From an uncultured Bifidobacteriaceae bacterium (GTDB lineage Bacteria > Actinomycetota > Actinomycetes > S36-B12 > CAIYMF01), in assembly GCA_964418695.1 (NCBI GenBank), contig CAYQMN010000013.1, positions 48-64,047 of the forward strand: 64,000 bases of DNA, read 5' to 3'. The notes below the pieces were generated by a model. That model did not search any database. It saw only the letters and a list, made by a program, of their open reading frames with translations, and was not told the DNA's origin. Below are positions 1 through 64,000 of this stretch, piece by piece. How positions within the stretch are numbered: position 1 is the first letter of the stretch; each line of letters begins with the position of its first letter. The translations under genes and the position numbers were made by a program.

Positions 1-93
1 GATCAGGGTTCAGACGAGCTTGATGCCGCACGGCGGGCCTTGGGAATCGACCTCGACGACGAGGAGGACCACCCGGGCGGCCATGGCGGGTGA
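1..93 (+). CDS. 3' end (window-truncated) of a small protein paralogous to ORF 1573..2025; candidate RHS-associated immunity protein
   Basis: Frame 1 reads ..DELDAARRALGIDLDDEEDHPGGHGG*. This matches the C-terminus ..DELDAARRALGIDSDHEEDSPGRYGG* of ORF 1573..2025. The stop TGA 91-93 lies in the same GGnTGACCTCAC junction that precedes both RHS fragments. Confidence 0.45.
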   Translation, partial: DQGSDELDAARRALGIDLDDEEDHPGGHGG

Positions 94-1503
94 CCTCACG
101 CGGACGACGACCACCGGCTTTGACGGTGGTGGTCGGGTGATCAGCTCGACGATGGTGGTGGAGGGTGCGCCTTCGGGGGATAGGGCGGTGCCGGAGACGA
201 CGACCACGTTTTGGCCGGAGACCGGGTTGACCAAGTCGGTGACCGCGGGTGGGGCTACGGCGACCACGTCGTATGACGTGTTGGGTCGGGTGACCTCGCA
301 GTCCGATGGGGCGGGCAATACCGCGACCACCGACTACGACAGCGCCGGCCGGGTCAAGGTCACCAACGACGGAAAGGCGTCCACCAGCTACGGGTACGAC
401 GGTCAGGATGCGGCTGGGAAGGCGGAGTTCCGGGGGCTGGTGACGTCGAAGGCGGTGGCCGGTCTGGTCGGGGCCCAGGGCGAGTTCAAGGCCGCCTACG
501 ACGCCGATGGCGCGCTGATGGTCGAGGTGCACCCGAACGGGATGACCGCCACCACGGTCTCGGATCCGGCTGGGCAGGTGCTGGATCAGACGTGGCGGGC
601 CGCCGATGGGTCGCTGTTGACGCAGTCGACGCGGTCGTGGGGTTCGGATGGGAATGTGGTCACCGATTCTGGGTTGGGTCGGGAGAGCAGCTACCGCTAT
701 GACGGGGCGGATCGGCTGGTGCGGTCCAGCACGGTGTTGGAGATGGCCGGGTCGTGCACGGTGCGTGAGTATGCCTTCGATGATGATTCGAATCGGACGG
801 GGTTGAAGGTGTGGGCGGGGTCGGCGGGGGCGTGCCCGGCGGGCACCGGCACTCCGGATAGCGCCAGTCCGCGCGGCTACGACAGCGCTGGGCGGGCGAC
901 CTTGTCCGGGTACGGCTATGACGATCTGGGTCGGACCCGGACCCTGCCAGGGGCGGACAGCCCGACTGGGGCTGAGGTGTCGTTCACGTACTTCGGGAAT
1001 GATCTGGTCGCGTCGATGAGCGCCGGCACAACCACCCGGGCGTACGGGTTGGACGCGCTTGGGCGGATCGCGTACTGGACCGACACCGTCAGTGGCTCGG
1101 CCGGGCCGACGAGTCGGAATCACTATGACGACGGCTCGGATTCTCCGGCGTGGACCGAGAACGGGGATGGGACGTGGTCCCGTCCGGTGACCGGGATCGG
1201 CGGGAGCCTGGCCCTCACGGTCAGTGGGGATGCTGGTGGGCCGACCGCCACGACCGGGCAGATCGCCGATCTGCATGGTGATGTGGTGGCCACGATCGCG
1301 AACACGGACGGGGCGAACACGCTGGCCAGCGCCACCACGTACACCGAGTACGGGGCCCAGGCCACGGCACCACCCAGGCCCGCTACGGGTGGATGGGTGG
1401 CAAGCAACGCCAGACCGAGGCCCTCACCGGGCTGCTGCCCATGGGCGTGCGCCTGTACTGGGAAGAGGTGCTCCAAGTGGTCCGTGTCCTCCGGCAGGAT
1501 TGA
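92..1503 (+). pseudogene. Orphan RHS/YD-repeat protein fragment with no N-terminus of its own, an internal frameshift and no C-terminal toxin tip
   Basis: Frame 2 from 92 reads DLTRTTTTGFDGGGRVISS..SYDVLGRVTSQSDGAGNTATTDYDSAGRV.., with YD/GR-type RHS repeats throughout. Homology begins at the stop codon of the preceding ORF. After ..TYTEYGA (about 1345-1365) the RHS core consensus continues only in frame 1: 1381-1503 = RYGWMGGKQRQTEALTGLLPMGVRLYWEEVLQVVRVLRQD*. The frame stops 14 codons after GVRLY, where the sequence turns low-GC. Confidence 0.75.
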
Positions 1504-1572
1504 GGTTGGACTTGATTATGGCCCCAAGACGTGGGATGTACTTCGTCATACAATGGAGCCGAGGAGTCGAGA

Positions 1573-2025
1573 ATGACACCGTGGGACGCTATCCTCGCGC
1601 TGCTGATCCCGTTGTTCATCGCAGTTCTGCTGATCCTCTTCTTCAACAGGCCGAAACTCGACGACAGGGCTGTCTCGAGGCGAATAGCCCGACTGGATGA
1701 AGGCAAACATGCAGATATCCCGATCAGGTTCACCTCTGATCCGGAAGCGGCACATGGCTGGGCGCTGATCCTTCTCCGCGTTCATCCGTCTCGCGGGCGA
1801 GCCTGGAGCTACGATCCAAGACATGGAAGGTACATGACCGGGATTCTTGAAGGCGTCGAGAGGCCAGCACGCTTCTGGCCAGGTTGGGTGATTCTCCCGT
1901 CGACAGAAGAATTCTCGAAGGCGGAATGGATTGGAATTCGTGTAGATGAACTGGATGCCGCGCGACGCGCCCTGGGGATCGATTCCGACCACGAGGAAGA
2001 CTCTCCGGGTAGGTATGGCGGATGA
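1573..2025 (+). CDS. Small membrane-anchored hypothetical protein; candidate immunity protein of the RHS cassette array
   Basis: ATG 1573 is preceded by GAGGAG (1561-1566). There is an N-terminal hydrophobic helix (ILALLIPLFIAVLLILFF). GC is visibly lower than in the flanks. The ORF sits directly 3' of an RHS fragment, and its last ~25 codons are duplicated at 1..93. Confidence 0.5.
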   Translation: MTPWDAILALLIPLFIAVLLILFFNRPKLDDRAVSRRIARLDEGKHADIPIRFTSDPEAAHGWALILLRVHPSRGRAWSYDPRHGRYMTGILEGVERPARFWPGWVILPSTEEFSKAEWIGIRVDELDAARRALGIDSDHEEDSPGRYGG

Positions 2026-2317
2026 CCTCACTGCCAAGGCTTCCTGTACGCGGGATCTGGCGGTCGCGCGGGAGGTGTCGGGGTCGACGATCCGGACGTC
2101 GACCACGGGCTATGACGCGGATGGTGGGGTGATCAGCTCGGCGACGGTGGTGGAGGGTGCGCCCGCGGGGGACAGGGTGGTGCCGGAGACGACGAGCACC
2201 TATTGGCCGGAGACGGGGTTGACCAGGTCGGTGTCCGCGGGTGGGGCGACGGCGACCACGTCGTACGACGTGTTGGGTCGGGTGATCTCGCAGTTGGCGG
2301 CGAGCAGGGTTGCGTGA
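2024..2317 (+). pseudogene. Second, shorter orphan RHS fragment (duplicate of the 92..300 segment, abruptly truncated)
   Basis: Reads DDLTAKASCTRDLAVAREVSGSTIRTSTTGYDADGGVISSATVVEGAPAGDRVVPETTSTYWPETGLTRSVSAGGATATTSYDVLGRVISQ.., near-identical to 92..300 apart from a ~20-codon indel. Similarity ends at ~2290 and the frame stops at 2317. It starts at the stop codon of ORF 1573..2025. Confidence 0.65.
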
Positions 2318-2395
2318 CGATGGATGCACTAACGAGCAGATTATTCGGGCGGCCGGGAGGACGAACCGAAAGATGAATCGGCTATCTGGAGTCAA

Positions 2396-2794
2396 GTGAC
2401 AATGCTAATCTGGTGTAGGGATCGTCTGGTCCCCGAAAGGCATGTCTGGAGTTACGACACCGAACGTCGCTCCTGGAGACGATGGACGTGGCGGATTGAT
2501 TCTTCCGAAGCCGACGAGATGCCAACTGCGGGATGCGTGGTCGGGGAGGACCCGGACAGGATCGTCGCAGTCATAGAAGTAGAGTCGCGTCGCATCCTAT
2601 TCGTAGGTACTGTCGAATTTGATCTGTCAAGAGGAGGGGTATTCACACATAGATGTTGGGGAATCCTGTCCGAATTTCGAGCAGAGCAAGAGGGCAGGAG
2701 CGTTCGTGTGTGGAGGCTTGAGTTCTCTGAGCTTCACTTGAGGGAACCGTGGTACATCGGAAAGCCGTGGGGTCGTGGTTTCCCCTCGCCGTGA
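2396..2794 (+). CDS. Hypothetical protein (atypical codon usage, low GC); possible orphan immunity gene
   Basis: 132-codon ORF with rare codons for this genome (ATA, AGA, AGG, CTA), located between an RHS fragment and an IS21 relic. I recognised no motif. Confidence 0.3.
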   Translation: MTMLIWCRDRLVPERHVWSYDTERRSWRRWTWRIDSSEADEMPTAGCVVGEDPDRIVAVIEVESRRILFVGTVEFDLSRGGVFTHRCWGILSEFRAEQEGRSVRVWRLEFSELHLREPWYIGKPWGRGFPSP

Positions 2795-2869
2795 TCGCGC
2801 TGCTTGCGTCGGGCGGCGGGCATATTGCCGATTCCCAGGCCAGGGATCTTTCGGCCTACGTGGAATGAT

Positions 2870-3300
2870 TCCGGGCGCCTCTGGCCCGATCAGGCACACG
2901 TTCTCGGCGGCCCGGACCCACTCCAGGCTGGCGAGGTAGTCGAACGTTGCCGGTGGGATCGACGACGCGGTCACGTCGAACGCCTCGAGGGCCTTGACCA
3001 CCGGGAACGCGGCTGCCCGCCGCCGGGCCTCGGTGTTGTTGGACGCCTCCCGGGCGGTGATCCGGCATCCACGAGGGTGCGCCGGAACTCCTCGGGGTTC
3101 CATCGTTGGGCGCGGGCGGTGACCAGCAGCTCGGGGGCCAGCCGGCGCATCGCGGCCATCTTCAACCGCTTCAACCCGTCGGCCGGTTCCGCGGGCAGCG
3201 GTGGCGGGGTGGTGGCGGTCACGCCGGATCACCCCCCGTGGTCGATGCGGTAGGCGTCCAACGAGTGGGTCGGCACGACCGGCAGGGTCATGCACCAGCG
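2870..3300 (-). mobile_element. IS21-family relic: frameshifted, 3'-truncated istB plus the last codons of istA
   Basis: Minus-strand frames give LKRLKMAAMRRLAPELLVTARAQRWNPEEFRRTLVDA. A second frame continues with EASNNTEARRRAAAFPVVKALEAFDVTASSIPPATFDYLASLEWVRAAENVCLIGP. Together these are the N-terminal half of IstB. The reading breaks at the Walker A position (LIGPEAPG..). An upstream ORF end ..PVVPTHSLDAYRIDHGG* (3229..) is consistent with an IstA C-terminus. There is no intact transposase and I identified no terminal inverted repeats. Boundaries are approximate. Confidence 0.7.
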
Positions 3301-3491
3301 CCTGCTCCGAGTGTCATCGCGCGTCGCCAACGAGGTGGGCAAGATAGTGGGCCGGCCGACCGGGTGAGTACTACTGTCGTTCTCGTACGAAGAAGGCCAG
3401 CGGCAGCACGCACGCAAATCTGACCCATAGGTGAGGCCACCATGAGTGCTTCAACTATCACCTCAATATCAAGTAGGAAAGGGGCCGAGCC

Positions 3492-4007
3492 GTGCGATGG
3501 GTGAGGCCTTGGGAGCGCGCCGCGTTGGGTGGTGCGTCCAATGCGGTGCTCGCTGCTGTCGAGGAAGGCTTTTCTGAGAGTCGCGCCTGTACCATGTCGA
3601 GGCGAGTCGCCGAGGTGGAACTTCGGCCGAGAATCGGAGTTCCCGTTGATCAGCGAGCTCTAGATTGGGATCTGCTCCGCGTTGCAATCGCAGGTGGCCC
3701 AGGACCGTTCGCTTTCTATTTGACTGCTTGGGCCGAGCCAGCCGATGTCTTGGAGGCATGGATCTCGACTCCTTTCGGCGATCTGGAGATGGTGCTCTAT
3801 CCTGATTCAGATGACATTGATCGATACTGCACAAAGGTGTCCGAAAGCATCCGTGCACTTCTCGATGCGGAGATGTGTGTGCGACTCGATGCCAATGGAA
3901 GCGTCTCGCTGAGCCCACTACCTGAGGCTGCAGTGTGGGGACCCGACAACTCCTCGATCCAGTTTGCCTGCCAGGACGGAGTGCCATTTGTGAGGTGGAT
4001 CGTGTGA
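3492..4007 (+). CDS. Hypothetical protein (acidic, low-GC accessory region)
   Basis: GTG 3492 has AGGAAAGGGG about 8 nt upstream. The composition is protein-like, unlike the Arg-rich overlapping minus-strand ORF 3469..4089. No recognisable family motif. Confidence 0.4.
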   Translation: MRWVRPWERAALGGASNAVLAAVEEGFSESRACTMSRRVAEVELRPRIGVPVDQRALDWDLLRVAIAGGPGPFAFYLTAWAEPADVLEAWISTPFGDLEMVLYPDSDDIDRYCTKVSESIRALLDAEMCVRLDANGSVSLSPLPEAAVWGPDNSSIQFACQDGVPFVRWIV

Positions 4008-4402
4008 CGTGCGAGCCGGTCACGATACGACCTCGACGGGTGAAATCGGTGGCGCTCGGCCATCTGGCTGGCACGGATGCCACGCTCACCTCTGCCGCAT
4101 TCGTTCCTGTTAGCTTTCCCGCATATCGCGTCCGGCATTCGATCGTTCGGGAATGGGTGGTGAGGCGATGGGTGTCCCAGACGAGGCGTGGGGATCGTCG
4201 GTCTTGGCTTGTTCACTGGTGATGTGCGGGATTGGCCGCTTCGTTCTGGGCGTCATCGACGGGGGATCCCTCCATCGGCTGCTGCGTGCTGGGGAAAGTG
4301 CTCGGGCGACGCATGTTCCGAAAGCACGGATGGTGGTGGGTAGATTGATTGATGCGGTCCACCCGAGATTGCAATTCACCGGGATCACCATCGTGGGGGT
4401 GA

Positions 4403-4711
4403 ATGTCGATGCTGCAAGACGTTGAGCCAACTCCGCCGTTCTTCCTGGTCGAAGCATTCGGGCATGTGAATCATGTCGAGTCCCTTGATGACCTCCTCAA
4501 TCTTGAGCCCATGATGGTCGAGGAGACCACCGTTCTGACGGATTCGGAGGGAAGGCTGCTCTCCTGGAACGGGCCGGACCCGGCCGACGGCGTCAGTGTC
4601 GTGGGTGCTCCAGGAAGTGCGGAACGGATACTCGAACGGCTCGGACTTCCCAGGTGGCCCGTCGGCGTCGACGATCTGGAGGTACTCAACCGCCACCGGC
4701 GATCCTGGTGA
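4403..4711 (+). CDS. Hypothetical small acidic protein
   Basis: ATG 4403 is preceded by a GGGGG run. The 102-aa product is acidic and has plausible composition. No motif recognised. Confidence 0.35.
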   Translation: MSMLQDVEPTPPFFLVEAFGHVNHVESLDDLLNLEPMMVEETTVLTDSEGRLLSWNGPDPADGVSVVGAPGSAERILERLGLPRWPVGVDDLEVLNRHRRSW

Positions 4712-4986
4712 GCGCGACCGCACCAGCATGCGCCACCGCAAGGGCGCAATCTCCACCTCGCCAACATGCCGGTAGCGTGCATCGGCAGGAAGACGGGTGG
4801 TGACTTCCGATGGCTGGGCCTGAGGGACGGCTCGAGCGACAGTTCGCGGTCCTGGTCCAGTGCAAGACGGCCAGTCGGGTGTCGACACGGCACTCTGGCC
4901 GCGCCGCGCGCCCCCCTTCTGCGATTTCGCCGGTGCCTCGGTGCTGTGGGACCATCGACCGATCCCCAACCTGTCGAGGAGACACC

Positions 4987-5061
4987 ATGAGCAAGCGCGC
5001 CCGCAAGCGCCGGTCTCGCAAGGGCAAGGCCGCCAACCGCGGTCGTCGTCCCAACGCCTGA
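4987..5061 (+). CDS. Ribosomal protein bL37-like micro-protein (24 aa)
   Basis: ATG 4987 opens MSKRARKRRSRKGKAANRGRRPNA*. This closely resembles, as I recall it, the actinobacteria-specific large-subunit protein bL37 (M. smegmatis MAKRGRKKRDRKHSKANHGKRPNA). Confidence 0.7.
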   Translation: MSKRARKRRSRKGKAANRGRRPNA

Positions 5062-5152
5062 GCACCGCCGAGTCTGCGCTGGGTGGCCGGCAGCCCTGCG
5101 CCGGCCCCAGCGCACTCGCATCTCCGGGCGCTGGCCTCTCTATGGTGGCCCG

Positions 5153-5566
5153 GTGACCGTCGCCACCTTCACCGTCACCGTCGACGACACCGCCCAGGCA
5201 CTGGGTAGCGGGGACGTGCCTGTGCTGGGCACGCCACGGCTCCTGGCGTGGATGGAGCAGGCAACCGTGCTGGCCGCTGCGCCCCATCTGGCGCCGGGCG
5301 GCACCACGGTCGGCGTCCAGGTTGAGCTCACCCACAGTCGCGCCAGCCGCGTGGGCACGCGGGTGCACGTGGAGGTCATCGAGATCGAGGTGGGGGAGCG
5401 TCAGCTGATCCTCCACGTCGTCGCCCGCGAAGAGTCGCCGGCTGCGGCATCCCCGGGCGGGACGGTCCCGGGCCAACCCGGCGCCGAGATCGGTCGCGCC
5501 CGCGTGGTCCGGGCCCGCGTGGACCGCGAGCGCTTCCTCGCCCGACTCGCCGACGACCGCAGCTGA
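5153..5566 (+). CDS. Hotdog-fold thioesterase (FlK/thioesterase superfamily-like)
   Basis: The segment ..GSGDVPVLGTPRLLAWMEQATVLAAAPHLAPGGTTVGVQVELTHSRASRVGTRVHVEV.. parallels the fluoroacetyl-CoA thioesterase-type hotdog layout. Confidence 0.65.
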   Translation: MTVATFTVTVDDTAQALGSGDVPVLGTPRLLAWMEQATVLAAAPHLAPGGTTVGVQVELTHSRASRVGTRVHVEVIEIEVGERQLILHVVAREESPAAASPGGTVPGQPGAEIGRARVVRARVDRERFLARLADDRS

Positions 5567-5723
5567 GCGCGGCGGCCGTGCTGGCCCGCCGTGACGGCTT
5601 TCGCGAGGTGGCCGATCCCGGTCCGCTCCCGCGGCCGGTCCGCTCCCGCGGACGGCCGATGCCGCCTCGCAGCGCATCAGGCAACGCGCGCGCCACCACC
5701 CCGCCGTCGAGCACGGTGATCGG

Positions 5724-6860
5724 TCAGATGGTGGCCGCCAAGTCTCGGACGAGTGTCTCCACACCTCTGAGTTGCCGATCGACCTCGTGCAGCGTGGCGG
5801 TCGCGGGCAGCTCGATCCGGGCGCCGAACATGCATTCGTGGAAGGGCCCTTGGGCGACCTTCATCCCCCAGCCCTTGCCCAACCACGTCGGGGCACCGTC
5901 CTCCACGACCGACAGCCAGTGCTGTCGGTCGATCGGGTGCTTCGGGCGGGCTGATGTCGTCTGCCAAGGCCGGCCGTCGCCAGCCCTCTTCCCGGTGGCA
6001 TCGAGGACGTGCGCGCTGAACATGCGGTGCAAGAGAGCCCAGTCGAAGTGCTCGGAGGTGTCGGTGTCCGCCAAGCGCAGGCCGACGAGGATGACCGGAC
6101 CCCGCAGCCGGTCGCGATAGGGCCGGTTCGGATCGGGCTGCCATTCGTACGCGGTCATCCCCTCCTGGAGCTCGGCGGTGACCGCATGGGTCGGATTGCT
6201 CGCGGTCGCCCACAAGCGGACCGCCCAGCTGCCTCCACCAGACGAAGGGGCCATGTCGTGGTCCAGCTCGCACCACGAGTCGGCTTGCGTTGCCAACCAC
6301 GCGATCCGCGCACGCAGATCGAGCTCCATGCCAGAGGGAGTGTCGGTGACCTCGTTCCAGATCGTCTGCCCGTCGAGGGGTGGGACCAGCGCGTCCAGCT
6401 GGCCGATCCACGCGCGTGCGGTGGCCCTGACCCAGGCGTTCGCACTGGTCGTGTAGACGTCCAGCACCTTCTCCCAGGTCAGCGATGCCCAGCGGGGATG
6501 GCGCTGCAGGTCCACGGGCAGTCGTTGCAGATGCAGCACCGAGTAAGACTCCAGCACCGGGAAGGTGTGCAGGTAGCGGTCCAGCTGTCGCGGGCCCAGG
6601 TCGGACAGGAGCTTGGCTTCGATCGCTGCCACCGGGGTGCCGTCGCGCTCGAGGAGTACGTCCAATCGGTCAGCACGCCGGCCGGGGATGGTCACCTCGC
6701 GTCGAATGCTGGTGAACGTGACGCCAAGGAGCGCCTCCAGAGGAGCGGGATCCGTGGCAACCAGAGTCGCCAGCAGATCACTCCACCGGTTCTCGGCAGA
6801 CCCGGGGATGAGGAACGACAGGGTCGGCGCAGCGCCCCTGCGTGGCCGGACGACCTCCAC
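5724..6860 (-). CDS. PD-(D/E)xK nuclease superfamily-like protein
   Basis: The start is GTG 6860 (alternative GTG 6890). The core RRADRLDVLLERDGTPVAAIEAKLLSDLGPRQLDRYL fits D..(D/E)xK. The remaining N-terminal part of the 1088-aa track ORF is antisense GC artefact. Confidence 0.55.
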   Translation of the reverse strand: MEVVRPRRGAAPTLSFLIPGSAENRWSDLLATLVATDPAPLEALLGVTFTSIRREVTIPGRRADRLDVLLERDGTPVAAIEAKLLSDLGPRQLDRYLHTFPVLESYSVLHLQRLPVDLQRHPRWASLTWEKVLDVYTTSANAWVRATARAWIGQLDALVPPLDGQTIWNEVTDTPSGMELDLRARIAWLATQADSWCELDHDMAPSSGGGSWAVRLWATASNPTHAVTAELQEGMTAYEWQPDPNRPYRDRLRGPVILVGLRLADTDTSEHFDWALLHRMFSAHVLDATGKRAGDGRPWQTTSARPKHPIDRQHWLSVVEDGAPTWLGKGWGMKVAQGPFHECMFGARIELPATATLHEVDRQLRGVETLVRDLAATI

Positions 6861-7079
6861 CTGGGAGTGGTCGACTTGCTCCTCCGCCACGCCACAGGAG
6901 TCTAGGGAGCGGTCCGGCCCTTCTCTCGTCACGTCGCTGTGGCGTCCAGCAGCCCACCGAACGCCGCGCGACCCTTGCGGGAGCCTTAACCGAGCGATCA
7001 CCGTGCCGTTCCCGAGTCGGCACCTACCGTTCTGGCAGCCCAGCGCCTCGGCGACTGGGACCCACCCGGAAGGACGCAC

Positions 7080-7838
7080 ATGTCGCTCAAGCTCCGCTCG
7101 GCCGCCACGGTGGCTCTGGCCTGCACCCTCGCCGTCACCTCGGCGGGTGGGATGGCCGCCGCCCACCAGGGGCCGCACGGCAAGCCCGCCGCGCACGCCA
7201 AGCACGTCAAGGTCGTGAAGCCCGCCAAGCCGGCCAAGTCCGTCGCCTACAAGAACACCTGCAAGGTGAAGAAGGCCGCGCTGCCCAGCAGCGTGGAGGG
7301 GGCGCCCGCGCTGTTCACACCCAAGGCCTTCAAGCCGCACACCGGCGCCAAGGGCGTCTACATCTGGCACGAGAAGGCCGGCTGGCGGGTCCGCGTGACC
7401 CACGACCTGACCAACCCGTCCACTACGACCGCCAAGGGCAAGGTCGTGCCCGGCAAGCCGGTCCTCGTCGAGTTCCGCGGCAAGATCACGTCGACCAAGA
7501 AGCTGACCGGCGTGCGCACCGTGCGCCTGGAGGACCGCCAGCGCGGCGAGTGGGTGTCGGTCAAGCGGCACCAGCGCAAGACCCTCGACTTCCGCTTCGT
7601 GAACGGCGGCTTCGTCGACGGGATCAACTTCAACGCCGGCTGCTCGGGCAAGCTCACGTTCACCGTCTCCCAGGTCGTCCGCGACGCCTCGGGCAAGGTG
7701 ACCAGCCGGGTGGCGGTGCCCGTGTTCGTCGGCCAGGCGCCGACCACGCTGACCAGCGCGACCACCCCGGCGCTGGTCACCACGCCGACCGCGTCGAAGG
7801 TCACGATCCTGCGTGCGCCGGTGGCCAAGAAGTCCTGA
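7080..7838 (+). CDS. Secreted hypothetical protein with a Lys-rich N-terminal region
   Basis: ATG 7080 has GGAAGGA upstream. There is a signal peptide (MSLKLRSAATVALACTLAVTSAGGMAAA). No known domain recognised. Confidence 0.7.
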   Translation: MSLKLRSAATVALACTLAVTSAGGMAAAHQGPHGKPAAHAKHVKVVKPAKPAKSVAYKNTCKVKKAALPSSVEGAPALFTPKAFKPHTGAKGVYIWHEKAGWRVRVTHDLTNPSTTTAKGKVVPGKPVLVEFRGKITSTKKLTGVRTVRLEDRQRGEWVSVKRHQRKTLDFRFVNGGFVDGINFNAGCSGKLTFTVSQVVRDASGKVTSRVAVPVFVGQAPTTLTSATTPALVTTPTASKVTILRAPVAKKS

Positions 7839-7852
7839 TCCGACCCACCAGC

Positions 7853-7894
7853 GCGGGCCCCGGCCCCGGTCCTCGCGGCCGGCCCGGGGCCCGC
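7853..7894 (+). terminator. GC-rich hairpin downstream of 7080..7838
   Basis: GCGGGCCCCGG (7853-7863) pairs perfectly with CCGGGGCCCGC (7884-7894). There is no T-tract, which is common in actinobacteria. Confidence 0.5.
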
Positions 7895-7920
7895 GCCGTG
7901 CCCGCGACCCGTCGCAGCCT

Positions 7921-7971
7921 CCGGCCCGCCGCCCAGCCCGCCGGCCCGCCGCCCAGCCCGCCGGCCCAGCC
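7921..7971. repeat. 20-bp tandem repeat, about 2.5 copies
   Basis: CCGGCCCGCCGCCCAGCCCG occurs twice, followed by a partial third copy. The repeat is intergenic. Confidence 0.8.
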
Positions 7972-8051
7972 GCTCGACGCGCCGAGGTGTCCCCCGCGGG
8001 GCGCGAGTGCGCGGCTAGAGTGGGTGGAGGCCGGCAGGGAGGACGACGACC

Positions 8052-9101
8052 ATGACCGATCCGCGCGGGGCCCTGATGATCGCCGAGATCCAGGAGCAGC
8101 CCGACGCCCTGGCCAGACTCCTCACCGACTCCCAGCTGGACCAGATCCATGGGCTGGCCGAGACGATCCGCTCGCGCAACCCGCGCTTCGTCCTGCTCGC
8201 CGCCCGTGGCACCAGCGACCATGCCGCCCTCTACGCCAAGTACCTGGTGGAGGTGTCGCTGGGGCTGCCGGCGGGGTTGGCCTCGCCCTCGACCATGACC
8301 GCCTACGGCGCCCGCCCCGACCTGTCCGACGTGCTGCTGCTGACCGTCAGCCAGGGCGGCGCCTCGCCCGACCTGCTGGAGACCATGCACACCGCGCGGG
8401 CCGGTGGAGCGACCACCCTGGCGGTCAGCAACGACGCGTCGAGCACGCTGGCCCGTGAGTCCGAGCTGCACCTGGACGTGCTGGCCGGTGCCGAGCGCTC
8501 CGTCGCGGCCACCAAGTCCTACTCCAGCCAGCTGCTGGCCCTGTGGCTCGTGGTGGAGATGTACCGCGGCGGCGACGCCACGGCCAGCAAGGGCCTGCCC
8601 GAGGCCGCCGAAGATCTGGTCTCCCGGCGCGCGGAGGTGGCCGGGCTGGCCGCCCGCTACCGCTTCACCGACCGGCTGGTCACCACCGGGCGTGGCTACT
8701 CCTACCCGACGGCCCGCGAGGCCGCACTCAAGCTGATGGAGACCGCGTACGTCGCCGCTCACTCGTTCTCCGGCGCCGACCTGCTGCACGGGCCGCTGGC
8801 GATGATCGACCAGGACCACCCGGTCATCGCGGTCGTGCCCGACGGGCTGGGCGCCGAGGTGATGAAGCCGGTGCTCGACCGGCTGGCCGACCGGGGTGCG
8901 GACGTCGCGGTGTTCGGCGGGCACCAGTCGACCGGGCACGGGACCGTCGCGTTCGACCTGGGCGCCCCGCACATCACCGAGGAGCTGCACCCGGTCATCG
9001 ACATCATCCCGTTGCAGCTGCTCGCCCTGGAGATGACGCTGGCGCGCGGGTTCGACCCGGACACACCGCGCGGCCTGAGCAAGATCACCCGGACCCGCTA
9101 G
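8052..9101 (+). CDS. SIS-domain sugar-phosphate isomerase/aminotransferase-like protein (GlmS C-terminal-like; possible NagB-II type)
   Basis: Two SIS repeats are present (..LLAARGTSDHAALYAKY.., ..TVSQGGASPDLL.., ..TGRGYSYPTAREAALKLMETAY..). There is no glutaminase domain. Confidence 0.85.
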   Translation: MTDPRGALMIAEIQEQPDALARLLTDSQLDQIHGLAETIRSRNPRFVLLAARGTSDHAALYAKYLVEVSLGLPAGLASPSTMTAYGARPDLSDVLLLTVSQGGASPDLLETMHTARAGGATTLAVSNDASSTLARESELHLDVLAGAERSVAATKSYSSQLLALWLVVEMYRGGDATASKGLPEAAEDLVSRRAEVAGLAARYRFTDRLVTTGRGYSYPTAREAALKLMETAYVAAHSFSGADLLHGPLAMIDQDHPVIAVVPDGLGAEVMKPVLDRLADRGADVAVFGGHQSTGHGTVAFDLGAPHITEELHPVIDIIPLQLLALEMTLARGFDPDTPRGLSKITRTR

Positions 9102-9139
9102 CCCGGGCCTGGCCGGAGTCTGCGAGGGGGTGCCTGCTC

Positions 9140-10585
9140 GTGCGCACGCTGGCCGAGATCGCCGCGGACCGCACCGACCTGGATGCCGGGGCGGTCGCCC
9201 GCTGCGAGGCGCTGCTGCCTGACCTCGGCCTGCTGGCCGATCTCGCCTTCAGCGACCTGATCCTGTGGCTGCCCGTGTGGAACTCCGGGGGGTACGTCGC
9301 CGCCGCCCAGGTGCGGCCCTCGACCGCGGCCACCCGCTACCCCAAGGACGTGGTGGGGTCGTTCACCCCGCGCGGGCGCCGACCGGAGCTGGACCGGGCC
9401 TGGGCCGCCCCCGGCCTGGGCCAGTTGGCCCGCCGGACCGATCCGCTGCTGCCGGCCGCGGCGGAGGCCATCGGCGTCGGCGCCTCGGCGAACGGGCCCT
9501 GGCTGGCCGCCGTCACCCGCTCGGCGGTGCCGGCCAGCCGGGCGACGGGGAGCCTGGAGCGCGCCTACCTGCAGGCCGCCGACGACCTGTTCGCCATGAT
9601 CCGCAGCGGCGACTTCCCGTACCGGGACGCCGGCCCGCCGTCCAGCGCCGAGCCGCGCGCCGGCGACGGGATGATCCGGCTGGAGCCGGCCGGGTCGGTC
9701 ACCTTCGCCAGCCCGAACGCCTCGTCGGCGTTCCGCAACCTGGGGATGGCCACCGACCTGGTCGGCGCGCACCTCGGGCTGGTCAGCGGGCGGATCGCCC
9801 GGCGGGGCGGGGCGGTCGACGCCAGCGTGGGGCTGGTCTGCGGGGGGCGGATCGCCGGCGAGGTGGAGCTGGTCTCGGACACCGCGACGGTCACCGTCCG
9901 GTCGCTGCCGTTGCGTGGCGAGGGTCGGTCGCGCGGCTCGCTGGTCCTGGTCCGCGACGTCACCGAGCTGCGGCGCCGCGAGCGCGCCCTGCTCAGCAAG
10001 GACGCGACCATCCGCGAGATCCACCATCGGGTGAAGAACAACCTGCAGACCGTCGCCGCGCTGCTGCGCCTGCAGTCACGGCGCCTGGGTGACCCTGCCG
10101 CGGCGGCCGCACTGGCCGAGGCCGAGCGACGGGTCGGGGCCATCGCGGTTGTGCACGACCTGCTCGCGCAGGGGACCGCGGAAGACGAGGTCGCCTTCGA
10201 CGACGTCGCCGACCGGCTGGTCGCGATGGTCCGCCAGACCGCCGCGCCCGAGGTGGGCGACCGGCGGATCGTGCGGACGGGGGAGTTCGGAGCGGCCCCG
10301 GCGGAGCAGGCGACCGCGCTGTCGATGGTGCTGGCCGAGGTGCTGGCCAACGCGGTCGAGCACGGCGCCGGCGACGTGACCCTGGACAGCAGTCGGGACC
10401 TCGCCGGGCTGCACGTCGTGGTCAGCGACGCGGGCCCGGGGTTCCCGCCGGGATTCGACGTGGCCGGCTCGTCGCGGCTGGGCCTGCGGATCGTCGACAC
10501 CCTCGTGCGCGAGGAGCTGCGCGGCACCCTGACCCTGGGTCGTGCCGGGGACCGCACCCACGTGCGGATCGACCTCCCGGCCTGA
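9140..10585 (+). CDS. pdtaS: Sensor histidine kinase, PdtaS-like (GAF/PAS N-terminus, HisKA_2 + HATPase_c)
   Basis: GTG 9140 has GAGGGGG upstream. The H-box is REIHHRVKNNLQTVAALLRLQSRR. The ATPase motifs are NAVEHGAG and DAGPGFPPGFD. The order SIS-pdtaS-whiB1 resembles the mycobacterial Rv3220c/Rv3219 region. Confidence 0.85.
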   Translation: MRTLAEIAADRTDLDAGAVARCEALLPDLGLLADLAFSDLILWLPVWNSGGYVAAAQVRPSTAATRYPKDVVGSFTPRGRRPELDRAWAAPGLGQLARRTDPLLPAAAEAIGVGASANGPWLAAVTRSAVPASRATGSLERAYLQAADDLFAMIRSGDFPYRDAGPPSSAEPRAGDGMIRLEPAGSVTFASPNASSAFRNLGMATDLVGAHLGLVSGRIARRGGAVDASVGLVCGGRIAGEVELVSDTATVTVRSLPLRGEGRSRGSLVLVRDVTELRRRERALLSKDATIREIHHRVKNNLQTVAALLRLQSRRLGDPAAAAALAEAERRVGAIAVVHDLLAQGTAEDEVAFDDVADRLVAMVRQTAAPEVGDRRIVRTGEFGAAPAEQATALSMVLAEVLANAVEHGAGDVTLDSSRDLAGLHVVVSDAGPGFPPGFDVAGSSRLGLRIVDTLVREELRGTLTLGRAGDRTHVRIDLPA

Positions 10586-10592
10586 GCCGCCT

Positions 10593-10646
10593 CCCGGTGC
10601 AGTGCCGCATCCCGGTGCAGTGCCGCATCCCGGTGCGGTGCCGCGC
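10593..10646. repeat. 18-bp tandem repeat x3 (third copy degenerate)
   Basis: CCCGGTGCAGTGCCGCAT occurs twice, then CCCGGTGCGGTGCCGCGC. The repeat is intergenic, after pdtaS. Confidence 0.8.
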
Positions 10647-10660
10647 TGCCCTGGACGTGC

Positions 10661-10690
10661 CGATGCCCGCGCCTGGTGACGCGGGCATCG
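10661..10690. terminator. Bidirectional hairpin between convergent pdtaS and whiB1
   Basis: CGATGCCCGCG (10661-10671) pairs perfectly with CGCGGGCATCG (10680-10690) around an 8-nt loop. Confidence 0.55.
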
Positions 10691-10703
10691 GGAGTGTGGT
10701 GGA

Positions 10704-10979
10704 TCAGTGAGCGGCGCGGGCGCGGGCGCGGGCGTTGCGGCGCTTGAGGGCACGGCGCTCGTCCTCGCTCATCCCGCCCCAGACGCCGGCGTCCTGGTTG
10801 TGCTCGATGGCCCACTTGAGGCAGAGATCGATCACCTTGCAGGGGTCGCCGTCACGGCTGCCGGTGCAGACCGCGCGCGCCTCCTCGATCTGGGCCAGCG
10901 CCGGACCGGTGTTCCCGATCGGGAAGAACAGCTCGGGATCCTCGAGGTCCCGACACTTCGCGTTGTGGCGCCAATCCAT
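10704..10979 (-). CDS. whiB1: WhiB1/WblE-family Fe-S transcription factor
   Basis: The product is MDWRHNAKCRDLEDPELFFPIGNTGPALAQIEEARAVC...GVWGGMSEDERRALKRRNARARA, typical of WhiB1. I prefer ATG 10979 because AGAGG lies ~9 nt upstream; the track start at 10988 is a GTG within that SD. Confidence 0.9.
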   Translation of the reverse strand: MDWRHNAKCRDLEDPELFFPIGNTGPALAQIEEARAVCTGSRDGDPCKVIDLCLKWAIEHNQDAGVWGGMSEDERRALKRRNARARARAAH

Positions 10980-11265
10980 GATGCTCACCTCTTCTGCACC
11001 CGCAAGGTGCCTCTTCGCTACCGAAGGCTCGCGCGGACCGATTTCTCGGCCTGACTAGGGCTCCGGTAGGCTCATGCGTGCCGCGCGCGACCTACGGGTC
11101 GAGCGACGACAACCTGTGTCTGGTTCAAGGGTCGCAGACGTGCTGCGGTGTCACAAGAGATGTTCCCCGTGTGGCCCCATCGAACACTGTCGCGTGCGTC
11201 ACATTCCCCGCAGATTTCCCATTCCATCGGCCTTTCAGGGGACAGGAATGGGGGACGAGTGTCCC

Positions 11266-12225
11266 CTATCCGACGATTCGCAGCGCATTCGGGACCGCGC
11301 GGAACGTGATGTCGCTGACGCGGCCCATCCCGTCGCCGTCCAGCTGCAGGTCGGTCGGGGTCGTGGCGGTGATCCGCACCTCGGGGACGTCGTGCAGCAG
11401 GGTCAGGCGGCCCTCGACGCCGCCGGCACGGCTCCCGCGCAGCATCCGCAGGCCGAACCGGACCGTGCTGGGCACCCCCAGCGAGTGCGGCGCGAACACG
11501 TCCAGGCCCAGGTCGAACGACGCCCGCGGGCACGGGTTGATCGCCATCGGGCCGAAGAAGGTCCACGGGGCTGTGTTCTGCACGATCACCATCGCCAGCC
11601 CCTGCACCGGCTGCGCCCCGGGCCGGTGCAGGGTCAGCGCCGGCGCGGTCCGCTCCGTGTCGCGCAGGTACTCCCCGACCGCGGTGCGGATGTAGCGCAG
11701 AGGAGTGGCCGCATGCCCGTCCTCGCGCTGGCTCTCCATCGCCGCGATCACCCGGGCGTCCAGGCCCAGCCCGGCGTTGATCGTGAACCAGTGCGAGCGA
11801 CCCGCGCCTGCCTCGTCGGCGAACCGGGCGTTCGCCAGGCCGATCGTGTGGTGGCTGTCGCCGCGCAGCGACTCCAGGATCATGCCGGTGGCCTCGACGG
11901 CGTCGTTGGGGAACCCCAGGGCGCGGGCCATCACGTTGGCCGACCCGCCGGGGATCGCGGCCAGCATCGGCAGGTCGTCGCGGCCGGACTCGAGCAGGCC
12001 GTTGACCACCTCGTTGATCGTCCCGTCTCCGCCCAGCGTGATGAGCACGTCGAGGTCGCGCGCCTCGGCGGCCAGGGACTCGGCGTGCCCGCGGTGGGTG
12101 GTCGTGACGACCTCGAGGTCCATCGCCCGGTCCAGCGCCCGCGTGATGACGTCGCGGACCTGGGCGGTGGTGCTGGTGGCGTGGGGATTGGCGATCAGCA
12201 GACCCCGGCGCTCCATGGCCGACAC
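11266..12225 (-). CDS. Diacylglycerol/lipid kinase family protein
   Basis: Carries the LITLGGDGTINEVVNGLL catalytic-domain motif. It is syntenic with whiB1 as in mycobacteria (Rv3218-like). An alternative start is ATG 12216. Confidence 0.85.
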   Translation of the reverse strand: MSAMERRGLLIANPHATSTTAQVRDVITRALDRAMDLEVVTTTHRGHAESLAAEARDLDVLITLGGDGTINEVVNGLLESGRDDLPMLAAIPGGSANVMARALGFPNDAVEATGMILESLRGDSHHTIGLANARFADEAGAGRSHWFTINAGLGLDARVIAAMESQREDGHAATPLRYIRTAVGEYLRDTERTAPALTLHRPGAQPVQGLAMVIVQNTAPWTFFGPMAINPCPRASFDLGLDVFAPHSLGVPSTVRFGLRMLRGSRAGGVEGRLTLLHDVPEVRITATTPTDLQLDGDGMGRVSDITFRAVPNALRIVG

Positions 12226-12287
12226 TCTAGGGCGGGCGCCGCCGAGGGCCCGGGGTAGCGGCGCGGGTGGTTCCGTAGGCTTCGATC

Positions 12288-12674
12288 ATGCGCGACTCGA
12301 TCCGGCCGCTGGTCCTCATCGCCGGAGTGGAGGCGCTGGCCGGGCTGGCCGTGCTGACGGCGGTGATCGTCTCCGTCGTCGACGGCGGACTGCAGGGCGT
12401 GTCCGGGGTAGCCGCGAACCTGGCCGCCGTCGAGGTGGCCACCTGGGTCATCATCACCGCCGCCCTGTCCGCGATCTGGTGGGGCCTGCTGCGCCGGCGC
12501 CGGCTGGCCCGCACGCCGTTCGTGCTCGCCCAGCTCTTCGTCCTGGTGCTGCTGCCGCTCTTCTGGGGCTCGGACCTGCTGGCCTACCGGGTGGTCGCGG
12601 TGGTCGCCGCGGTGCTGGCAGTGGCCGGCATCGTGCTGGCCCTGCGCCCGGCCACCCGCGCGGCGCTCACCTGA
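12288..12674 (+). CDS. Integral membrane protein (4 predicted TM helices)
   Basis: The hydrophobic 128-aa ORF occupies the position equivalent to the mycobacterial Rv3217c-like membrane protein. Confidence 0.6.
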   Translation: MRDSIRPLVLIAGVEALAGLAVLTAVIVSVVDGGLQGVSGVAANLAAVEVATWVIITAALSAIWWGLLRRRRLARTPFVLAQLFVLVLLPLFWGSDLLAYRVVAVVAAVLAVAGIVLALRPATRAALT

Positions 12675-12737
12675 GCTCGCGTCACGACCGCGTCGTCGGA
12701 TCGGTTCCGCTGCGCCCACTCGTTCCGGGCAGCTGGG

Positions 12738-13781
12738 TCAGTCCGGTCCGTAGGCGGGGTGCTCGGCGAGCTGGCGCATCTCGGCCAGGGACCGGGCCAG
12801 TAGCCGGGAGACGTGCATCTGCGACATCCCCATGCGCTCGGCGATCTGGGCCTGGGTGAGGTTCTCGTAGAAGCGCATCTGCACGATCGTCCGCTCGCGC
12901 GGCGGCAGCGAGGCCAGCAGCGGGTTCACCGTGGCCCGGGCCTCCACCTCGGCGAGCTGGCCGTCCTCCTCGCCGAGAGTGTCGGCCAGCGACGTGCCGT
13001 CGTCGGACTCGTGCGCGGCGATGTCCAGGGAGAGTGCGGTGTACGCCTGCGCGGACTCCAGACCCTCCAGGATCGCGTCCTCGGTGACCCCCAGGTGCGC
13101 GGCCAGCTCGGCCACGGTCGGCGTGTGGCCGGTGCTCTGGCTGATCTCCTCGATGGCCCGGGTGATCTGCGCGCGCAGCTCCTGCAGCCGCCGGGGCACC
13201 CGGATGGCCCAGCCCTTGTCGCGGAAGTGCCGGCGGATCTCACCCAGGACGGTCGGCGTGGCGAACGTCGAGAAGGCCACCCCGCGGTCGGGGTCGAACC
13301 GGTCGGCCGCCTTGATGAGGCCGATCGTGGCGACCTGGACCAGGTCGTCCTGCGACTCCCCGCGGTCGCGGAACCGCCGGGCCAGGAAGGCGGCCATCGG
13401 CAGGTGCATCGTGACGATCTCGTCGCGGATCGCGGCCCGGCGCGGGTCGTCCTCGGGCAGCGAGGCCAGCTCGCGCAGCAGCGCGTCCTCGCGCTCCCGG
13501 TCCCGGCCGGAGCGCCCCGCCGGCCCGGCGCCCGGCCGATTCGCGTCGATGACCGCACCCCTGGGCGGCTCCGGCGCGGCGGCGAGCTGCTCGGCCGGTG
13601 CGTCGGACTCGTCGTGCCAGTCGACATGCAGGACCTCGTGCTCGCCATGAGTGGGGGTCGCGGCGTCGGAGGGCCCGGCGTTGGAGGGCCCGGCGTCGGA
13701 GGGCACGGCGTCGGAGGGCACGGCGTCGGAGGGCACGGCGTCGGAGGGCCCGGCGTCGGAGGGCAGCGTCTGGTCGCTCAC
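12738..13781 (-). CDS. sigF: Group 3 sigma factor of the SigB/SigF type with a repeat-containing N-terminal extension
   Basis: Region 2 reads DLVQVATIGLIKAADRFDPDRGVAFSTFATPTVLGEIRRHFRD. Region 4 reads TQAQIAERMGMSQMHVSRLLARSL. GTG 13781 overlaps the upstream gene's stop (GTGA). Confidence 0.85.
   Translation of the reverse strand: MSDQTLPSDAGPSDAVPSDAVPSDAVPSDAGPSNAGPSDAATPTHGEHEVLHVDWHDESDAPAEQLAAAPEPPRGAVIDANRPGAGPAGRSGRDREREDALLRELASLPEDDPRRAAIRDEIVTMHLPMAAFLARRFRDRGESQDDLVQVATIGLIKAADRFDPDRGVAFSTFATPTVLGEIRRHFRDKGWAIRVPRRLQELRAQITRAIEEISQSTGHTPTVAELAAHLGVTEDAILEGLESAQAYTALSLDIAAHESDDGTSLADTLGEEDGQLAEVEARATVNPLLASLPPRERTIVQMRFYENLTQAQIAERMGMSQMHVSRLLARSLAEMRQLAEHPAYGPD
13661..13765. repeat. 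15-bp tandem repeat x7 inside the sigF 5' region
   Basis: CGGCGTCGGAGGGC[C/A] occurs 7 times on the plus strand. On the coding strand it encodes (PSDA[G/V])n: PSDAGPSDAVPSDAVPSDAVPSDAGPSNAGPSDA. Confidence 0.9.
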
Positions 13782-14179
13782 GAGGGGTCCGAGGGCTCGG
13801 GCTGGGCGTGCAGCCGGATCGTCAGAATGCCCTGGGGGTCCAGGTCGACCGACACGTCCTCGACCAGCGCGGTCAGCACGGTCCAGGAGAACCCGTCGGT
13901 CGGCACCGTGCGGCCGTGCACGGTCGGGCAGCTCAGCGCGATGTCCAGGACGCGGTCGGCCAGGGGGGTGTAGCGCACCGAGAGGTCGGCACCGGGTGGG
14001 GCGTCGGCCAGCAGCAGCGCGGCCGCCTCGTCGACCGCGAGGCGGACGTCGTCGATGCGGTCGACCGGGAAGTCCAGGCGCGCGCACATGGCCGCGACCG
14101 TGACGCGCACCAGCACGACCGACGAGCTCGCGGCCGGGACGCGCAGCGTGACGGTCGGGTCGGGGTCCACGCGGGGCAC
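13778..14179 (-). CDS. rsbW: Anti-sigma factor (RsbW/UsfX-like)
   Basis: It lies immediately upstream of sigF and is translationally coupled to it. The segment ..AAMCARLDFPVDRIDDVRLAVDEAAALLL.. resembles the mycobacterial UsfX N-terminal helix. The start GTG 14179 is tentative. Confidence 0.7.
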   Translation of the reverse strand: MPRVDPDPTVTLRVPAASSSVVLVRVTVAAMCARLDFPVDRIDDVRLAVDEAAALLLADAPPGADLSVRYTPLADRVLDIALSCPTVHGRTVPTDGFSWTVLTALVEDVSVDLDPQGILTIRLHAQPEPSDPS

Positions 14180-14229
14180 GCTAGCCGAACCCCGGGTGCG
14201 CGGCGGCCCTGGCGCGGCGGTGCGGAGGG

Positions 14230-14976
14230 TCAGGAGGGCTCGTGCCCGGCCCGGATGGGGGCCTGGGCGCCGGCCTGGTCGGGGGTCTGCGCGCCGGCCT
14301 GGGCCTGGATGGCCGGCGCCGCCCGGGCTGCCAGCGCCGCCAGCTCCGGGCCGGTCACCCGGTGCACGGTCCACTCGTCCATCGGTCCGGCGCCGAGGGA
14401 GCGGTAGAAGCCGATCGCGTCGACGTTCCAGTCCAGGACCGACCACTCCAACCGGCCGTACCCGTGCTCGACGCACAGCGCGGCCAGCGTCGCCAGCAGC
14501 GTCCGGCCGTAGCCGCGCCCGCGGCAGGCGGGGGTGACGTACAGGTCCTCCAGATAGATGCCGGGGACGGCCAGCCAGGTGGAGGCGTTGCGGAACCAGA
14601 GGGCCAGCGCGGCCAGCCGGGGAGCGCCGGTGGCCGGGTCGTCGGGAGGGTCAGCGTCGATCACATGGCAGGCCGCGACCGGGCCCGGCAGCGGCCCGGA
14701 GCCGGACCCGAACAGCAGCGCGGTGAGCAGCTCGGGCGTGGCCACGACCTCGGGCAGCGCGCGCTCGTACTCGGCGAGCTCGCGGACCAGCCGGAGGATC
14801 TCCGGGACGTCGGCGGGCGTCGCCAGCCGCGGTCGCGGGACGGGATCGTCGGGGCTTGCCGGGGCACTCGGAGCCGCGGCGAGCGCGGGGGTTGCCGGGC
14901 CTGTGCCGGTGCCCGCAGACGCGACCGCGGGAGCCGGGACCGACCCGGCTCCCGCGGAGGACTGCGCGTCGCTCAC
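14230..14976 (-). CDS. GNAT family N-acetyltransferase
   Basis: The acetyl-CoA motif is YVTPACRGRGYGRTLLATL. GTG 14976 overlaps the sodN stop TGA 14973-14975 (GTGA). The ~50-aa Ala/Pro-rich N-terminus leaves the true start uncertain. Confidence 0.7.
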   Translation of the reverse strand: MSDAQSSAGAGSVPAPAVASAGTGTGPATPALAAAPSAPASPDDPVPRPRLATPADVPEILRLVRELAEYERALPEVVATPELLTALLFGSGSGPLPGPVAACHVIDADPPDDPATGAPRLAALALWFRNASTWLAVPGIYLEDLYVTPACRGRGYGRTLLATLAALCVEHGYGRLEWSVLDWNVDAIGFYRSLGAGPMDEWTVHRVTGPELAALAARAAPAIQAQAGAQTPDQAGAQAPIRAGHEPS

Positions 14977-15371
14977 GCCTTCTTGGTCTCCCAGAAGATG
15001 TCGGCGATCTCGTCGATCTTGGCCAGCAGCTTGTCGGCGACCTCGACGTCGTTCGAGCCCTTGGTCCCGCCCGCGCCCGCGAGCTTGGTGGCCTCGTTGA
15101 CCAGCGTGTGCAGCTGCGGGTACTTCTCGAAGTGCGGGGGCTTGAAGTAGTCGGTCCACAGCACCCAGAGGTGGTGCTTGACCAGCTCGGAGCGCTGCTC
15201 CTTGATGAGGATCGCGCGGGTGCGGAAGTCTGCGTCGTCCGACGCCGCGATCTTCTCAGCGATGGCCTTGACCGACTGGGCCTCGATGCGGGCCTGGGCC
15301 GGGTCGTAGACGCCGCAGGGCAGGTCGCAGTGTGCGTGGACGGTCTTGCGGGGGGCGAACAGCGATCGCAT
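14973..15371 (-). CDS. sodN: Nickel superoxide dismutase precursor
   Basis: ATG 15371 has AGGAGG upstream. A 13-aa leader MRSLFAPRKTVHA is followed by the Ni-hook HCDLPCGVYDP. Confidence 0.92.
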   Translation of the reverse strand: MRSLFAPRKTVHAHCDLPCGVYDPAQARIEAQSVKAIAEKIAASDDADFRTRAILIKEQRSELVKHHLWVLWTDYFKPPHFEKYPQLHTLVNEATKLAGAGGTKGSNDVEVADKLLAKIDEIADIFWETKKA

Positions 15372-15557
15372 GGGTCCTCCTGGGTTGCTGTCGAGGCTCG
15401 GGTCCGGCGGCGCGAGCGCCACGGCCGCAGCGTTTCACGGATGCCGTCGGCCCGCCAGGGCGGGTCCGGCAGTCGGGCGACCGGCGGCCGAGAGCGCTCA
15501 CTCGCTCGGGGGCGTCAGACTGGGCCGGTGTTCGGGTTGCGCAGGCCGGCGTCGTGG

Positions 15558-15875
15558 GTGCGGGGGGCGTCGTGGGTGCGGGGGATCGAGTACCTCACGG
15601 TCGCCGAATCGTCGATGGTCCCGACTCTGAACGAGGGCGACTGGGTGCTGGTGCTGCGCGGGGCGGACGTCGAGGAGGGCGACGTGGTCCTCCTGGAGCA
15701 CCCCCAGCGCCCAGGGATGCTGCTGGTCAAGCGGCTCGCGCTGATCGAGCCGGGGGGCTACTGGGTGGTGGGCGACGCACCGGAGGTCTCCACGGACTCG
15801 CGTCACTTCGGGACGGTCCCCGAGGTGCTGGGCAAGGTCGTCTGGCGGATTCGTCCCTGGGGCCCCGTGCGCTGA
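15558..15875 (+). CDS. sodX: Ni-SOD maturation protease (S26 signal-peptidase-like)
   Basis: The gene is divergent from sodN. It carries SSMVPTL (Ser) and LLVKRL (Lys) motifs and ..GDAPEVSTDSRHFG... The start could be GTG 15558 or GTG 15576; an 18-bp duplication creates both. Confidence 0.7.
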   Translation: MRGASWVRGIEYLTVAESSMVPTLNEGDWVLVLRGADVEEGDVVLLEHPQRPGMLLVKRLALIEPGGYWVVGDAPEVSTDSRHFGTVPEVLGKVVWRIRPWGPVR

Positions 15876-15920
15876 CCGCACCGCACCGCACCGCACCGCA
15901 CCGCACCGCACCGCACCGCC
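15876..15920. repeat. Pentanucleotide microsatellite (CCGCA)x8 plus one degenerate unit
   Basis: It starts at the base after the sodX stop codon. It is followed by a 16-bp direct repeat, GTCCCCGCCGGGCGCC x2. Confidence 0.9.
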
Positions 15921-15982
15921 CGCCCCCCGTCCCCGCCGGGCGCCGTCCCCGCCGGGCGCCTCCCAGCCGGCGCAATCTCGGA

Positions 15983-16945
15983 TCAGGTGGTCAGCACGAC
16001 CTTGCCGAAGACCTCGCCGGAGCGCAGCAGGCTCAGCGCCTCGTCGGCCGCGGTCAGCGGGAGCTCGCGGTCGATCACCGGACGCAGCCCGGTGGCCACG
16101 CACATCGAGACCAGCGAGGCCAGCTCGTCGCGGGTGCCCATCGTGGAGCCGACCACCGAGATCTGGCGGAAGAAGACCCGCGAGAGGTCCGCGGGCGGCA
16201 TCGATCCGGAGGTCGCCCCGGAGATGACCACCGACCCGCCGGGCTTGACCGCGCGCAGCGAGTGCCCCCAGGTCGCCGCCCCGACCGTCTCCATCACCGC
16301 GTCCACCTGCGCGGGCAGCCGCTGCCCGGAGGCGAACGCGCGGTGCGCGCCCAGATCGACCGCCCGGGCGCCGCGGGCCTCGTCGCGCGAGGTCACCCAC
16401 ACCTCCAGACCGGCCTGCCGGGCCAGCATCACCAGCGCTGTGGCCACCCCGCCGCCCGCACCCTGCACGAGGACGCGCTGGCCGGGCCGCAGCCCGGATC
16501 GGGTGAAGAGCATCCGGTAGGCGGTCAGCCACGCGGTGGGCAGGCAGGCGGCCTGCGCCCAGGTCAGCTCGGCGGGCTTGGGGATGAGGTTGCGCCGGGG
16601 GACCGCGACCCGCTGCGCGAACGTGCCCTGGTGCTTCTCGGAGAGCAGCGTGCGGCGCGGGTCCATCGTCTCGTCGGGGAAGTCCGGGTCGGCGAGCACG
16701 CCGTGCACGATCACCTCGTTGCCCTCGGGGTCCACCCCGGCGGCGTCGCAGCCCAGGATCATCGGCAGCCGGTCCGCGGACAGACCGACCCCCTGCAGGG
16801 ACCACAGGTCGTGGTGGTTGACCGAGGTGGCCCGGACCTGGACGACCACCCAGCCGGGCGGCGTGTCGGGCTCGGGATGCTCGCCGAGCCGCAGGCCGCG
16901 GAGGGGATCGTCACGGTCGAGCTGCACGGCGCTGGCGGCGAACAT
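15983..16945 (-). CDS. Zn-dependent/MDR-family oxidoreductase (quinone oxidoreductase-like)
   Basis: Starts at ATG 16945. The Rossmann motif is VLVQGAGGGVATALVMLA, and the layout is that of the MDR superfamily. Confidence 0.85.
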   Translation of the reverse strand: MFAASAVQLDRDDPLRGLRLGEHPEPDTPPGWVVVQVRATSVNHHDLWSLQGVGLSADRLPMILGCDAAGVDPEGNEVIVHGVLADPDFPDETMDPRRTLLSEKHQGTFAQRVAVPRRNLIPKPAELTWAQAACLPTAWLTAYRMLFTRSGLRPGQRVLVQGAGGGVATALVMLARQAGLEVWVTSRDEARGARAVDLGAHRAFASGQRLPAQVDAVMETVGAATWGHSLRAVKPGGSVVISGATSGSMPPADLSRVFFRQISVVGSTMGTRDELASLVSMCVATGLRPVIDRELPLTAADEALSLLRSGEVFGKVVLTT

Positions 16946-17198
16946 GGGCCCGATCCTGTCATCAGGGCCAGTTCCGCCGACCATCGGCGGCGAACGCTGC
17001 CGACCATCCGGGGCGAACGCCGCCGACGGCGGCGGCGGGGTCGTGGGCGGGGGCGTCGCGATGGCCGTCTGATCGACCCGAGCGGGTAGCCTTGGGAGGC
17101 CGTCGTGCGGTGTCCCTCGGGCCGCCGATGGGCCGGTCGATGGGCCGGTGATGACGCGGGGTTGACGCGGTGCGCAGACGCGGAGAGGTGGCCGGACC

Positions 17199-20100
17199 GT
17201 GGCCAAGGACGCTGGGGCTCGAATGGTGGAGTTCGGGACCAACGAATGGCTCGTCGACGAGATCTACCAGCAGTACCTGAAGGACCCGCAGAGCGTGGAT
17301 CGCGCATGGTGGGACTTCTTCGCCGACTACCGCCACGACGATCTCGATCCGGCGACCCCGCAGGGTGCGGTGACCGCTCCCGCGCCGACCGCCGGGCGAT
17401 CCGGGAACGGCAACGGGTCGGCTCCGCCGGCGACCGCGCCCAGCGCGCGCGCGAAGGCCCCCTCTGCGCCCGCCCCCGGCATCGCGGCCTCGGCCGCTCC
17501 CGCCGCGACCGCTCCCGCCGCGACCGCCCCCGCAGCGCCCGCGAAGGCGCCGACCGCGCCCGGCCCGGCCGACTCCGGCACGTCGACGCCCGCGGCCCGG
17601 ACAGCGCCGCCCGCCCAGCCCACGGGCACCCCGGCCAGCGCTCCCACCACCCCCGCCGCGACCACCACCCCCGCCCTCTCGGGCGAGGTGACCCAGGTGC
17701 TGCGCGGGGCGGCCGCCCGCACGGTGACCAACATGGAGGCCAGCCTGAGCGTGCCGACGGCCACGTCGGTCCGCGCGGTCCCGGCCAAGCTGATGATCGA
17801 CAACCGGCTGATGATCAACGGCCACCTGGCCCGAGGCCGGGGCGGCAAGGTGTCGTTCACCCACATCATCGGGTTCGCGATGGTCCGGGCGCTGGCCGGC
17901 ATGCCCGAGATGAACGTGGGGTTCGCCGAGGTCAACGGCAAGCCCGCGATCGTCCAGCACGACCAGGTCAACCTCGGCCTGGCCATCGACATCGTCCGGC
18001 CCGACGGCTCCCGGCAGCTGCTCGTGCCCAGCATCAAGAGCGCCCAGGCGATGGACTTCGCCACCTTCTGGGCCGGCTACGAGGAGCTGGTGCGCAAGGC
18101 TCGCAACGGTTCCCTGCAGGTCAGCGACTTCGCCGGCACCACGGTCAGCCTGACCAACCCGGGCACGATCGGCACGATGCACTCGGTGCCCCGGCTGATG
18201 TCCGGTCAGGGCGTGATCCTCGGTGTCGGGGCGCTGGACTACCCGGCCGAGTGGCAGGGCGCGGCCGAGTCGACCCTGACCCGGCAGGGCGTGAGCAAGA
18301 TCCTCACCCTGACCTCCACCTACGACCACCGGATCATCCAGGGCGCCCAGTCCGGGGAGTTCCTGCGCCGGATGCACCAGCTGCTGCTCGGTGGCGACCG
18401 GTTCTACGAAGACATCTTCACCGCCCTGCGCATCCCCTACGAGCCGGTGCAGTGGGCGGTCGACCTGGCCACCACCCACGACGCGGACCTGAACAAGACC
18501 GCGCGGGTGCAGGAGCTGATCCACGCCTACCGGGTGCGTGGGCACCTGATGGCTGACATCGACCCGCTGGCCTACAAGCAGCGCCGGCACCCCGACCTCG
18601 ACGTGGCCCAGCACGGCCTGACCCTGTGGGACCTGGACCGCGAGTTCGCGGTCGCCGGGTTCGGCGGGGCCCAGTTCATGACCCTGCGCAACGTCATGCA
18701 GACGTTGCGCGACGCCTACTGCCGGACCATCGGCATCGAGTACATGCACATGCAGGACCCCGGCCAGCGCCGCTGGATCCAGGAGCGGATCGAGCGGGGC
18801 CCGGAGAAGGCCGAGCGCTCCGAGCAGCTGCGCATCCTGCGCACGCTCAACGCGTCGGAGGCGTTCGAGACGTTCCTGCAGACCAAGTACGTGGGGCAGA
18901 AGCGGTTCTCCCTGGAGGGCGGCGAGTCGGTGATCCCGCTGCTGGACGCCGTGCTCGCGCGGGCCGCCGCCGACGGCCTGGAGGAGGTCTGCATCGGGAT
19001 GCCGCACCGTGGCCGGCTCAACGTGCTGGCCAACATCGCCGGGAAGTCCTACTCGCGGATCTTCAACGAGTTCGAGGGCAACTACGGCGTGGAGAGCGTG
19101 CAGGGCTCCGGTGACGTGAAGTACCACCTGGGCACCAACGGCGTGTTCACCGCGGCCTCGGGCGATCAGGTGAAGGTGTATCTGGCGGCCAACCCCAGCC
19201 ACCTGGAGGCGGTCAATCCGGTGCTCGAGGGCATCGTGCGGGCCAAGCAGGACCGGATCGCCGTGACCGACCCGCAGCGCAAGTTCGCGGTGCTGCCGCT
19301 GCTCATGCACGGCGACGCGGCGTTCGCCGGGCAGGGCGTGGTGGCCGAGACCCTCAACCTCTCCCAGCTCCAGGGCTACCGCACCGGCGGCACCGTCCAC
19401 GTCATCGTGAACAACCAGGTGGGCTTCACCACCTCGCCGAAGTACAGCCGCTCGACGGTGTACTGCACCGACGTCGCGCGGATGGTCCAGGCGCCGATCT
19501 TCCACGTCAACGGCGACGACCCCGAGGCGGTCGTGCGGGTGGCCCGGATGGCCTACGAGTTCCGGCAGAAGTTCGCCAAGGACGTCGTCATCGACATGAT
19601 CTGCTACCGGCGCCGCGGCCACAACGAGGCCGACGACCCGTCGCTGACCCAGCCGACGATGTACGCGGTGATCGACGCCAAGCGCTCGGTCCGCAAGCTC
19701 TACACCGAGGGCCTGATCGGGCGCGGGGACATCAGCGTCGAGGAGGCCGAGGAGGCGCTGCGCGACTTCCAGGAGCGCCTCGAGCGGGTGTTCCAGGAGA
19801 CTCGGGCAGCCGGCGACGAGGACTTCGGCTCGGCCTCCCGCGAGGTGATCGCGACCGGCCGCAAGGAGCTGATCCCGCAGACCCCGGCGATGGACGTGGA
19901 CACCGCGATCTCCCCGGAGGTGGTCGAGCTGGTGGTCCGCAGCCAGGTCCAGCTGCCCGAGGGCTTCACCGTTCACCCGCGGCTGGCTCCGCAGCTGCGC
20001 CGGCGCGCCGACATGGTCGCCCACGACACCATCGACTGGGGGATGGGCGAGGCGCTGGCGATGGGCTCGCTGATCCACGAGGGCCGCTGGGTGCGGCTGG

Positions 20101-21059
20101 CCGGCCAGGACTCGCGGCGCGGCACGTTCGGCCACCGGCACGCGGTCATCGTCGACGCCCGCACGGGCTGGCAGTACAAGCCGCTCAAGCGGTGCTACGC
20201 CAACGGCGGCAAGCTGTTCGTGTATGACACGCTGCTCAGCGAGTTCGCCGCGATGGGCTTCGAGTACGGCTACTCGGTGGCCCGGCCGGACGCGCTGGTG
20301 ATGTGGGAGGCGCAGTTCGGCGACTTCACCAACGGCGCGCAGACGATCGTCGACGAGTTCCTCTCCTCGGCCGAGCAGAAGTGGGCGCAGCGCTCGTCGT
20401 TGGTGCTGCTGCTGCCGCACGGGTACGAGGGCCAGGGACCGGACCACTCGTCGGCGCGCATCGAGCGGTTCATGACGCTGTGCGCCCAGGACAACATGAC
20501 GGTCGCCCAGCCGAGCACCCCCGCGTCGTACTTCCACCTGCTGCGCTGGCAGGTGCTCTCGCCGCTGACCCGCCCGATGGTGGTCTTCACCCCCAAGTCG
20601 CTGCTGCGGGCCAAGGCGGCCACGTCGCTGACCCGGGACTTCACCGAGGGCCACTTCCGCGCGGTGCTCGACGACCGGGCCGTCACCGGCGGGCACCTGT
20701 CGCCCGGCGGGGTCCGTCGGGTGCTGCTCTGCTCGGGGCGGATCGCCTACGACCTCATGGCCGAGCGCGACAAGCGCGGTCGCCCCGATGTTGCCGTGGT
20801 CCGGATGGAGCGGCTCTACCCGCTGCCGCGGGTCACGCTCACCGAGGTCCTGGACCGCTACGGCGACGCCGAGGTGGTGTGGGTGCAGGACGAGCCGGAG
20901 AACATGGGTCCCTGGCCGTTCATGAACCAGCACCTGCCGGCGCAGATCGCGCGCCCGATCCGCCCGGTCTCGCGGGCCGCCAGCTCCTCGCCGTCGGTCG
21001 GCTCGCTGCACCGGCACGAGCAGGAGCACGCGGTCCTCATGGACGCCGCGTTCGCGTAG
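17199..21059 (+). CDS. kgd: Multifunctional 2-oxoglutarate decarboxylase/dehydrogenase E1 with fused E2-like acyltransferase segment (Kgd/OdhA type)
   Basis: The N-terminus reads NEWLVDEIYQQYLKDPQSVDRAWWDFF and is followed by an Ala/Pro linker. The E2-like segment is YDHRIIQGAQSGEFL. The E1o motifs are RRGHNEADDPSLTQP and GQGPDHSSARIERF. An alternative start is ATG 17223. Confidence 0.92.
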   Translation: MAKDAGARMVEFGTNEWLVDEIYQQYLKDPQSVDRAWWDFFADYRHDDLDPATPQGAVTAPAPTAGRSGNGNGSAPPATAPSARAKAPSAPAPGIAASAAPAATAPAATAPAAPAKAPTAPGPADSGTSTPAARTAPPAQPTGTPASAPTTPAATTTPALSGEVTQVLRGAAARTVTNMEASLSVPTATSVRAVPAKLMIDNRLMINGHLARGRGGKVSFTHIIGFAMVRALAGMPEMNVGFAEVNGKPAIVQHDQVNLGLAIDIVRPDGSRQLLVPSIKSAQAMDFATFWAGYEELVRKARNGSLQVSDFAGTTVSLTNPGTIGTMHSVPRLMSGQGVILGVGALDYPAEWQGAAESTLTRQGVSKILTLTSTYDHRIIQGAQSGEFLRRMHQLLLGGDRFYEDIFTALRIPYEPVQWAVDLATTHDADLNKTARVQELIHAYRVRGHLMADIDPLAYKQRRHPDLDVAQHGLTLWDLDREFAVAGFGGAQFMTLRNVMQTLRDAYCRTIGIEYMHMQDPGQRRWIQERIERGPEKAERSEQLRILRTLNASEAFETFLQTKYVGQKRFSLEGGESVIPLLDAVLARAAADGLEEVCIGMPHRGRLNVLANIAGKSYSRIFNEFEGNYGVESVQGSGDVKYHLGTNGVFTAASGDQVKVYLAANPSHLEAVNPVLEGIVRAKQDRIAVTDPQRKFAVLPLLMHGDAAFAGQGVVAETLNLSQLQGYRTGGTVHVIVNNQVGFTTSPKYSRSTVYCTDVARMVQAPIFHVNGDDPEAVVRVARMAYEFRQKFAKDVVIDMICYRRRGHNEADDPSLTQPTMYAVIDAKRSVRKLYTEGLIGRGDISVEEAEEALRDFQERLERVFQETRAAGDEDFGSASREVIATGRKELIPQTPAMDVDTAISPEVVELVVRSQVQLPEGFTVHPRLAPQLRRRADMVAHDTIDWGMGEALAMGSLIHEGRWVRLAGQDSRRGTFGHRHAVIVDARTGWQYKPLKRCYANGGKLFVYDTLLSEFAAMGFEYGYSVARPDALVMWEAQFGDFTNGAQTIVDEFLSSAEQKWAQRSSLVLLLPHGYEGQGPDHSSARIERFMTLCAQDNMTVAQPSTPASYFHLLRWQVLSPLTRPMVVFTPKSLLRAKAATSLTRDFTEGHFRAVLDDRAVTGGHLSPGGVRRVLLCSGRIAYDLMAERDKRGRPDVAVVRMERLYPLPRVTLTEVLDRYGDAEVVWVQDEPENMGPWPFMNQHLPAQIARPIRPVSRAASSSPSVGSLHRHEQEHAVLMDAAFA

Positions 21060-21067
21060 GGGGTCAG

Positions 21068-21244
21068 GTGTACGACACGGATCGCGGCATCGAGGAGCTG
21101 GCCGCGCGGCGCGGGGACGAGCAGGTCTCGCTGCAGTGGCTGGCCGCCCAGCTGGTCACGTTCGTCGACCTGCACCCGCAGTTCGAGAACGCGGTCGACC
21201 GGCTGGCCAGCTGGCTGGCCCGCGACGACGAGGACGAGGAGTAG
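21068..21244 (+). CDS. Small conserved acidic protein downstream of kgd (DUF-type)
   Basis: GTG 21068 follows a GGGGG run. The 58-aa product VYDTDRGIEELAARRGDEQVSLQWLAAQLVTFVDLHPQFENAVDRLASWLARDDEDEE has clean composition. Confidence 0.55.
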   Translation: MYDTDRGIEELAARRGDEQVSLQWLAAQLVTFVDLHPQFENAVDRLASWLARDDEDEE

Positions 21245-21269
21245 CGCGCCACCCCTGTCCGCGATCGCC

Positions 21270-21476
21270 TCAGGACCCGGTGGACGCCCTGGCCTGCGCG
21301 CCCGCCGATGCGGCGTACTCGCGGCGGCGCCGGGCCAGCTCGGCGCGCAGGTCCACGTCGTCCATCACGATCGCCACGGTCGGGCAGTCCTGGGGGCCGT
21401 TGTGCGCCTCCGGATGGCACAGCGTGCACGGCTGGCCCGGCCTCAGCGGGCACAGGGCATCGGGCAGACGTCTCAT
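21270..21476 (-). CDS. Small Cys-rich hypothetical protein
   Basis: Starts at ATG 21476. The product MRRLPDALCPLRPGQPCTLCHPEAHNGPQDCPTV.. contains C..CxxC..C, and the gene lies downstream of mmpL on the same strand. Confidence 0.45.
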   Translation of the reverse strand: MRRLPDALCPLRPGQPCTLCHPEAHNGPQDCPTVAIVMDDVDLRAELARRRREYAASAGAQARASTGS

Positions 21477-21529
21477 CGGGGCCTTCGGATCGAGGGGTTC
21501 ACCCCCATCATGCCCGAGGACGCGGGCCC

Positions 21530-23638
21530 TCAAACCCCGGGCGACGTGAGCTGCGGAGCGCTCGTCCGCGGGGCGGTGATCCGGCGCGGCCACCAGAACC
21601 GGTCGCCGAGGATCAGCGCGAGCGCGGGCACCAGCATCGTCCGCACCACGAGCGTGTCGAGCAGGACGCCCAGGCAGACCACCACGCCGAGCTGCGCCAG
21701 CACGACCAGGGGGAGCACGCCGAGGACGGCGAACACCGAGGCCAGCAGGATTCCGGCGCTGGTGATGACCCCACCCGTGGCGCCCAGCGCGCGCAGCATG
21801 CCCTCGCGGGAGCCGTGCTCAGGTGCCTCCTCGCGGGCGCGGGTGACCAGGAAGATGTTGTAGTCCACGCCCAGGGCGACCAGGAACAGGAACGCCATCA
21901 GCGGCACGCCCTCGTCGAGCGCGGAGAAGCCCAGGACGTGGGTGAAGATCCACCACGAGGCACCCAGGCTCGCGAAGTACGTGCCCACCACGGTCAGCAC
22001 CAGCAGCACCGGGGCGACGACCGCGCGCAGCAGGGCGACCAGCGCGATCATCACCACGACCAGGATCAGCGGGATGATCAGCTCGCGATCGCGCGCGGAG
22101 GCCTCGGTCGCATCCATCGTCTGGGCCTGGGGGCCGCCCACGTAGGTGCTCTCGAAGCCGGCCAGTGCGGCGCGCATGTCATCGATGGTCTGCGTGGCCT
22201 CGGCCGAGCCCTCGGCGGAGTCGAGCGTGACCTGCAGCTGAGTGACCTCCTCGCCGGACGCGCCCGGGGTCACGCTGGCCACGCCCTCGACCTCCTCGAT
22301 CGCGGCGGTGACCTCGTCGACGTCGTCCATGGTCGTGACGGTGGTGGGGTTGGCGGTGCCCGCCGGGTAGGACTGCGCGATCCGCTCGGCGGCGGCGATC
22401 GCCTCGGGCTTGACCAGGAACTGGTCGGCCGTGTCCAAGCCCAGCCGGATGGTGAGGTTGCCCAGCGCGAGGATGCCCAGGAGCGCCACCACCACGCCGC
22501 CCACGACGACCGGGCGGCGGGCAACTCCGTCGCCGATCCGCCGCCAGACCGAGCGGGTCTGCGCCGCGGTGGAGTCGCCGACCTGGGGCACCTTCGGCCA
22601 GAAGATGCCGCGCGGGAAGAGCACGAGCAGCGAGGGCAGACAGACCAGCGCGAACGAGGCGGCCACGACGATGCCGATCGCGCACGCCAGGCCCAGGCCG
22701 CGGGTGGTCGGCACCAGCGAGAGCAGCAGCGTGAGCAGCCCGACGACCACCGTGGTGGCGCTGGCCAGCACCGGCTCCGCGGTGCGGGGCAGGGCGACGC
22801 GCATGGCCGCGCGTCGGTCGTCGGTGAGGCGCAGCTCGTCGCGGTAGCGCGAGATCAGCAGCAGTGCGTAGTTCGTTCCCGCGCCGAAGACCAGCACGGA
22901 CAGGATGCCGACGGTCGACTCGTCCCAGGCGACGTCGAGCGCGGCCAGCACGCGGGTCGCGAGCACGGCGGCGGCCTGGTCGGCGATGCCGATGACGAGC
23001 AACGGCAGGATCCAGAGCACTGGACTTCGGTAGGTGATGATGAGCAGCACCGCCACCACCAGCGCCGTCACGGCCAGCAGCCGCACGTTCGCGCCCTCGA
23101 AGACCGCGGCCAGGTCGGCCTCCACACCGGCCGGCCCGGTCACCTGGGCGGTCACGCCCTCGGGGGTGTCCTGCGCCAGCTGCGCGCGCAGCTCGGCGAC
23201 CTCGTCGGCCACCTCGGTGGCGCTGGTGGCCGGAAGGGGGAGGATCGCCAGCGCCGCCGTGCCGTCCTGCGAGGGCAGGACGCGCGAGGCCTGCTGGCCG
23301 AGCGATCCGACCACGCCCTGGATCTCGTCCCGCTGGTCGTCGGTGAGGGTGCCCTGGTCGGCGCTGAAGACGATGACGGCGATCTTGCTGTCGGTCTCCG
23401 GCAGCTGCTCGGCCAGCTCGACGGCCCGGGTGGAGTCCAAGCCGCTGGGCAGTGAGTCGACGGGCAGCCGGTCGCGCTCGCCTTGGCCCATTCCGATGAG
23501 CGCCACACCGAGGAGGAGCGGCAGCAGGGCGAACAGCCAGGCCGTCCGCCGCCCGGTGGCCGCGCGCAGCCATCCGTTCGTGGTCGATGCGGCGCGATCG
23601 GTGGTCGCCACGCTCGTTCCGGGGTCGCCGACTCCCAT
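21530..23638 (-). CDS. MMPL-family (RND superfamily) membrane transporter
   Basis: The MMPL layout comprises two 6-TM bundles and periplasmic loops (..ITYRSPVLWILPLL.., ..GAGTNYALLLISRYRDEL.., ..GVDYNIFLVTRAREE..). I prefer ATG 23638 because GAAGGAG lies 6 nt upstream; the track start 23668 is a TTG. Confidence 0.85.
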   Translation of the reverse strand: MGVGDPGTSVATTDRAASTTNGWLRAATGRRTAWLFALLPLLLGVALIGMGQGERDRLPVDSLPSGLDSTRAVELAEQLPETDSKIAVIVFSADQGTLTDDQRDEIQGVVGSLGQQASRVLPSQDGTAALAILPLPATSATEVADEVAELRAQLAQDTPEGVTAQVTGPAGVEADLAAVFEGANVRLLAVTALVVAVLLIITYRSPVLWILPLLVIGIADQAAAVLATRVLAALDVAWDESTVGILSVLVFGAGTNYALLLISRYRDELRLTDDRRAAMRVALPRTAEPVLASATTVVVGLLTLLLSLVPTTRGLGLACAIGIVVAASFALVCLPSLLVLFPRGIFWPKVPQVGDSTAAQTRSVWRRIGDGVARRPVVVGGVVVALLGILALGNLTIRLGLDTADQFLVKPEAIAAAERIAQSYPAGTANPTTVTTMDDVDEVTAAIEEVEGVASVTPGASGEEVTQLQVTLDSAEGSAEATQTIDDMRAALAGFESTYVGGPQAQTMDATEASARDRELIIPLILVVVMIALVALLRAVVAPVLLVLTVVGTYFASLGASWWIFTHVLGFSALDEGVPLMAFLFLVALGVDYNIFLVTRAREEAPEHGSREGMLRALGATGGVITSAGILLASVFAVLGVLPLVVLAQLGVVVCLGVLLDTLVVRTMLVPALALILGDRFWWPRRITAPRTSAPQLTSPGV

Positions 23639-23696
23639 GCGGGCTCCTTCGGACGTAGGATCATCCAATTGCTGAGTTGCTAAGTAGGTGAACTAT

Positions 23697-24233
23697 ATGC
23701 CGAGTTCGGACCGACGGCCGACCGGGGCGGCGTGGCCGCAGACTGAGTCCCTGCTGCTGCTGCGCCAGGTCATGGGGTTGGCCGGCGAGGTGCGCAGCTC
23801 GATCGCCGCGCGGGCCGACCTGACCCCGACGGAGCTGCACGCCCTCGAGCACCTGACGAACGCGCGGATGGGTCCCGGCGAGCTGGCCCGGCGGCTCGAC
23901 GTCTCGACCGCGGCATCGACCGGCATCGTCGACCGGCTGGAGGCCAAGGGGCACGTCGCGCGACGGGCGCATCCGGGGGACCGGCGTCGCACGGACGTGG
24001 TCGTCACCGAGTCGGCGCGCGCCGAGGTGATGGGCCACCTCGGGCCGATGTTCCGCGTGATCGCGCAGGCCGATGCCGAGCTGACCGAGGACGAGCGAGC
24101 GGTCGTGGTGTGCTACCTACGCGCCGCGGTCGCAGCCGCCCACGCGGTCACCGGGGCCGACGCCCCGGCCGACGCTGCGAACGCCGAGCAGTCCGGACCG
24201 GAAGCTGCCACGGCGTCGGCTGATCCGGCCTGA
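23697..24233 (+). CDS. MarR-family transcriptional regulator, divergent from mmpL
   Basis: The winged-helix segment is LTPTELHALEHLTNARMGPGELARRLDVSTAASTGIVDRLEAKGHVARRAHPGDRR. I prefer ATG 23697 (AGGTG upstream); the track start is GTG 23688. Confidence 0.8.
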   Translation: MPSSDRRPTGAAWPQTESLLLLRQVMGLAGEVRSSIAARADLTPTELHALEHLTNARMGPGELARRLDVSTAASTGIVDRLEAKGHVARRAHPGDRRRTDVVVTESARAEVMGHLGPMFRVIAQADAELTEDERAVVVCYLRAAVAAAHAVTGADAPADAANAEQSGPEAATASADPA

Positions 24234-24442
24234 CCCGCGCAGCTGAGCCCTTGGGCCCGTGCCGACCCGGCCCCTGGTCGGTGGAGTCCGTCGAGACCTC
24301 ACCCCAGGCCGCCCAGATCCCCGCCAGAACGCCGGAGGGAGCCGCGGCTGCGGCCCCCTCCGTCTCGTGGGCGCCGCTGGCTGCGACGATGAGACCGCGT
24401 CGCCCATCGCGCCACGGTCGTGCGAGCCGGCCGGGCGGTGGG

Positions 24443-26857
24443 TCAGATCGTGCGCAGGCCCCGCAGGTCCACCGCGGAGCGCAGCGTGGGCAGGGTGAGG
24501 GCGTACGCGGCCAGGACGATCACGATCGCGCCGACGCCGACCGCGCCGATGACGGTGGCGTCGAACGGGCGGGGTGCGCCGGGTCCCATGTCGACCAGCC
24601 ATAGCTCGGAGTACATCCAGCCGGCCATGGTGGCCGCCGCCAAGGACAGGGCGACCGCGGGGATCAGGGTGAGGGTGAGCTGGACGAGGCTGGCGCGACG
24701 CAGCGTGCGGGTCGGGGTGCCGGCCGCGGCAAGACCGGCGATCGAGCGGGCCCGCGTGCGCAGGTCGTCGGCGCCGGCGACGGCCAACGAGACGACGCCG
24801 ATCAGGGCGATCGCGATCAGGTAGGCCAGGAGCAGCAGCGTGTACTGGCCCTGCTCCGCGGACATGCTCCGCTTCTGGTCCTCCAGGGTGCTCGGCACGA
24901 TGCCGGTTGAGGCGGCCATCACCGACTTCACCGCCTCGATGGTGTCGGGGCTGCCGTCCGTGCCGACCAGCACCTGAGCCGGCCAGTCCGCGGGCAGGTC
25001 GCTGGGCGCGTTGCTGGCCGGGAGCAGGTAGTCGCCGAGGCCGAGGCTGCGCAGGGCGGCCGAGATCGGGTACAGGTCCGGGCCGGCAGGGTAGTCCGCG
25101 ACGCTGTCGAAGTGGACCTCGTCCACGTCGATGGCCCGGTGGTCGATCCGGTCGATCAGCCGCAGGGGGGCGTCGGTGGGGTCGCTCCCGATGGGGTACG
25201 CGACCCCTGGCGCGCACTGGGGCAGCGGGTCGCGCAGCATCGCGCCAATGGCCGCGCAGTCGCCGATCGTGGCGTTGCCGGTCCAGTCGTCGTCCTCCTG
25301 GGAGGTCTGGATCGGCTCGCCGAGGAGGGTCGGGGCGACCGCGCGCACGCCGGGGATGGCCCGGAGCTGCTCGACGGTGTCGAGCCGGGACAGCCCGGAG
25401 ACAGTCCCGACGGCGACGTGCTGGTGCTCCTGGTCCAGGAAGCCCGTCTGCGCCTGGTCGAGCACGGGCAGGAAGGCGGCGAGCACCCAGGTCACCACGA
25501 ACGCGAGCACGGCGGTGCCGGTGACCAGGCGGCCGGCCGTGGTCGGGTCGGCCTGGACCCGACGGGCGCCCAGCTGGCCGGCCAGCGGCAGGCCGCCGAT
25601 CCGCAGCAGGCCGCGGGCCGCCAGCGAGCCCACCAGCGGGGTGGCCAGCACCAGCCCGAGCAGGGTGAACCCCGCTCCGCCGAGCAGCAGGAAGTACACG
25701 AGCAGCTCGTCGGAGTTGACGAGCTGGGGGAAGAAGAGCATGACGAGCAGCAGCGCGACTCCGATGGCCAGCGGGATCAGCCGCCAGGGGGCGGGTGCCT
25801 TCGGAGCGGCTCTCCGGGAGACCCCCAACGGGCTGGCGACGACCCGGCGCTGGGACACGTAGCCGGCCGCCACACCGAGCAGGGGCAGTGCGACGGCGAC
25901 GATGGCGACCAGCGCCGGCACGGGGGCGAGGTCGGCGGGGAAGATCCCAGGACGCCAGGGCAGGAACCCCACCAGTGGCCGGACCGCGGCGAACAGGACG
26001 AGCCCGCCGAGCACGCCGAGGGCCCCGATGCCGCCGGCCTCCGCGGCCGAGACCAGCCGCACCTCCCCGGGAGCTGCCCCGACCAGCCGCATCGCGGCCA
26101 TCCGCTGGTCGCGCTGCGCCGAGCCCAGCCGGGTCGACGTGCCCACCAGGATCAGCACCGGCAGCACGAACAGCAGCACCCCGAGCGGGACCGCGAGGTC
26201 GGCTGTCTCCTGGCTGTCCGACTGCGCCTGCGCGACCCAGTCGGGCAGGCCGTACCCGCTCGCGAACGGCTGGCGGTGGGTCGGGCCGGTCACCGCGATC
26301 CAGGCGAAGACCTCGTTCGGGCCGGCCAGGCCGGCCGGGCCGATGGTGGCCACCACCTGGCCGGGGTAGCGGGCGGCGAACACCGGGTCGGAGGCGACCA
26401 GCCGGGCGAACTCCGGCGAGGCCGCGATCTGGCCGGGCGCTGGGAAGGCGGCCAGACCGGGCGGTGGCGGCGGGGTGCCCATCGGCACGGCGGTCGCGAC
26501 CGTGACCGGGACGTCGTGATACCAGGAAGTCGCCTCCAGGCCGGTGGGGGAGCTGACAATCGCCAGCCCGTCGGTCGGGCGGACGTCGACCTGCATCGGC
26601 GTCCGGTCGTCGATGCGCTGCTGCTGGGCGTCCCGTGCCGTCACCGCTCCCATCCCGAGCAGCAGCACCAGCATCGCCAGGGCGCTGCCGATCCCGGCCA
26701 GCAGCAGCCGCCGGCGGCCGTCCCGTGTCGCCACCGACATCCGCCAGCCCAGCAGCACCAGGCGAGTCCTGCCCATCCGGGGACCGGTCGCCTCGGCGAC
26801 GGGCAGACCCCCGCGCTGCCCGTCGTTCGGGTCCGTCCGCAGGGCCGGAGTCCTCAT
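24443..26857 (-). CDS. FtsX-like ABC transporter permease (two FtsX modules)
   Basis: ATG 26857 overlaps the ATPase stop (ATGA). The 804-aa polytopic protein has two FtsX-type 4-TM modules. Confidence 0.8.
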   Translation of the reverse strand: MRTPALRTDPNDGQRGGLPVAEATGPRMGRTRLVLLGWRMSVATRDGRRRLLLAGIGSALAMLVLLLGMGAVTARDAQQQRIDDRTPMQVDVRPTDGLAIVSSPTGLEATSWYHDVPVTVATAVPMGTPPPPPGLAAFPAPGQIAASPEFARLVASDPVFAARYPGQVVATIGPAGLAGPNEVFAWIAVTGPTHRQPFASGYGLPDWVAQAQSDSQETADLAVPLGVLLFVLPVLILVGTSTRLGSAQRDQRMAAMRLVGAAPGEVRLVSAAEAGGIGALGVLGGLVLFAAVRPLVGFLPWRPGIFPADLAPVPALVAIVAVALPLLGVAAGYVSQRRVVASPLGVSRRAAPKAPAPWRLIPLAIGVALLLVMLFFPQLVNSDELLVYFLLLGGAGFTLLGLVLATPLVGSLAARGLLRIGGLPLAGQLGARRVQADPTTAGRLVTGTAVLAFVVTWVLAAFLPVLDQAQTGFLDQEHQHVAVGTVSGLSRLDTVEQLRAIPGVRAVAPTLLGEPIQTSQEDDDWTGNATIGDCAAIGAMLRDPLPQCAPGVAYPIGSDPTDAPLRLIDRIDHRAIDVDEVHFDSVADYPAGPDLYPISAALRSLGLGDYLLPASNAPSDLPADWPAQVLVGTDGSPDTIEAVKSVMAASTGIVPSTLEDQKRSMSAEQGQYTLLLLAYLIAIALIGVVSLAVAGADDLRTRARSIAGLAAAGTPTRTLRRASLVQLTLTLIPAVALSLAAATMAGWMYSELWLVDMGPGAPRPFDATVIGAVGVGAIVIVLAAYALTLPTLRSAVDLRGLRTI

Positions 26858-27651
26858 GCGAGCACCGCCTCGGTGGTCCGTCCGTCGCGCACCTCGACCT
26901 CCCGGTCGGAATAGGCCGCGATCCGGTGGTCATGGGTGACCAGCACCACCGCGGCCCCGAGCTGCCGCGCGGTCGAGGTGAGCAGGTCCATCACGACCTC
27001 GCCGTTGAACGAGTCCAGGGACCCGGTCGGCTCGTCGGCGAACACCACCCGCGGGCCGCTGACCAGTGCCCGGGCCACCGCGACCCGCTGCTGCTGGCCG
27101 CCGGACAGCTCGCCCGGCCGCCGCCCGGCCAGCTCGGCCACGTCCACCCGATGCAGCCAATCGCCGGCTAGGTCCCGGGCCTCGCCCGCCGGCAGCCCGG
27201 CCAGTCGCAGCGGCAGCGCCACGTTCTCCGCGGCGGTCAGCTCGGGCACCAGCTGGCCGAACTGGAAGACGAACCCGAAGTCGTCGCGGCGGATCCGCGA
27301 CCGGGTCGCGTCGCTGGCCTGGTCCAGTCGTCGGCCGCGGTAGATCACCGACCCGGAGTCCGGGCGCAGGATGCCGGCCAGGCAGTGCAGCAGTGTCGAC
27401 TTGCCCGACCCGGACGGGCCGAGGATGGCCACCACCTCGCCGGGCCAGATCGTCACCGACGCGTCCACCAGCGCCGGCGTCGGCCCGAACGACACCGACA
27501 GCGACTCCGCCGCCAGCAGCACGTCGCTCGCGGCCCGCCCCGCCGCGCCCTGGCTCTCGACCACGTCTGTCCCCGTCACGCCTACCACTCCCTCGGTCGT
27601 CGTCTCTGCGCCGTTCTCGGTCTCGCTGCCTCGGTTGGTTGCATCGCTCAT
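26854..27651 (-). CDS. ABC transporter ATP-binding protein
   Basis: Walker A is GPSGSGKST, the signature is LSGGQQQRVA and Walker B is VVFADEPTGSLD. ATG 27651 overlaps the padR stop (ATGA). Confidence 0.9.
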   Translation of the reverse strand: MSDATNRGSETENGAETTTEGVVGVTGTDVVESQGAAGRAASDVLLAAESLSVSFGPTPALVDASVTIWPGEVVAILGPSGSGKSTLLHCLAGILRPDSGSVIYRGRRLDQASDATRSRIRRDDFGFVFQFGQLVPELTAAENVALPLRLAGLPAGEARDLAGDWLHRVDVAELAGRRPGELSGGQQQRVAVARALVSGPRVVFADEPTGSLDSFNGEVVMDLLTSTARQLGAAVVLVTHDHRIAAYSDREVEVRDGRTTEAVLA

Positions 27652-28175
27652 CGGGTCAGCTCCGCCGCCAGCCGGCCCAGCCGGGCCGTCGTCGCGTCCA
27701 GCCAGCGCAGATCGGCGTCGAGGTGGAACAGGACGAAGTCCGCGGCGATGGCGGCCTCGGTGCTGGGCGCCTCGCGGCGGCGGATCGTCCACTGCCGCAT
27801 CAGCGCCCGATGCGCGGCGCGCTGCACGTCCAGCACGTGGGCCGCGGCCCGCCCCGACATCAGCGCGACCAGCACCTTCGCGAAGACCACCGACTGCAGG
27901 TACGGGGCATCCGGCTCGGCCTCGCCCAGCCAGCCGTCGACCCGGGAGTGCCCCTGGTCGGTCGCCGCGTACACGGTCCGCTCCGGGCCGGCGTCCTGAC
28001 CGACGGCCGCGGGGACGATGAGCGCGTCGCGCTCCAGCCGGCCCAGCGTCGAGTAGAGCTGGCCCACCCGTAGCGGCCGCTCGCCGCCGAAGTGCGCGTC
28101 GTACACCTTCTTCACCTCGTAGCCGTGCCGCGGACGGGCGTCCACCAGACCCAGCAGCGTCATCGGAACCGACAT
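27648..28175 (-). CDS. PadR-family transcriptional regulator
   Basis: The N-terminus LLGLVDARPRHGYEVKKVYDAHF..GQLYSTLGRLERDALI is typical of PadR. It is the first gene of the padR-ABC-ftsX operon. Confidence 0.85.
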   Translation of the reverse strand: MSVPMTLLGLVDARPRHGYEVKKVYDAHFGGERPLRVGQLYSTLGRLERDALIVPAAVGQDAGPERTVYAATDQGHSRVDGWLGEAEPDAPYLQSVVFAKVLVALMSGRAAAHVLDVQRAAHRALMRQWTIRRREAPSTEAAIAADFVLFHLDADLRWLDATTARLGRLAAELTR

Positions 28176-28413
28176 GCGAGGGATACTAGTACCTCAGAGA
28201 CTAGTGTCCGATCACCCAGCTCGACAGGGCGTGTCGACCTGGCGTGTTGACCTCGGTCGAGCGTTGTCGACGGGCCCCTGCGGCGCTTCGACCCCAGCCT
28301 TCGACCCCAGCCTTCGACCCCAGTCTTCGACCGCCCGGTGGACCCCCGCATGTAACGATCTGCGGGCGTCGGACATGTGCGGGGTGACCGGACGGCCGTC
28401 GGAGGGGGATCTC

Positions 28414-29154
28414 GTGTCGGACAGCCAGGGCGGCGCCGCACCTGCGGACCGGCTGGCGCAGGCGTGGCGCGAGCACTCCGCGGCCGTACTGGCCTACGCG
28501 GCCCGGCGCACGTCCAGCGCCGAGGACGCCGCCGACGTGCTCGCCGAGACCTACCTGATCGCCTGGCGCCGGATCGAGTCGATGCCCCACGAGCCGGACG
28601 CGCGCCCCTGGCTGTTCACCGTGGCCCGCAACGTGCTGGCCAACCACTACCGCGCCACGTCGAGGCGCACGGCGCTCACCGAGTCGCTGGTCGCCGAGGC
28701 GGCGCGCACGGTCGCCGCGCACCACGAGGCCTCCGGCGACGGCCTGGCGGCCTCGGAGCTCGGGCGCGCCCTGGCGCTGCTTCCCGAGCCCGACCGCGAG
28801 GTGCTGCTGCTCGCCGGCTGGGACGGCCTGACCCCGGCCCAGATCGCGACCGTCGTGGGCTGCTCGCCGCCGGCCGCCCGGGTCCGGCTGCACCGGGCTC
28901 GCCGCCGGCTGCGGACCCTGCTGGACGCCGCCGAGCCCCCACCCGAACGAGCCGCATCGCCTGGTCGGCGCTGGCCGACGCCGCCGGGGAGCCCGTTCGA
29001 ACCCGATGAGCCCCCACCCGAACGCGCTGCATCGCCTGGTAGCCGCTGGCCGACGCCGCCGGTGAGCCTGTTCGAATCCGCTGAGCCCTCACCCGAACGC
29101 GCACCTTCGCCGTTCGCCGCCCGCCCCACCCGATCCCTGGAGGTGCCCCGATGA
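28414..29154 (+). CDS. ECF (group 4) sigma factor with a repeat-encoded C-terminal extension
   Basis: GTG 28414 has GGAGGGGG 7 nt upstream. Region 2 reads AETYLIAWRRI and region 4 reads LTPAQIATVVGCSPPAARVRLHRARRRL. The stop overlaps the next ATG (ATGA at 29151-29154). Confidence 0.8.
   Translation: MSDSQGGAAPADRLAQAWREHSAAVLAYAARRTSSAEDAADVLAETYLIAWRRIESMPHEPDARPWLFTVARNVLANHYRATSRRTALTESLVAEAARTVAAHHEASGDGLAASELGRALALLPEPDREVLLLAGWDGLTPAQIATVVGCSPPAARVRLHRARRRLRTLLDAAEPPPERAASPGRRWPTPPGSPFEPDEPPPERAASPGSRWPTPPVSLFESAEPSPERAPSPFAARPTRSLEVPR
28933..29112. repeat. 75-bp tandem repeat, about 2.4 copies, in-frame at the 3' end of the ECF sigma gene
   Basis: Units start at 28933, 29008 and 29083 (GAGCCCCCACCCGAACG..). 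They encode EPPPERAASPG[R/S]RWPTPP[G/V]S[P/L]FE. Each unit contains the hairpin GTCGGC-GCTG-GCCGAC. Confidence 0.9.
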
Positions 29155-30221
29155 GCCCCTCGCGCGACGAGCTGAGCCGCCTGCTGGCCGCCCAGGACCC
29201 GGTCGACGGCCCGGCCCTGGCGGCCGACTGGGACACCCACCCCGCCTCCGCCGCCCTCCTCGACGCGATCCTCGCCGAGCCCGCCCTCGCCGAGCCCGCC
29301 CTCGAGCTCGCCGTCGCCGAGCCCACCGTCGCCGGGCCCGCCCTCGCCTCCTTGCCTGAGCCCGCTCGTTCCCGGTTGTCAGTCCAGGGGCCATCGGATG
29401 GCCCCGGGACTGACGACTCGGGTGGTGGGTCGGTGACGTCGGCCCGGGGCCGCCGCGGGCGCTGGGGTCGTCCGGCACTTCTCGCGGCTGCCGCCGCGGT
29501 CGTGGTGCTGGCGCTCTCGGTCGGCGGCCTGCCCGGCAGCACGCCCCGGGTGTCCGCGGTCCGTCAGCTCGACGACGGCCGGATCGTCGTCGACTGGAAG
29601 AGCACGCCCCTGCACGGCCGGGCGCTGATCGAGGACCTGCGCGACTACGGCCTGGACGTGCAGATCGCCGGGGAGTTCAACGCCTCGCCCTCGATGGTCG
29701 GGCACGTCGTGGCCTGGCCCGACTTCACCGACGAGTCGGACCCCACGCGCCAGGCCCCCGGATTCGCCTACGGCGGGCCGGACGGCACTCCCGGAGGGTT
29801 CGTCTGGATCATCGACCCCGCGGTCTTCGACACCACCATCAAGGCCGACCTGTACGTCGAGACTCCGCCGGGCGAGGACTACAACCTGTCCTCGTCCGTC
29901 TTCGTCCCCGGCGAGCCGCTGGCGGACGCCGCCTGCTCGCTCACCGAGCCCCTCGATCCGGCCCGGGCCGCCGACCTCGCCCGCTCCCTAGGGATGCAGG
30001 TCACCTGGACCGTCGAGAGCCCCCAGCTCGCTGATGGTCGCGACTGGGTCTTCTGGCACAGCGACGAGATGCCTGCGGGGTCCGTGGTCGGCGACCAGCA
30101 GCTCAACGCGCACAGCGTGGACTTCACCGTCCGGCCACCGGGCAACTGGTCGGCCGCGGTGACCGACCAGGACCGCCGCTACGTGAGCGACCTGAAGGCC
30201 GACTGCCTGGAACGCCCGTGA
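29151..30221 (+). CDS. Putative single-pass membrane anti-sigma factor with extracytoplasmic domain
   Basis: It is translationally coupled to the ECF sigma gene. There is one TM helix (PALLAAAAAVVVLALSVGGL). I recognised no zinc-binding anti-sigma motif, so the function is inferred from position. Confidence 0.55.
   Translation: MSPSRDELSRLLAAQDPVDGPALAADWDTHPASAALLDAILAEPALAEPALELAVAEPTVAGPALASLPEPARSRLSVQGPSDGPGTDDSGGGSVTSARGRRGRWGRPALLAAAAAVVVLALSVGGLPGSTPRVSAVRQLDDGRIVVDWKSTPLHGRALIEDLRDYGLDVQIAGEFNASPSMVGHVVAWPDFTDESDPTRQAPGFAYGGPDGTPGGFVWIIDPAVFDTTIKADLYVETPPGEDYNLSSSVFVPGEPLADAACSLTEPLDPARAADLARSLGMQVTWTVESPQLADGRDWVFWHSDEMPAGSVVGDQQLNAHSVDFTVRPPGNWSAAVTDQDRRYVSDLKADCLERP
29378..29414. 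repeat. 37-nt near-perfect palindromic (REP-like) element, copy 1, inside a CDS
   Basis: In GTCAGTCCAGGGGCCATCGGATGGCCCCGGGACTGAC, 16 of 17 stem positions pair around the loop CGG. It shares 32 of 37 positions with the element at 58442..58478. Confidence 0.85.
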
Positions 30222-30310
30222 CTCGACGCTCGGTCCGGCACGCGGCGTGGGCCCCTCGCCTGGGTGCCTCGCGCCCCACCGCGCCCCGCGCAGGCTGGGC
30301 GCCCCCGGGA

Positions 30311-31459
30311 TCAGTGGACCCGGGCGGCGCCCTGCGAGATGCCGGAGAGCATCCGGGTGACCAGCGGTCCGAGGGTCTTCAGGTTGGTGCCGCCCTCCTG
30401 GACGATCACCGTCGGCAGGTTCAGCTCGCCGATGAGCACGCCGGTCGCGCCCAGGCCGTCGGGCGTGACCCGCAGCGGCCCGCCGGGCTCGTCGACGGAG
30501 GCGTTGACGCCCAGTGAGACCACCAGGACATCGGGCCGGTAGGCGCGCACGCGCCCCACCAGGGTGCCGATGGCGTCCAGCCACCGGTCGTCGCCGGCCC
30601 GCGCCGGGATTGGCAGGTTGAGGTTGGTCCCCTCGCCGCCGTGCAGGCCGCTCTCGTCGGCGTAGCCGAGGAAATGCGGGAACCGGCCGGCCGCGGGGTC
30701 CACGTGCGCGGAGGCGAACAGCACGTCGGCCCGCGAGTAGAAGATCGACTGGGTGCCGTTGCCGTGGAAGGCGTCGACGTCCACCACCGCGACTCGTCGG
30801 GCCCCCCGGACGCGCAGGTGCTCGGCGGCGACCGCCGCGTTGTTCAGGTAGCAGGACCCGCCGAACGCCTCGCGGGCCGCGTGGTGGCCGGGCGGGCGGC
30901 ACAGCGCATACGCCATGGGGGAGCGGCTCTGGCTGGTGGCAGCGTTCTCCGCGCCCTGCCAGGCCGCGTCGGCCACGAGGTCCGCGGCGGTCACTGCCGC
31001 TCCGGCGGCGGCCTCCGCGGCGTCCCACGTGCCGGGGCCGATCAGCGTGGTGGTGTCGTAGCAGAACTGGCCGGCCCGGGCGTGCGCCGCGGCGGCCCGG
31101 CGGATCGGCAGCCCGTTGAGCATCCCGGGGATCGGGAACACCGAGGGGACGACCCGGTCCTGCCCACCCTCGGTCGGGAACCCGCCGACCACCCAGGCGT
31201 CGTGGATCGTGCGCAGGTGCGCGATCAGCTCCACCGAGTGCACCGCGAGCAGCGAGGCCTGCTCCGGGTCGCGCGCGGTCACCTCACGATGACCGGCCTT
31301 GCTCAGCACCTCGCGCAGCACATTGACCCGGTCGACGACCTCCGGGCTGGGCACCCGCACGCCCCAGCGGATCTCGGCCAGTGGCAGGTGCCGGCGCGTC
31401 CGCGGGTGCCACACGAACGGAATCGGCTCCCCCTGCGGCACGTCGGTCACGGGGGTCAT
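30311..31459 (-). CDS. Histone deacetylase/acetoin-utilisation family amidohydrolase (acetylpolyamine/protein deacetylase-like)
   Basis: Carries the motifs CRPPGHHA, VDVDAFHGNGTQ and VVSLGVNAS. I prefer ATG 31459 (MTPVTD..). Confidence 0.8.
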   Translation of the reverse strand: MTPVTDVPQGEPIPFVWHPRTRRHLPLAEIRWGVRVPSPEVVDRVNVLREVLSKAGHREVTARDPEQASLLAVHSVELIAHLRTIHDAWVVGGFPTEGGQDRVVPSVFPIPGMLNGLPIRRAAAAHARAGQFCYDTTTLIGPGTWDAAEAAAGAAVTAADLVADAAWQGAENAATSQSRSPMAYALCRPPGHHAAREAFGGSCYLNNAAVAAEHLRVRGARRVAVVDVDAFHGNGTQSIFYSRADVLFASAHVDPAAGRFPHFLGYADESGLHGGEGTNLNLPIPARAGDDRWLDAIGTLVGRVRAYRPDVLVVSLGVNASVDEPGGPLRVTPDGLGATGVLIGELNLPTVIVQEGGTNLKTLGPLVTRMLSGISQGAARVH

Positions 31460-31520
31460 CCTGCCAACGCTGGCCGCCACGACGGACGCAGGGGCACGGA
31501 CATGGGCCACGATGAGGCCC

Positions 31521-32696
31521 ATGTCACTCGAACCCTTCGAAGCGCTGACCGTCGCCCAGCTGCGGGGGCGGGCGGCGATGAAGTGGCAGGCCTACCCGCC
31601 GGACGTGCTGCCGCTGTGGGTGGCCGAGATGGACGTGCTGCCGGTGCCCGAGGTGGTCGAGGCGGTCACCGCGGCGGTGCGCGCCGGCGACACCGGCTAC
31701 CCGCGCCGCGACACCGAGTACCCCGACGCGTTCGCCGGATTCGCCGCCGCACGCTGGGGGTGGGCGCCCGAGGCCGCGGACACGGTCGTGTGCGCCGACG
31801 TGATGACCGGCATCCGCGGGCTGCTGCTGACCGCGACCGATCCCGGCGGCCGGGTGGTGATCCCGAGCCCGGTGTACCCGCCGTTCACTGGGATGACCCG
31901 CGAGATCGGCCGCCAGCCGGTTCCCGTGCCGCTGCTGGAGTCCGGGCGCTTGGACCTGCCCGCGATCGGCGTGGCGCTGGCTGCGGGTGCGGGTGCGGGA
32001 GCGGGCGCGGGCGCCCGCGAGCGGCAGGCGGTGCTCCTGTGCAGTCCGCACAACCCGACCGGCGTCGTGCACACCGCCGACGAGCTGCGCGAGCTCGACC
32101 GGCTGGCCCGCGCGACCGGCGCCACCGTGATCGCCGACGAGGTCCACGCCCCTCTGGTCACGGGGCCGACGCCGTTCACGCCCTGGTTGACCGTCGCGCA
32201 GGGCGGATTCAGCGTGACGTCGGCGGCGAAGGCGTTCAACCTGGCCGGATTCAAGGCGGCGCTCGTGATCGCCCACCCAGAGCGGCGGGCAGCGCTGGAG
32301 TCGCTGCCGATGTCCGTGCGCTACGGGGCCAGCCACCTGGGCGTGATCGCGCACTCCGCGGCGCTGCGCTCGGACTCCGCGTGGCTGGACGCCGTGGTCG
32401 CGAACATCCGCGGCAATGCCGCGCTCCTGGCCGACCTCCTGGCCGAGCGTGCGCCCGGTGTTGGCTACCGGGTGCCGGAGGCGACGTACCTGGCCTGGCT
32501 GGACGTGCGCGGCCTCGGCCTGGGCGCCCAGCCGTACGACACGCTGCTGGAGCAGGGCCGATTGGCCCTCACTGACGGCTCCACGTTCGGCCCCGGCGGC
32601 GCAGGTCACGTGCGCCTGAACTTCGCGTGCTCCCGAGAGGTCCTCAGCGAAGCGGTCCTCCGGCTCGCCAGCGCCCCGCAGAACCCCCGCTCCTGA
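31521..32696 (+). CDS. PLP-dependent C-S lyase/aminotransferase (MalY/PatB-like)
   Basis: Carries the motifs CSPHNPTG and SAAKAFNLAGFK (PLP lysine). The start could be ATG 31521 or ATG 31512. Confidence 0.8.
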   Translation: MSLEPFEALTVAQLRGRAAMKWQAYPPDVLPLWVAEMDVLPVPEVVEAVTAAVRAGDTGYPRRDTEYPDAFAGFAAARWGWAPEAADTVVCADVMTGIRGLLLTATDPGGRVVIPSPVYPPFTGMTREIGRQPVPVPLLESGRLDLPAIGVALAAGAGAGAGAGARERQAVLLCSPHNPTGVVHTADELRELDRLARATGATVIADEVHAPLVTGPTPFTPWLTVAQGGFSVTSAAKAFNLAGFKAALVIAHPERRAALESLPMSVRYGASHLGVIAHSAALRSDSAWLDAVVANIRGNAALLADLLAERAPGVGYRVPEATYLAWLDVRGLGLGAQPYDTLLEQGRLALTDGSTFGPGGAGHVRLNFACSREVLSEAVLRLASAPQNPRS

Positions 32697-32793
32697 GCCC
32701 ACATGCGCGCCCCGAGCGCCCCCACCTCCGCGCAACCCCGCGCGCAGCCGTTCGCCCTCCGCGCGCGTGCGCCCTCCGCGCGTCCGCGCCCCG

Positions 32794-32866
32794 GAACTCT
32801 GTGGTCGAATCCCGACATCCGTGTCGGAAATCGGCCAGCGTCTGTCGCTTTTCGACCACAGAGTTC
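32794..32866. other. 73-nt compound inverted repeat in a convergent intergenic region (bidirectional terminator or structured RNA/REP-like element)
   Basis: A perfect 16-bp outer stem joins GAACTCTGTGGTCGAA (32794-32809) to TTCGACCACAGAGTTC (32851-32866). It encloses an inner hairpin, CCGACA-TCCG-TGTCGG (32812-32827). The element is locally low in GC and has a TTTT run before the 3' arm. Confidence 0.6.
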
Positions 32867-32987
32867 GCGGAGCGTCCCGCACCCCGGGCCGCACCGAGGC
32901 CGGCGCGCCCTTCACCATGTGCTTCCCGCCCCCGCGGCCCCTTGGCCGGGGTCTCGCGTGGGCGACCGAGCTGTGGACCCGCTCGGC

Positions 32988-33749
32988 TCAGATGCGCGGG
33001 CTGCCGGCCAGCGGGGCGCTTGCCGGAGAGGCTGGCGCCGAGCCTGCGCGCACGATGACCAAGTCGGCGAGCGCGTGCGTGTCGGCCAGCGTGCCCGGGG
33101 CGACGGCGAGGTCGTGGCGCTGCGCGGCGGCGACCATCCGGTCGCGCAGGATCCCGTCCGCGATCATCAGGGTGACCACGACGATCGAGGAGCAGCCGTC
33201 GGCACAGCGCATCAGGGTCGCGATCCGGCCGATCGGGCGACCGCCGTCGAGGTAGGCGGCGCGCACGCGACGCGCACCCAGGGACGAGGCGAGGATCGGA
33301 CCGTGCTCGCGGACCAGGGTCTCGATCGCTCCTACGGCACGCAGGTTGCGCGATCCGGTCGCGGTCAGCACGATCCCGGTCCGGTCGCCGATCGGCAGCC
33401 CGCTGGCCTCGACCAGCTCCCTGGCGCCGTCGAAGACCAGCCGGTGCAGGCCGACGGGATCGGCCTGGGAGACGCCCAGGCCGGGGGCGGCCGCCCGCAT
33501 CGCCCGGACCGCGATCGGGACGTCGACGCGCGCGTGGTGGGCGGGGGTCAGCAGGAGCGGGACGACCGTGGTGGTCCGCACTCCGGAGGCCAGCAGAGCG
33601 CGGGCCGTGCCCTCGGGGGTGGGGTCGTGGTGGTCAAGGTAGGCGGGCTGAGCCGGGATGCCGGCCAGGCGCAGGCGAGCGGTCAGCTGCCCGACGTCGC
33701 GGCTGTGCCGGGAGTCCGGCGAGCCGTGAGCCAGCAGTGTGATGCTCAT
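32988..33749 (-). CDS. cbiX: Sirohydrochlorin chelatase (CbiX/SirB-type)
   Basis: ATG 33749 opens MSITLLAHGSPDSRH... The two-repeat CbiX layout is present, and the gene sits adjacent to the siroheme/sulfite reductase genes. Confidence 0.75.
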   Translation of the reverse strand: MSITLLAHGSPDSRHSRDVGQLTARLRLAGIPAQPAYLDHHDPTPEGTARALLASGVRTTTVVPLLLTPAHHARVDVPIAVRAMRAAAPGLGVSQADPVGLHRLVFDGARELVEASGLPIGDRTGIVLTATGSRNLRAVGAIETLVREHGPILASSLGARRVRAAYLDGGRPIGRIATLMRCADGCSSIVVVTLMIADGILRDRMVAAAQRHDLAVAPGTLADTHALADLVIVRAGSAPASPASAPLAGSPRI

Positions 33750-34009
33750 CACGCCATGCTCTCCCGAAGACCCCCCCAGCACCTAACGGCGCGCCGCGCG
33801 ACGCACGGTTTCGGCCGAGGCGGACTTGGCCTCGCGCCGGTCGAGCTTCGAGACCTCTCCCGGGGCGGCTTGACGGCTGGGTGACCGGGGGTGGTGTGGG
33901 GCGTCCTGGGGGTGAGCTCGACCGGCGGGGGGTCAGGTGGTCTGCGGGAGGGACTCGGCTGGTGGGTGATCGCTTCGTCTCCAGCAAGGATCGCCCCGCA
34001 TGGCCTGGG

Positions 34010-35290
34010 TCAGGCCAGGGCTTCTCGTAGGGCGACTACCTCGCCGATCACCGTGACCGCGGGGCTGGGCAGGTCGGCGTGGGCGACCCGCTGGGCGATG
34101 TCGGCCAGGGTGGCGGTGACCGTGCGCTGCTCGGGGGTCCAGCCGCGGCTGACGACCGCGACCGGCGTGCTCGGGGCGCGCCCGGCGGCGATCAGCTCGG
34201 CGCAGACCCGGTCCAGCGTGGACAGCCCCATGAGCAGCACGAGTGTGGCGTCGCGCGGGGCCTGGCGGGCAGCCTCGAGGGCGTCACCGGCCCCGGCGTG
34301 GCCGGAGGCGACGACGAACGAGGTGGTGATCCCGCGGTGGGTGAGGGGGATGCCGGCCGCCGCCGGAACGCTGACCGCCGAGGTCACCCCGGGCACCACC
34401 TCGACCGGCACGCCGTGCCCCAGGCAGTGCAGCGCCTCCTCGGCCCCGCGGCCGAGCACGTACGGGTCCCCACCCTTGAGCCGCACGACCGTGTGCCCGC
34501 GCTCGGCCTGCTCGACCAGGATCCGGTTGATCTCGTCCTGCGGGATCGGGTGGATGCCCGCGGTCTTGCCCACGTCGATGATCTCGACGCTCGGGTCGAG
34601 CTCGGCGAGCACGCCCGTCGGGCCGAGCCGGTCGGTGACCACCACGTCGGCGCGCGCCAGCCACTGCCGGCCGAGCACGGTGAGCAGGCCGGGGTCGCCC
34701 GGGCCGCCGCCGACCAGCACCACTCGGCCCGGTCCGACGGACTCGCGCGTCCGCCGAAGCGGCAGCCGGCCCGACGCCAGGGCCTCGTCGATCACGGTCC
34801 GGATCGCGGCGGCCCGGCCCGGGTCCGCCCCGCCGGAGACCGCCACCGCGACCCCGTCCGGGCCTCGGCTGACCGCCGGGGTGTGCGCCGCGGACTCCTG
34901 AGCCCGGTCGGCGCGCACCGCCCAGATGCCCAGCTCGTCGGCCTTCTGCGCGACCGCCGCATCGGTGCCGGGGTCGCCGGTCGCGGTCTGCACGAGCCAC
35001 CAGCGCCCGCCGTCCGGGGAACCGGCCGCCACGTCGGCGGCACCGCCCTCGCGGGCCGCCCACGTCACCCGGCCGGCCTCGACCAGCTCGGCAAGGTCCT
35101 CGCATACCGCCGGGGCGACGACGTGCACCCGGGCGCCGGCGGCCAGCAGGCCGGCCGTGCGCCGAGCCGCGACCGGGCCGCCACCCATCACCAGGACCGC
35201 CCGGTTCGTCAGGTCCAGGAACAGCGGATACCGCGGGGGCCCGACGGCGCCCGCCACGGGACCCGCGGGGCGACCGGTGCTCTGGCTCAT
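34010..35290 (-). CDS. cysG: Siroheme synthase-like bifunctional protein (precorrin-2 dehydrogenase domain + uroporphyrinogen-III C-methyltransferase)
   Basis: The N-terminal NAD motif is VLVMGGGPVAARR. The methyltransferase motifs are VVLVGGGPGDPGLLT and RLKGGDPYVLGRG. ATG 35290 overlaps the cysN stop (ATGA). Confidence 0.85.
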   Translation of the reverse strand: MSQSTGRPAGPVAGAVGPPRYPLFLDLTNRAVLVMGGGPVAARRTAGLLAAGARVHVVAPAVCEDLAELVEAGRVTWAAREGGAADVAAGSPDGGRWWLVQTATGDPGTDAAVAQKADELGIWAVRADRAQESAAHTPAVSRGPDGVAVAVSGGADPGRAAAIRTVIDEALASGRLPLRRTRESVGPGRVVLVGGGPGDPGLLTVLGRQWLARADVVVTDRLGPTGVLAELDPSVEIIDVGKTAGIHPIPQDEINRILVEQAERGHTVVRLKGGDPYVLGRGAEEALHCLGHGVPVEVVPGVTSAVSVPAAAGIPLTHRGITTSFVVASGHAGAGDALEAARQAPRDATLVLLMGLSTLDRVCAELIAAGRAPSTPVAVVSRGWTPEQRTVTATLADIAQRVAHADLPSPAVTVIGEVVALREALA

Positions 35291-36543
35291 GCCGCGGCTC
35301 GGGCCAGGCCGGCCGCCACCGTCGCGCCGGTCTGGTCGTCGATCAGCAGGAACGAGCCCGTCGAGCGCACCTGCTCGTACTCGTCCAGTGCGACGACGTC
35401 GGCCAGCCGCAGCCGGACGTGCCCTATGTCGTTGAGGCCCAGCCGGTCCACTGACGGGTCCAGCTCGAGGGTGTCGACGTCCAGCCGGGACTCGACGGTG
35501 TCGACCAGCGCGCGGACCGTGCGGGTGCCGGCCTTGAGCAGCAGCCGCTGTCCGGCCCGCAGGTGCGCCTCGTCGACCACCGTGACCGTCGCCGCGACCT
35601 GCCGCGAGGCCACCGGCGCCGCGGCCACCCCGGCGATCAGGTCTCCCCGGGCGATGTCCAGGTCGTCGGCCAGCCGCAGGGTCACCGACTGCCCGGCCTG
35701 GGCCCAGGCCAGCGGCCCGTCGTAGGTGTCGATGCCGACCACCCGCGACGTCTGGGCGCCCGGCGCCACCACGATCTCGTCGCCGACCTGCACGATCCCG
35801 GCCGCGACCCGGCCCGCGTACCCGCGGTAGTCCGGGTGCTCGCGGTCCTGCGGGCGGATCACGTACTGCACGGGGAAGCGCAGCGGCTGCTCGCCCGGGT
35901 CGCTGCCGACGGGCACCGATTCGAGATGCTCCAGCAGCGTCGGGCCCAGGTACCACGGGATCCGCGCCGAGCGGGTCACGACGTTGTCGCCGTCCAGCGC
36001 GCTGATCGGAATGGCCACCACGTCGGTGATCCCGTGGGCGCGGGCGTACGCGGTGAACTCGTGGAGGATCTGCCGGAACGGGCACTCGTCGAACCCGACG
36101 AGGTCCATCTTGTTGACCACCAGCGCGACGTGCCGCACGCCCAGCAGCGCGCTGACCGCGACGTGCCGGCGGGTCTGCTCGACCACCCCGTTGCGCGCGT
36201 CGACCAGGATCAGCGCCAGCTCGGCGGTCGAGGCGCCGGTCACCATGTTCCGCGTGTACTGGACGTGCCCGGGGGTGTCGGCCAGGATGAACGACCGCGT
36301 GGGCGTGGCGAAGTAGCGGTACGCGACGTCGATCGTGATGCCCTGCTCGCGCTCGGCGCGCAGGCCGTCGGTGAGCAGCGCGAGGTCGGGGCCGGTCAGC
36401 CCGCGGTCGCGGCTGACCCGCTCGATGGAGTCCAGGGTGTCGGCGAGGATCGACTTGGTGTCGTAGAGCAGCCGGCCCACGAGGGTGGACTTGCCGTCGT
36501 CGACTGATCCGGCCGTGGCCAGGCGCAGCAGCTGGCGAGCCAT
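35287..36543 (-). CDS. cysN: Sulfate adenylyltransferase subunit 1 (GTPase), without fused APS kinase
   Basis: The G-motifs are GSVDDGKSTL, DTPGH and NKMD. ATG 36543 overlaps the cysD stop by 1 nt (TGATG). Confidence 0.9.
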   Translation of the reverse strand: MARQLLRLATAGSVDDGKSTLVGRLLYDTKSILADTLDSIERVSRDRGLTGPDLALLTDGLRAEREQGITIDVAYRYFATPTRSFILADTPGHVQYTRNMVTGASTAELALILVDARNGVVEQTRRHVAVSALLGVRHVALVVNKMDLVGFDECPFRQILHEFTAYARAHGITDVVAIPISALDGDNVVTRSARIPWYLGPTLLEHLESVPVGSDPGEQPLRFPVQYVIRPQDREHPDYRGYAGRVAAGIVQVGDEIVVAPGAQTSRVVGIDTYDGPLAWAQAGQSVTLRLADDLDIARGDLIAGVAAAPVASRQVAATVTVVDEAHLRAGQRLLLKAGTRTVRALVDTVESRLDVDTLELDPSVDRLGLNDIGHVRLRLADVVALDEYEQVRSTGSFLLIDDQTGATVAAGLARAAA

Positions 36544-37466
36544 CAGAAGTACCCCTCTCGCTTGCGGTCCTCCATGGCGGCCTCGGACATCCGGTCGTCC
36601 GCGCGGGTCGCGCCGCGCTCGGAGACCCGGCTGGCCGACACCTCGTCGATCACCTCGGCGACCGTGCGCGCGGCCGACTCGACCGCGCCGGTGCAGGACA
36701 TGTCGCCCACGGTCCGGTAGCGGACCAGCCGACGCTCGACACGCTCCTCGGACGCCGGGCCGCCCCAGTCGCCGGGCGCGAGCCACATCCCGTTGCGGGC
36801 GAACACCTCGCGCTCGTGGGCGAAGTAGATGCTCGGCAGCTCCATGCCCTCGCGCTCGATGTAGCGCCAGATGTCGGCCTCGGTCCAGTTCGACAGGGGG
36901 AACACCCGCAGGTGCTCGCCGGGGGAGTGCCGGCCGTTGTACAGGTCCCACAGCTCGGGGCGCTGCCGCCGCGGGTCCCACTGGCCGAAGGCGTCGCGCA
37001 GGCTGAAGATCCGCTCCTTCGCGCGGGCCTTCTCCTCGTCGCGCCGGCCGCCGCCGAACACCGCGTCGAAGCGGTGCTCGGTGATGGTGTCCAGCAGTGG
37101 AACGGTCTGCAGCGGGTTGCGCGTGCCGTCCGGGCGCTCGCGCAGCACTCCGCGGTCGATCCAGTCCTGGACGTGGGCGACGACCAGCCGGGTCCCGGTC
37201 CGCTCGACGGTCGCGTCGCGGTAGGCCAGCACCTCGGGGAAGTTGTGCCCGGTGTCCACGTGCAGCAGCGGGAACGGCACCCGCGCCGGGTGGAACGCCT
37301 TGACCGCCAGGTGCAGCATCACCACGGAGTCCTTGCCGCCGCTGAAGAGCAGCGCCGGGCGCTCCAGCTCTCCGGCGACCTCGCGCATGATGTGGATCGC
37401 CTCGGACTCCAGCGTGGAGAGCTGATCCAGCTGCAGGCTCGCGTGCGTCGTCGTGGGGGCGCTCAT
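36543..37466 (-). CDS. cysD: Sulfate adenylyltransferase subunit 2
   Basis: Carries the PP-loop LLFSGGKDS and ..VFPLSNWTEADIWRYI... ATG 37466 overlaps the cysH stop (ATGA). Confidence 0.9.
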   Translation of the reverse strand: MSAPTTTHASLQLDQLSTLESEAIHIMREVAGELERPALLFSGGKDSVVMLHLAVKAFHPARVPFPLLHVDTGHNFPEVLAYRDATVERTGTRLVVAHVQDWIDRGVLRERPDGTRNPLQTVPLLDTITEHRFDAVFGGGRRDEEKARAKERIFSLRDAFGQWDPRRQRPELWDLYNGRHSPGEHLRVFPLSNWTEADIWRYIEREGMELPSIYFAHEREVFARNGMWLAPGDWGGPASEERVERRLVRYRTVGDMSCTGAVESAARTVAEVIDEVSASRVSERGATRADDRMSEAAMEDRKREGYF

Positions 37467-38179
37467 GTGTGCAGCCCGCACTCGGTCTTGGCGTTGCCCG
37501 CCCAGCGGCCGGCCCGCGGGTCCTCGCCGGGCAGCGTCGCCCGGGTGCACGGGAAGCAGCCGATCGAGGTGTACCCCTCCTGGCGCAGCGGGTTGAGCAT
37601 CACGGAGTTGACCTCGGCGTAGACGTCGACGTCCTCGTCGGTCCAGGCGGCCAGCGGGTTGATCTTTACCTTGGACCGCTTGGCGTCCCAGGTGATCACG
37701 TCGATGTCGGTGCGCGTGGGCGAGTCCACCCGGCGCATCCCGGTGACCCACGCGGCGAACGGCGCGAGCCCCCGCTCCAGCGGCTCGACCTTGCGCAGCG
37801 CGCAGCAGCGGTTCGGGTCGCGGGCGAACAGGTCCTTGCCCTCGGTCGCGTCCTGCTCGGCGACCGTCTGCAGCGGGCGGACCGTCAGCAGGGTGATCGG
37901 CCGGGTCGCGGCGTACGCGTCGGCGGTGCCGATCGTCTCGGCGAAGTGGTAGCCGGTGTCGATGAACAGCGTGCGGATCTCCGGCACGACCTCGCTGGCC
38001 AGGTGGACCAGGACCTCGTCGCCCATGCTCGACGCCAGCACCAGCTGCTCCCCGAAGTGGTCGTGCGCCCAGGCCAGGGCCATTCGGGCCTGGTCGATCG
38101 GGTCGTCGAACCGCTCGATGAAGCGGGCGCCCTCCGCGGCGATCTTGGGGGTCGCCTCGGCGATGCTGGTGATGCTCAT
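37463..38179 (-). CDS. cysH: Adenosine/phosphoadenosine 5'-phosphosulfate reductase (Fe-S type, APS reductase-like)
   Basis: The Cys pairs NRCCALRKV and GCFPCT are typical of the 4Fe-4S APS reductase subclass, and the C-terminus has ECGLH. Confidence 0.9.
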   Translation of the reverse strand: MSITSIAEATPKIAAEGARFIERFDDPIDQARMALAWAHDHFGEQLVLASSMGDEVLVHLASEVVPEIRTLFIDTGYHFAETIGTADAYAATRPITLLTVRPLQTVAEQDATEGKDLFARDPNRCCALRKVEPLERGLAPFAAWVTGMRRVDSPTRTDIDVITWDAKRSKVKINPLAAWTDEDVDVYAEVNSVMLNPLRQEGYTSIGCFPCTRATLPGEDPRAGRWAGNAKTECGLHT

Positions 38180-38430
38180 CGTGCACCTCCCTGGTGGAAC
38201 GGAATCGGGTCGGAGGCCGGCAGAGCAGCCAGGCCCAGGAAGCGGACGGAGAAGAGGCGCAGGCAGCTGCGGCAGTGCCAGGCGCCGTGCGCGGACTCGT
38301 GCGGGCGCAGGTCCTCCTCGGCGCAGAACGGGCAGTGGTAGGGCACCGCGCGCTCGCCGGAGGTGGCCTCGGGGCCGGTGGTCGCGGGGGTGCCGGCAGT
38401 GGGGGAGCCGGGCGCCAGGGCGCCGCTCAT
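38176..38430 (-). CDS. Small Zn-ribbon-like protein embedded in the sulfate assimilation operon
   Basis: The 84-aa product carries CPFC..(17)..CRSC. Its ATG overlaps the sirA stop (ATGA at 38427-38430) and its stop overlaps the cysH ATG (ATGA at 38176-38179). Confidence 0.6.
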   Translation of the reverse strand: MSGALAPGSPTAGTPATTGPEATSGERAVPYHCPFCAEEDLRPHESAHGAWHCRSCLRLFSVRFLGLAALPASDPIPFHQGGAR

Positions 38431-40220
38431 CGCAGCGCCTCCTCGTCGGCCCGCACGACCCAGTCGGCGAACTGCTCGCCGGACTCGCGCTGCTCCAGGA
38501 AGTGCCCGGTGACCCGGTCGACGAAGTCGGGCAGGTCCTCGGCGGTCACCTTCAGCGCGCGCAGCTTGCGCCCGAACCCGGCGTTGTGCCCGAGCGCGCC
38601 GCCGAGGTGGATCTGGAAGCCCTCCACCGGGGTGCCCTGCGCATCCGGGACGAGCATCCCCTTCAGCCCGATGTCGGCCACCTGGAACCGGGCGCACGAG
38701 TTCGGGCAGCCGTTGACGTGCACGGCCAGCGGGACGTCGAGCTCGGGGCGGCGCTTCTCGATCTGCTCGATGAGCACACGCGCGGTGTCCTTGGTGTTGA
38801 CGATCGCGAGCTTGCAGTACTCGATGCCCGTGCAGGCCAGGGTCGAGCGGCGCACCTGGCTGGGCCGGACGTGCAGGCCCAATGCGGCCAGATCGTCGAC
38901 CAGCGGCCCGACCCGGCCGGGGTCCACGTCGAGGATGACCAGCTTCTGGTGCGCGGTCAGGCGCAGCCGGCCCTGCCCGTAGTCGTCGGCGAGATCGGCC
39001 AGCGCGTTGAGCGTCGGCCCGTCGATCCGCCCGACCGTGGTGGCCGCCCCCACGTAGACCAGGCCGTCGCGCTGGGGATGCACGCCGACATGGTCGCGCT
39101 CGCCGGCCGGGATCGGGTCCGGCGCCGGGCCGTCGATCAGGGGCCGGTGCAGGTACTCGGTCTCGAGCACCTCGCGGAACCTCTCCGGACCCCAGTCGGC
39201 CATCAGGAACTTCAGCCGCGCCCGGTTGCGCAGCCGGCGGTAGCCGTAGTCGCGGAAGATTCCCACGACCCCGGCCCACACGTCGGGAACCTCGGCCAAC
39301 GGCACCCAGGCACCCAGCCGGCGGGCCAGGATCGGGTTGGTCGACAGCCCGCCACCGACCCACAGGTCGAACCCCGGGCCGTGCTCGGGGTGCACGACGC
39401 CGACGAAGCTCACGTCGTTGATCTCGTGGGCGACGTCGTGGCGCGGGGAGCCCGAGACGGCGGTCTTGAACTTGCGCGGCAGGTTCGAGAACTGCGGGCT
39501 GCCGATGTAGAGCCGCTTGATCTCCTCCAGCGCGGGGGTGCCGTCGATGATCTCGTCGGCGGCGACCCCGGCGACCGGCGAGCCGAGCATCGTGCGCGGG
39601 GTGTCGCCGCACGCCTCCGTGGAGCTCAGCCCGACCGCCTCCAGGCGGGCCCAGATCTCCGGGACGTCCTCGACGCGGATCCAGTGCAGCTGGATGTTCT
39701 GCCGGTCGGTGATGTCGGCGGTGCCGCGGGCGAAGTCGACCGAGACCCCGCCGATGGCGCGGGCCTGCGCGCTGGACAGCTGCCCGCCGTCGGAGCGCAC
39801 CCGCAGCATGAAGTACTCGTCGTCGAGCTCCTCGGGGGGCAGGGATGCGGTCCGGCCGCCGTCGATGCCGGGGCGGCGCTGCGTGTAGAGGCCCCACCAG
39901 CGCATCCGGCCGCGCAGGTCGTCGGCCGGGATGCTGGCGAACCCCTCCTTGGCGTAGATCGTCTCGATGCGCTCGCGCACGTTCAGGCCGTCGTCGGCGG
40001 CCTTGAGCACCTCGTTGCCGTTCAGGGGGGTGGTGCCACCCAGCGCCCACTGGCCTTCGTCGCGCGGGGCGCGGGCCGCGCGGGCCGAGGCCGGGCGCGG
40101 CGCCCGCGGCTCACGGGCAGGCGCCGTGCCAGGAGTGCCGCCCTCGCCGGGCGGCGCCGGGCGGGCTGCTCGGCCCTCGCGCGCCGGCGCCGGCCGGGGC
40201 GTCAGGGTGGGGTCGGTCAT
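38427..40220 (-). CDS. sirA: Ferredoxin-dependent sulfite reductase (NirA/SirA type, siroheme-4Fe-4S)
   Basis: The cluster and siroheme motifs are TACTGIEYCKLA and NGCPNSCAR. The protein shows the duplicated NIR_SIR layout. Confidence 0.9.
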   Translation of the reverse strand: MTDPTLTPRPAPAREGRAARPAPPGEGGTPGTAPAREPRAPRPASARAARAPRDEGQWALGGTTPLNGNEVLKAADDGLNVRERIETIYAKEGFASIPADDLRGRMRWWGLYTQRRPGIDGGRTASLPPEELDDEYFMLRVRSDGGQLSSAQARAIGGVSVDFARGTADITDRQNIQLHWIRVEDVPEIWARLEAVGLSSTEACGDTPRTMLGSPVAGVAADEIIDGTPALEEIKRLYIGSPQFSNLPRKFKTAVSGSPRHDVAHEINDVSFVGVVHPEHGPGFDLWVGGGLSTNPILARRLGAWVPLAEVPDVWAGVVGIFRDYGYRRLRNRARLKFLMADWGPERFREVLETEYLHRPLIDGPAPDPIPAGERDHVGVHPQRDGLVYVGAATTVGRIDGPTLNALADLADDYGQGRLRLTAHQKLVILDVDPGRVGPLVDDLAALGLHVRPSQVRRSTLACTGIEYCKLAIVNTKDTARVLIEQIEKRRPELDVPLAVHVNGCPNSCARFQVADIGLKGMLVPDAQGTPVEGFQIHLGGALGHNAGFGRKLRALKVTAEDLPDFVDRVTGHFLEQRESGEQFADWVVRADEEALR

Positions 40221-40640
40221 CGTCGTGCTCCGGATCTTCTCGGAGGACGCGTGCGCTCAGATCGTGGTGGGCAGCCCGCTTCGGCCGCCGGCCCGATCGA
40301 CCACAGGCGCCCCAGGGGGGACGGGTGGGATCAGGCGTGACACATGCAGGACTGCATTCGGCACAGGTCGACGTGACGGCGCGCTACCAGCACGCGAGTC
40401 ACGAGCGTGGCCGACGACATGCCCGGAAGGGTGCCGGAAGCGGCAGCCCGTGTCCACCTGTGTCCATATGCTGAGACGGCCGTCCACGCCCCGTGGGGGA
40501 CATCGGGCCCGCGGGGAACCGGCGGCGCGACTGGGGTTCGCCGCCAGATCGGCACGAATCGATCACGGGCCTGCGCGGACCCATCATTGGCGATGCATTG
40601 CCGCTGGTCTTGTCGGTGCGTGCGCGCGGGCGCGGCCTGC

Positions 40641-41561
40641 ATGATCGCTACCCTGTCCACCATGCCCCGGCGGATCAACTTCGTGCTCGACCACTCCGAG
40701 GCATACGAGGCCGTGGAGTCCCAGCTGATGGACCTCATCGAGGCCCATCTGCCCGGCCCCCCGCCGGCTCGCGGCGACTACGTCCCGGGCGATCTGAACT
40801 TCTGCCTGTTCATCCGGCCCAAGTCCGACGTCGTGATGAGCCACGGTGTGGCCGACAAGAACTACTACTGGTCACCCGACGGTCAAGGCGAGCGCATCGT
40901 CAACCAGCGCGAGGCCCTGCTGGTGCCCGGGGAGTGGCTCAAGCGACGACTCGTGGGCTCGCGGATCATCACCATGCCGCCCGAGCAGATCCACGTCGTC
41001 GGCTGGCCGCGGCTGGACCTGCTGATCCCGCAGGTGCCGCCGCCCCGGCGGCGCGACAGCAAGCCGCGGGTGCTCTGGGCGCCCACCCACAACCGGCGCA
41101 AGCGCGGCGAGACCGCCCGCTCGACCTCCAGCTTCCCGGAGTTCGAGAAGTACCTGCGCACGCTGTCCCGGTTCGCCTGGATCGACGTCTCGGTGCACCC
41201 GCGCAACCGCGCCGACCGGCGGCCCACCGGCGCCTCGATGCCGCGCTCGGACGTCGTCATCGCCGACTTCGGGACCACCGTCTACGAGGCGTGGGCGCTG
41301 GGCAAGCCGGTCATCTTCCCGCGCTGGCTGCTGGCCGACCGGATCACCGAGTACATGAAGTCCAGTGCGGAGTCGCACATCTTCGGCAACCGGATCGGGT
41401 ACCACCCCGACTCGTTCGACGAGCTGATCGACATCCTGCGCGCCGGGCCGGTCATCACCGACGACGTGCGCGAGTTCATGGACGACTACCTGGCGCCGGA
41501 GTACTTCGGCACGTCCAGCGCCCGAGCGGCCGAGGTCCTCCAGGAGCTCGCGGCTCGCTGA
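40641..41561 (+). CDS. Hypothetical protein, weakly TagF-like (CDP-glycerol glycerophosphotransferase-type C-terminal fold?)
   Basis: The motifs LWAPTH, VSVHPRN and SDVVIADFGTTVYEAWALGKPVIF recall the TagF/GT-B C-terminal half. The start could be ATG 40641 or ATG 40662, and neither has a clear SD. Confidence 0.5.
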   Translation: MIATLSTMPRRINFVLDHSEAYEAVESQLMDLIEAHLPGPPPARGDYVPGDLNFCLFIRPKSDVVMSHGVADKNYYWSPDGQGERIVNQREALLVPGEWLKRRLVGSRIITMPPEQIHVVGWPRLDLLIPQVPPPRRRDSKPRVLWAPTHNRRKRGETARSTSSFPEFEKYLRTLSRFAWIDVSVHPRNRADRRPTGASMPRSDVVIADFGTTVYEAWALGKPVIFPRWLLADRITEYMKSSAESHIFGNRIGYHPDSFDELIDILRAGPVITDDVREFMDDYLAPEYFGTSSARAAEVLQELAAR

Positions 41562-41597
41562 GACGAGTTCGACCGGGCCCGACCGTCCGGCCGGCGG

Positions 41598-43076
41598 TTA
41601 CCCCTTGCCCTTGAGGGCTCGGCGCAGGGCGGCGTTGACGTGCTCCAGGACCTCCAGGCGCGCGGTGAACTTGTCGTTGGCCGGGATCACATGCCAGGGC
41701 GAGTCCGGCGAGCTCGTGCGCCGGACCATGTCGTCGACGGCCAGCACGTAGTCGTCCCACTTCTCCCGATTGCGGTAGTCCTCGTCGGTGATCTTGTGCA
41801 CCTTCTCCGGGGTCTGCTCGCGCGCCTGGAACCGGGCCAGCTGCTCGTCGGAGGAGATGTGCAGCCAGAACTTCGCGACCACGATGCCGTGCTCGGTCAG
41901 CTGGTCCTCGAAGTCGTTGATCTCCCCGTATGCCCGCTGCCACTCCCACTCGGTGGCGAACCCCTCGATGCGCTCGACCAGCACCCGGCCGTACCAGGTG
42001 CGGTCGTAGAGGACGAACTGCCCGGCCCGGGGCAGGTCGCGCCAGAACCGCCACAGGTAGTGGTAGCGCAGCTCGTCATGGGTGGGGGCCGCGGTCGAGA
42101 TCACCCGGTAGTCGCCGGCCTCCAGGGCCTGGGTGATCCGCCGGATCGCTCCCCCCTTGCCGGCCGCGTCCCAGCCCTCGAAGGCCAGCACCGTGGGCAC
42201 GCCGGCGCGCCGGGCCTTGAGCGCGAGCCGGTGCAGGTCGCGCTGCAGCATGTTCAGGTCGCGCTCGTAGGTCTTCTTGGGGGTCCGCCGTTCCAGGTCC
42301 ACGGCGTCCAGCACGGTGACGCTCTCGGCCGGTGCGCTGAGCACCTCGGGCGGCGAGGGTGGGGCGGCCGGCCGGCCCGCGAGCCGCGTGGTCAGGGCGC
42401 TCAGGATCGTGCGGCCGACCGCCACGTCGCGGTACCGGGTGTCCGTGGACTCCACGATCGTCCACGGGGAGCCGTCCACCGCCGTGCGGCGCAGCAGCCG
42501 CTCGACCTTGGGCAGGTTCTCGTCGAGCCTCTCCAGCACCTGCCAGTCGCTGGTGTCGACCCGCCAGCCGTCGTCGTCGTCCTTGGCCTTGCGGATCCGG
42601 CGGCGCTGCTCCTCGGCGGGCGTGTGCAGGTAGATCTTGATGATGAGCATGCCGTCGTTGATCAGATCCGTCTGCAGCTCGGCCAGGTGGTCGACCGCCC
42701 GCTCGTAGGCGCTGTCGCTGAGGTGGTGGGACAGGTTCTCCTGGAGCAGGCGCATGATGCCGCCGGCCATCATCGTGGTGGCGCCCTTGGGCGGCAGGTC
42801 GCGCCACACCCGCCAGTTGCGGGGGCGCATCGCCTCCTCCTCGGTGGACCGGCCCATCACCACTGTGCGGATGTAGCGGGCGTCCATCCACTCGTTGATC
42901 CGGTTGACCACCGCGTTGGCCGCCACCCGGTCGTCGCCGGCGACGAACAGCAGGACGCCGAAGTCGGCTTTGCGCAGCTTGTACTGGGCGTTGATGAGGT
43001 CCACGCGCAGCTGGGGCACGGTGGCCTTGAAGTCCGCTTTGGACAGGCGGTTGCCGACGACGGACTCGGTGATCAT
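41598..43076 (-). CDS. Two-domain PPK2 family polyphosphate kinase (polyphosphate:AMP phosphotransferase-like)
   Basis: The 492-aa protein has two PPK2 repeats. The second carries the Walker A-like FEGWDAAGKGG, plus YLWRFW and DRSWYxR-like DRTWYGR. Confidence 0.85.
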   Translation of the reverse strand: MITESVVGNRLSKADFKATVPQLRVDLINAQYKLRKADFGVLLFVAGDDRVAANAVVNRINEWMDARYIRTVVMGRSTEEEAMRPRNWRVWRDLPPKGATTMMAGGIMRLLQENLSHHLSDSAYERAVDHLAELQTDLINDGMLIIKIYLHTPAEEQRRRIRKAKDDDDGWRVDTSDWQVLERLDENLPKVERLLRRTAVDGSPWTIVESTDTRYRDVAVGRTILSALTTRLAGRPAAPPSPPEVLSAPAESVTVLDAVDLERRTPKKTYERDLNMLQRDLHRLALKARRAGVPTVLAFEGWDAAGKGGAIRRITQALEAGDYRVISTAAPTHDELRYHYLWRFWRDLPRAGQFVLYDRTWYGRVLVERIEGFATEWEWQRAYGEINDFEDQLTEHGIVVAKFWLHISSDEQLARFQAREQTPEKVHKITDEDYRNREKWDDYVLAVDDMVRRTSSPDSPWHVIPANDKFTARLEVLEHVNAALRRALKGKG

Positions 43077-43223
43077 GGTGGGCTCCTGCCGGTGTGACGT
43101 GCTGGGAAAGTAGCGCCCGAGTGCGCCTCAGTGCGCGGCCACGGGCCTGACCCGCGCCGCGGTCCCTCGCCGGGTCGGGACGGCGCGCCGCCCGACGCGG
43201 GAGGTCCGGCCTACTCTGGGCCC

Positions 43224-44330
43224 ATGCCCGGAGTGCGCTGGCCCTCGACGCTCGGGGGGAGGCATGCCCGCGAGGACCGGACCCAGGTGCTGGACCGGGC
43301 CCCCGGCGCGCCCGGCGCGGACCCCGCCGCGGGCACCCGGGTCCTCCCGGTCGATCCCGCGACCCCGCCGGTCCCGGTCGCAGCGCCGGCCTCCCCGGCT
43401 GCACCCCCGCCCACTGCCCAGACCCCGCCCGCGCCCGATCCGGCGGCGCCGACCACGCTGCTGGCCGGCCGTCGCCTGCGGGGACAGGACACCGCCGAGC
43501 CCACGCCACCCCTGCTGACCCGCGTGGAGGCGGCCGAGGTCGGCCTCTACGTCGGGGGCGTCCTGATGGCCCTGGCGGTGCTCCTGCAGGCCGCGCGCGG
43601 CTGGCAGGGGACGGCGGACTGGGTCCAGGCCGTCTCGCTCGGGCTGACCTCCTTCGTGCTGCTGGCGACTGGGTTCTTCGTGCGGCTGCCCTGGTCGCGC
43701 ACGCTCGGGCCGCAGCGGCGCCGGGCGATCTCGGTGCTGCTGGTCAGCGGGGCGGGGTTCGCCCTGATCGGCATCGGGGCGGCGGCTGACGTGCGCCGTG
43801 GCGCCGCGCAGGCCCTGCTGCTCGCGCATGTCGTGATCGCCGTGCTCACCATGGTCCTGGTCTGCCGGATCGCGCGGACTCCGGCGTCGGAGTCGGGCGT
43901 GCTGGCCGCGTCGGTGTGGGGGGTCTGGGTGCTGGCGCCGGCTGGGGCGGGCTGCTGGCTGGGCCTGGCCGCCCTGGGCATGGCGTGGGTGCTCCTGGGC
44001 ACGCGCTGGGCGCAGGGACCACACACGGCGCGGGTCACCGGCACGCTGCTCGCGCTGTGCGCGGCCGTGGGCCTGGCGCAGGGGGAGTGGAAGTGGGCGG
44101 TGGCGCTGGTCCTGGCCGGGCTGAGCGTGACCGGGCTGGTGATGTTCGTGCGGGGCGGGCCCAACCACTGGCTGGCGCTGGGTGCGGCCAGCGCGACGGC
44201 GCTGGCCGGGTCGATCACCGGGGGTCAGGGCCCGCTGCTGGCCCTGGCGGTCGGCGGGCTGGCCACGATGCTGGTCTCGGGGATCGCGCTGCGCTCGGCG
44301 ACCCGATCCACCGGCCGGCCCGCACGCTAG
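43224..44330 (+). CDS. Polytopic membrane protein with a Pro-rich cytoplasmic N-terminus (hypothetical)
   Basis: ATG 43224 opens a ~100-aa Pro/Ala-rich segment followed by ~8 hydrophobic helices. No motif recognised. Confidence 0.55.
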   Translation: MPGVRWPSTLGGRHAREDRTQVLDRAPGAPGADPAAGTRVLPVDPATPPVPVAAPASPAAPPPTAQTPPAPDPAAPTTLLAGRRLRGQDTAEPTPPLLTRVEAAEVGLYVGGVLMALAVLLQAARGWQGTADWVQAVSLGLTSFVLLATGFFVRLPWSRTLGPQRRRAISVLLVSGAGFALIGIGAAADVRRGAAQALLLAHVVIAVLTMVLVCRIARTPASESGVLAASVWGVWVLAPAGAGCWLGLAALGMAWVLLGTRWAQGPHTARVTGTLLALCAAVGLAQGEWKWAVALVLAGLSVTGLVMFVRGGPNHWLALGAASATALAGSITGGQGPLLALAVGGLATMLVSGIALRSATRSTGRPAR

Positions 44331-44465
44331 CGCCGAGCCGGGCTCGTCCACCCGCTGGCCGTGGGACGCGCCGGAACTCCGGCCTCCCCGGTGAAGGAGC
44401 CGGGCGTCCGGTCGTCCGTCGGGCGTAGCCTCGGAGATCCTGAGCCCTTCTCCGAAGGAGTGTCC

Positions 44466-44978
44466 GTGGCCCTCAACGCGTATCTCGACCTGGTCGGCGT
44501 CCAGCAGGGTCGGATCAAGGGCTCCGTCACCCAGAAGGGACGCGAGGGCCTGATCCAGGTGATCGCGGTGAACCATGGGATCCAGGCGCCGCGGGACGCG
44601 GTCTCGGGCCTGGCGACCGGGAAGCGCCAGCACGGTCCACTCGTCCTCACCAAGGAGGTGGACAAGGCCACCGTGCCGCTGCGCCGCATGCTGGTCGACC
44701 ACGAGCTGGCCTCCTCGTGGGAGCTCAAGCTCTGGTTCCCGGCCGCCATCGGAGCCGCCGGGGCCGGGGTGGGTCAGGAGAAGCAGCTCCTCACCATCCG
44801 GCTGACCGATGCCGCGATCGCGTCGATCGACCTCCAGCTGCCAAACACCAAGGACCCCGACCTGGTCACGCTCCAGCCGTTCGAGGAGGTCGCGTTCGCG
44901 TACGTGGGGATCGAGTGGATCTGGACCGACGGCGGTGTCACGGCCAGCGACGCCCTCACTCCGGGAGGTCTGCCCTAG
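44466..44978 (+). CDS. hcp: Hcp (TssD) family protein, orphan
   Basis: GTG 44466 has GAAGGAG 6 nt upstream. The 170-aa product resembles enterobacterial Hcp/TssD by eye along its full length. The matching segments are YLDLVGVQQGRIKGS, TGKRQHGPLVLTKEVDKATVPLRRML, ELKLWF and VAFAYVGIEWIWTDGGVTASD. Confidence 0.75.
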   Translation: MALNAYLDLVGVQQGRIKGSVTQKGREGLIQVIAVNHGIQAPRDAVSGLATGKRQHGPLVLTKEVDKATVPLRRMLVDHELASSWELKLWFPAAIGAAGAGVGQEKQLLTIRLTDAAIASIDLQLPNTKDPDLVTLQPFEEVAFAYVGIEWIWTDGGVTASDALTPGGLP

Positions 44979-44987
44979 GGAGCCGCC

Positions 44988-45041
44988 GACGCACCCATCA
45001 GCCCCCGAACCCTGGTGGGTCCGGGGGCTGATGGGTGCGTC
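44988..45041. terminator. Strong bidirectional hairpin between convergent hcp and cspA
   Basis: A perfect 20-bp stem joins GACGCACCCATCAGCCCCCG (44988-45007) to CGGGGGCTGATGGGTGCGTC (45022-45041) around a 14-nt loop. Confidence 0.75.
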
Positions 45042-45053
45042 AGTCTGGGTGCC

Positions 45054-45257
45054 TCAGAGGGGGCGGACCTGGTCGGCCTGCGGGCCCTTCTGCCCCTGGG
45101 TCACCTCGAACTCAACCCGCTGCTCCTCCTCGAGCGACCGGTAGCCGTTCGTCTGGATCGCGCTGTAGTGGACGAAGACGTCTGCGGAGCCGTCGTCGGG
45201 GGCGATGAAGCCGTACCCCTTCTCGGCGTTGAACCACTTGACGGTGCCTTGTGCCAT
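45054..45257 (-). CDS. cspA: Cold-shock protein (CspA family)
   Basis: The product is [35 protein letters not shown].., with RNP1 (KGYGFI) and RNP2 (VFVH). A long 5' UTR-like gap lies upstream. Confidence 0.95.
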
Positions 45258-45503
45258 GGTGCTGTGTGCTCCTGTACTTCTGTGGGTGTGAACCGCTGAC
45301 GACGTCGTGCGTCCAACAGCCAGCACACCGTACCTCAGCACGGCGCGGATTCCGGCATGTGAGCGCGCCGAAATCTCGAGGCATTTCCGCGGAACGGCCG
45401 ATGAGTCTGGGATTCGGCGCCCATCCCGGCGGCTCAAGCGAAGGCTGCGGGCGGCCGCACGGGCGCGGGCAGCGGCCCGGGGCGGTCGCCTAGGCTGCCT
45501 CGC

Positions 45504-46643
45504 GTGCTCATCCGACACTTGACGATCGGCGGCCTGCGCTCCTTCCCGGCGCAGCCCCAGCGGGTCGATCTGGCCCCGCTCACTCTGGTCTTCGGGCCCA
45601 ATTCGGCCGGGAAGTCCTCGCTGCTCTCGGTGCTGCCGATGCTGGAGCAGACCGCGTCGCGGCCCGACGTGCTGACCATGTCCGGCGATCTGGTCGAGGG
45701 CGGCTCGTTCCGGATGGCGGTGCACCGCCACGACATCGACGCGCCGATGACCCTGGGGTTCGGCTGGACCTCGGCGGCTGGCGTGCCGCGCGAGGCCGCG
45801 ATCGCGTTCCGCTGGGACCCGCAGCGCCGCACCGCGGTCCGTGCGCGCACCTGGCTCACCGATGGCGAGGAATCCGGGGAGCTGGTGGGTGGCCGACCGT
45901 GGGGCGACCAGCCCGGGGTGGCTCTGCATCGGCGGGTCTCCCCGGAGTTCTGGGGGACGCTGGACCACGTCCACTTCGTCGGGCCGATCCGGGCGCGGAT
46001 CGAGCGGGCCACCATGGTGGGCCAGACCGGCGGGCAGTACGTCGGCCCGGCCGGTGAGGCGATGGGGGCGATCCTGCACGCGGACCCCGATCTGCTGGCC
46101 CAGGTGAACGCCTGGTGCGACCGGCTCGGCGTCGGATATCGCGTCCGCATGCTGGACATCGGCACCCAGGAGGTGGTGCAGGTCGCCGGCGAGTTCGCGG
46201 TGCTCGCCCTGGAGGACGTGCGTCACGACCCGCCGGTGCTGGTCTCCTCGCGCAGCGTCGGGTACGGGATCGGCCAGCTGCTGCCGATCATCACCCAGTG
46301 CCTGCTCACCGACGAGGACCTGATCCTGGTCGAGCAGCCCGAGGTCCACCTGCACCCACGCCTGCAGGCGGCGGTCGGCGACCTGTTCGTGGACACCGTG
46401 CGCCAGGGCCGCGCCCAGCTGCTGGTCGAGACGCACTCCGAGCATCTGGTCCTGCGTCTGCTGCGGCGGGTCCGCGAGGGCACGCTGGCTCCCGACGAGC
46501 TGGCGATCCTCTACGTCGACCTGGATGACCAGGGCGGGGCGTTCGTGCGCCGGCTGGACGTCGATGACGAGGGTGACCTGGTCGACGGCTGGCCCGGCGG
46601 GTTCTTCGACGAGCGGCTGGCCGACGTGCTGGGCGGTCGCTGA
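45504..46643 (+). CDS. ABC/SMC-like ATPase (AAA_15/AAA_21 type) with DUF3696-like WPGGFF C-terminal tail
   Basis: GTG 45504 is the start. Walker A is GPNSAGKSS (K37), Walker B-like is [13 protein letters not shown] and the H-loop is ETHSEHL. The C-terminal tail reads [16 protein letters not shown]. Confidence 0.85.
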
Positions 46644-47797
46644 TGGCCCAGCCCCCCGCCACGCCGCCCGGGCAGCCGCCCCCGCCCGCCGCGCCGCCGC
46701 GCCGTGCGGTGTTCGGGGTGTCCATCTCGGCCGACGCCCTGGGCGACCGGTCCGAGGACCCGGCGCTGCGCCGGGCGATCCACGAGGACCTGCTCGAGGA
46801 CCTCGCGGTGCACGGGCGGCTGGTGTTCACCTCCCAGCACCATCTGGACCTGTTCGTCGCCGCGGTCGCCGCGCTGCCCACCTCGCTGGCCAAGTCCTGG
46901 GAGGCGGTGCTGTCCAGTCGCAAGGTGCAGGTGGGGATCGCCCGCCCGCCGCTGGACGAGTCGCTGGGCAACCTGCTGGACCCCGAGCTCATCGAGGCCG
47001 AGCTGGCCGACGACCTGGAGCTGATCCTGGTGGAGGCCGACCAGGCCGAGCTGCTGGGCGTGGCTGCCGACGAGTTCTCCTCGACCACTCCGTCCGGGCT
47101 GGTCGAGATCGGCCGGATCACGACCGCCGGGCGCACGGTGGTGCTCAAGGCGGCTCGCGAGGTCCTGGACGCGCCGCTGCGCGAGGGGGTCAACCGGGAG
47201 GTCGAGTGGACCCAGCGGTTCGGCCCGCTGTGCGAGGGCGCCAAGCCGCTGGTCATCTACGACAAGTTCGTCGGTCAGCAGACCGTGCGGCGCTACCTGT
47301 ACGGCGCGGGCAGCGGCGACGGGCTGACGTGGTTCCTGGCCCGGGTCGGCATGGTGCCCGGGCGGCGGGTCCGGATCATCACGGCGATCACCGACGCGGC
47401 CGAGCGCGGCCAGCGCTTCGACGAGGAGGCGATGGTCGCGGCGTTCCACCGGCTGCTCGCGTCGATGGCCGACCGGGACCTGCGGCTGGACCTGGTGCTC
47501 GTGCCGGAGAAGGTGCGCGGTGGTGGCGGTGCGGGTGCGGGCGGTCGCGGGGGCGGTGCGGGGGCCGGCCGGGGTGGCGGTGCCGGCCGAGGGGTCGAGC
47601 GGTTCGGCCACGACCGGCACCTGCGCTTCGGCGAGCGGGCCGCGCTCGCGCTGGGCGCGGGGATGCAGTCGTTCGCCACGGCCACGTTCCGCGAGACGGT
47701 CACGGTCGCCCGGCTGCCAGTCCAGGACGCCAAGGCCCGCGAGGAGCGCGCGATCAAGTCCGCGGTCCGCCCTCCACCAGGCGGCTGGCTCGGCTGA
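46643..47797 (+). CDS. Hypothetical protein with a C-terminal MIT_C-like (PLD-fold) domain interrupted by an Arg/Gly-rich insert
   Basis: ATG 46643 overlaps the ATPase stop TGA 46641-46643. The C-terminal motifs are PLVIYDKFV, a variable stretch, then [22 protein letters not shown]...RETVTV. These align without gaps to my recollection of the human MITD1 MIT_C core, [22 protein letters not shown]. Confidence 0.7.
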
Positions 47798-47874
47798 GCC
47801 CGCGGCGCCCTGCGCCCCGTCCCGTCCTCGGAGTCTGGTGGCTTTCGGTCGCCCGGGCAGGGCAGACTCATCAG

Positions 47875-47895
47875 GCCCGCGGGAGGGGCGCGGGC
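47875..47895. terminator. Short GC hairpin between convergent 46643..47797 and nagA
   Basis: GCCCGCG (47875-47881) pairs with CGCGGGC (47889-47895) around a 7-nt loop. Confidence 0.35.
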
Positions 47896-47899
47896 TACC

Positions 47900-49039
47900 T
47901 CAGCGGGCTACGGGGGTGCCGGCCGCCCACACGCCTGCGAGGTCGAGGTCGGCGGTGACGTGGCACAGGTCCGCCCGCGCACCGACGGCCAGGACGCCCC
48001 GGTCCGACAGGTCCAGCAGCCGGGCCGGGGTCGACGTGAGTGCGGCGAAGGCGTCGGCCGGGCTCATCCCCACCTGCTCGATGGCGAACTTGAGGGCGTG
48101 GTCGGTGGTCAGCGTCGAGCCGGCGATTGCCCCACCGTCGACCAGCCGGGCAACCCCGTCGACGACCAGCACGGGCAGCTCGCCCAGCAGGTACTCGCCG
48201 TCCTCGCCCGCGGCGGCGGTCATCGCGTCGGTGACCATGACGATCCGGCCCTGCGCGGCCCGCTGGGCGAACGCCGCGGCGGCCGGGTGGACGTGCACGC
48301 CGTCCAGGATCAGCTCGACGGTGACGCGCTCATCCTCGGTCAGCGCCACGATCGGACCGGGCTCGCGGTGGTTCACCGGTCGCATCGCGTTGTAGAGGTG
48401 GGTGGCGACGGTGGCGCCCGCGTCGATCGCGGCGCGCACCTGGTCGTAGGTCGCGTTGGTGTGTCCGATCGCGGCGATCGCCCCGGCATCGGCGAACCGG
48501 CGGACCGCGTCGATCCCGTGCGGGTACTCCGGGGCCAGGGTCACCATCCGGACGGTGCCCCGCCCGATCTTGATCAGCGAGTCGACCTCCGCGGGGTCGG
48601 GGTCGCGCAGGGTCGCCGGGTCGTGGGCGCCCTTGTACTCCATGGCGATCCACGGGCCCTCGAGGTGGGTGCCGGCGATGATCCCCTGCTCGGTGAGCTC
48701 GGCCAGGGCGGCCACGTCGTGGGCCAGCGACTCGGGAGTCCCGGACACGAGGCTGGCGATGATCGTGGTGGTGCCGTGCTGGCGGTGGGCCGTGGCGAAG
48801 CGGGCGACCGCCTCGGGATCGCCACCGACGACGGTTGCGCCGCCGCCGCCGTGGGTGTGGATGTCGATGAACCCGGGGCTCAGGTAGCCGCCGCCGAGCT
48901 CGACGTCCGCCGGCCGCGGCGGGGCGCCTGTGCCGAGGGCGGCGATCGTCCCCCCGTCCACCTCCAGCCATCCGTTGTCGAGGATTCCCTCAGGGGAGAC
49001 GAGCTGGGCGCCGGCGAGGATGAAGGTCATGGGAGGCAT
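47900..49039 (-). CDS. nagA: N-acetylglucosamine-6-phosphate deacetylase
   Basis: Carries the amidohydrolase motifs GFIDIHTHGGGG, HLEGP, IGHTNA and THLYNAM. An alternative start is ATG 49030. Confidence 0.9.
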   Translation of the reverse strand: MPPMTFILAGAQLVSPEGILDNGWLEVDGGTIAALGTGAPPRPADVELGGGYLSPGFIDIHTHGGGGATVVGGDPEAVARFATAHRQHGTTTIIASLVSGTPESLAHDVAALAELTEQGIIAGTHLEGPWIAMEYKGAHDPATLRDPDPAEVDSLIKIGRGTVRMVTLAPEYPHGIDAVRRFADAGAIAAIGHTNATYDQVRAAIDAGATVATHLYNAMRPVNHREPGPIVALTEDERVTVELILDGVHVHPAAAAFAQRAAQGRIVMVTDAMTAAAGEDGEYLLGELPVLVVDGVARLVDGGAIAGSTLTTDHALKFAIEQVGMSPADAFAALTSTPARLLDLSDRGVLAVGARADLCHVTADLDLAGVWAAGTPVAR

Positions 49040-49208
49040 CGTGCCGCGAAGCAGCCTGCCGCCGCGCGGTAGGCGTCGCGGAGCGGTCGCACAGGTTCCG
49101 TGCCGCGAAGCAGCCTGCCGCCGCGCGGTAGGCGTCGCGGAGCGGTCGCACAGGTTCCGTGCCGCGAAGCAGCCTGCCGCCGCGCGGTAGGCGTCGCGAA
49201 GCGGTCGC
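49040..49208. repeat. 59-bp tandem repeat x3 (third copy diverges at its end) in the nagA/protease divergent intergenic region
   Basis: Units start at 49040, 49099 and 49158: CGTGCCGCGAAGCAGCCTGCCGCCGCGCGGTAGGCGTCGCGGAGCGGTCGCACAGGTTC. Each contains an imperfect hairpin, GCCTGCCGC-CGC-GCGGTAGGC. Confidence 0.9.
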
Positions 49209-49265
49209 GTGGAGCCGTGGCGGGGCGCCGCCGGGTGGTGGTGCCGTCACGTTACGGTGTCCGGC

Positions 49266-50753
49266 ATGCCCGATTCAGCCGGCAAGAAGATCCGCGTGCG
49301 CTCCAAGCGCCCCCTGTGGATGCCGATCCTCGCCGCGGCCCTGACGTTCATCGGGGTGTTCGGGCTGTTCGTGCGCCAGAACAAGGAGGCCCAGAGCCTG
49401 AACTCCCCGACGGCGCCGGCGGGTCTGCTGCCCCCGGAGCAGTCCAGCGGGACCGCGCTGGTGTCCGTGGGGAAGGTCACCGGGCTCCCGCTGCCGTGCA
49501 CCGCGTGGCTGGTCGATGCCGGGGCGGCGCCCGACGCCCGGGCCTACGCCGTGACTGCCGGGCGCTGCGTCGGCGTGGACGACGCCGCGACGGTACGGGC
49601 CGATGTCTCGGTGAATGGGGCGAGCATCGACTTCAACACGTTCGCCACCCTCACCTCGGCCGCCTACGTGGCGCCGGTCACCGCCTCGATCACCGATGTC
49701 GAGTGGGCCTCGGCGCGCGGCACGGATCTGGCCGTTCTGCGTCTGGGCACCACCTACGGGGCGCTGGCCGACCAGGGCGTGCTGCCCATCGCCCCGGTGG
49801 CGCCGCTGGCCGACGGGGGCCAGATCCTGGTGCCCAGCGTCCCGGTGGAGGGGGTGCCGGCCGATCAGCAGCACCTGCGCGGCAGCCGCTGCGCCATCGG
49901 GGTGACGACCGACGTGGCCGAGCAGCCCTGGCTGTTCCACCACCTGCGCGCCTCGGACTGCGACGGGATCCTCGGCGGGTCGGCGGGGGCGCCGGCCCTG
50001 AACCCGGAGGGGCAGGCGGTCGGGATGGTCGTGACGACCACCATCGCCGCGCCGGACGGCCCCGACTGCTCCGTGGGCAGGCCGTGCGAGGCGCGCGACG
50101 GCACGGTCGGGTTCCACGCCGACACCACCTACCTCACCCCGGTCGACCTGCTGGCCGGGTGCTTCCCCAAGGGCACCTTCGCCACCGGGCCTGACTGTGC
50201 GCTGGAGGACCCGGCGAGCGTGGTGCAGGCGTCCGTCGGCTCGTCGACCTGGCCGGCCGGGGGCGCGGTGCGCATCGAGGTGGATGACCCGCCGTCGGGC
50301 CTGCAGGCGCAGGCGGGACCGCTCGGCTCGACCGACTGCTGGGCCGACCAGGGCTACGCGAAGGTGACCCCCGACGCCACGGACGCGATCACCGTCACCG
50401 CACCGACCAAGCAGGGGCTCGCGGTGGCCTGCGTGCGCGCGGCCGGGCAGCCCACGCCGCTGCTGCTGACCATCACCGGCTCGGCCCCGGATGCCAGTGC
50501 GATCGCGTTGTCGCGGGTGCCGGTCGAGGGCGGCGTCGAGGTCGCACCCGTCCCGGATCCGCCGACCTACGCCTCGTTCACATGGGCGATGGGTCCGGCG
50601 GGGTCCACCGACTGCGCGAAGATCGAGGGGTACGCCGAGTCCGGCGACGACCCGGTCCTGATCCAGTCCGCCGACCTGCCGGCGACCGTGTGCGTGATCG
50701 CGCGCGACGCCGCCGGGACCCCCTCCGCGCCCTCCGCCTTCCAGCTGGGCTGA
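49266..50753 (+). CDS. Membrane-anchored trypsin-like (S1) domain protein, possibly catalytically altered, with a Cys-rich C-terminal region
   Basis: ATG 49266 opens an N-terminal TM anchor (PLWMPILAAALTFIGVFGLFV). The S1-like motifs are AVTAGRCVG (where TAAHC is expected), GTDLAVLRL and ILGGSAGAPAL. Confidence 0.6.
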   Translation: MPDSAGKKIRVRSKRPLWMPILAAALTFIGVFGLFVRQNKEAQSLNSPTAPAGLLPPEQSSGTALVSVGKVTGLPLPCTAWLVDAGAAPDARAYAVTAGRCVGVDDAATVRADVSVNGASIDFNTFATLTSAAYVAPVTASITDVEWASARGTDLAVLRLGTTYGALADQGVLPIAPVAPLADGGQILVPSVPVEGVPADQQHLRGSRCAIGVTTDVAEQPWLFHHLRASDCDGILGGSAGAPALNPEGQAVGMVVTTTIAAPDGPDCSVGRPCEARDGTVGFHADTTYLTPVDLLAGCFPKGTFATGPDCALEDPASVVQASVGSSTWPAGGAVRIEVDDPPSGLQAQAGPLGSTDCWADQGYAKVTPDATDAITVTAPTKQGLAVACVRAAGQPTPLLLTITGSAPDASAIALSRVPVEGGVEVAPVPDPPTYASFTWAMGPAGSTDCAKIEGYAESGDDPVLIQSADLPATVCVIARDAAGTPSAPSAFQLG

Positions 50754-50844
50754 CCTCAGCCCGCGACCGGCCCGCGACCGGCCCGCGCCCGCCCACCCGT
50801 CCCTCGCCCGGCGGCTCGACGCCGCCCGGTGCCAGGATGGCCGC

Positions 50845-52212
50845 ATGCCTGACGTGCGCGCGGACCACCTGAGGAGCCTGGTCGAGGCCGGTCACGAGCG
50901 GGCCGTGGCCGACCTGTGCGACCTCGTCCGGATCCCCAGCGTCAGCCGCGAGGGGCTGGACGGCGAGCAGCTGACGCGCAGCGCCCAGGCCGTGGCCGAC
51001 CTGCTCGCCGATGCGGGCGTGCCCGAGGTTCGGATCGTCCGCGAGGGCGGGGGACCGGCGGTGCTCGGCCACATCCCCTCTCCCCCGGGGGCGCCGACCG
51101 TGCTGCTCTACGCCCACCACGACGTCCAGCCGGCGGGGAGTCTGGCGGACTGGACGACCGAGCCGTTCGAGCCGAGCGCGCTCGACGGGCGGCTGCACGG
51201 CCGCGGGGCCGCCGACGACAAGGCCGGCGTGCTGGCCCATGTCGGGGCGATCCGGGTGTTGCGCGAGGCGTTTCCCGACGGGTTCCCGGTCGGGGTCACG
51301 GTCTTCGTGGAGGGCGAGGAGGAGGTCGGCTCGCCCTCGATGGCCGACTTCCTGGCCCGGCATGCCGCGGCGCTGGCCGCCGACGTCGTGGTCATCGCCG
51401 ACTCCTCGAACTGGGAGGTGGACGTGCCCGCGTTCACCACCTCGCTGCGCGGTCTGGTCGAAGTGATCGTGGAGGTGCGCACCCACGCGGGCGAGCAGCA
51501 CTCCGGCGTCTTCGGCGGGCTGTTCCCGGACGCGCTCACCTCGCTGTGCCGCCTGCTGGCCGGGCTGCACGACGAGGCCGGCCGAGTCGCGGTGCCGGGC
51601 CTGGTCAGCGCACCCGCGCCGGCCGTCGACCTCGACGAGGCGGCGCTGCGCGCCGAGGCCGGCGTGCTGCCCGGGGTCGTCTCGCTGGGGGAGGGCACGG
51701 CGGCGCATCGGATCTGGGGGCAGCCGGCGGTGACCGTGCTGGCCATCGACGCGCCGGCGACCGCGGCGGCGGCCAACGTCCTGCTCCCGGTCGCCCGCGC
51801 GACGGTGAGCATGCGCATCCCGCCCGGCCAGGAGCCGGCCGCCGCCCAGCAGGCGCTGGCCGACCACCTGATCGCCACGGCGCCGTGGGGTGTGGAGGTC
51901 ACCTGCACTCCGGGCTCGGCCGGCAGCCCGGTCGCGATGACTCCGCAGGGGCCGACCGCGGACCTGGCGACCCGGGCGTTCGCCGACGCCTGGGACGGGA
52001 CCGCGCCGGTGCACATGGGGATCGGCGGGTCGATCCCGTTCATCGCCGACTTCGCCGAGCAGTTCCCGCAGGCCACGATTCTCGTGGTCGGCCCGGGGGA
52101 CCCGGCGTCGTGCTGGCACGGCCCCAACGAGAGCGTCGACCTCGACGTGCTGCGCCGCCTGACCCTGGCCGAGGTCCTGCTGATGGCCGGACTCGCCGGC
52201 GACCTGGACTGA
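50845..52212 (+). CDS. M20-family dipeptidase/deacylase
   Basis: Carries the motifs YAHHDVQP, GRGAADDKAG and VEGEEEVGS. Confidence 0.85.
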   Translation: MPDVRADHLRSLVEAGHERAVADLCDLVRIPSVSREGLDGEQLTRSAQAVADLLADAGVPEVRIVREGGGPAVLGHIPSPPGAPTVLLYAHHDVQPAGSLADWTTEPFEPSALDGRLHGRGAADDKAGVLAHVGAIRVLREAFPDGFPVGVTVFVEGEEEVGSPSMADFLARHAAALAADVVVIADSSNWEVDVPAFTTSLRGLVEVIVEVRTHAGEQHSGVFGGLFPDALTSLCRLLAGLHDEAGRVAVPGLVSAPAPAVDLDEAALRAEAGVLPGVVSLGEGTAAHRIWGQPAVTVLAIDAPATAAAANVLLPVARATVSMRIPPGQEPAAAQQALADHLIATAPWGVEVTCTPGSAGSPVAMTPQGPTADLATRAFADAWDGTAPVHMGIGGSIPFIADFAEQFPQATILVVGPGDPASCWHGPNESVDLDVLRRLTLAEVLLMAGLAGDLD

Positions 52213-52313
52213 CCCCCGCACGATCCGCACGGCCGCCGCCACCGCGTGCAACCCGATCCAAGGGCGGGGATTTGGGGGCCTCCGTCCGGCCGGATACGAT
52301 GGGCCCCGCCCTG

Positions 52314-52385
52314 GCCCCCGTAGCTCAGGGGATAGAGCAGTGGCCTCCGGAGCCATGCGCGCAGGTTCGAATCCTGCCGGGGGCG
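52314..52385 (+). tRNA. tRNA-Arg (anticodon CCG)
   Basis: It folds as a cloverleaf. The acceptor stem is GCCCCCG/CGGGGGC, the D-arm is GCTC-AGGGGATA-GAGC and the anticodon arm is GTGGC-CTCCGGA-GCCAT. The T-arm is GCAGG-TTCGAAT-CCTGC and the discriminator is G. CCA is not exactly encoded (GCCCA follows). Confidence 0.9.
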
Positions 52386-52576
52386 CCCAGCGTCACCGCA
52401 GGTCAGAGGCCGGTTTCCCGCCCGTGTGACCAGCGTAAACCCCAGGCACCCCCGGCGCGCCCGGTCACACGGCGCACGGACGACCTACGCGGCCGTCTCC
52501 AGGCCCGCCAGGAACGCCTCGTGGCCCGCGCCGGATTCAGCACGACCTCGCAACGTCGCGTGCGCCTCCGCCGGGC

Positions 52577-53519
52577 TCAGTCGAAGGCGCGCAGTTGCTC
52601 ACCCGGTTCTGACCAGCCCACCACGCGCACGATTCTGCGAGTCACCTTGATCCCACCGTCAGCCTGTTCCTGCTCCGTGACCTCGACATCGCAACCCAGC
52701 CGAATCCCCGGCACGATCGGGAACTCTCGCCTGTCCATCCGCTCGAGGAACGCCTCGTCCTCGACCGGGATGTTCATCCGCGCGTCGCCGTACCGGAACG
52801 TCCACGCTGCCCTTCCCTCGAGCACGACCTTGACCAACGTCAGCGTCATCCGAGTGGTGCTCACGTGGAGCTGGTCCACGGTCTCCGCGTCGAACCAGGC
52901 CTGGTCGCCCGGGACGAGCACCTCATCGGCATCCCCACCCTGGATCTCCACCGAAGCATCAGATCCTGCCGACTCCACGGGTTGAAGCACGCCTCTTGCC
53001 GCCCGCCGGAACATCGGGTCCGCCACCAGCCGGGCGGTCGCGGGGTCGACCGTGATGTTCACGGTGACGTCCCCCTTCACCACGATGCTGACGTTCCCAC
53101 GGTCGTCGGGCAGCTGCTTGAACGGCCCGCCGCTCCAGTCGCCTGACCACGGCCATGGCGGAGGGCACCATGCCCGCCAGCGTCCAGACGTTGACCAAGG
53201 TGGTCGCCTCGCGCCCGGTCAACACCTGCATCGCTCGACTGAACACCCCACCGACATCGGCGAGGATGAGGTCCACCACGAACGAGCCCGGCTCGTTGGC
53301 CGCGATCCGCACCTGCGGCGCCCGAGCCTGCAGGTTCATCACCTGCGCAGCCCGCCCATACGCCCGGCTCAGGGCAATCAGGCTCCCCGCATAGGCGTCG
53401 ACGTCCATCGAGTCGTCAGCGGCAAGGCAGCACCCGCGAACCTCACCCGAACCGCCGCTGTCGGCATGTCCGGGACCGTACCCGTGCCCTCTGTCATCAC
53501 TAGCCTCTCGAACCGCCAC
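52577..53519 (-). pseudogene. Hypothetical gene apparently split by a +1 frameshift near 53135-53145 (or two overlapping ORFs)
   Basis: ORF 52959..53519 looks protein-like until ..TLAGMVPSAMAVV and then becomes Arg-rich junk. The frame of ORF 52577..53083 is open and protein-like from ..DWSGGPFKQLPDDRGNVSIVVKGDVTV.. onward. No family recognised. Confidence 0.35.
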
Positions 53520-53689
53520 TCGTGGGCCATCTGATGGTCATGCCCGGTCTTCGGCCGGGGCGGCCGCGAGACTCAGCCCGCCGGCTCGACCCTCTACGCC
53601 GCCCCGGACGCCGGCGACGTTTGGGCCACCTGGCCAGCGGGTATCACGCGGACATCACCCCTGGCCCCTACCCACGACGAGGAACCGCA

Positions 53690-53992
53690 ATGCCCACACC
53701 CAAGAGACTCCTCGGCGCCGTCACCGTGGCCGCGATCGCCATCACGCCCGTCCTCGGCGCGGCGCCCGCCCAGGCCGCCGCTCCCGCCAAGGCCAAGCCC
53801 GCCAACTGCAAGACCGTCAACGCCAAGTACCCCGGCGCAGTCGCCCAGAACTCGAAGGTGCGCAACACCAAGGTCTCCGGCGGCAAGAAGGTCCCCGCCA
53901 AGAGCACCCACAAGCCCAAGGTCAGCAAGTCGCTGTACAAGAAGTACCACAAGCTCGACCGCGACAAGGACGGCATCGCCTGCGAGCGGTGA
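53690..53992 (+). CDS. Secreted Excalibur calcium-binding-domain protein
   Basis: ATG 53690 has GAGGAA upstream. There is a signal peptide, then a Lys-rich region, then the C-terminal motif DRDKDGIACE. Confidence 0.75.
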   Translation: MPTPKRLLGAVTVAAIAITPVLGAAPAQAAAPAKAKPANCKTVNAKYPGAVAQNSKVRNTKVSGGKKVPAKSTHKPKVSKSLYKKYHKLDRDKDGIACER

Positions 53993-54067
53993 CGGCCGCC
54001 GGGAGCCCGCCGTCGTGGCCCCCGCTGACGATCCGGGCGGGCCTGTGCGCGCAACTACCATGACGCC

Positions 54068-55732
54068 ATGACCCCCGACGCATTGGCCGCTCTCATCACC
54101 GCGAGCATCCGCGACCTGGTGGCGGACAGCCGGATCACCCTGCCCGACGATCATCGGGTCCTGGCCACGGTCGAGCGTCCGAAGAACCGCGAGCACGGCG
54201 ACTACGCGACGGCCGTCGCGATGACCCTGGCGAAGGCCGCCCGGATGCCACCGCGGGCCATCGGCGAGCTGCTCGCCGAGCGCCTGCAGGAGAGTCCCGC
54301 GATCGCCCGGGCCGAGGTGGCCGGGCCGGGCTTCGTCAACATCTGCCTGGAGACCGCGTCCCTGGGTGAGGTGGCGTCGCGGATCGTGGCCGAGAGCGAG
54401 CACTACGGCCGGTCCACCGCCCAGGCCGGCCGTTGGATCAACATCGAGTTCATCTCGGCCAACCCGACCGGGCCGATCCACCTGGGGCACACGCGCTGGG
54501 CCGCCGTCGGCGACTCGATCGCCCGAGTGCTGGCTGCCGAGGGCGCCTCGGTGACCCGCGAGTTCTACATCAACGACCGCGGCGTGCAGATGGAGCGGTT
54601 CGGCGAGTCGATCCGCAACGCGGCGCACGGCCGGCCCGCCCCCGAGGGCGGCTACCACGGCGACTACGTCAAGGAGCTGGCAGCCCAGATCGTGGCGTCG
54701 GAGCCCGGCATCACCGCGCTGCCCGATGACCGGCAGGCCGAGCAGTTCCGCGAGGCCGGCTACCGCGCGCAGCTGGCCGCCCAGCAGGAGAGCCTGGAGC
54801 GGTTCCGCACCCACTTCGAGGTGTGGACCTCCGAGCGCTCCCTGCACGAGGCCGGTGCGGTCGAGGAGGCGTTCGAGACACTGCGCGCGCAGGGCCACGT
54901 CTACGAGTCCGAGGGCGCGGTGTGGCTGCGGACCACCGAGTTCGGCGACGACAAGGACCGCGTGCTGGTCAAGGCCGACGGCGAGCTGACCTACTTCGCC
55001 TCCGACACCGCCTACTACGTGGACAAACGCCGCCGCGGGTTCGACCGCTGCATCTACCTGCTCGGCGCGGACCACCACGGGTACGTCAACCGGCTGCGCG
55101 CGGTCGCCGCGTGCGCGGGCGACGACCCCGACACCGGCATCGAGATCCTCATCGGCCAGCTGGTGAAGATGATCAAGGGCGGCGAGGAGGTCAAGCTCAG
55201 CAAGCGCGCCGGGCACATCATCACCATCGACGACCTGGTCGACGAGGTGGGCGTGGACGCCGCCCGCTACTCGCTGATCCGCTACCCGGTGGACTCCCCG
55301 CTGGTGCTTGACGTCGACCTGCTGCTGCGCCGCACCAACGACAACCCGGTCTTCTACGTGCAGTACGCGTCGGCGCGGATCGCGTCGGTGCTGCGGCACG
55401 CCGACGATCTGGGCATCGACTGGCGCTCGGCGCACTTCGAGCCCGCGGCGCTCGCGCATGATCGGGAGAGCGCGCTGCTCGGCGTCCTGGCCGAGTTCCC
55501 GCGCGTGGTCGCCTCGGCCGCCGAGCTGCGCGAGCCGCACCGCGTGGCCCGCTACCTGGAGACCTTGGCCACCGCCTACCACCGCTTCTACGACGTCTGC
55601 CGAGTGCTGCCGATGGGCGAGGAGCCCGCGCAGGAGCAGCACATCGCCCGGCTGTGGCTGTGCGCGGCCTCCCGCCAGGTCTTCGTCAACGGCCTGGACC
55701 TGCTCGGGGTCACCGCGCCGGAGCGGATGTAG
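54068..55732 (+). CDS. argS: Arginine--tRNA ligase
   Basis: The HIGH-type motif is SANPTGPIHLGHTR and the KMSK-type motif is VKLSKRAG. The length (554 aa) and domain order are typical. Confidence 0.95.
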   Translation: MTPDALAALITASIRDLVADSRITLPDDHRVLATVERPKNREHGDYATAVAMTLAKAARMPPRAIGELLAERLQESPAIARAEVAGPGFVNICLETASLGEVASRIVAESEHYGRSTAQAGRWINIEFISANPTGPIHLGHTRWAAVGDSIARVLAAEGASVTREFYINDRGVQMERFGESIRNAAHGRPAPEGGYHGDYVKELAAQIVASEPGITALPDDRQAEQFREAGYRAQLAAQQESLERFRTHFEVWTSERSLHEAGAVEEAFETLRAQGHVYESEGAVWLRTTEFGDDKDRVLVKADGELTYFASDTAYYVDKRRRGFDRCIYLLGADHHGYVNRLRAVAACAGDDPDTGIEILIGQLVKMIKGGEEVKLSKRAGHIITIDDLVDEVGVDAARYSLIRYPVDSPLVLDVDLLLRRTNDNPVFYVQYASARIASVLRHADDLGIDWRSAHFEPAALAHDRESALLGVLAEFPRVVASAAELREPHRVARYLETLATAYHRFYDVCRVLPMGEEPAQEQHIARLWLCAASRQVFVNGLDLLGVTAPERM

Positions 55733-55738
55733 CCGCGG

Positions 55739-56935
55739 GTGCCCGCCGATCGCGGGGGGTCGCCGCCGGACGAGCGGGCCCCCGGCCAACCGGGTCAGCC
55801 GGGACGCAGCCCCGAGTCCGCTGGCGCGGGCGCCGCTGGGCCGGGCGAGTCGGGCCATGCGCAGCCGGGCCGCGGCCCCGAATCCGCCGGTGTGGGTGCC
55901 GCTGGGGCCGGCGAGTCCGAGCCAGGGACGGGTTCCGGTGCCGACATCGACGACGCGGAGTCGGCGACCCGCGTCGGCATCCGTGGGTCCGTCGAGCTGG
56001 CCCGCAGCGAGCATGCGTCGCCCAGCGTCGTGACCTGGGTGCAGCGCCTCGGTCGGCCCCTGCCGGATCGGGTGCTGCGCGGCATCTGGTTCTGGGTCGC
56101 GGTCTACTCGCGGTTCGCCCGGCATCGCGGTCCGGTCCTGGCCGGTGGGCTGGCGTTCTTCGGGCTGCTCTCGCTGGTGCCCGCGTTCCTGTCGCTGGCC
56201 TCGGTGGCCACCCTCCTGATCGAGCCGGCCAGCATCGCGGCGGCCGCCGACACGATCCTGGCCAACAACCCGCAGGCCGCCGAGACCCTCCAGCCGATCT
56301 TCGACCTGGCGCACGAGGCCGCCACCGCGGGGTCCTCCTCCGCGTCCCTGACCGCGATGGTGAGCCTGGGCGTCTCCCTGTATGCCGCGAGCCGGTTCAT
56401 CTACGTGGGCCATCAGGTCCTGGACATCGCATTCGAGACCGCCCCGAAGCCGCCCACGCTCCTCAAGCGGATGGCGGCGATCGCCGTCACTCTGCTCGCC
56501 CAGCTGGCCTTCGTGGTCGGCATCCTGGTGCTCGGACTGGTGCCGCGTGTGCTGGGTGTCCTGGGCATCGCCGAGGCCTACGAGGCGGCCCTTCGGATCC
56601 TGCGCCAGCCGCTCATGGTGGTGGCCGTGTATCTGCTGCTCACGGCCTCGGTCCGCTACGGGATCCGGCTGGGCCGGTCGGTCCCCTGGCTCAACCCCGG
56701 CGCGGCTGCCGGCACGCTCATCGTCGCGATCGGCACCGGGGGCCTGTCGTGGTTCCTGCACGTCTCGCGCACCTACTCCGAGATCGTCACGGTGCTGGGC
56801 GGGGTGATCGCCCTGGAGCTGTGGCTCTACGTCATCGGCATCGGGATCGTCGTGTCCGCCGAGACCGAGGGGGTGCGCCACCGGCTGCGCCGCGAGGCCG
56901 CGAACGGCAGCGCGGGCGTCCTCGACGCCTCCTGA
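55739..56935 (+). CDS. YihY/BrkB-family membrane protein with a repeat-containing N-terminal extension
   Basis: Carries GGLAFFGLLSLVPAFL and multiple TM helices typical of YihY. The start (GTG 55739) is uncertain because the first ~100 aa are low-complexity. Confidence 0.7.
   Translation: MPADRGGSPPDERAPGQPGQPGRSPESAGAGAAGPGESGHAQPGRGPESAGVGAAGAGESEPGTGSGADIDDAESATRVGIRGSVELARSEHASPSVVTWVQRLGRPLPDRVLRGIWFWVAVYSRFARHRGPVLAGGLAFFGLLSLVPAFLSLASVATLLIEPASIAAAADTILANNPQAAETLQPIFDLAHEAATAGSSSASLTAMVSLGVSLYAASRFIYVGHQVLDIAFETAPKPPTLLKRMAAIAVTLLAQLAFVVGILVLGLVPRVLGVLGIAEAYEAALRILRQPLMVVAVYLLLTASVRYGIRLGRSVPWLNPGAAAGTLIVAIGTGGLSWFLHVSRTYSEIVTVLGGVIALELWLYVIGIGIVVSAETEGVRHRLRREAANGSAGVLDAS
55796..55927. 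repeat. 66-bp tandem repeat x2 inside the 5' part of the yihY-like CDS
   Basis: Units start at 55796 and 55862 (CAGCCGGG[A/C]CGC[A/G]GCCCCGA[G/A]TCCGC..). They encode QPGR[S/G]PESAG[A/V]GAAG[P/A]GES... Confidence 0.8.
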
Positions 56936-56989
56936 CCTCCGAAGCCCGACGCGACCAGCCGGGGTGCGGCCGCGCCTAGAATCCCGGCC

Positions 56990-58426
56990 ATGCGCGCCCA
57001 CCCCGCCGGACCCCTGCACGGCGACGGCCTCCCGCACGCCGAGATGCCCGCCGCCCCCGACCAGGCCGCGATGGCTCGCCTCGATGCCCGGATCTGGCCG
57101 GCCACCGCCCGCCGCGACGCGGCTGGCCGGATCGTCGTGGGTGGTCGCCCCGTCACCGACCTGGCCGTCGAGCACGGCACGCCGCTGATGCTCCTGGACG
57201 AGGCCGACTTCCGCTCGCGCGCCTCGTCGTTCCGCTCGGCGTTCGAGGATGCGGACGTGCCCGGCTCGGTCTCGTTCGCCGGCAAGGCGTTCCTGAGCGG
57301 CACCACGGTGGCCTGGCTGGACCAGGAGGGCCTGGGCCTGGACGTCTGCACCGGCGGCGAGCTGGCCCTCGCGCTGGCGGCCGGCTTTCCTGCCGAGCGG
57401 ATCACCCTGCACGGCAACAACAAGTCGCACGCCGAGCTGACCGCCGGGCTGGCCGCGGGCATCGGCTGCTTCGTCATCGACTCCCTGGAGGAGGTCCACC
57501 TGCTGGCCGACCTGGCCGGCGAGCTGGGCCACACCGCGCGTGTCCTGGTCCGGGTGACCACCGGCGTCGAGGCGCACACCCACGAGTTCATCGCCACCGC
57601 GCACGAGGACCAGAAGTTCGGGCTCTCGCTGACCTCGGGTGCCGCGATCGAGGCGGTGCAGGCCGTCGCCGCCCGCCGCGAGCTGGTCCTGGCCGGCATC
57701 CACTCGCACATCGGCTCGCAGATCTTCAGCACGTCGGGCTTCGAGGTGGCCGCGCACCGCGTGGTCGGGTTCCTCGCGGCCCTGGCCGACGAGCACGCGA
57801 TCGAGGTGGGCGAGCTGAACCTCGGCGGCGGCATGGGCATCGCCTACCTGCCCACCGACGACCCGGTCGCCCCGGTCGCGATGGCCGAGGCGCTGCGAGC
57901 CATCGTCTCCGCCGAGTGCGCCAGCCGGGGGCTGCCGATCCCGCGGATCACCGTCGAGCCCGGTCGCGCGATCGCCGGCCCGAGCATGGTCACGCTCTAC
58001 GAGGTCGGCACGGTCAAGCCGGTGGAGTACCGTGCGGGCGCCTGGCGCACGTACGTCTCGGTCGACGGCGGGATGAGCGACAACATCCGCACCGCGCTCT
58101 ACGACGCGGAGTACACGTGCGCCCTGGCCAACCGGGTGTCCAGCGCCCCGGCGATGCTGGCCCGCATCGTGGGCAAGCACTGCGAGTCCGGCGACGTGGT
58201 CGTGCGCGACGTCTGGCTGCCCGGTGACGTCCAGCGCGGCGACCTGCTGGCGGTGGCCGCGACCGGCGCGTACTGCCGGGCCATGGCGTCGAACTACAAC
58301 GTGATCCCGCGACCGCCCGTGGTCTCGGTGCGTGGCGGCGCCGACCGAGTGGTCCTGCGCCGAGAGACCCTGCGCGACCTGTTCGCCCTGGACCCCGTCC
58401 TCGCCGACGCGCTGCTGCCCGCCTGA
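56990..58426 (+). CDS. lysA: Diaminopimelate decarboxylase
   Basis: Carries the Orn/DAP/Arg decarboxylase motifs FAGKAF (PLP Lys), HSHIGSQ, GGGMGIAY, EPGRAI and CESGD. Confidence 0.92.
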   Translation: MRAHPAGPLHGDGLPHAEMPAAPDQAAMARLDARIWPATARRDAAGRIVVGGRPVTDLAVEHGTPLMLLDEADFRSRASSFRSAFEDADVPGSVSFAGKAFLSGTTVAWLDQEGLGLDVCTGGELALALAAGFPAERITLHGNNKSHAELTAGLAAGIGCFVIDSLEEVHLLADLAGELGHTARVLVRVTTGVEAHTHEFIATAHEDQKFGLSLTSGAAIEAVQAVAARRELVLAGIHSHIGSQIFSTSGFEVAAHRVVGFLAALADEHAIEVGELNLGGGMGIAYLPTDDPVAPVAMAEALRAIVSAECASRGLPIPRITVEPGRAIAGPSMVTLYEVGTVKPVEYRAGAWRTYVSVDGGMSDNIRTALYDAEYTCALANRVSSAPAMLARIVGKHCESGDVVVRDVWLPGDVQRGDLLAVAATGAYCRAMASNYNVIPRPPVVSVRGGADRVVLRRETLRDLFALDPVLADALLPA

Positions 58427-58441
58427 CCCGCGCTCCCGGCC

Positions 58442-58478
58442 GTCAGCCCAGAGGCCATCGAATGGCCCGTGGACTGAC
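58442..58478. repeat. 37-nt palindromic (REP-like) element, copy 2, intergenic after lysA
   Basis: GTCAGCCCAGAGGCCATCGAATGGCCCGTGGACTGAC has the perfect central hairpin GGCCAT-CGA-ATGGCC. It is related to the element at 29378..29414. Confidence 0.85.
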
Positions 58479-58553
58479 AACCCAGGCCGAAGGTCCGGGC
58501 GTGCGTGAGAGAATGGGCCGGTTCTCCATCTGACCGCCCTTAGGAGGGCCTGC

Positions 58554-59858
58554 ATGTCCTCGCCGTCCTCGCGTCTGTCCGTCGTCGTGCTGGGGGCGGG
58601 CACCGTCGGCACCCAGGTCGTGCGGCTGCTGGAGGAGCAGGCCGACGACCTGGCCGCCCGGATCGGCACTGAGCTGGAGGTCACCGGCGTCGGGGTGCGC
58701 GAGGCGCAGCGCGCCCGGCCGGGCATCCGTCCCGAGCTGCTCAGCGCGGACCTCGCGGCGCTGCTGGACACCAAGCCCGACATCGTCGTCGAGCTGATCG
58801 GCGGCATCCACCCGGCCGGTCCGCTCATCCTGCAGGCACTGCGCGGCGGTGCCTCGGTCGTCTCGGCGAACAAGGCCCTGATCGCCACCGAGGGCGCGGC
58901 TCTGCACGCGGCCGCCTCCGAGTCCGGCGTCGACCTGCTCTACGAAGCCTCGGTCGCCGGGGCGATCCCGCTGCTGCGCCCGCTGCGCGAGTCGCTGGCC
59001 GGCGACCGCATCCAGCGCGTGCTGGGCATCGTGAACGGCACGACCAACTACATCCTCACCCAGATGGAGGCCACCGGGGCCACCTTCGACCAGGCGCTGG
59101 CCGAGGCGCAGGCGCTGGGCTACGCGGAGGCGGACCCGTCGGCCGATGTCGACGGCCTGGACGCCGCCGCGAAGGCGGCGATCCTGGCCTCGCTCGCGTT
59201 CCACACCCGGATCACCCTGGCCGACGTGCAGGTCGAGGGCATCCGCTCGATCACGCCCGCCGAGATCGCCGCAGCCTCCGAGATGGGCTACGTCATCAAG
59301 CTGCTGGCCGTCGCCGAGCGGATCGAAGGGCCGGGCGAGTCCGGTGTCTCCGTGCGCGTGCACCCCACGCTCGTGCCGCGCACGCACCCGCTGGCCGGCG
59401 TGCGCGACGCGTTCAACGCGGTGTTCGTCGAGGCCGAGGCCGCGGGGCAGGTCATGTTCTACGGCCGCGGCGCCGGGGGGAACCCGACCGCGTCGGCGGT
59501 CCTGGGCGACATCGTCTCGGCGGCACGCAGCCGGCTGACCGGCTCGCGGGCGCCGGGCGACTCCAGCTACGCGAGTCTGCCGGTCCTGCCGGTGGGCGAG
59601 TCCACGACCGCCTACCTGGTCCACCTGCGCGTGACCGACCGGCCGGGCGTGCTGGCCGCGGTCGCCGGCGCGTTCGCCGAGCACGGGACCAGCATCCGCA
59701 GCCTCACCCAGAAGGGCGAGGGCAGCTCTGCGGAGCTGCTGATCCTGACCCACCCGGGCCGGGAGTCGAACCTCGCCCAGACGGTCGCGGCGCTGCGCTC
59801 GATGGACGTGGTGGACGAGGTCCAAGGAGTCATGCGAGTGATCGGGGAAGGACGATGA
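58554..59858 (+). CDS. hom: Homoserine dehydrogenase
   Basis: ATG 58554 has TAGGAGG upstream. The NAD motif is [10 protein letters not shown], followed by the catalytic domain and a C-terminal ACT domain. Confidence 0.92.
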
Positions 59859-60973
59859 GCATCGTGGACGATCCGGCGATGAGCCCGCCGGCTCCGGCCG
59901 GCGCACGGAGGGGCGCTCGCCCCTGGCAGGGGGTGATCGCCGAGTACCGCCACCGGATGCCGCTGCCCGCCGACGCCCGGATCGTCACGCTGGGGGAGGG
60001 CGGCACGCCGCTGGTGGAGTCCGAGTGGCTCAGCGAGCTGACCGGCTGCCGCGTCCTGCTCAAGTTCGACGGCACGAACCCGACCGGCTCGTTCAAGGAC
60101 CGCGGGATGACGATGGCCATCTCGACGGCCCTGCACGCGGGCGCCGAGGCCGTCATCTGCGCCTCCACCGGCAACACGTCGGCGTCGGCGGCGGCCTACG
60201 CGGGCAAGGCCGGGCTCACCAGCGCGGTGCTGGTCCCGTCGGGGAAGATCGCGATGGGCAAGCTCGCGCAGGCCCTGGCCCACGGTGCCCAGCTCATCCA
60301 GCTCGAGGGCAACTTCGACGACTGCCTGCGGGTGGCTCGGGAACTGTCCGACACGTACCCGGTCGCCCTGGTCAACTCGGTGAACCCGGTGCGGATCGAG
60401 GGCCAGAAGAGCGCCGCGTTCGAGATCGTCGACGTGCTCGGCGACGCCCCCGACGTGCACGTCCTGCCGGTCGGCAACGCCGGCAACATCACCGCCTACT
60501 GGAAGGGCTACCGCGAGTACCGCGCTGACGGCCCGGCCGCGCAGCTGCCCCGCATGTGGGGGTTCCAGGCCGAGGGTGCGGCGCCGATCGTGCGCGGCGC
60601 CCCGGTGGCGAACCCCGAGACTATCGCGACCGCCATCCGCATCGGCAATCCCGCGTCCTGGCAGCTGGCCGAGGCCGCGCGCGACGAGTCCGGCGGCCTG
60701 ATCGACATGGTCAGCGACGAGCAGATCCTGGCCGCGCACCGCGCGATCGCCGCCCGCGACGGTCTCTACTGCGAGCCCGCCTCGGCCGCCTCGGTGGCCG
60801 GCCTGGTCGCCGCGCAGGCCGCCGGCCGGGTCGATCCGGGCCAGGTGATCGTCTGCACCCTGACCGGGCACGGCCTCAAGGACACTCAGTGGGCGCTGGC
60901 CGGCGCCGACGATCCGACGGTCATCGGCGTCGACGTGCGGGCCGTCGCGCAGGCCCTGGGCCTCGCCCGGTGA
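59855..60973 (+). CDS. thrC: Threonine synthase
   Basis: The PLP lysine motif is [11 protein letters not shown]. The ATG overlaps the hom stop (ATGA). Confidence 0.92.
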
Positions 60974-61887
60974 GCCAGCGCGTCACGATCGAGGTCCCGG
61001 CCAGCAGCGCCAACCTCGGCCCGGGGTTCGACAGCCTGGGCATCGCCCTGGACCTGGTCGACCGGCTCGAGGTCGAGCTGACCGAGGACCCGGCGGTGCT
61101 GGTCGAGATCGACGGCGACGGCCAGGGCGTGGCTCTGGACGAGTCCAACCTCGTGATCCGCACGGTGCGCGCCGGGCTGGCCGCCTTCGACGACAGCGGC
61201 GACCTCGCGGCGCGCGGGGTGCAGCTGCGCTGCGGCAACGCGATCCCGCACAGCCGGGGTCTGGGCTCCTCGGCCGCCGCGATCGTCGGCGGACTCGCGG
61301 CCGCGGCCCATCTGGCCGGAGTCGCCGACGACGTGAGCGCGGCCCAGCTGGTCGCGCTGGCCACCCGGTTGGAGGGGCACCCGGACAACGTGGCCGCCAG
61401 CGTGCTCGGCGGAGCGACCATCGCCTGGATGACCGAGGGCCGCGCGGGTCCGGCCGGGACGGCCACCCGCTTCGAGGTCCATCCCGAGGTCACGCCCGTG
61501 CTCGTCGTGCCCAGCGCTCAGGCCTCCACGTCGCATGCCCGCGGGGCGCTGCCGCCGACCGTCGGGCACGGCGACGCGTCGTTCAACGCGGGCCGCGCTG
61601 CGCTGCTGGTGCACGCGCTCTCCCTGGACCCCGCTCTGCTGCTGCCGGCCACCGAGGACCGGCTGCACCAGCGCCAGCGCTCGACGGTGTATCCCGAGAG
61701 CTTCGCCCTGGTCCAGCAGCTGCGCAAGCAGCGCATCCCGGCCGCGATCTCCGGCGCCGGGCCGTCGGTGATCGCCTTCGCGGTCGGCGCACCCGATCCG
61801 CTCGCGGCCCGGATCGCCGACGTGGTGGGCGATCCGGCGTCCGTGCGCGTCCTGCAGGTTGCCGTGCAGGGGGTTCGCGCGTGCTGA
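60970..61887 (+). CDS. thrB: Homoserine kinase
   Basis: GTG 60970 overlaps the thrC stop (GTGA). The GHMP kinase motif is [14 protein letters not shown], and the N-terminus reads [13 protein letters not shown]. Confidence 0.9.
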
Positions 61888-62173
61888 TCCGTGCTCGCGC
61901 GGAGGTGTCGGGCGGCCCGCCACGCCAGAGCGGCGGTGGGCGGCGCATCGCCTGAGCACGGAGCAGAGGTGCTACCGTGTCCATAGGACATGCGCGACAG
62001 GGCCGGTCCTCGGAGGTTGTGCAACCTCCACCTCCGGTCCCGCAGAACACCGAGATCGTGATGCTCCTGCTCCCGGTCCCAGGTCGCACGTCCGGCTCTT
62101 CATGTTCAGCGCCTCACGAGGCGCGGGGGACTTCTTCCGCGATCAGTGCGGCTCAACCACACCTAGGAACCAC

Positions 62174-64000
<1,827 letters not shown>

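Follow-up and report, generated by a model that had tools for sequence, protein, structure and literature searches.

A coupled NsnB-type ABC ATPase and MIT_C-like partner as a candidate two-gene conflict module related to Menshen and HEC-03

We found a pair of overlapping genes in DNA from an uncultured Bifidobacteriaceae bacterium (the window, meaning the whole 64-kb stretch that was analysed) that is closely related to Menshen (NsnA-NsnB-NsnC; Li, Tan, Basu, Corbett and Zhang, NAR 2025, PMC12065111) and to HEC-03 (Hma-embedded candidate 03; Payne et al., bioRxiv 10.1101/2024.01.29.577857). The pair is a new two-gene variant and not a new type of system. By its motifs, the ABC ATPase encoded by the first gene is of the NsnB type and carries a DUF3696 tail. 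The second gene encodes an effector-like partner whose C-terminal domain, by profile comparison, is homologous to MIT_C. On balance, we favour an explanation of the pair as a two-gene conflict module that belongs to the Menshen/HEC-03 lineage and has no NsnA. By analogy with these systems, a function in defence is likely. Judged from sequence comparison, what is new is that the NsnA/DUF262 sensor gene is missing, that the partner family is invisible to the PADLOC effector models, and that the two partner domains evolve as one unit. A preliminary description of the window, made from its letters, had read the pair as a sensor ATPase with its effector. This reading is the best supported, by the NsnB-type ATPase, the MIT_C-like partner, the coupling of the two genes and the defence contexts of distant relatives.

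The ATPase gene (45504..46643, on the plus strand like every feature of the pair given below) starts with GTG and encodes 379 amino acids, which form an AAA_15/AAA_21 core and a C-terminal DUF3696 tail. The partner gene (46643..47797) starts with ATG and encodes 384 amino acids in two domains that are packed as one unit. The TGA stop codon of the ATPase gene (46641-46643) and the ATG of the partner gene (46643-46645) overlap by one base, and the resulting TGATG (46641..46645) reads as a site of translational coupling. The GC3 values were 0.93 for the ATPase gene and 0.95 for the partner gene, equal to the coding-type values of the neighbouring genes, and the two proteins have hundreds of homologues, with best E-values of 1e-184 and 1e-251, respectively. 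Thus, both are real genes and not chance ORFs. The preliminary description had placed both reading frames and the shared base correctly, and the motifs it named in the ATPase and in the partner are all present at the residues to which we mapped them.

The two genes are kept together wherever they occur. The ATPase gene lay directly upstream of the partner gene in 48 of the 48 loci that had upstream sequence; the preliminary description had proposed to test whether the two are conserved as neighbours, and they are. Stop and start codons overlapped in 46 loci, by 4 bp (RTGA) in 40 and by 1 bp (TGATG) in six, and most of the others were no more than 12 bp apart. Of 185,579 species representatives, only 52 carry the pair; it is therefore an accessory gain and does not belong to the conserved core functions. 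Searches for copies of the pair on phages or plasmids found none.

The ATPase matched the Pfam families AAA_21 (1.7e-18), AAA_15 (9.6e-18) and DUF3696 (2.4e-4; 21.7 bits, just below the 22-bit cut-off), and this is the AAA_15/21 plus DUF3696-like layout that had been proposed for it. Among the PADLOC models it matched PDC-M55A (2.9e-49), NsnB (7.6e-46) and HEC-03B (8.9e-36), and more weakly AriA (1.3e-19) and the GajA and PtuA models. The NsnB match was full-length (ATPase residues 3-373 against positions 2-337 of the 345 in the model). The NsnB, PDC-M55A and HEC-03B models scored about equally on every ATPase of the pair family, so that a match to them identifies the clade of the ATPase and not the system.

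We located the motifs of the ATPase by motif mapping and family alignment. The Walker A motif or P-loop, GPNSAGKS (residues 31-38, with K37; 45594..45617), is conserved throughout the family alignment, and the only member without it is L067, a gene call truncated at its N-terminus. The ABC signature SGG is replaced by GxG within SVGYGIGQ (residues 251-258; 46254..46277), a region conserved across the family as G[YF]G[IVL][GS]Q; this replacement has been described as specific to NsnB (PMC12065111). The Walker B motif is a variant, LILVEQPE (residues 273-280; 46320..46343), in which EQ replaces the DE dyad. The ATPases of close and distant family members alike show strict conservation of EQPE.H.HP, and at the level of sequence the variant is analogous to the DE-to-EN replacement of NsnB (PMC12065111). 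The H-loop or sensor histidine lies in ETHSEH (residues 309-314; 46428..46445), whose ETHSE block is invariant across the family alignment. The DUF3696 tail (Pfam PF12476; residues 329-372; 46488..46619) contains a conserved ten-residue segment; WPGGFF occupies residues 363-368, and WP.GFF.ER is kept from close relatives to those in defence islands. All three published deviations of the NsnB motifs are conserved, namely the Walker B with E plus an amide (EQPE), the change of the Q-loop Gln to Arg (GPIR), and the change of SGG to GxG (GYGIGQ).

The C-terminal domain of the partner (residues ~183-384; 47189..47794) is MIT_C-like (PB-PLD1-like) according to profile and Pfam searches, with a probable PLD fold by Foldseek. 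The MIT_C assignment had already been made in the preliminary description, and the profile searches bear it out. When a 107-sequence superfamily profile was compared with 177,635 distinct PDB sequences, only human MITD1 was matched (4a5z, 7.4e-6; 2ymb, 1.9e-5), in an alignment that spans the HDRxIRF...G.GLD.F core and places the partner motif on HDREIRF of MITD1. Pfam MIT_C (PF16565) was matched in 10 of 34 and in 28 of 107 members (best 1.1e-5), with no single member reaching the gathering score of 25 bits. Distant members of the partner family match the C-terminal region of BrxL, and an MIT_C-like domain has been described at BrxL C-termini (PMC12065111). The AlphaFold2 model of the partner had a pLDDT of 88.6 and a pTM of 0.85. 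Among the Foldseek matches listed, those of high probability were PLD-superfamily proteins: NucT (0.99; TMt 0.50), FAM83/BJ-TSA-9 (4urj; 0.87), PssA (0.82) and an orf virus/poxvirus F13-type protein (0.82). No Foldseek match reached E<=1e-3, and MITD1 was not among the top 50. NucT is also listed as a structural match of PB-PLD1 (PMC12065111).

Only three residues are invariant in the superfamily (107 sequences, down to ~20% identity). These are D207 (codon 47261..47263), which is the D of the YD motif in PLVIYDKFV, and H323 and R325 of the HDR motif (codons H323-D324-R325, 47609..47617), an HxR variant of the PLD HxK in FGHDRHLRF. Residues R328, F329, G340 and E367 of the same domain are near-invariant. 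The PB-PLD1 site has been described as an acidic residue after b2 and an HDR before b5 (PMC12065111). We infer that D207 corresponds to this acidic residue of PB-PLD1/MIT_C, and the invariance of D207, H323 and R325 matches the site as published. We also considered the canonical HKD motif, HxK(x)4D(x)6G[GS]xN, and rejected it, as the partner has H323-D-R325-H-x-R328-F...G338-x-G340. The HDREIRF of MITD1 is an HxR variant as well.

The N-terminal alpha/beta domain of the partner (residues ~20-180; 46700..47182) matched no family in Pfam, NCBIfam or PADLOC. The preliminary description had recognised no match for the N-terminal part either; the length of this novel part is ~180 amino acids and not ~220, as the PLD-like domain begins at ~183. 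In the confident full-length model its secondary structure runs b1-a-a-b2-a-a-b3-a-b4-a-b5, an order that, as modelled, is compatible with a PIN/Rossmann-like fold. PIN proteins were absent from the Foldseek top 50 for the partner, and no Pfam PIN family was found in the 107 members; the domain modelled in isolation reached a pLDDT of only 53. Near-invariant residues of the domain in the superfamily include W86 and E155. The two domains of the partner diverge alike and evolve as one unit, and the N-domain is not hypervariable. The partner family is large: one search gave 125 homologues, and at E<=1e-3 there were 596 representative clusters, most of them matched over the full length. The loop just 5' of the HDR motif carries a strain-specific insertion rich in Gly, Ala and Arg (47512..47581), which is a degenerate 21-nt tandem repeat (TRF: period 21, 2.0-2.4 copies, 80% matches) and is missing from 33 of 33 other aligned partner sequences. 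Residues 294-315 had a pLDDT below 50.

The pair resembles Menshen in several respects. Its ATPase is NsnB-type by the NsnB model, the DUF3696 tail and the three motif deviations, and in the product of its downstream gene an effector domain at the C-terminus follows an N-terminal alpha/beta domain. In 2025, an MIT_C-like domain with the HDR motif was reported among the effector domains of Menshen NsnC under the name 'PB-PLD1' (PMC12065111), and the C-domain of the partner, which is MIT_C-like and has D207, H323 and R325, was matched to PB-PLD1 by that published description. The wider pair family also has BREX and DNA modification/restriction neighbourhoods, and similar ones occur in ~28% of Menshen loci. 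The pair differs from Menshen in that it has no NsnA (ParB-DUF262 plus ParBDB); the gene upstream is cspA, on the opposite strand. The DGQQR motif was absent from all six frames of the window. In a scan of 67 loci that contain the pair, genuine DGQQR genes were limited to DpdB/DndB (L062, L063) and GmrSD (L067), and no NsnA adjoined the pair; the DGQQR matches in high-GC loci were off-frame artefacts. In addition, the domains of the partner co-evolve as a unit, whereas NsnC domains shuffle independently and have a hypervariable N-domain, the partner matches no PADLOC NsnC model, and in the clade of the window the pair occupies a housekeeping locus and is vertically inherited.

HEC-03 is a validated two-gene system without NsnA in which both genes are needed for defence, and its partner has been described as a VapC-like PIN protein (bioRxiv 10.1101/2024.01.29.577857). 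Like our pair, it combines an ABC ATPase with one partner and has no separate sensor gene, and the HEC-03B model matches the ATPase of the window. In contrast, the partner in the window carries an extra MIT_C-like PLD domain and has no PIN sequence signature; it matched neither the PADLOC model of the HEC-03 PIN-domain partner nor any Pfam PIN family. PDC-M55A is the top-scoring PADLOC model for the ATPase, but the match covers mainly the C-terminal two-thirds, in two stretches. We rejected membership of PDC-M55, because the partner in the window and 10 distant partners match no second-gene model of that system. Septu (PtuAB), PARIS (AriAB) and Gabija (GajAB) also place a nuclease-type effector under the control of an AAA_15/21-type ABC ATPase; however, their effectors are HNH or Toprim and not PLD-fold, and neither the DUF3696 tail nor the NsnB deviations occur in their ATPases. 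Membership of Septu, PARIS, Gabija or Lamassu was rejected as well, as AriA, GajA and PtuA score 25-30 orders of magnitude more weakly than NsnB and the effector is PLD-type and not HNH, Toprim or Cap4. MITD1 (PDB 2YMB, 4A5Z) is the sole PDB sequence homologue of the C-domain of the partner, but neither MITD1 nor BrxL is paired with an ABC ATPase, the identity is low and the matches are below the Pfam gathering score. MITD1 is a eukaryotic ESCRT-III-associated membrane-binding protein, and BrxL is an AAA+/Lon-like subunit of BREX.

The pairing had been put forward as undescribed, which goes too far. The exact family is not in PADLOC v2.0, whose effector models were matched by neither the partner in the window nor 10 distant partners, and a literature search found no publication that describes this two-gene family. 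The components do have precedents, as the ATPase type is in PADLOC, PB-PLD1 is in PMC12065111 and HEC-03 has been validated.

The preliminary description had asked whether the pair occurs near known defence genes. For distant relatives the answer is yes, since 8 of 9 loci lie in defence or mobile contexts. In one locus the pair directly adjoins BrxE-A-B-C with GmrSD and PglX; in two it occurs with DpdB-like and HNH genes within Dpd/DndB/QueC/TGT clusters; and in single loci it is found with McrB and NERD/UvrD, with DndB, SNF2 and HTH/M78, with an OLD nuclease and an integrase, with Macro, ARPP-1 and a protein kinase, or with DUF499 and DUF1156. One distant locus lies near rnpA-yidC, and in another actinobacterial lineage the pair is beside SbcCD, PAP2 and WS_DGAT.

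The clade of the window is different. Here the pair sits in core-chromosome synteny, in the order PPK2 ... pair ... nagA/trypsin-like/M20 ... argS-lysA-hom-thrC-rho. Identities within the clade are 72-80% for the partner, 70-86% for M20, ~70% for PPK2 and ~80% for nagA; the pair thus diverges at the rate of its housekeeping neighbours, and at the level of sequence this is unlike fast-turnover defence genes. The immediate flanking genes (Hcp, cspA, a Pyr_redox/rhodanese gene and nagA) differ between close relatives, and in more distant Actinomycetota ~25 loci with the equivalent M20 neighbourhood lack the pair. Near the pair, the window contains no integrase, other defence gene, mobile element or compositional anomaly, and the GC and GC3 of the pair are indistinguishable from those of its flanks. 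Fixed housekeeping synteny had been named in advance as a sign against a defence module. This sign is half present: synteny and neighbour-rate divergence are found in the clade of the window.

We have proposed a model for the pair by analogy with the AlphaFold 3 model of Menshen and the structures of Septu, PARIS and Gabija. In the NsnB4-NsnC2 model of Menshen, the DUF3696 tail clamps the N-domain of NsnC; the authors offered no definitive hypothesis for signalling from NsnA to NsnB (PMC12065111). In our pair, the ATPase may oligomerise, and paired DUF3696 tails would hold the N-domain of the partner. This would keep the single-HxR PLD domains apart and inactive. As there is no NsnA, the ATPase itself may sense the infection cue, which could be phage DNA, a phage protein or a shift in the amount of a nucleotide. 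The effector might then be released or repositioned when ATP is bound or slowly hydrolysed (the Walker B has EQ and not DE). The freed PLD domains could pair and complete a two-histidine active site, as in PLD nucleases of the Nuc/NucT type, and the enzyme, once active, would cleave a phosphodiester substrate, for which nucleic acid is the most likely candidate. As a result, the phage would be stopped or the cell killed (abortive infection). In the clade of this organism, the module may have been turned into a stably inherited chromosomal gene pair. MITD1 is, to our knowledge, the only characterised MIT_C protein; it binds membranes, and we know of no catalytic activity for it. The nuclease step is for this reason a conjecture.

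The vertical inheritance of the pair suggests another explanation, that it is a domesticated or housekeeping module which in this actinobacterial clade is not, or never was, immune, and which helps to maintain the nucleic acid or the membrane of the cell itself, for example by processing DNA ends or damage as SbcCD or other ABC-ATPase/nuclease pairs do. We consider this unlikely. It would account for the fixed synteny amid housekeeping genes in all close relatives, for a partner divergence that matches PPK2, nagA and M20, for the GC and GC3 shared with the flanks, for a window without mobile-element or defence genes, and for the settings beside SbcCD, PAP2 and WS_DGAT or near rnpA-yidC. However, the absence of the pair from the more distant M20 neighbourhoods and its occurrence in so few species representatives point to an accessory gain. 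The nearest relatives outside the clade are mostly in defence or mobile contexts, the ATPase clade is known only from defence systems, and flanks that vary between close relatives are more typical of an accessory hotspot.

It is also conceivable, though quite improbable, that the pair acts like a toxin-antitoxin addiction module, in which the PLD protein is a toxin that the ATPase neutralises; loss of the ATPase would be lethal, the pair would persist, and any effect on phage would be secondary. This explanation overlaps largely with abortive infection, and the two do not really exclude each other. The P-loop and H-loop of the ATPase are intact, and a regulated protein of 379 amino acids goes far beyond the needs of a simple antitoxin. 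Plasmids are a typical and common home of addiction modules, but none was found to carry the pair. The obligatory 1:1 adjacency, in which stop and start codons overlap, fits addiction, long-term vertical retention is compatible with it, and the Pfam text for AAA_21 ('AAA domain, putative AbiEii toxin, Type IV TA system') ties this class of ATPase to such modules. HEC-03 strains, moreover, were grown without IPTG 'due to apparent toxicity' (bioRxiv 10.1101/2024.01.29.577857). A further alternative keeps the upstream logic of our model and changes the target: the MIT_C-like domain would bind acidic phospholipids, as in human MITD1, and would not cleave nucleic acid, and the partner, once activated, would attach to the membrane and disturb or hydrolyse it. 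MITD1, the sole sequence homologue in the PDB, has a PLD fold reported to bind membranes (Hadders et al. 2012, as cited in PMC12065111), and Foldseek also matched the lipid-acting PLD enzymes PssA and poxvirus F13. We nevertheless regard a membrane target as distinctly improbable. The best single-domain structural match among those listed is the nuclease NucT, the invariant D207, H323 and R325 and the near-invariant R328 and E367 look catalytic, and the AlphaFold2 model has no evident transmembrane or amphipathic anchor. In addition, the other effector domain families of NsnC are mostly predicted nucleases (at least 12 of 15; PMC12065111).

ABC ATPases combined with swappable effectors are an established theme, and the pair does not overturn current concepts. 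If it is a working defence module, an NsnB-type ATPase would function without the ParB/DUF262 sensor that defines Menshen, and this would bear on how Menshen senses infection. The pair would also offer a compact two-protein system for the MIT_C/PB-PLD1 domain, which is conserved in BrxL of BREX and in human MITD1. We know of no enzymatic activity for this domain; if the HxR domain is catalytic, it would provide the first activity for the MIT_C fold common to both proteins. A vertical copy embedded among housekeeping genes is unlike the way defence genes are commonly pictured, as island cargo with a fast turnover, and adding the partner family to the models would improve defence annotation, especially in uncultured Actinomycetota. 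A wider reading, which we find doubtful when taken as a whole, joins these points. The pair would be the first recognised member of a self-sufficient 'NsnBC-PLD' family of ~600 clusters (50% identity), in which the ATPase senses without NsnA and the MIT_C-like HxR domain is an enzyme activated by release and dimerisation. One actinobacterial lineage would have fixed the module at a core-genome locus under long vertical inheritance, where it would be a 'core immune gene' or would have been given a new task in maintaining the nucleic acid of the host.

The immediate neighbours of the pair are those of the preliminary description. T6SS_HCP (Hcp) was matched at 44466-44978 on the plus strand, CSD (cspA) at 45054-45257 on the minus strand upstream of the ATPase gene, and Amidohydro_1 (nagA-like) at 47900-49039 on the minus strand 3' of the partner gene. 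The terminator-like hairpins that had been reported on both sides of the pair were not recovered, as a scan of 44900-48100 gave 0 terminator-like sites. The sole strong inverted repeat, at 44988-45041 (25-nt arms, 96% complementary), is placed between the convergent Hcp and cspA genes and does not adjoin the pair. Between the partner gene and nagA, a short 7-bp GC stem, unscored, was read by eye at ~47875-47895.

The pair consists of an ATPase gene (45504-46643, forward strand), which begins with GTG at 45504, ends with TGA at 46641-46643 and encodes 379 aa, and a partner gene (46643-47797, forward strand), which begins with ATG at 46643 and encodes 384 aa. The ATPase stop and the partner start overlap by one base (TGATG). 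ORF calls and the sequence place both reading frames where the preliminary description had put them, every motif it quoted was found at the residues it gave, and Pfam bore out the neighbours it had named: CspA (CSD), Hcp (T6SS_HCP) and a nagA-like amidohydrolase. Terminator-like hairpins flanking the pair, which it had also claimed, were not confirmed. The terminator/promoter scan returned no site (0 in 44900-48100), an Rfam scan of 40-52 kb gave no match, and just one strong inverted repeat was found, at 44988-45041 between Hcp and cspA. GC3 is 0.93-0.95 in both ORFs, the value of the surrounding genes, in a window of 72.5% GC. In our searches the partner had 125 homologues, and the ATPase over 1,300.

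Pairing of the two genes is obligate and translationally coupled. A survey of 185,579 species-representative genomes yielded 52 loci, all in uncultured Actinomycetota MAGs, and the ATPase lay directly upstream of the partner in 48 of the 48 loci with upstream sequence. Across the pair-containing loci, stop and start overlap by 4 bp (RTGA) in 40 and by 1 bp (TGATG) in six. Each of the nine distant superfamily loci that we examined has the same arrangement. Homologues retrieved with the profile of the partner superfamily alignment (A3, 107 sequences) came mostly from the actinobacterial clade, and the pair was not found in a phage-contig scan or by plasmid tblastn. Outside the clade, looking up the clusters yielded a single named organism, a Myxococcota MAG.

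The ATPase has a conserved P-loop and H-loop and a conserved variant of Walker B. It matched AAA_21 (1.7e-18) and AAA_15 (9.6e-18) in Pfam, and DUF3696 at 21.7 bits (cut-off 22). Its strong and near-equal PADLOC matches were PDC-M55A (2.9e-49), NsnB (7.6e-46, full-length) and HEC-03B (8.9e-36); the AriA, GajA and PtuA models were at least 25 orders of magnitude weaker. NsnB, the ATPase of the Menshen system, has three motif peculiarities (Li et al., NAR 2025, section 14, PMC12065111), and all three are present in the window ATPase and strictly conserved across its whole family: the DE dyad of Walker B is replaced by E plus an amide (EQPE), the Q-loop Gln by Arg (GPIR), and the SGG signature by GxG (GYGIGQ). 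The WP.GFF.ER tail is likewise conserved. The window ATPase is genuinely of the NsnB type.

The C-terminal domain of the partner is MIT_C-like, as the preliminary description had proposed. As a single sequence, the partner matched nothing in Pfam, NCBIfam or PADLOC, and a single-sequence search of the PDB gave only low-complexity Gly-linker artefacts, due to a Gly-rich insert. Its FGHDRHxRF motif is invariant in the narrow family alignment (A1, 34 homologues). An exhaustive representative search returned 596 partner clusters at E<=1e-3, most of them full-length at 320-360 aa, and in the A3 alignment, whose members go down to about 20% identity, three residues alone are invariant: D207, H323 and R325, which form a conserved D...HxR site. 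When the A3 profile was compared with 177,635 distinct PDB sequences, human MITD1 was the sole significant match (4a5z, 7.4e-6; 2ymb, 1.9e-5), with HDRxIRF...G.GLD.F as the aligned core. Only this diversified profile reached MITD1; the narrow A1 profile gave no matches to PDB sequences even at E<=10. Pfam MIT_C was matched by 10 of the 34 and 28 of the 107 members (best 1.1e-5), all below the gathering score. Additionally, distant partners matched the C-terminal region of a BrxL model, which reproduces the observation of Li et al. that the BrxL C-terminus is MIT_C-like (PMC12065111). The AlphaFold2 model of the partner is confident (pLDDT 88.6, pTM 0.85). Foldseek returned nothing at E<=1e-3 with this model, and the high-probability matches among those listed belong to the PLD superfamily: NucT (0.99), FAM83/BJ-TSA-9 (0.87), PssA (0.82) and poxvirus F13-type proteins (0.82).

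The N-terminal domain of the partner (about 160 aa, alpha/beta) has a predicted strand-helix order compatible with a PIN/Rossmann-like fold. No PIN signal was found by sequence in the 107 members, and the domain modelled alone was of low confidence (pLDDT 53, pTM 0.43). Foldseek had aligned bilobed PLD enzymes with the partner from end to end, and so we considered whether this domain is a degenerate second PLD lobe; hhalign of the N- against the C-domain gave a probability of 0.1%, and the idea was rejected at the sequence level. With N- and C-domain identities of 56% versus 58% within the clade and 23% versus 24% across the superfamily, the two domains co-evolve as a unit.

How does this pair relate to known systems? 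Menshen has three genes: NsnA, a ParB-DUF262 plus ParBDB sensor; NsnB; and NsnC, an inactive-PIN N-domain followed by a variable C-terminal effector (PMC12065111). Of 15 families of NsnC effector, one, PB-PLD1, is MIT_C-like, with an acidic residue after b2 and HDR before b5 (PMC12065111). This signature, compared by its published description rather than by sequence, is that of the window partner, so the ATPase and the effector domain of Menshen are both matched. In contrast to Menshen, the window pair has no NsnA: no DUF262 signature was found in any frame of the window. The partner also matches no model of the catalogued effectors. Because the Menshen survey started from DUF262 (PMC12065111), loci without NsnA were outside its reach. 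A two-gene make-up is shared with HEC-03, a validated defence system of an ABC ATPase and a PIN-domain protein in which both genes are needed (bioRxiv 10.1101/2024.01.29.577857). Our literature search found no paper on a two-gene family of ATPase and MIT_C-like partner. The pair is a compact relative of Menshen that lacks NsnA and is so far uncatalogued. The interpretation in the preliminary description is supported in part: its domain assignments and its logic of sensor and effector stand, but its word 'undescribed' is too strong, given the precedents of PB-PLD1 and HEC-03, and its defence reading is weakened, for the window's clade, by housekeeping synteny.

A role in defence is suggested by the distant relatives. 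The wider family is associated with defence islands, and conflict-type neighbourhoods surround eight of nine distant pairs. These contain McrB and NERD/UvrD; a DpdB-type ParB protein and HNH within Dpd/DndB/QueC/TGT clusters (two loci, L062 and L063); DndB and SNF2; OLD nuclease and integrase; Macro, ARPP-1 and a protein kinase; or a DUF499 and DUF1156 module. The exception, L064, lies near rnpA and yidC. The eighth of the conflict-type loci is on a Myxococcota MAG contig (L067, 88-10390), where the pair directly abuts a BREX cluster that follows it on the same strand: BrxE, BrxA, BrxB, a BrxC-sized 1183-aa gene, a GmrSD/BrxU-like gene and a PglX-like methylase. As some BrxL proteins have the same MIT_C-like domain as the partner (PMC12065111), the pair might take the place of BrxL at this locus or complement it.

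The case for defence is weaker in the window's clade, where the pair sits in housekeeping synteny. The window belongs to the core chromosome, with genes for sulfite/nitrite reductase, PPK2, CspA, M20 peptidase and ArgRS and a lysA-hom-thrC-rho block, and has no compositional anomaly. Close relatives share the order PPK2, pair, (nagA), trypsin-like, M20. Among them the partner is 72-80% identical, M20 70-86%, PPK2 about 70% and nagA about 80%; the partner thus diverges at the pace of its neighbours, which indicates vertical inheritance of the pair. In about 25 loci of more distant Actinomycetota (M20 50-57%), an M20-anchored metagenome scan, in which the close clade was represented by three short contigs only, did not find the pair near M20, which places its gain in an ancestor of the window's clade. 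The genes directly beside the pair (Hcp, cspA, a Pyr_redox/rhodanese gene, nagA) differ between close relatives.

We propose a mechanism by analogy with an AlphaFold 3 model of Menshen and with the structures of Septu, PARIS and Gabija. An ATPase oligomer would hold the partner N-domain between its DUF3696 tails. On sensing a trigger, the ATPase would then change its nucleotide state, and the effector would be released or activated. As each partner has one HxR motif, activity probably needs the pairing of two PLD domains, as in Nuc/NucT. Candidate substrates are nucleic acid or membrane lipid; to our knowledge, membrane binding is a property of the only characterised MIT_C protein. The pair could shed light on infection sensing by NsnB-type ATPases and on whether the MIT_C fold has enzymatic activity.

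ATPases of the clade have about 380 aa, compared with 459-543 aa in more distant pair-associated loci (L003, L061-L066, L148, L149). The 80-160 residues that they lack, between the P-loop and GPIR, probably correspond to Insert-1 of ABC ATPases, a region with a part in trigger specificity, as proposed in the HEC study (bioRxiv 10.1101/2024.01.29.577857). If so, the sensing surface of the window ATPase may be smaller or altered.

The unrelated metagenome contigs L062 (2336-7026) and L063 (514-5236) carry a four-gene variant: a DpdB-type ParB protein, an HNH nuclease, an NsnB-type ATPase and an MIT_C-like partner, embedded in 7-deazaguanine DNA-modification clusters (Dpd: QueC, PTPS, GCHY-1, TGT, DndB). 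Their DGQQR proteins of about 500 aa were considered as NsnA and proved to be DpdB-type (PADLOC DpdB about 1e-40; no NsnA match); at these two loci the ParB-type protein might act as the sensor in place of NsnA. DGQQR motifs in high-GC actinobacterial loci were off-frame artefacts of Arg/Gly/Pro-rich spurious frames.

Within the partner gene, a degenerate 21-nt tandem repeat (47512-47581, residues ~291-313) gives rise to an insertion rich in Gly, Ala and Arg ([25 protein letters not shown]) directly ahead of the catalytic-type HDR motif. The model shows this insertion as disordered. Of the 34 aligned homologues, only that of the window strain has it, and replication slippage is its probable origin.

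The pair may lie at a small hotspot of gene gain and loss inside otherwise conserved synteny. Upstream (43131-45503), the genes in the window are those for a membrane protein, Hcp and CspA; in the related locus L001 their place is taken by a sulfate transporter gene, one unknown gene and a Pyr_redox/rhodanese gene. The cspA gene is about 2 kb further from the pair in many other relatives (comparison with L001 and L006-L035). Downstream (47798-49039 in the window), nagA is present in only about nine of about 25 close loci. The orphan Hcp gene (44466-44978, forward strand; T6SS_HCP 4.5e-23) lies between the membrane-protein gene and cspA, with no other T6SS genes evident in the window. By tblastn, related loci L001-L057 have no copy of it; the only contigs that carry it, L058 and L059, are near-identical metagenome sequences from the same strain. 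The gene looks like an insertion specific to this strain. The inverted repeat at 44988-45041 (25-nt arms, 96% complementary, 4-nt loop) falls exactly between Hcp and cspA, which converge on it. It probably acts as a terminator in both directions, one that lacks a T-tract, and may mark the junction of the Hcp insertion.
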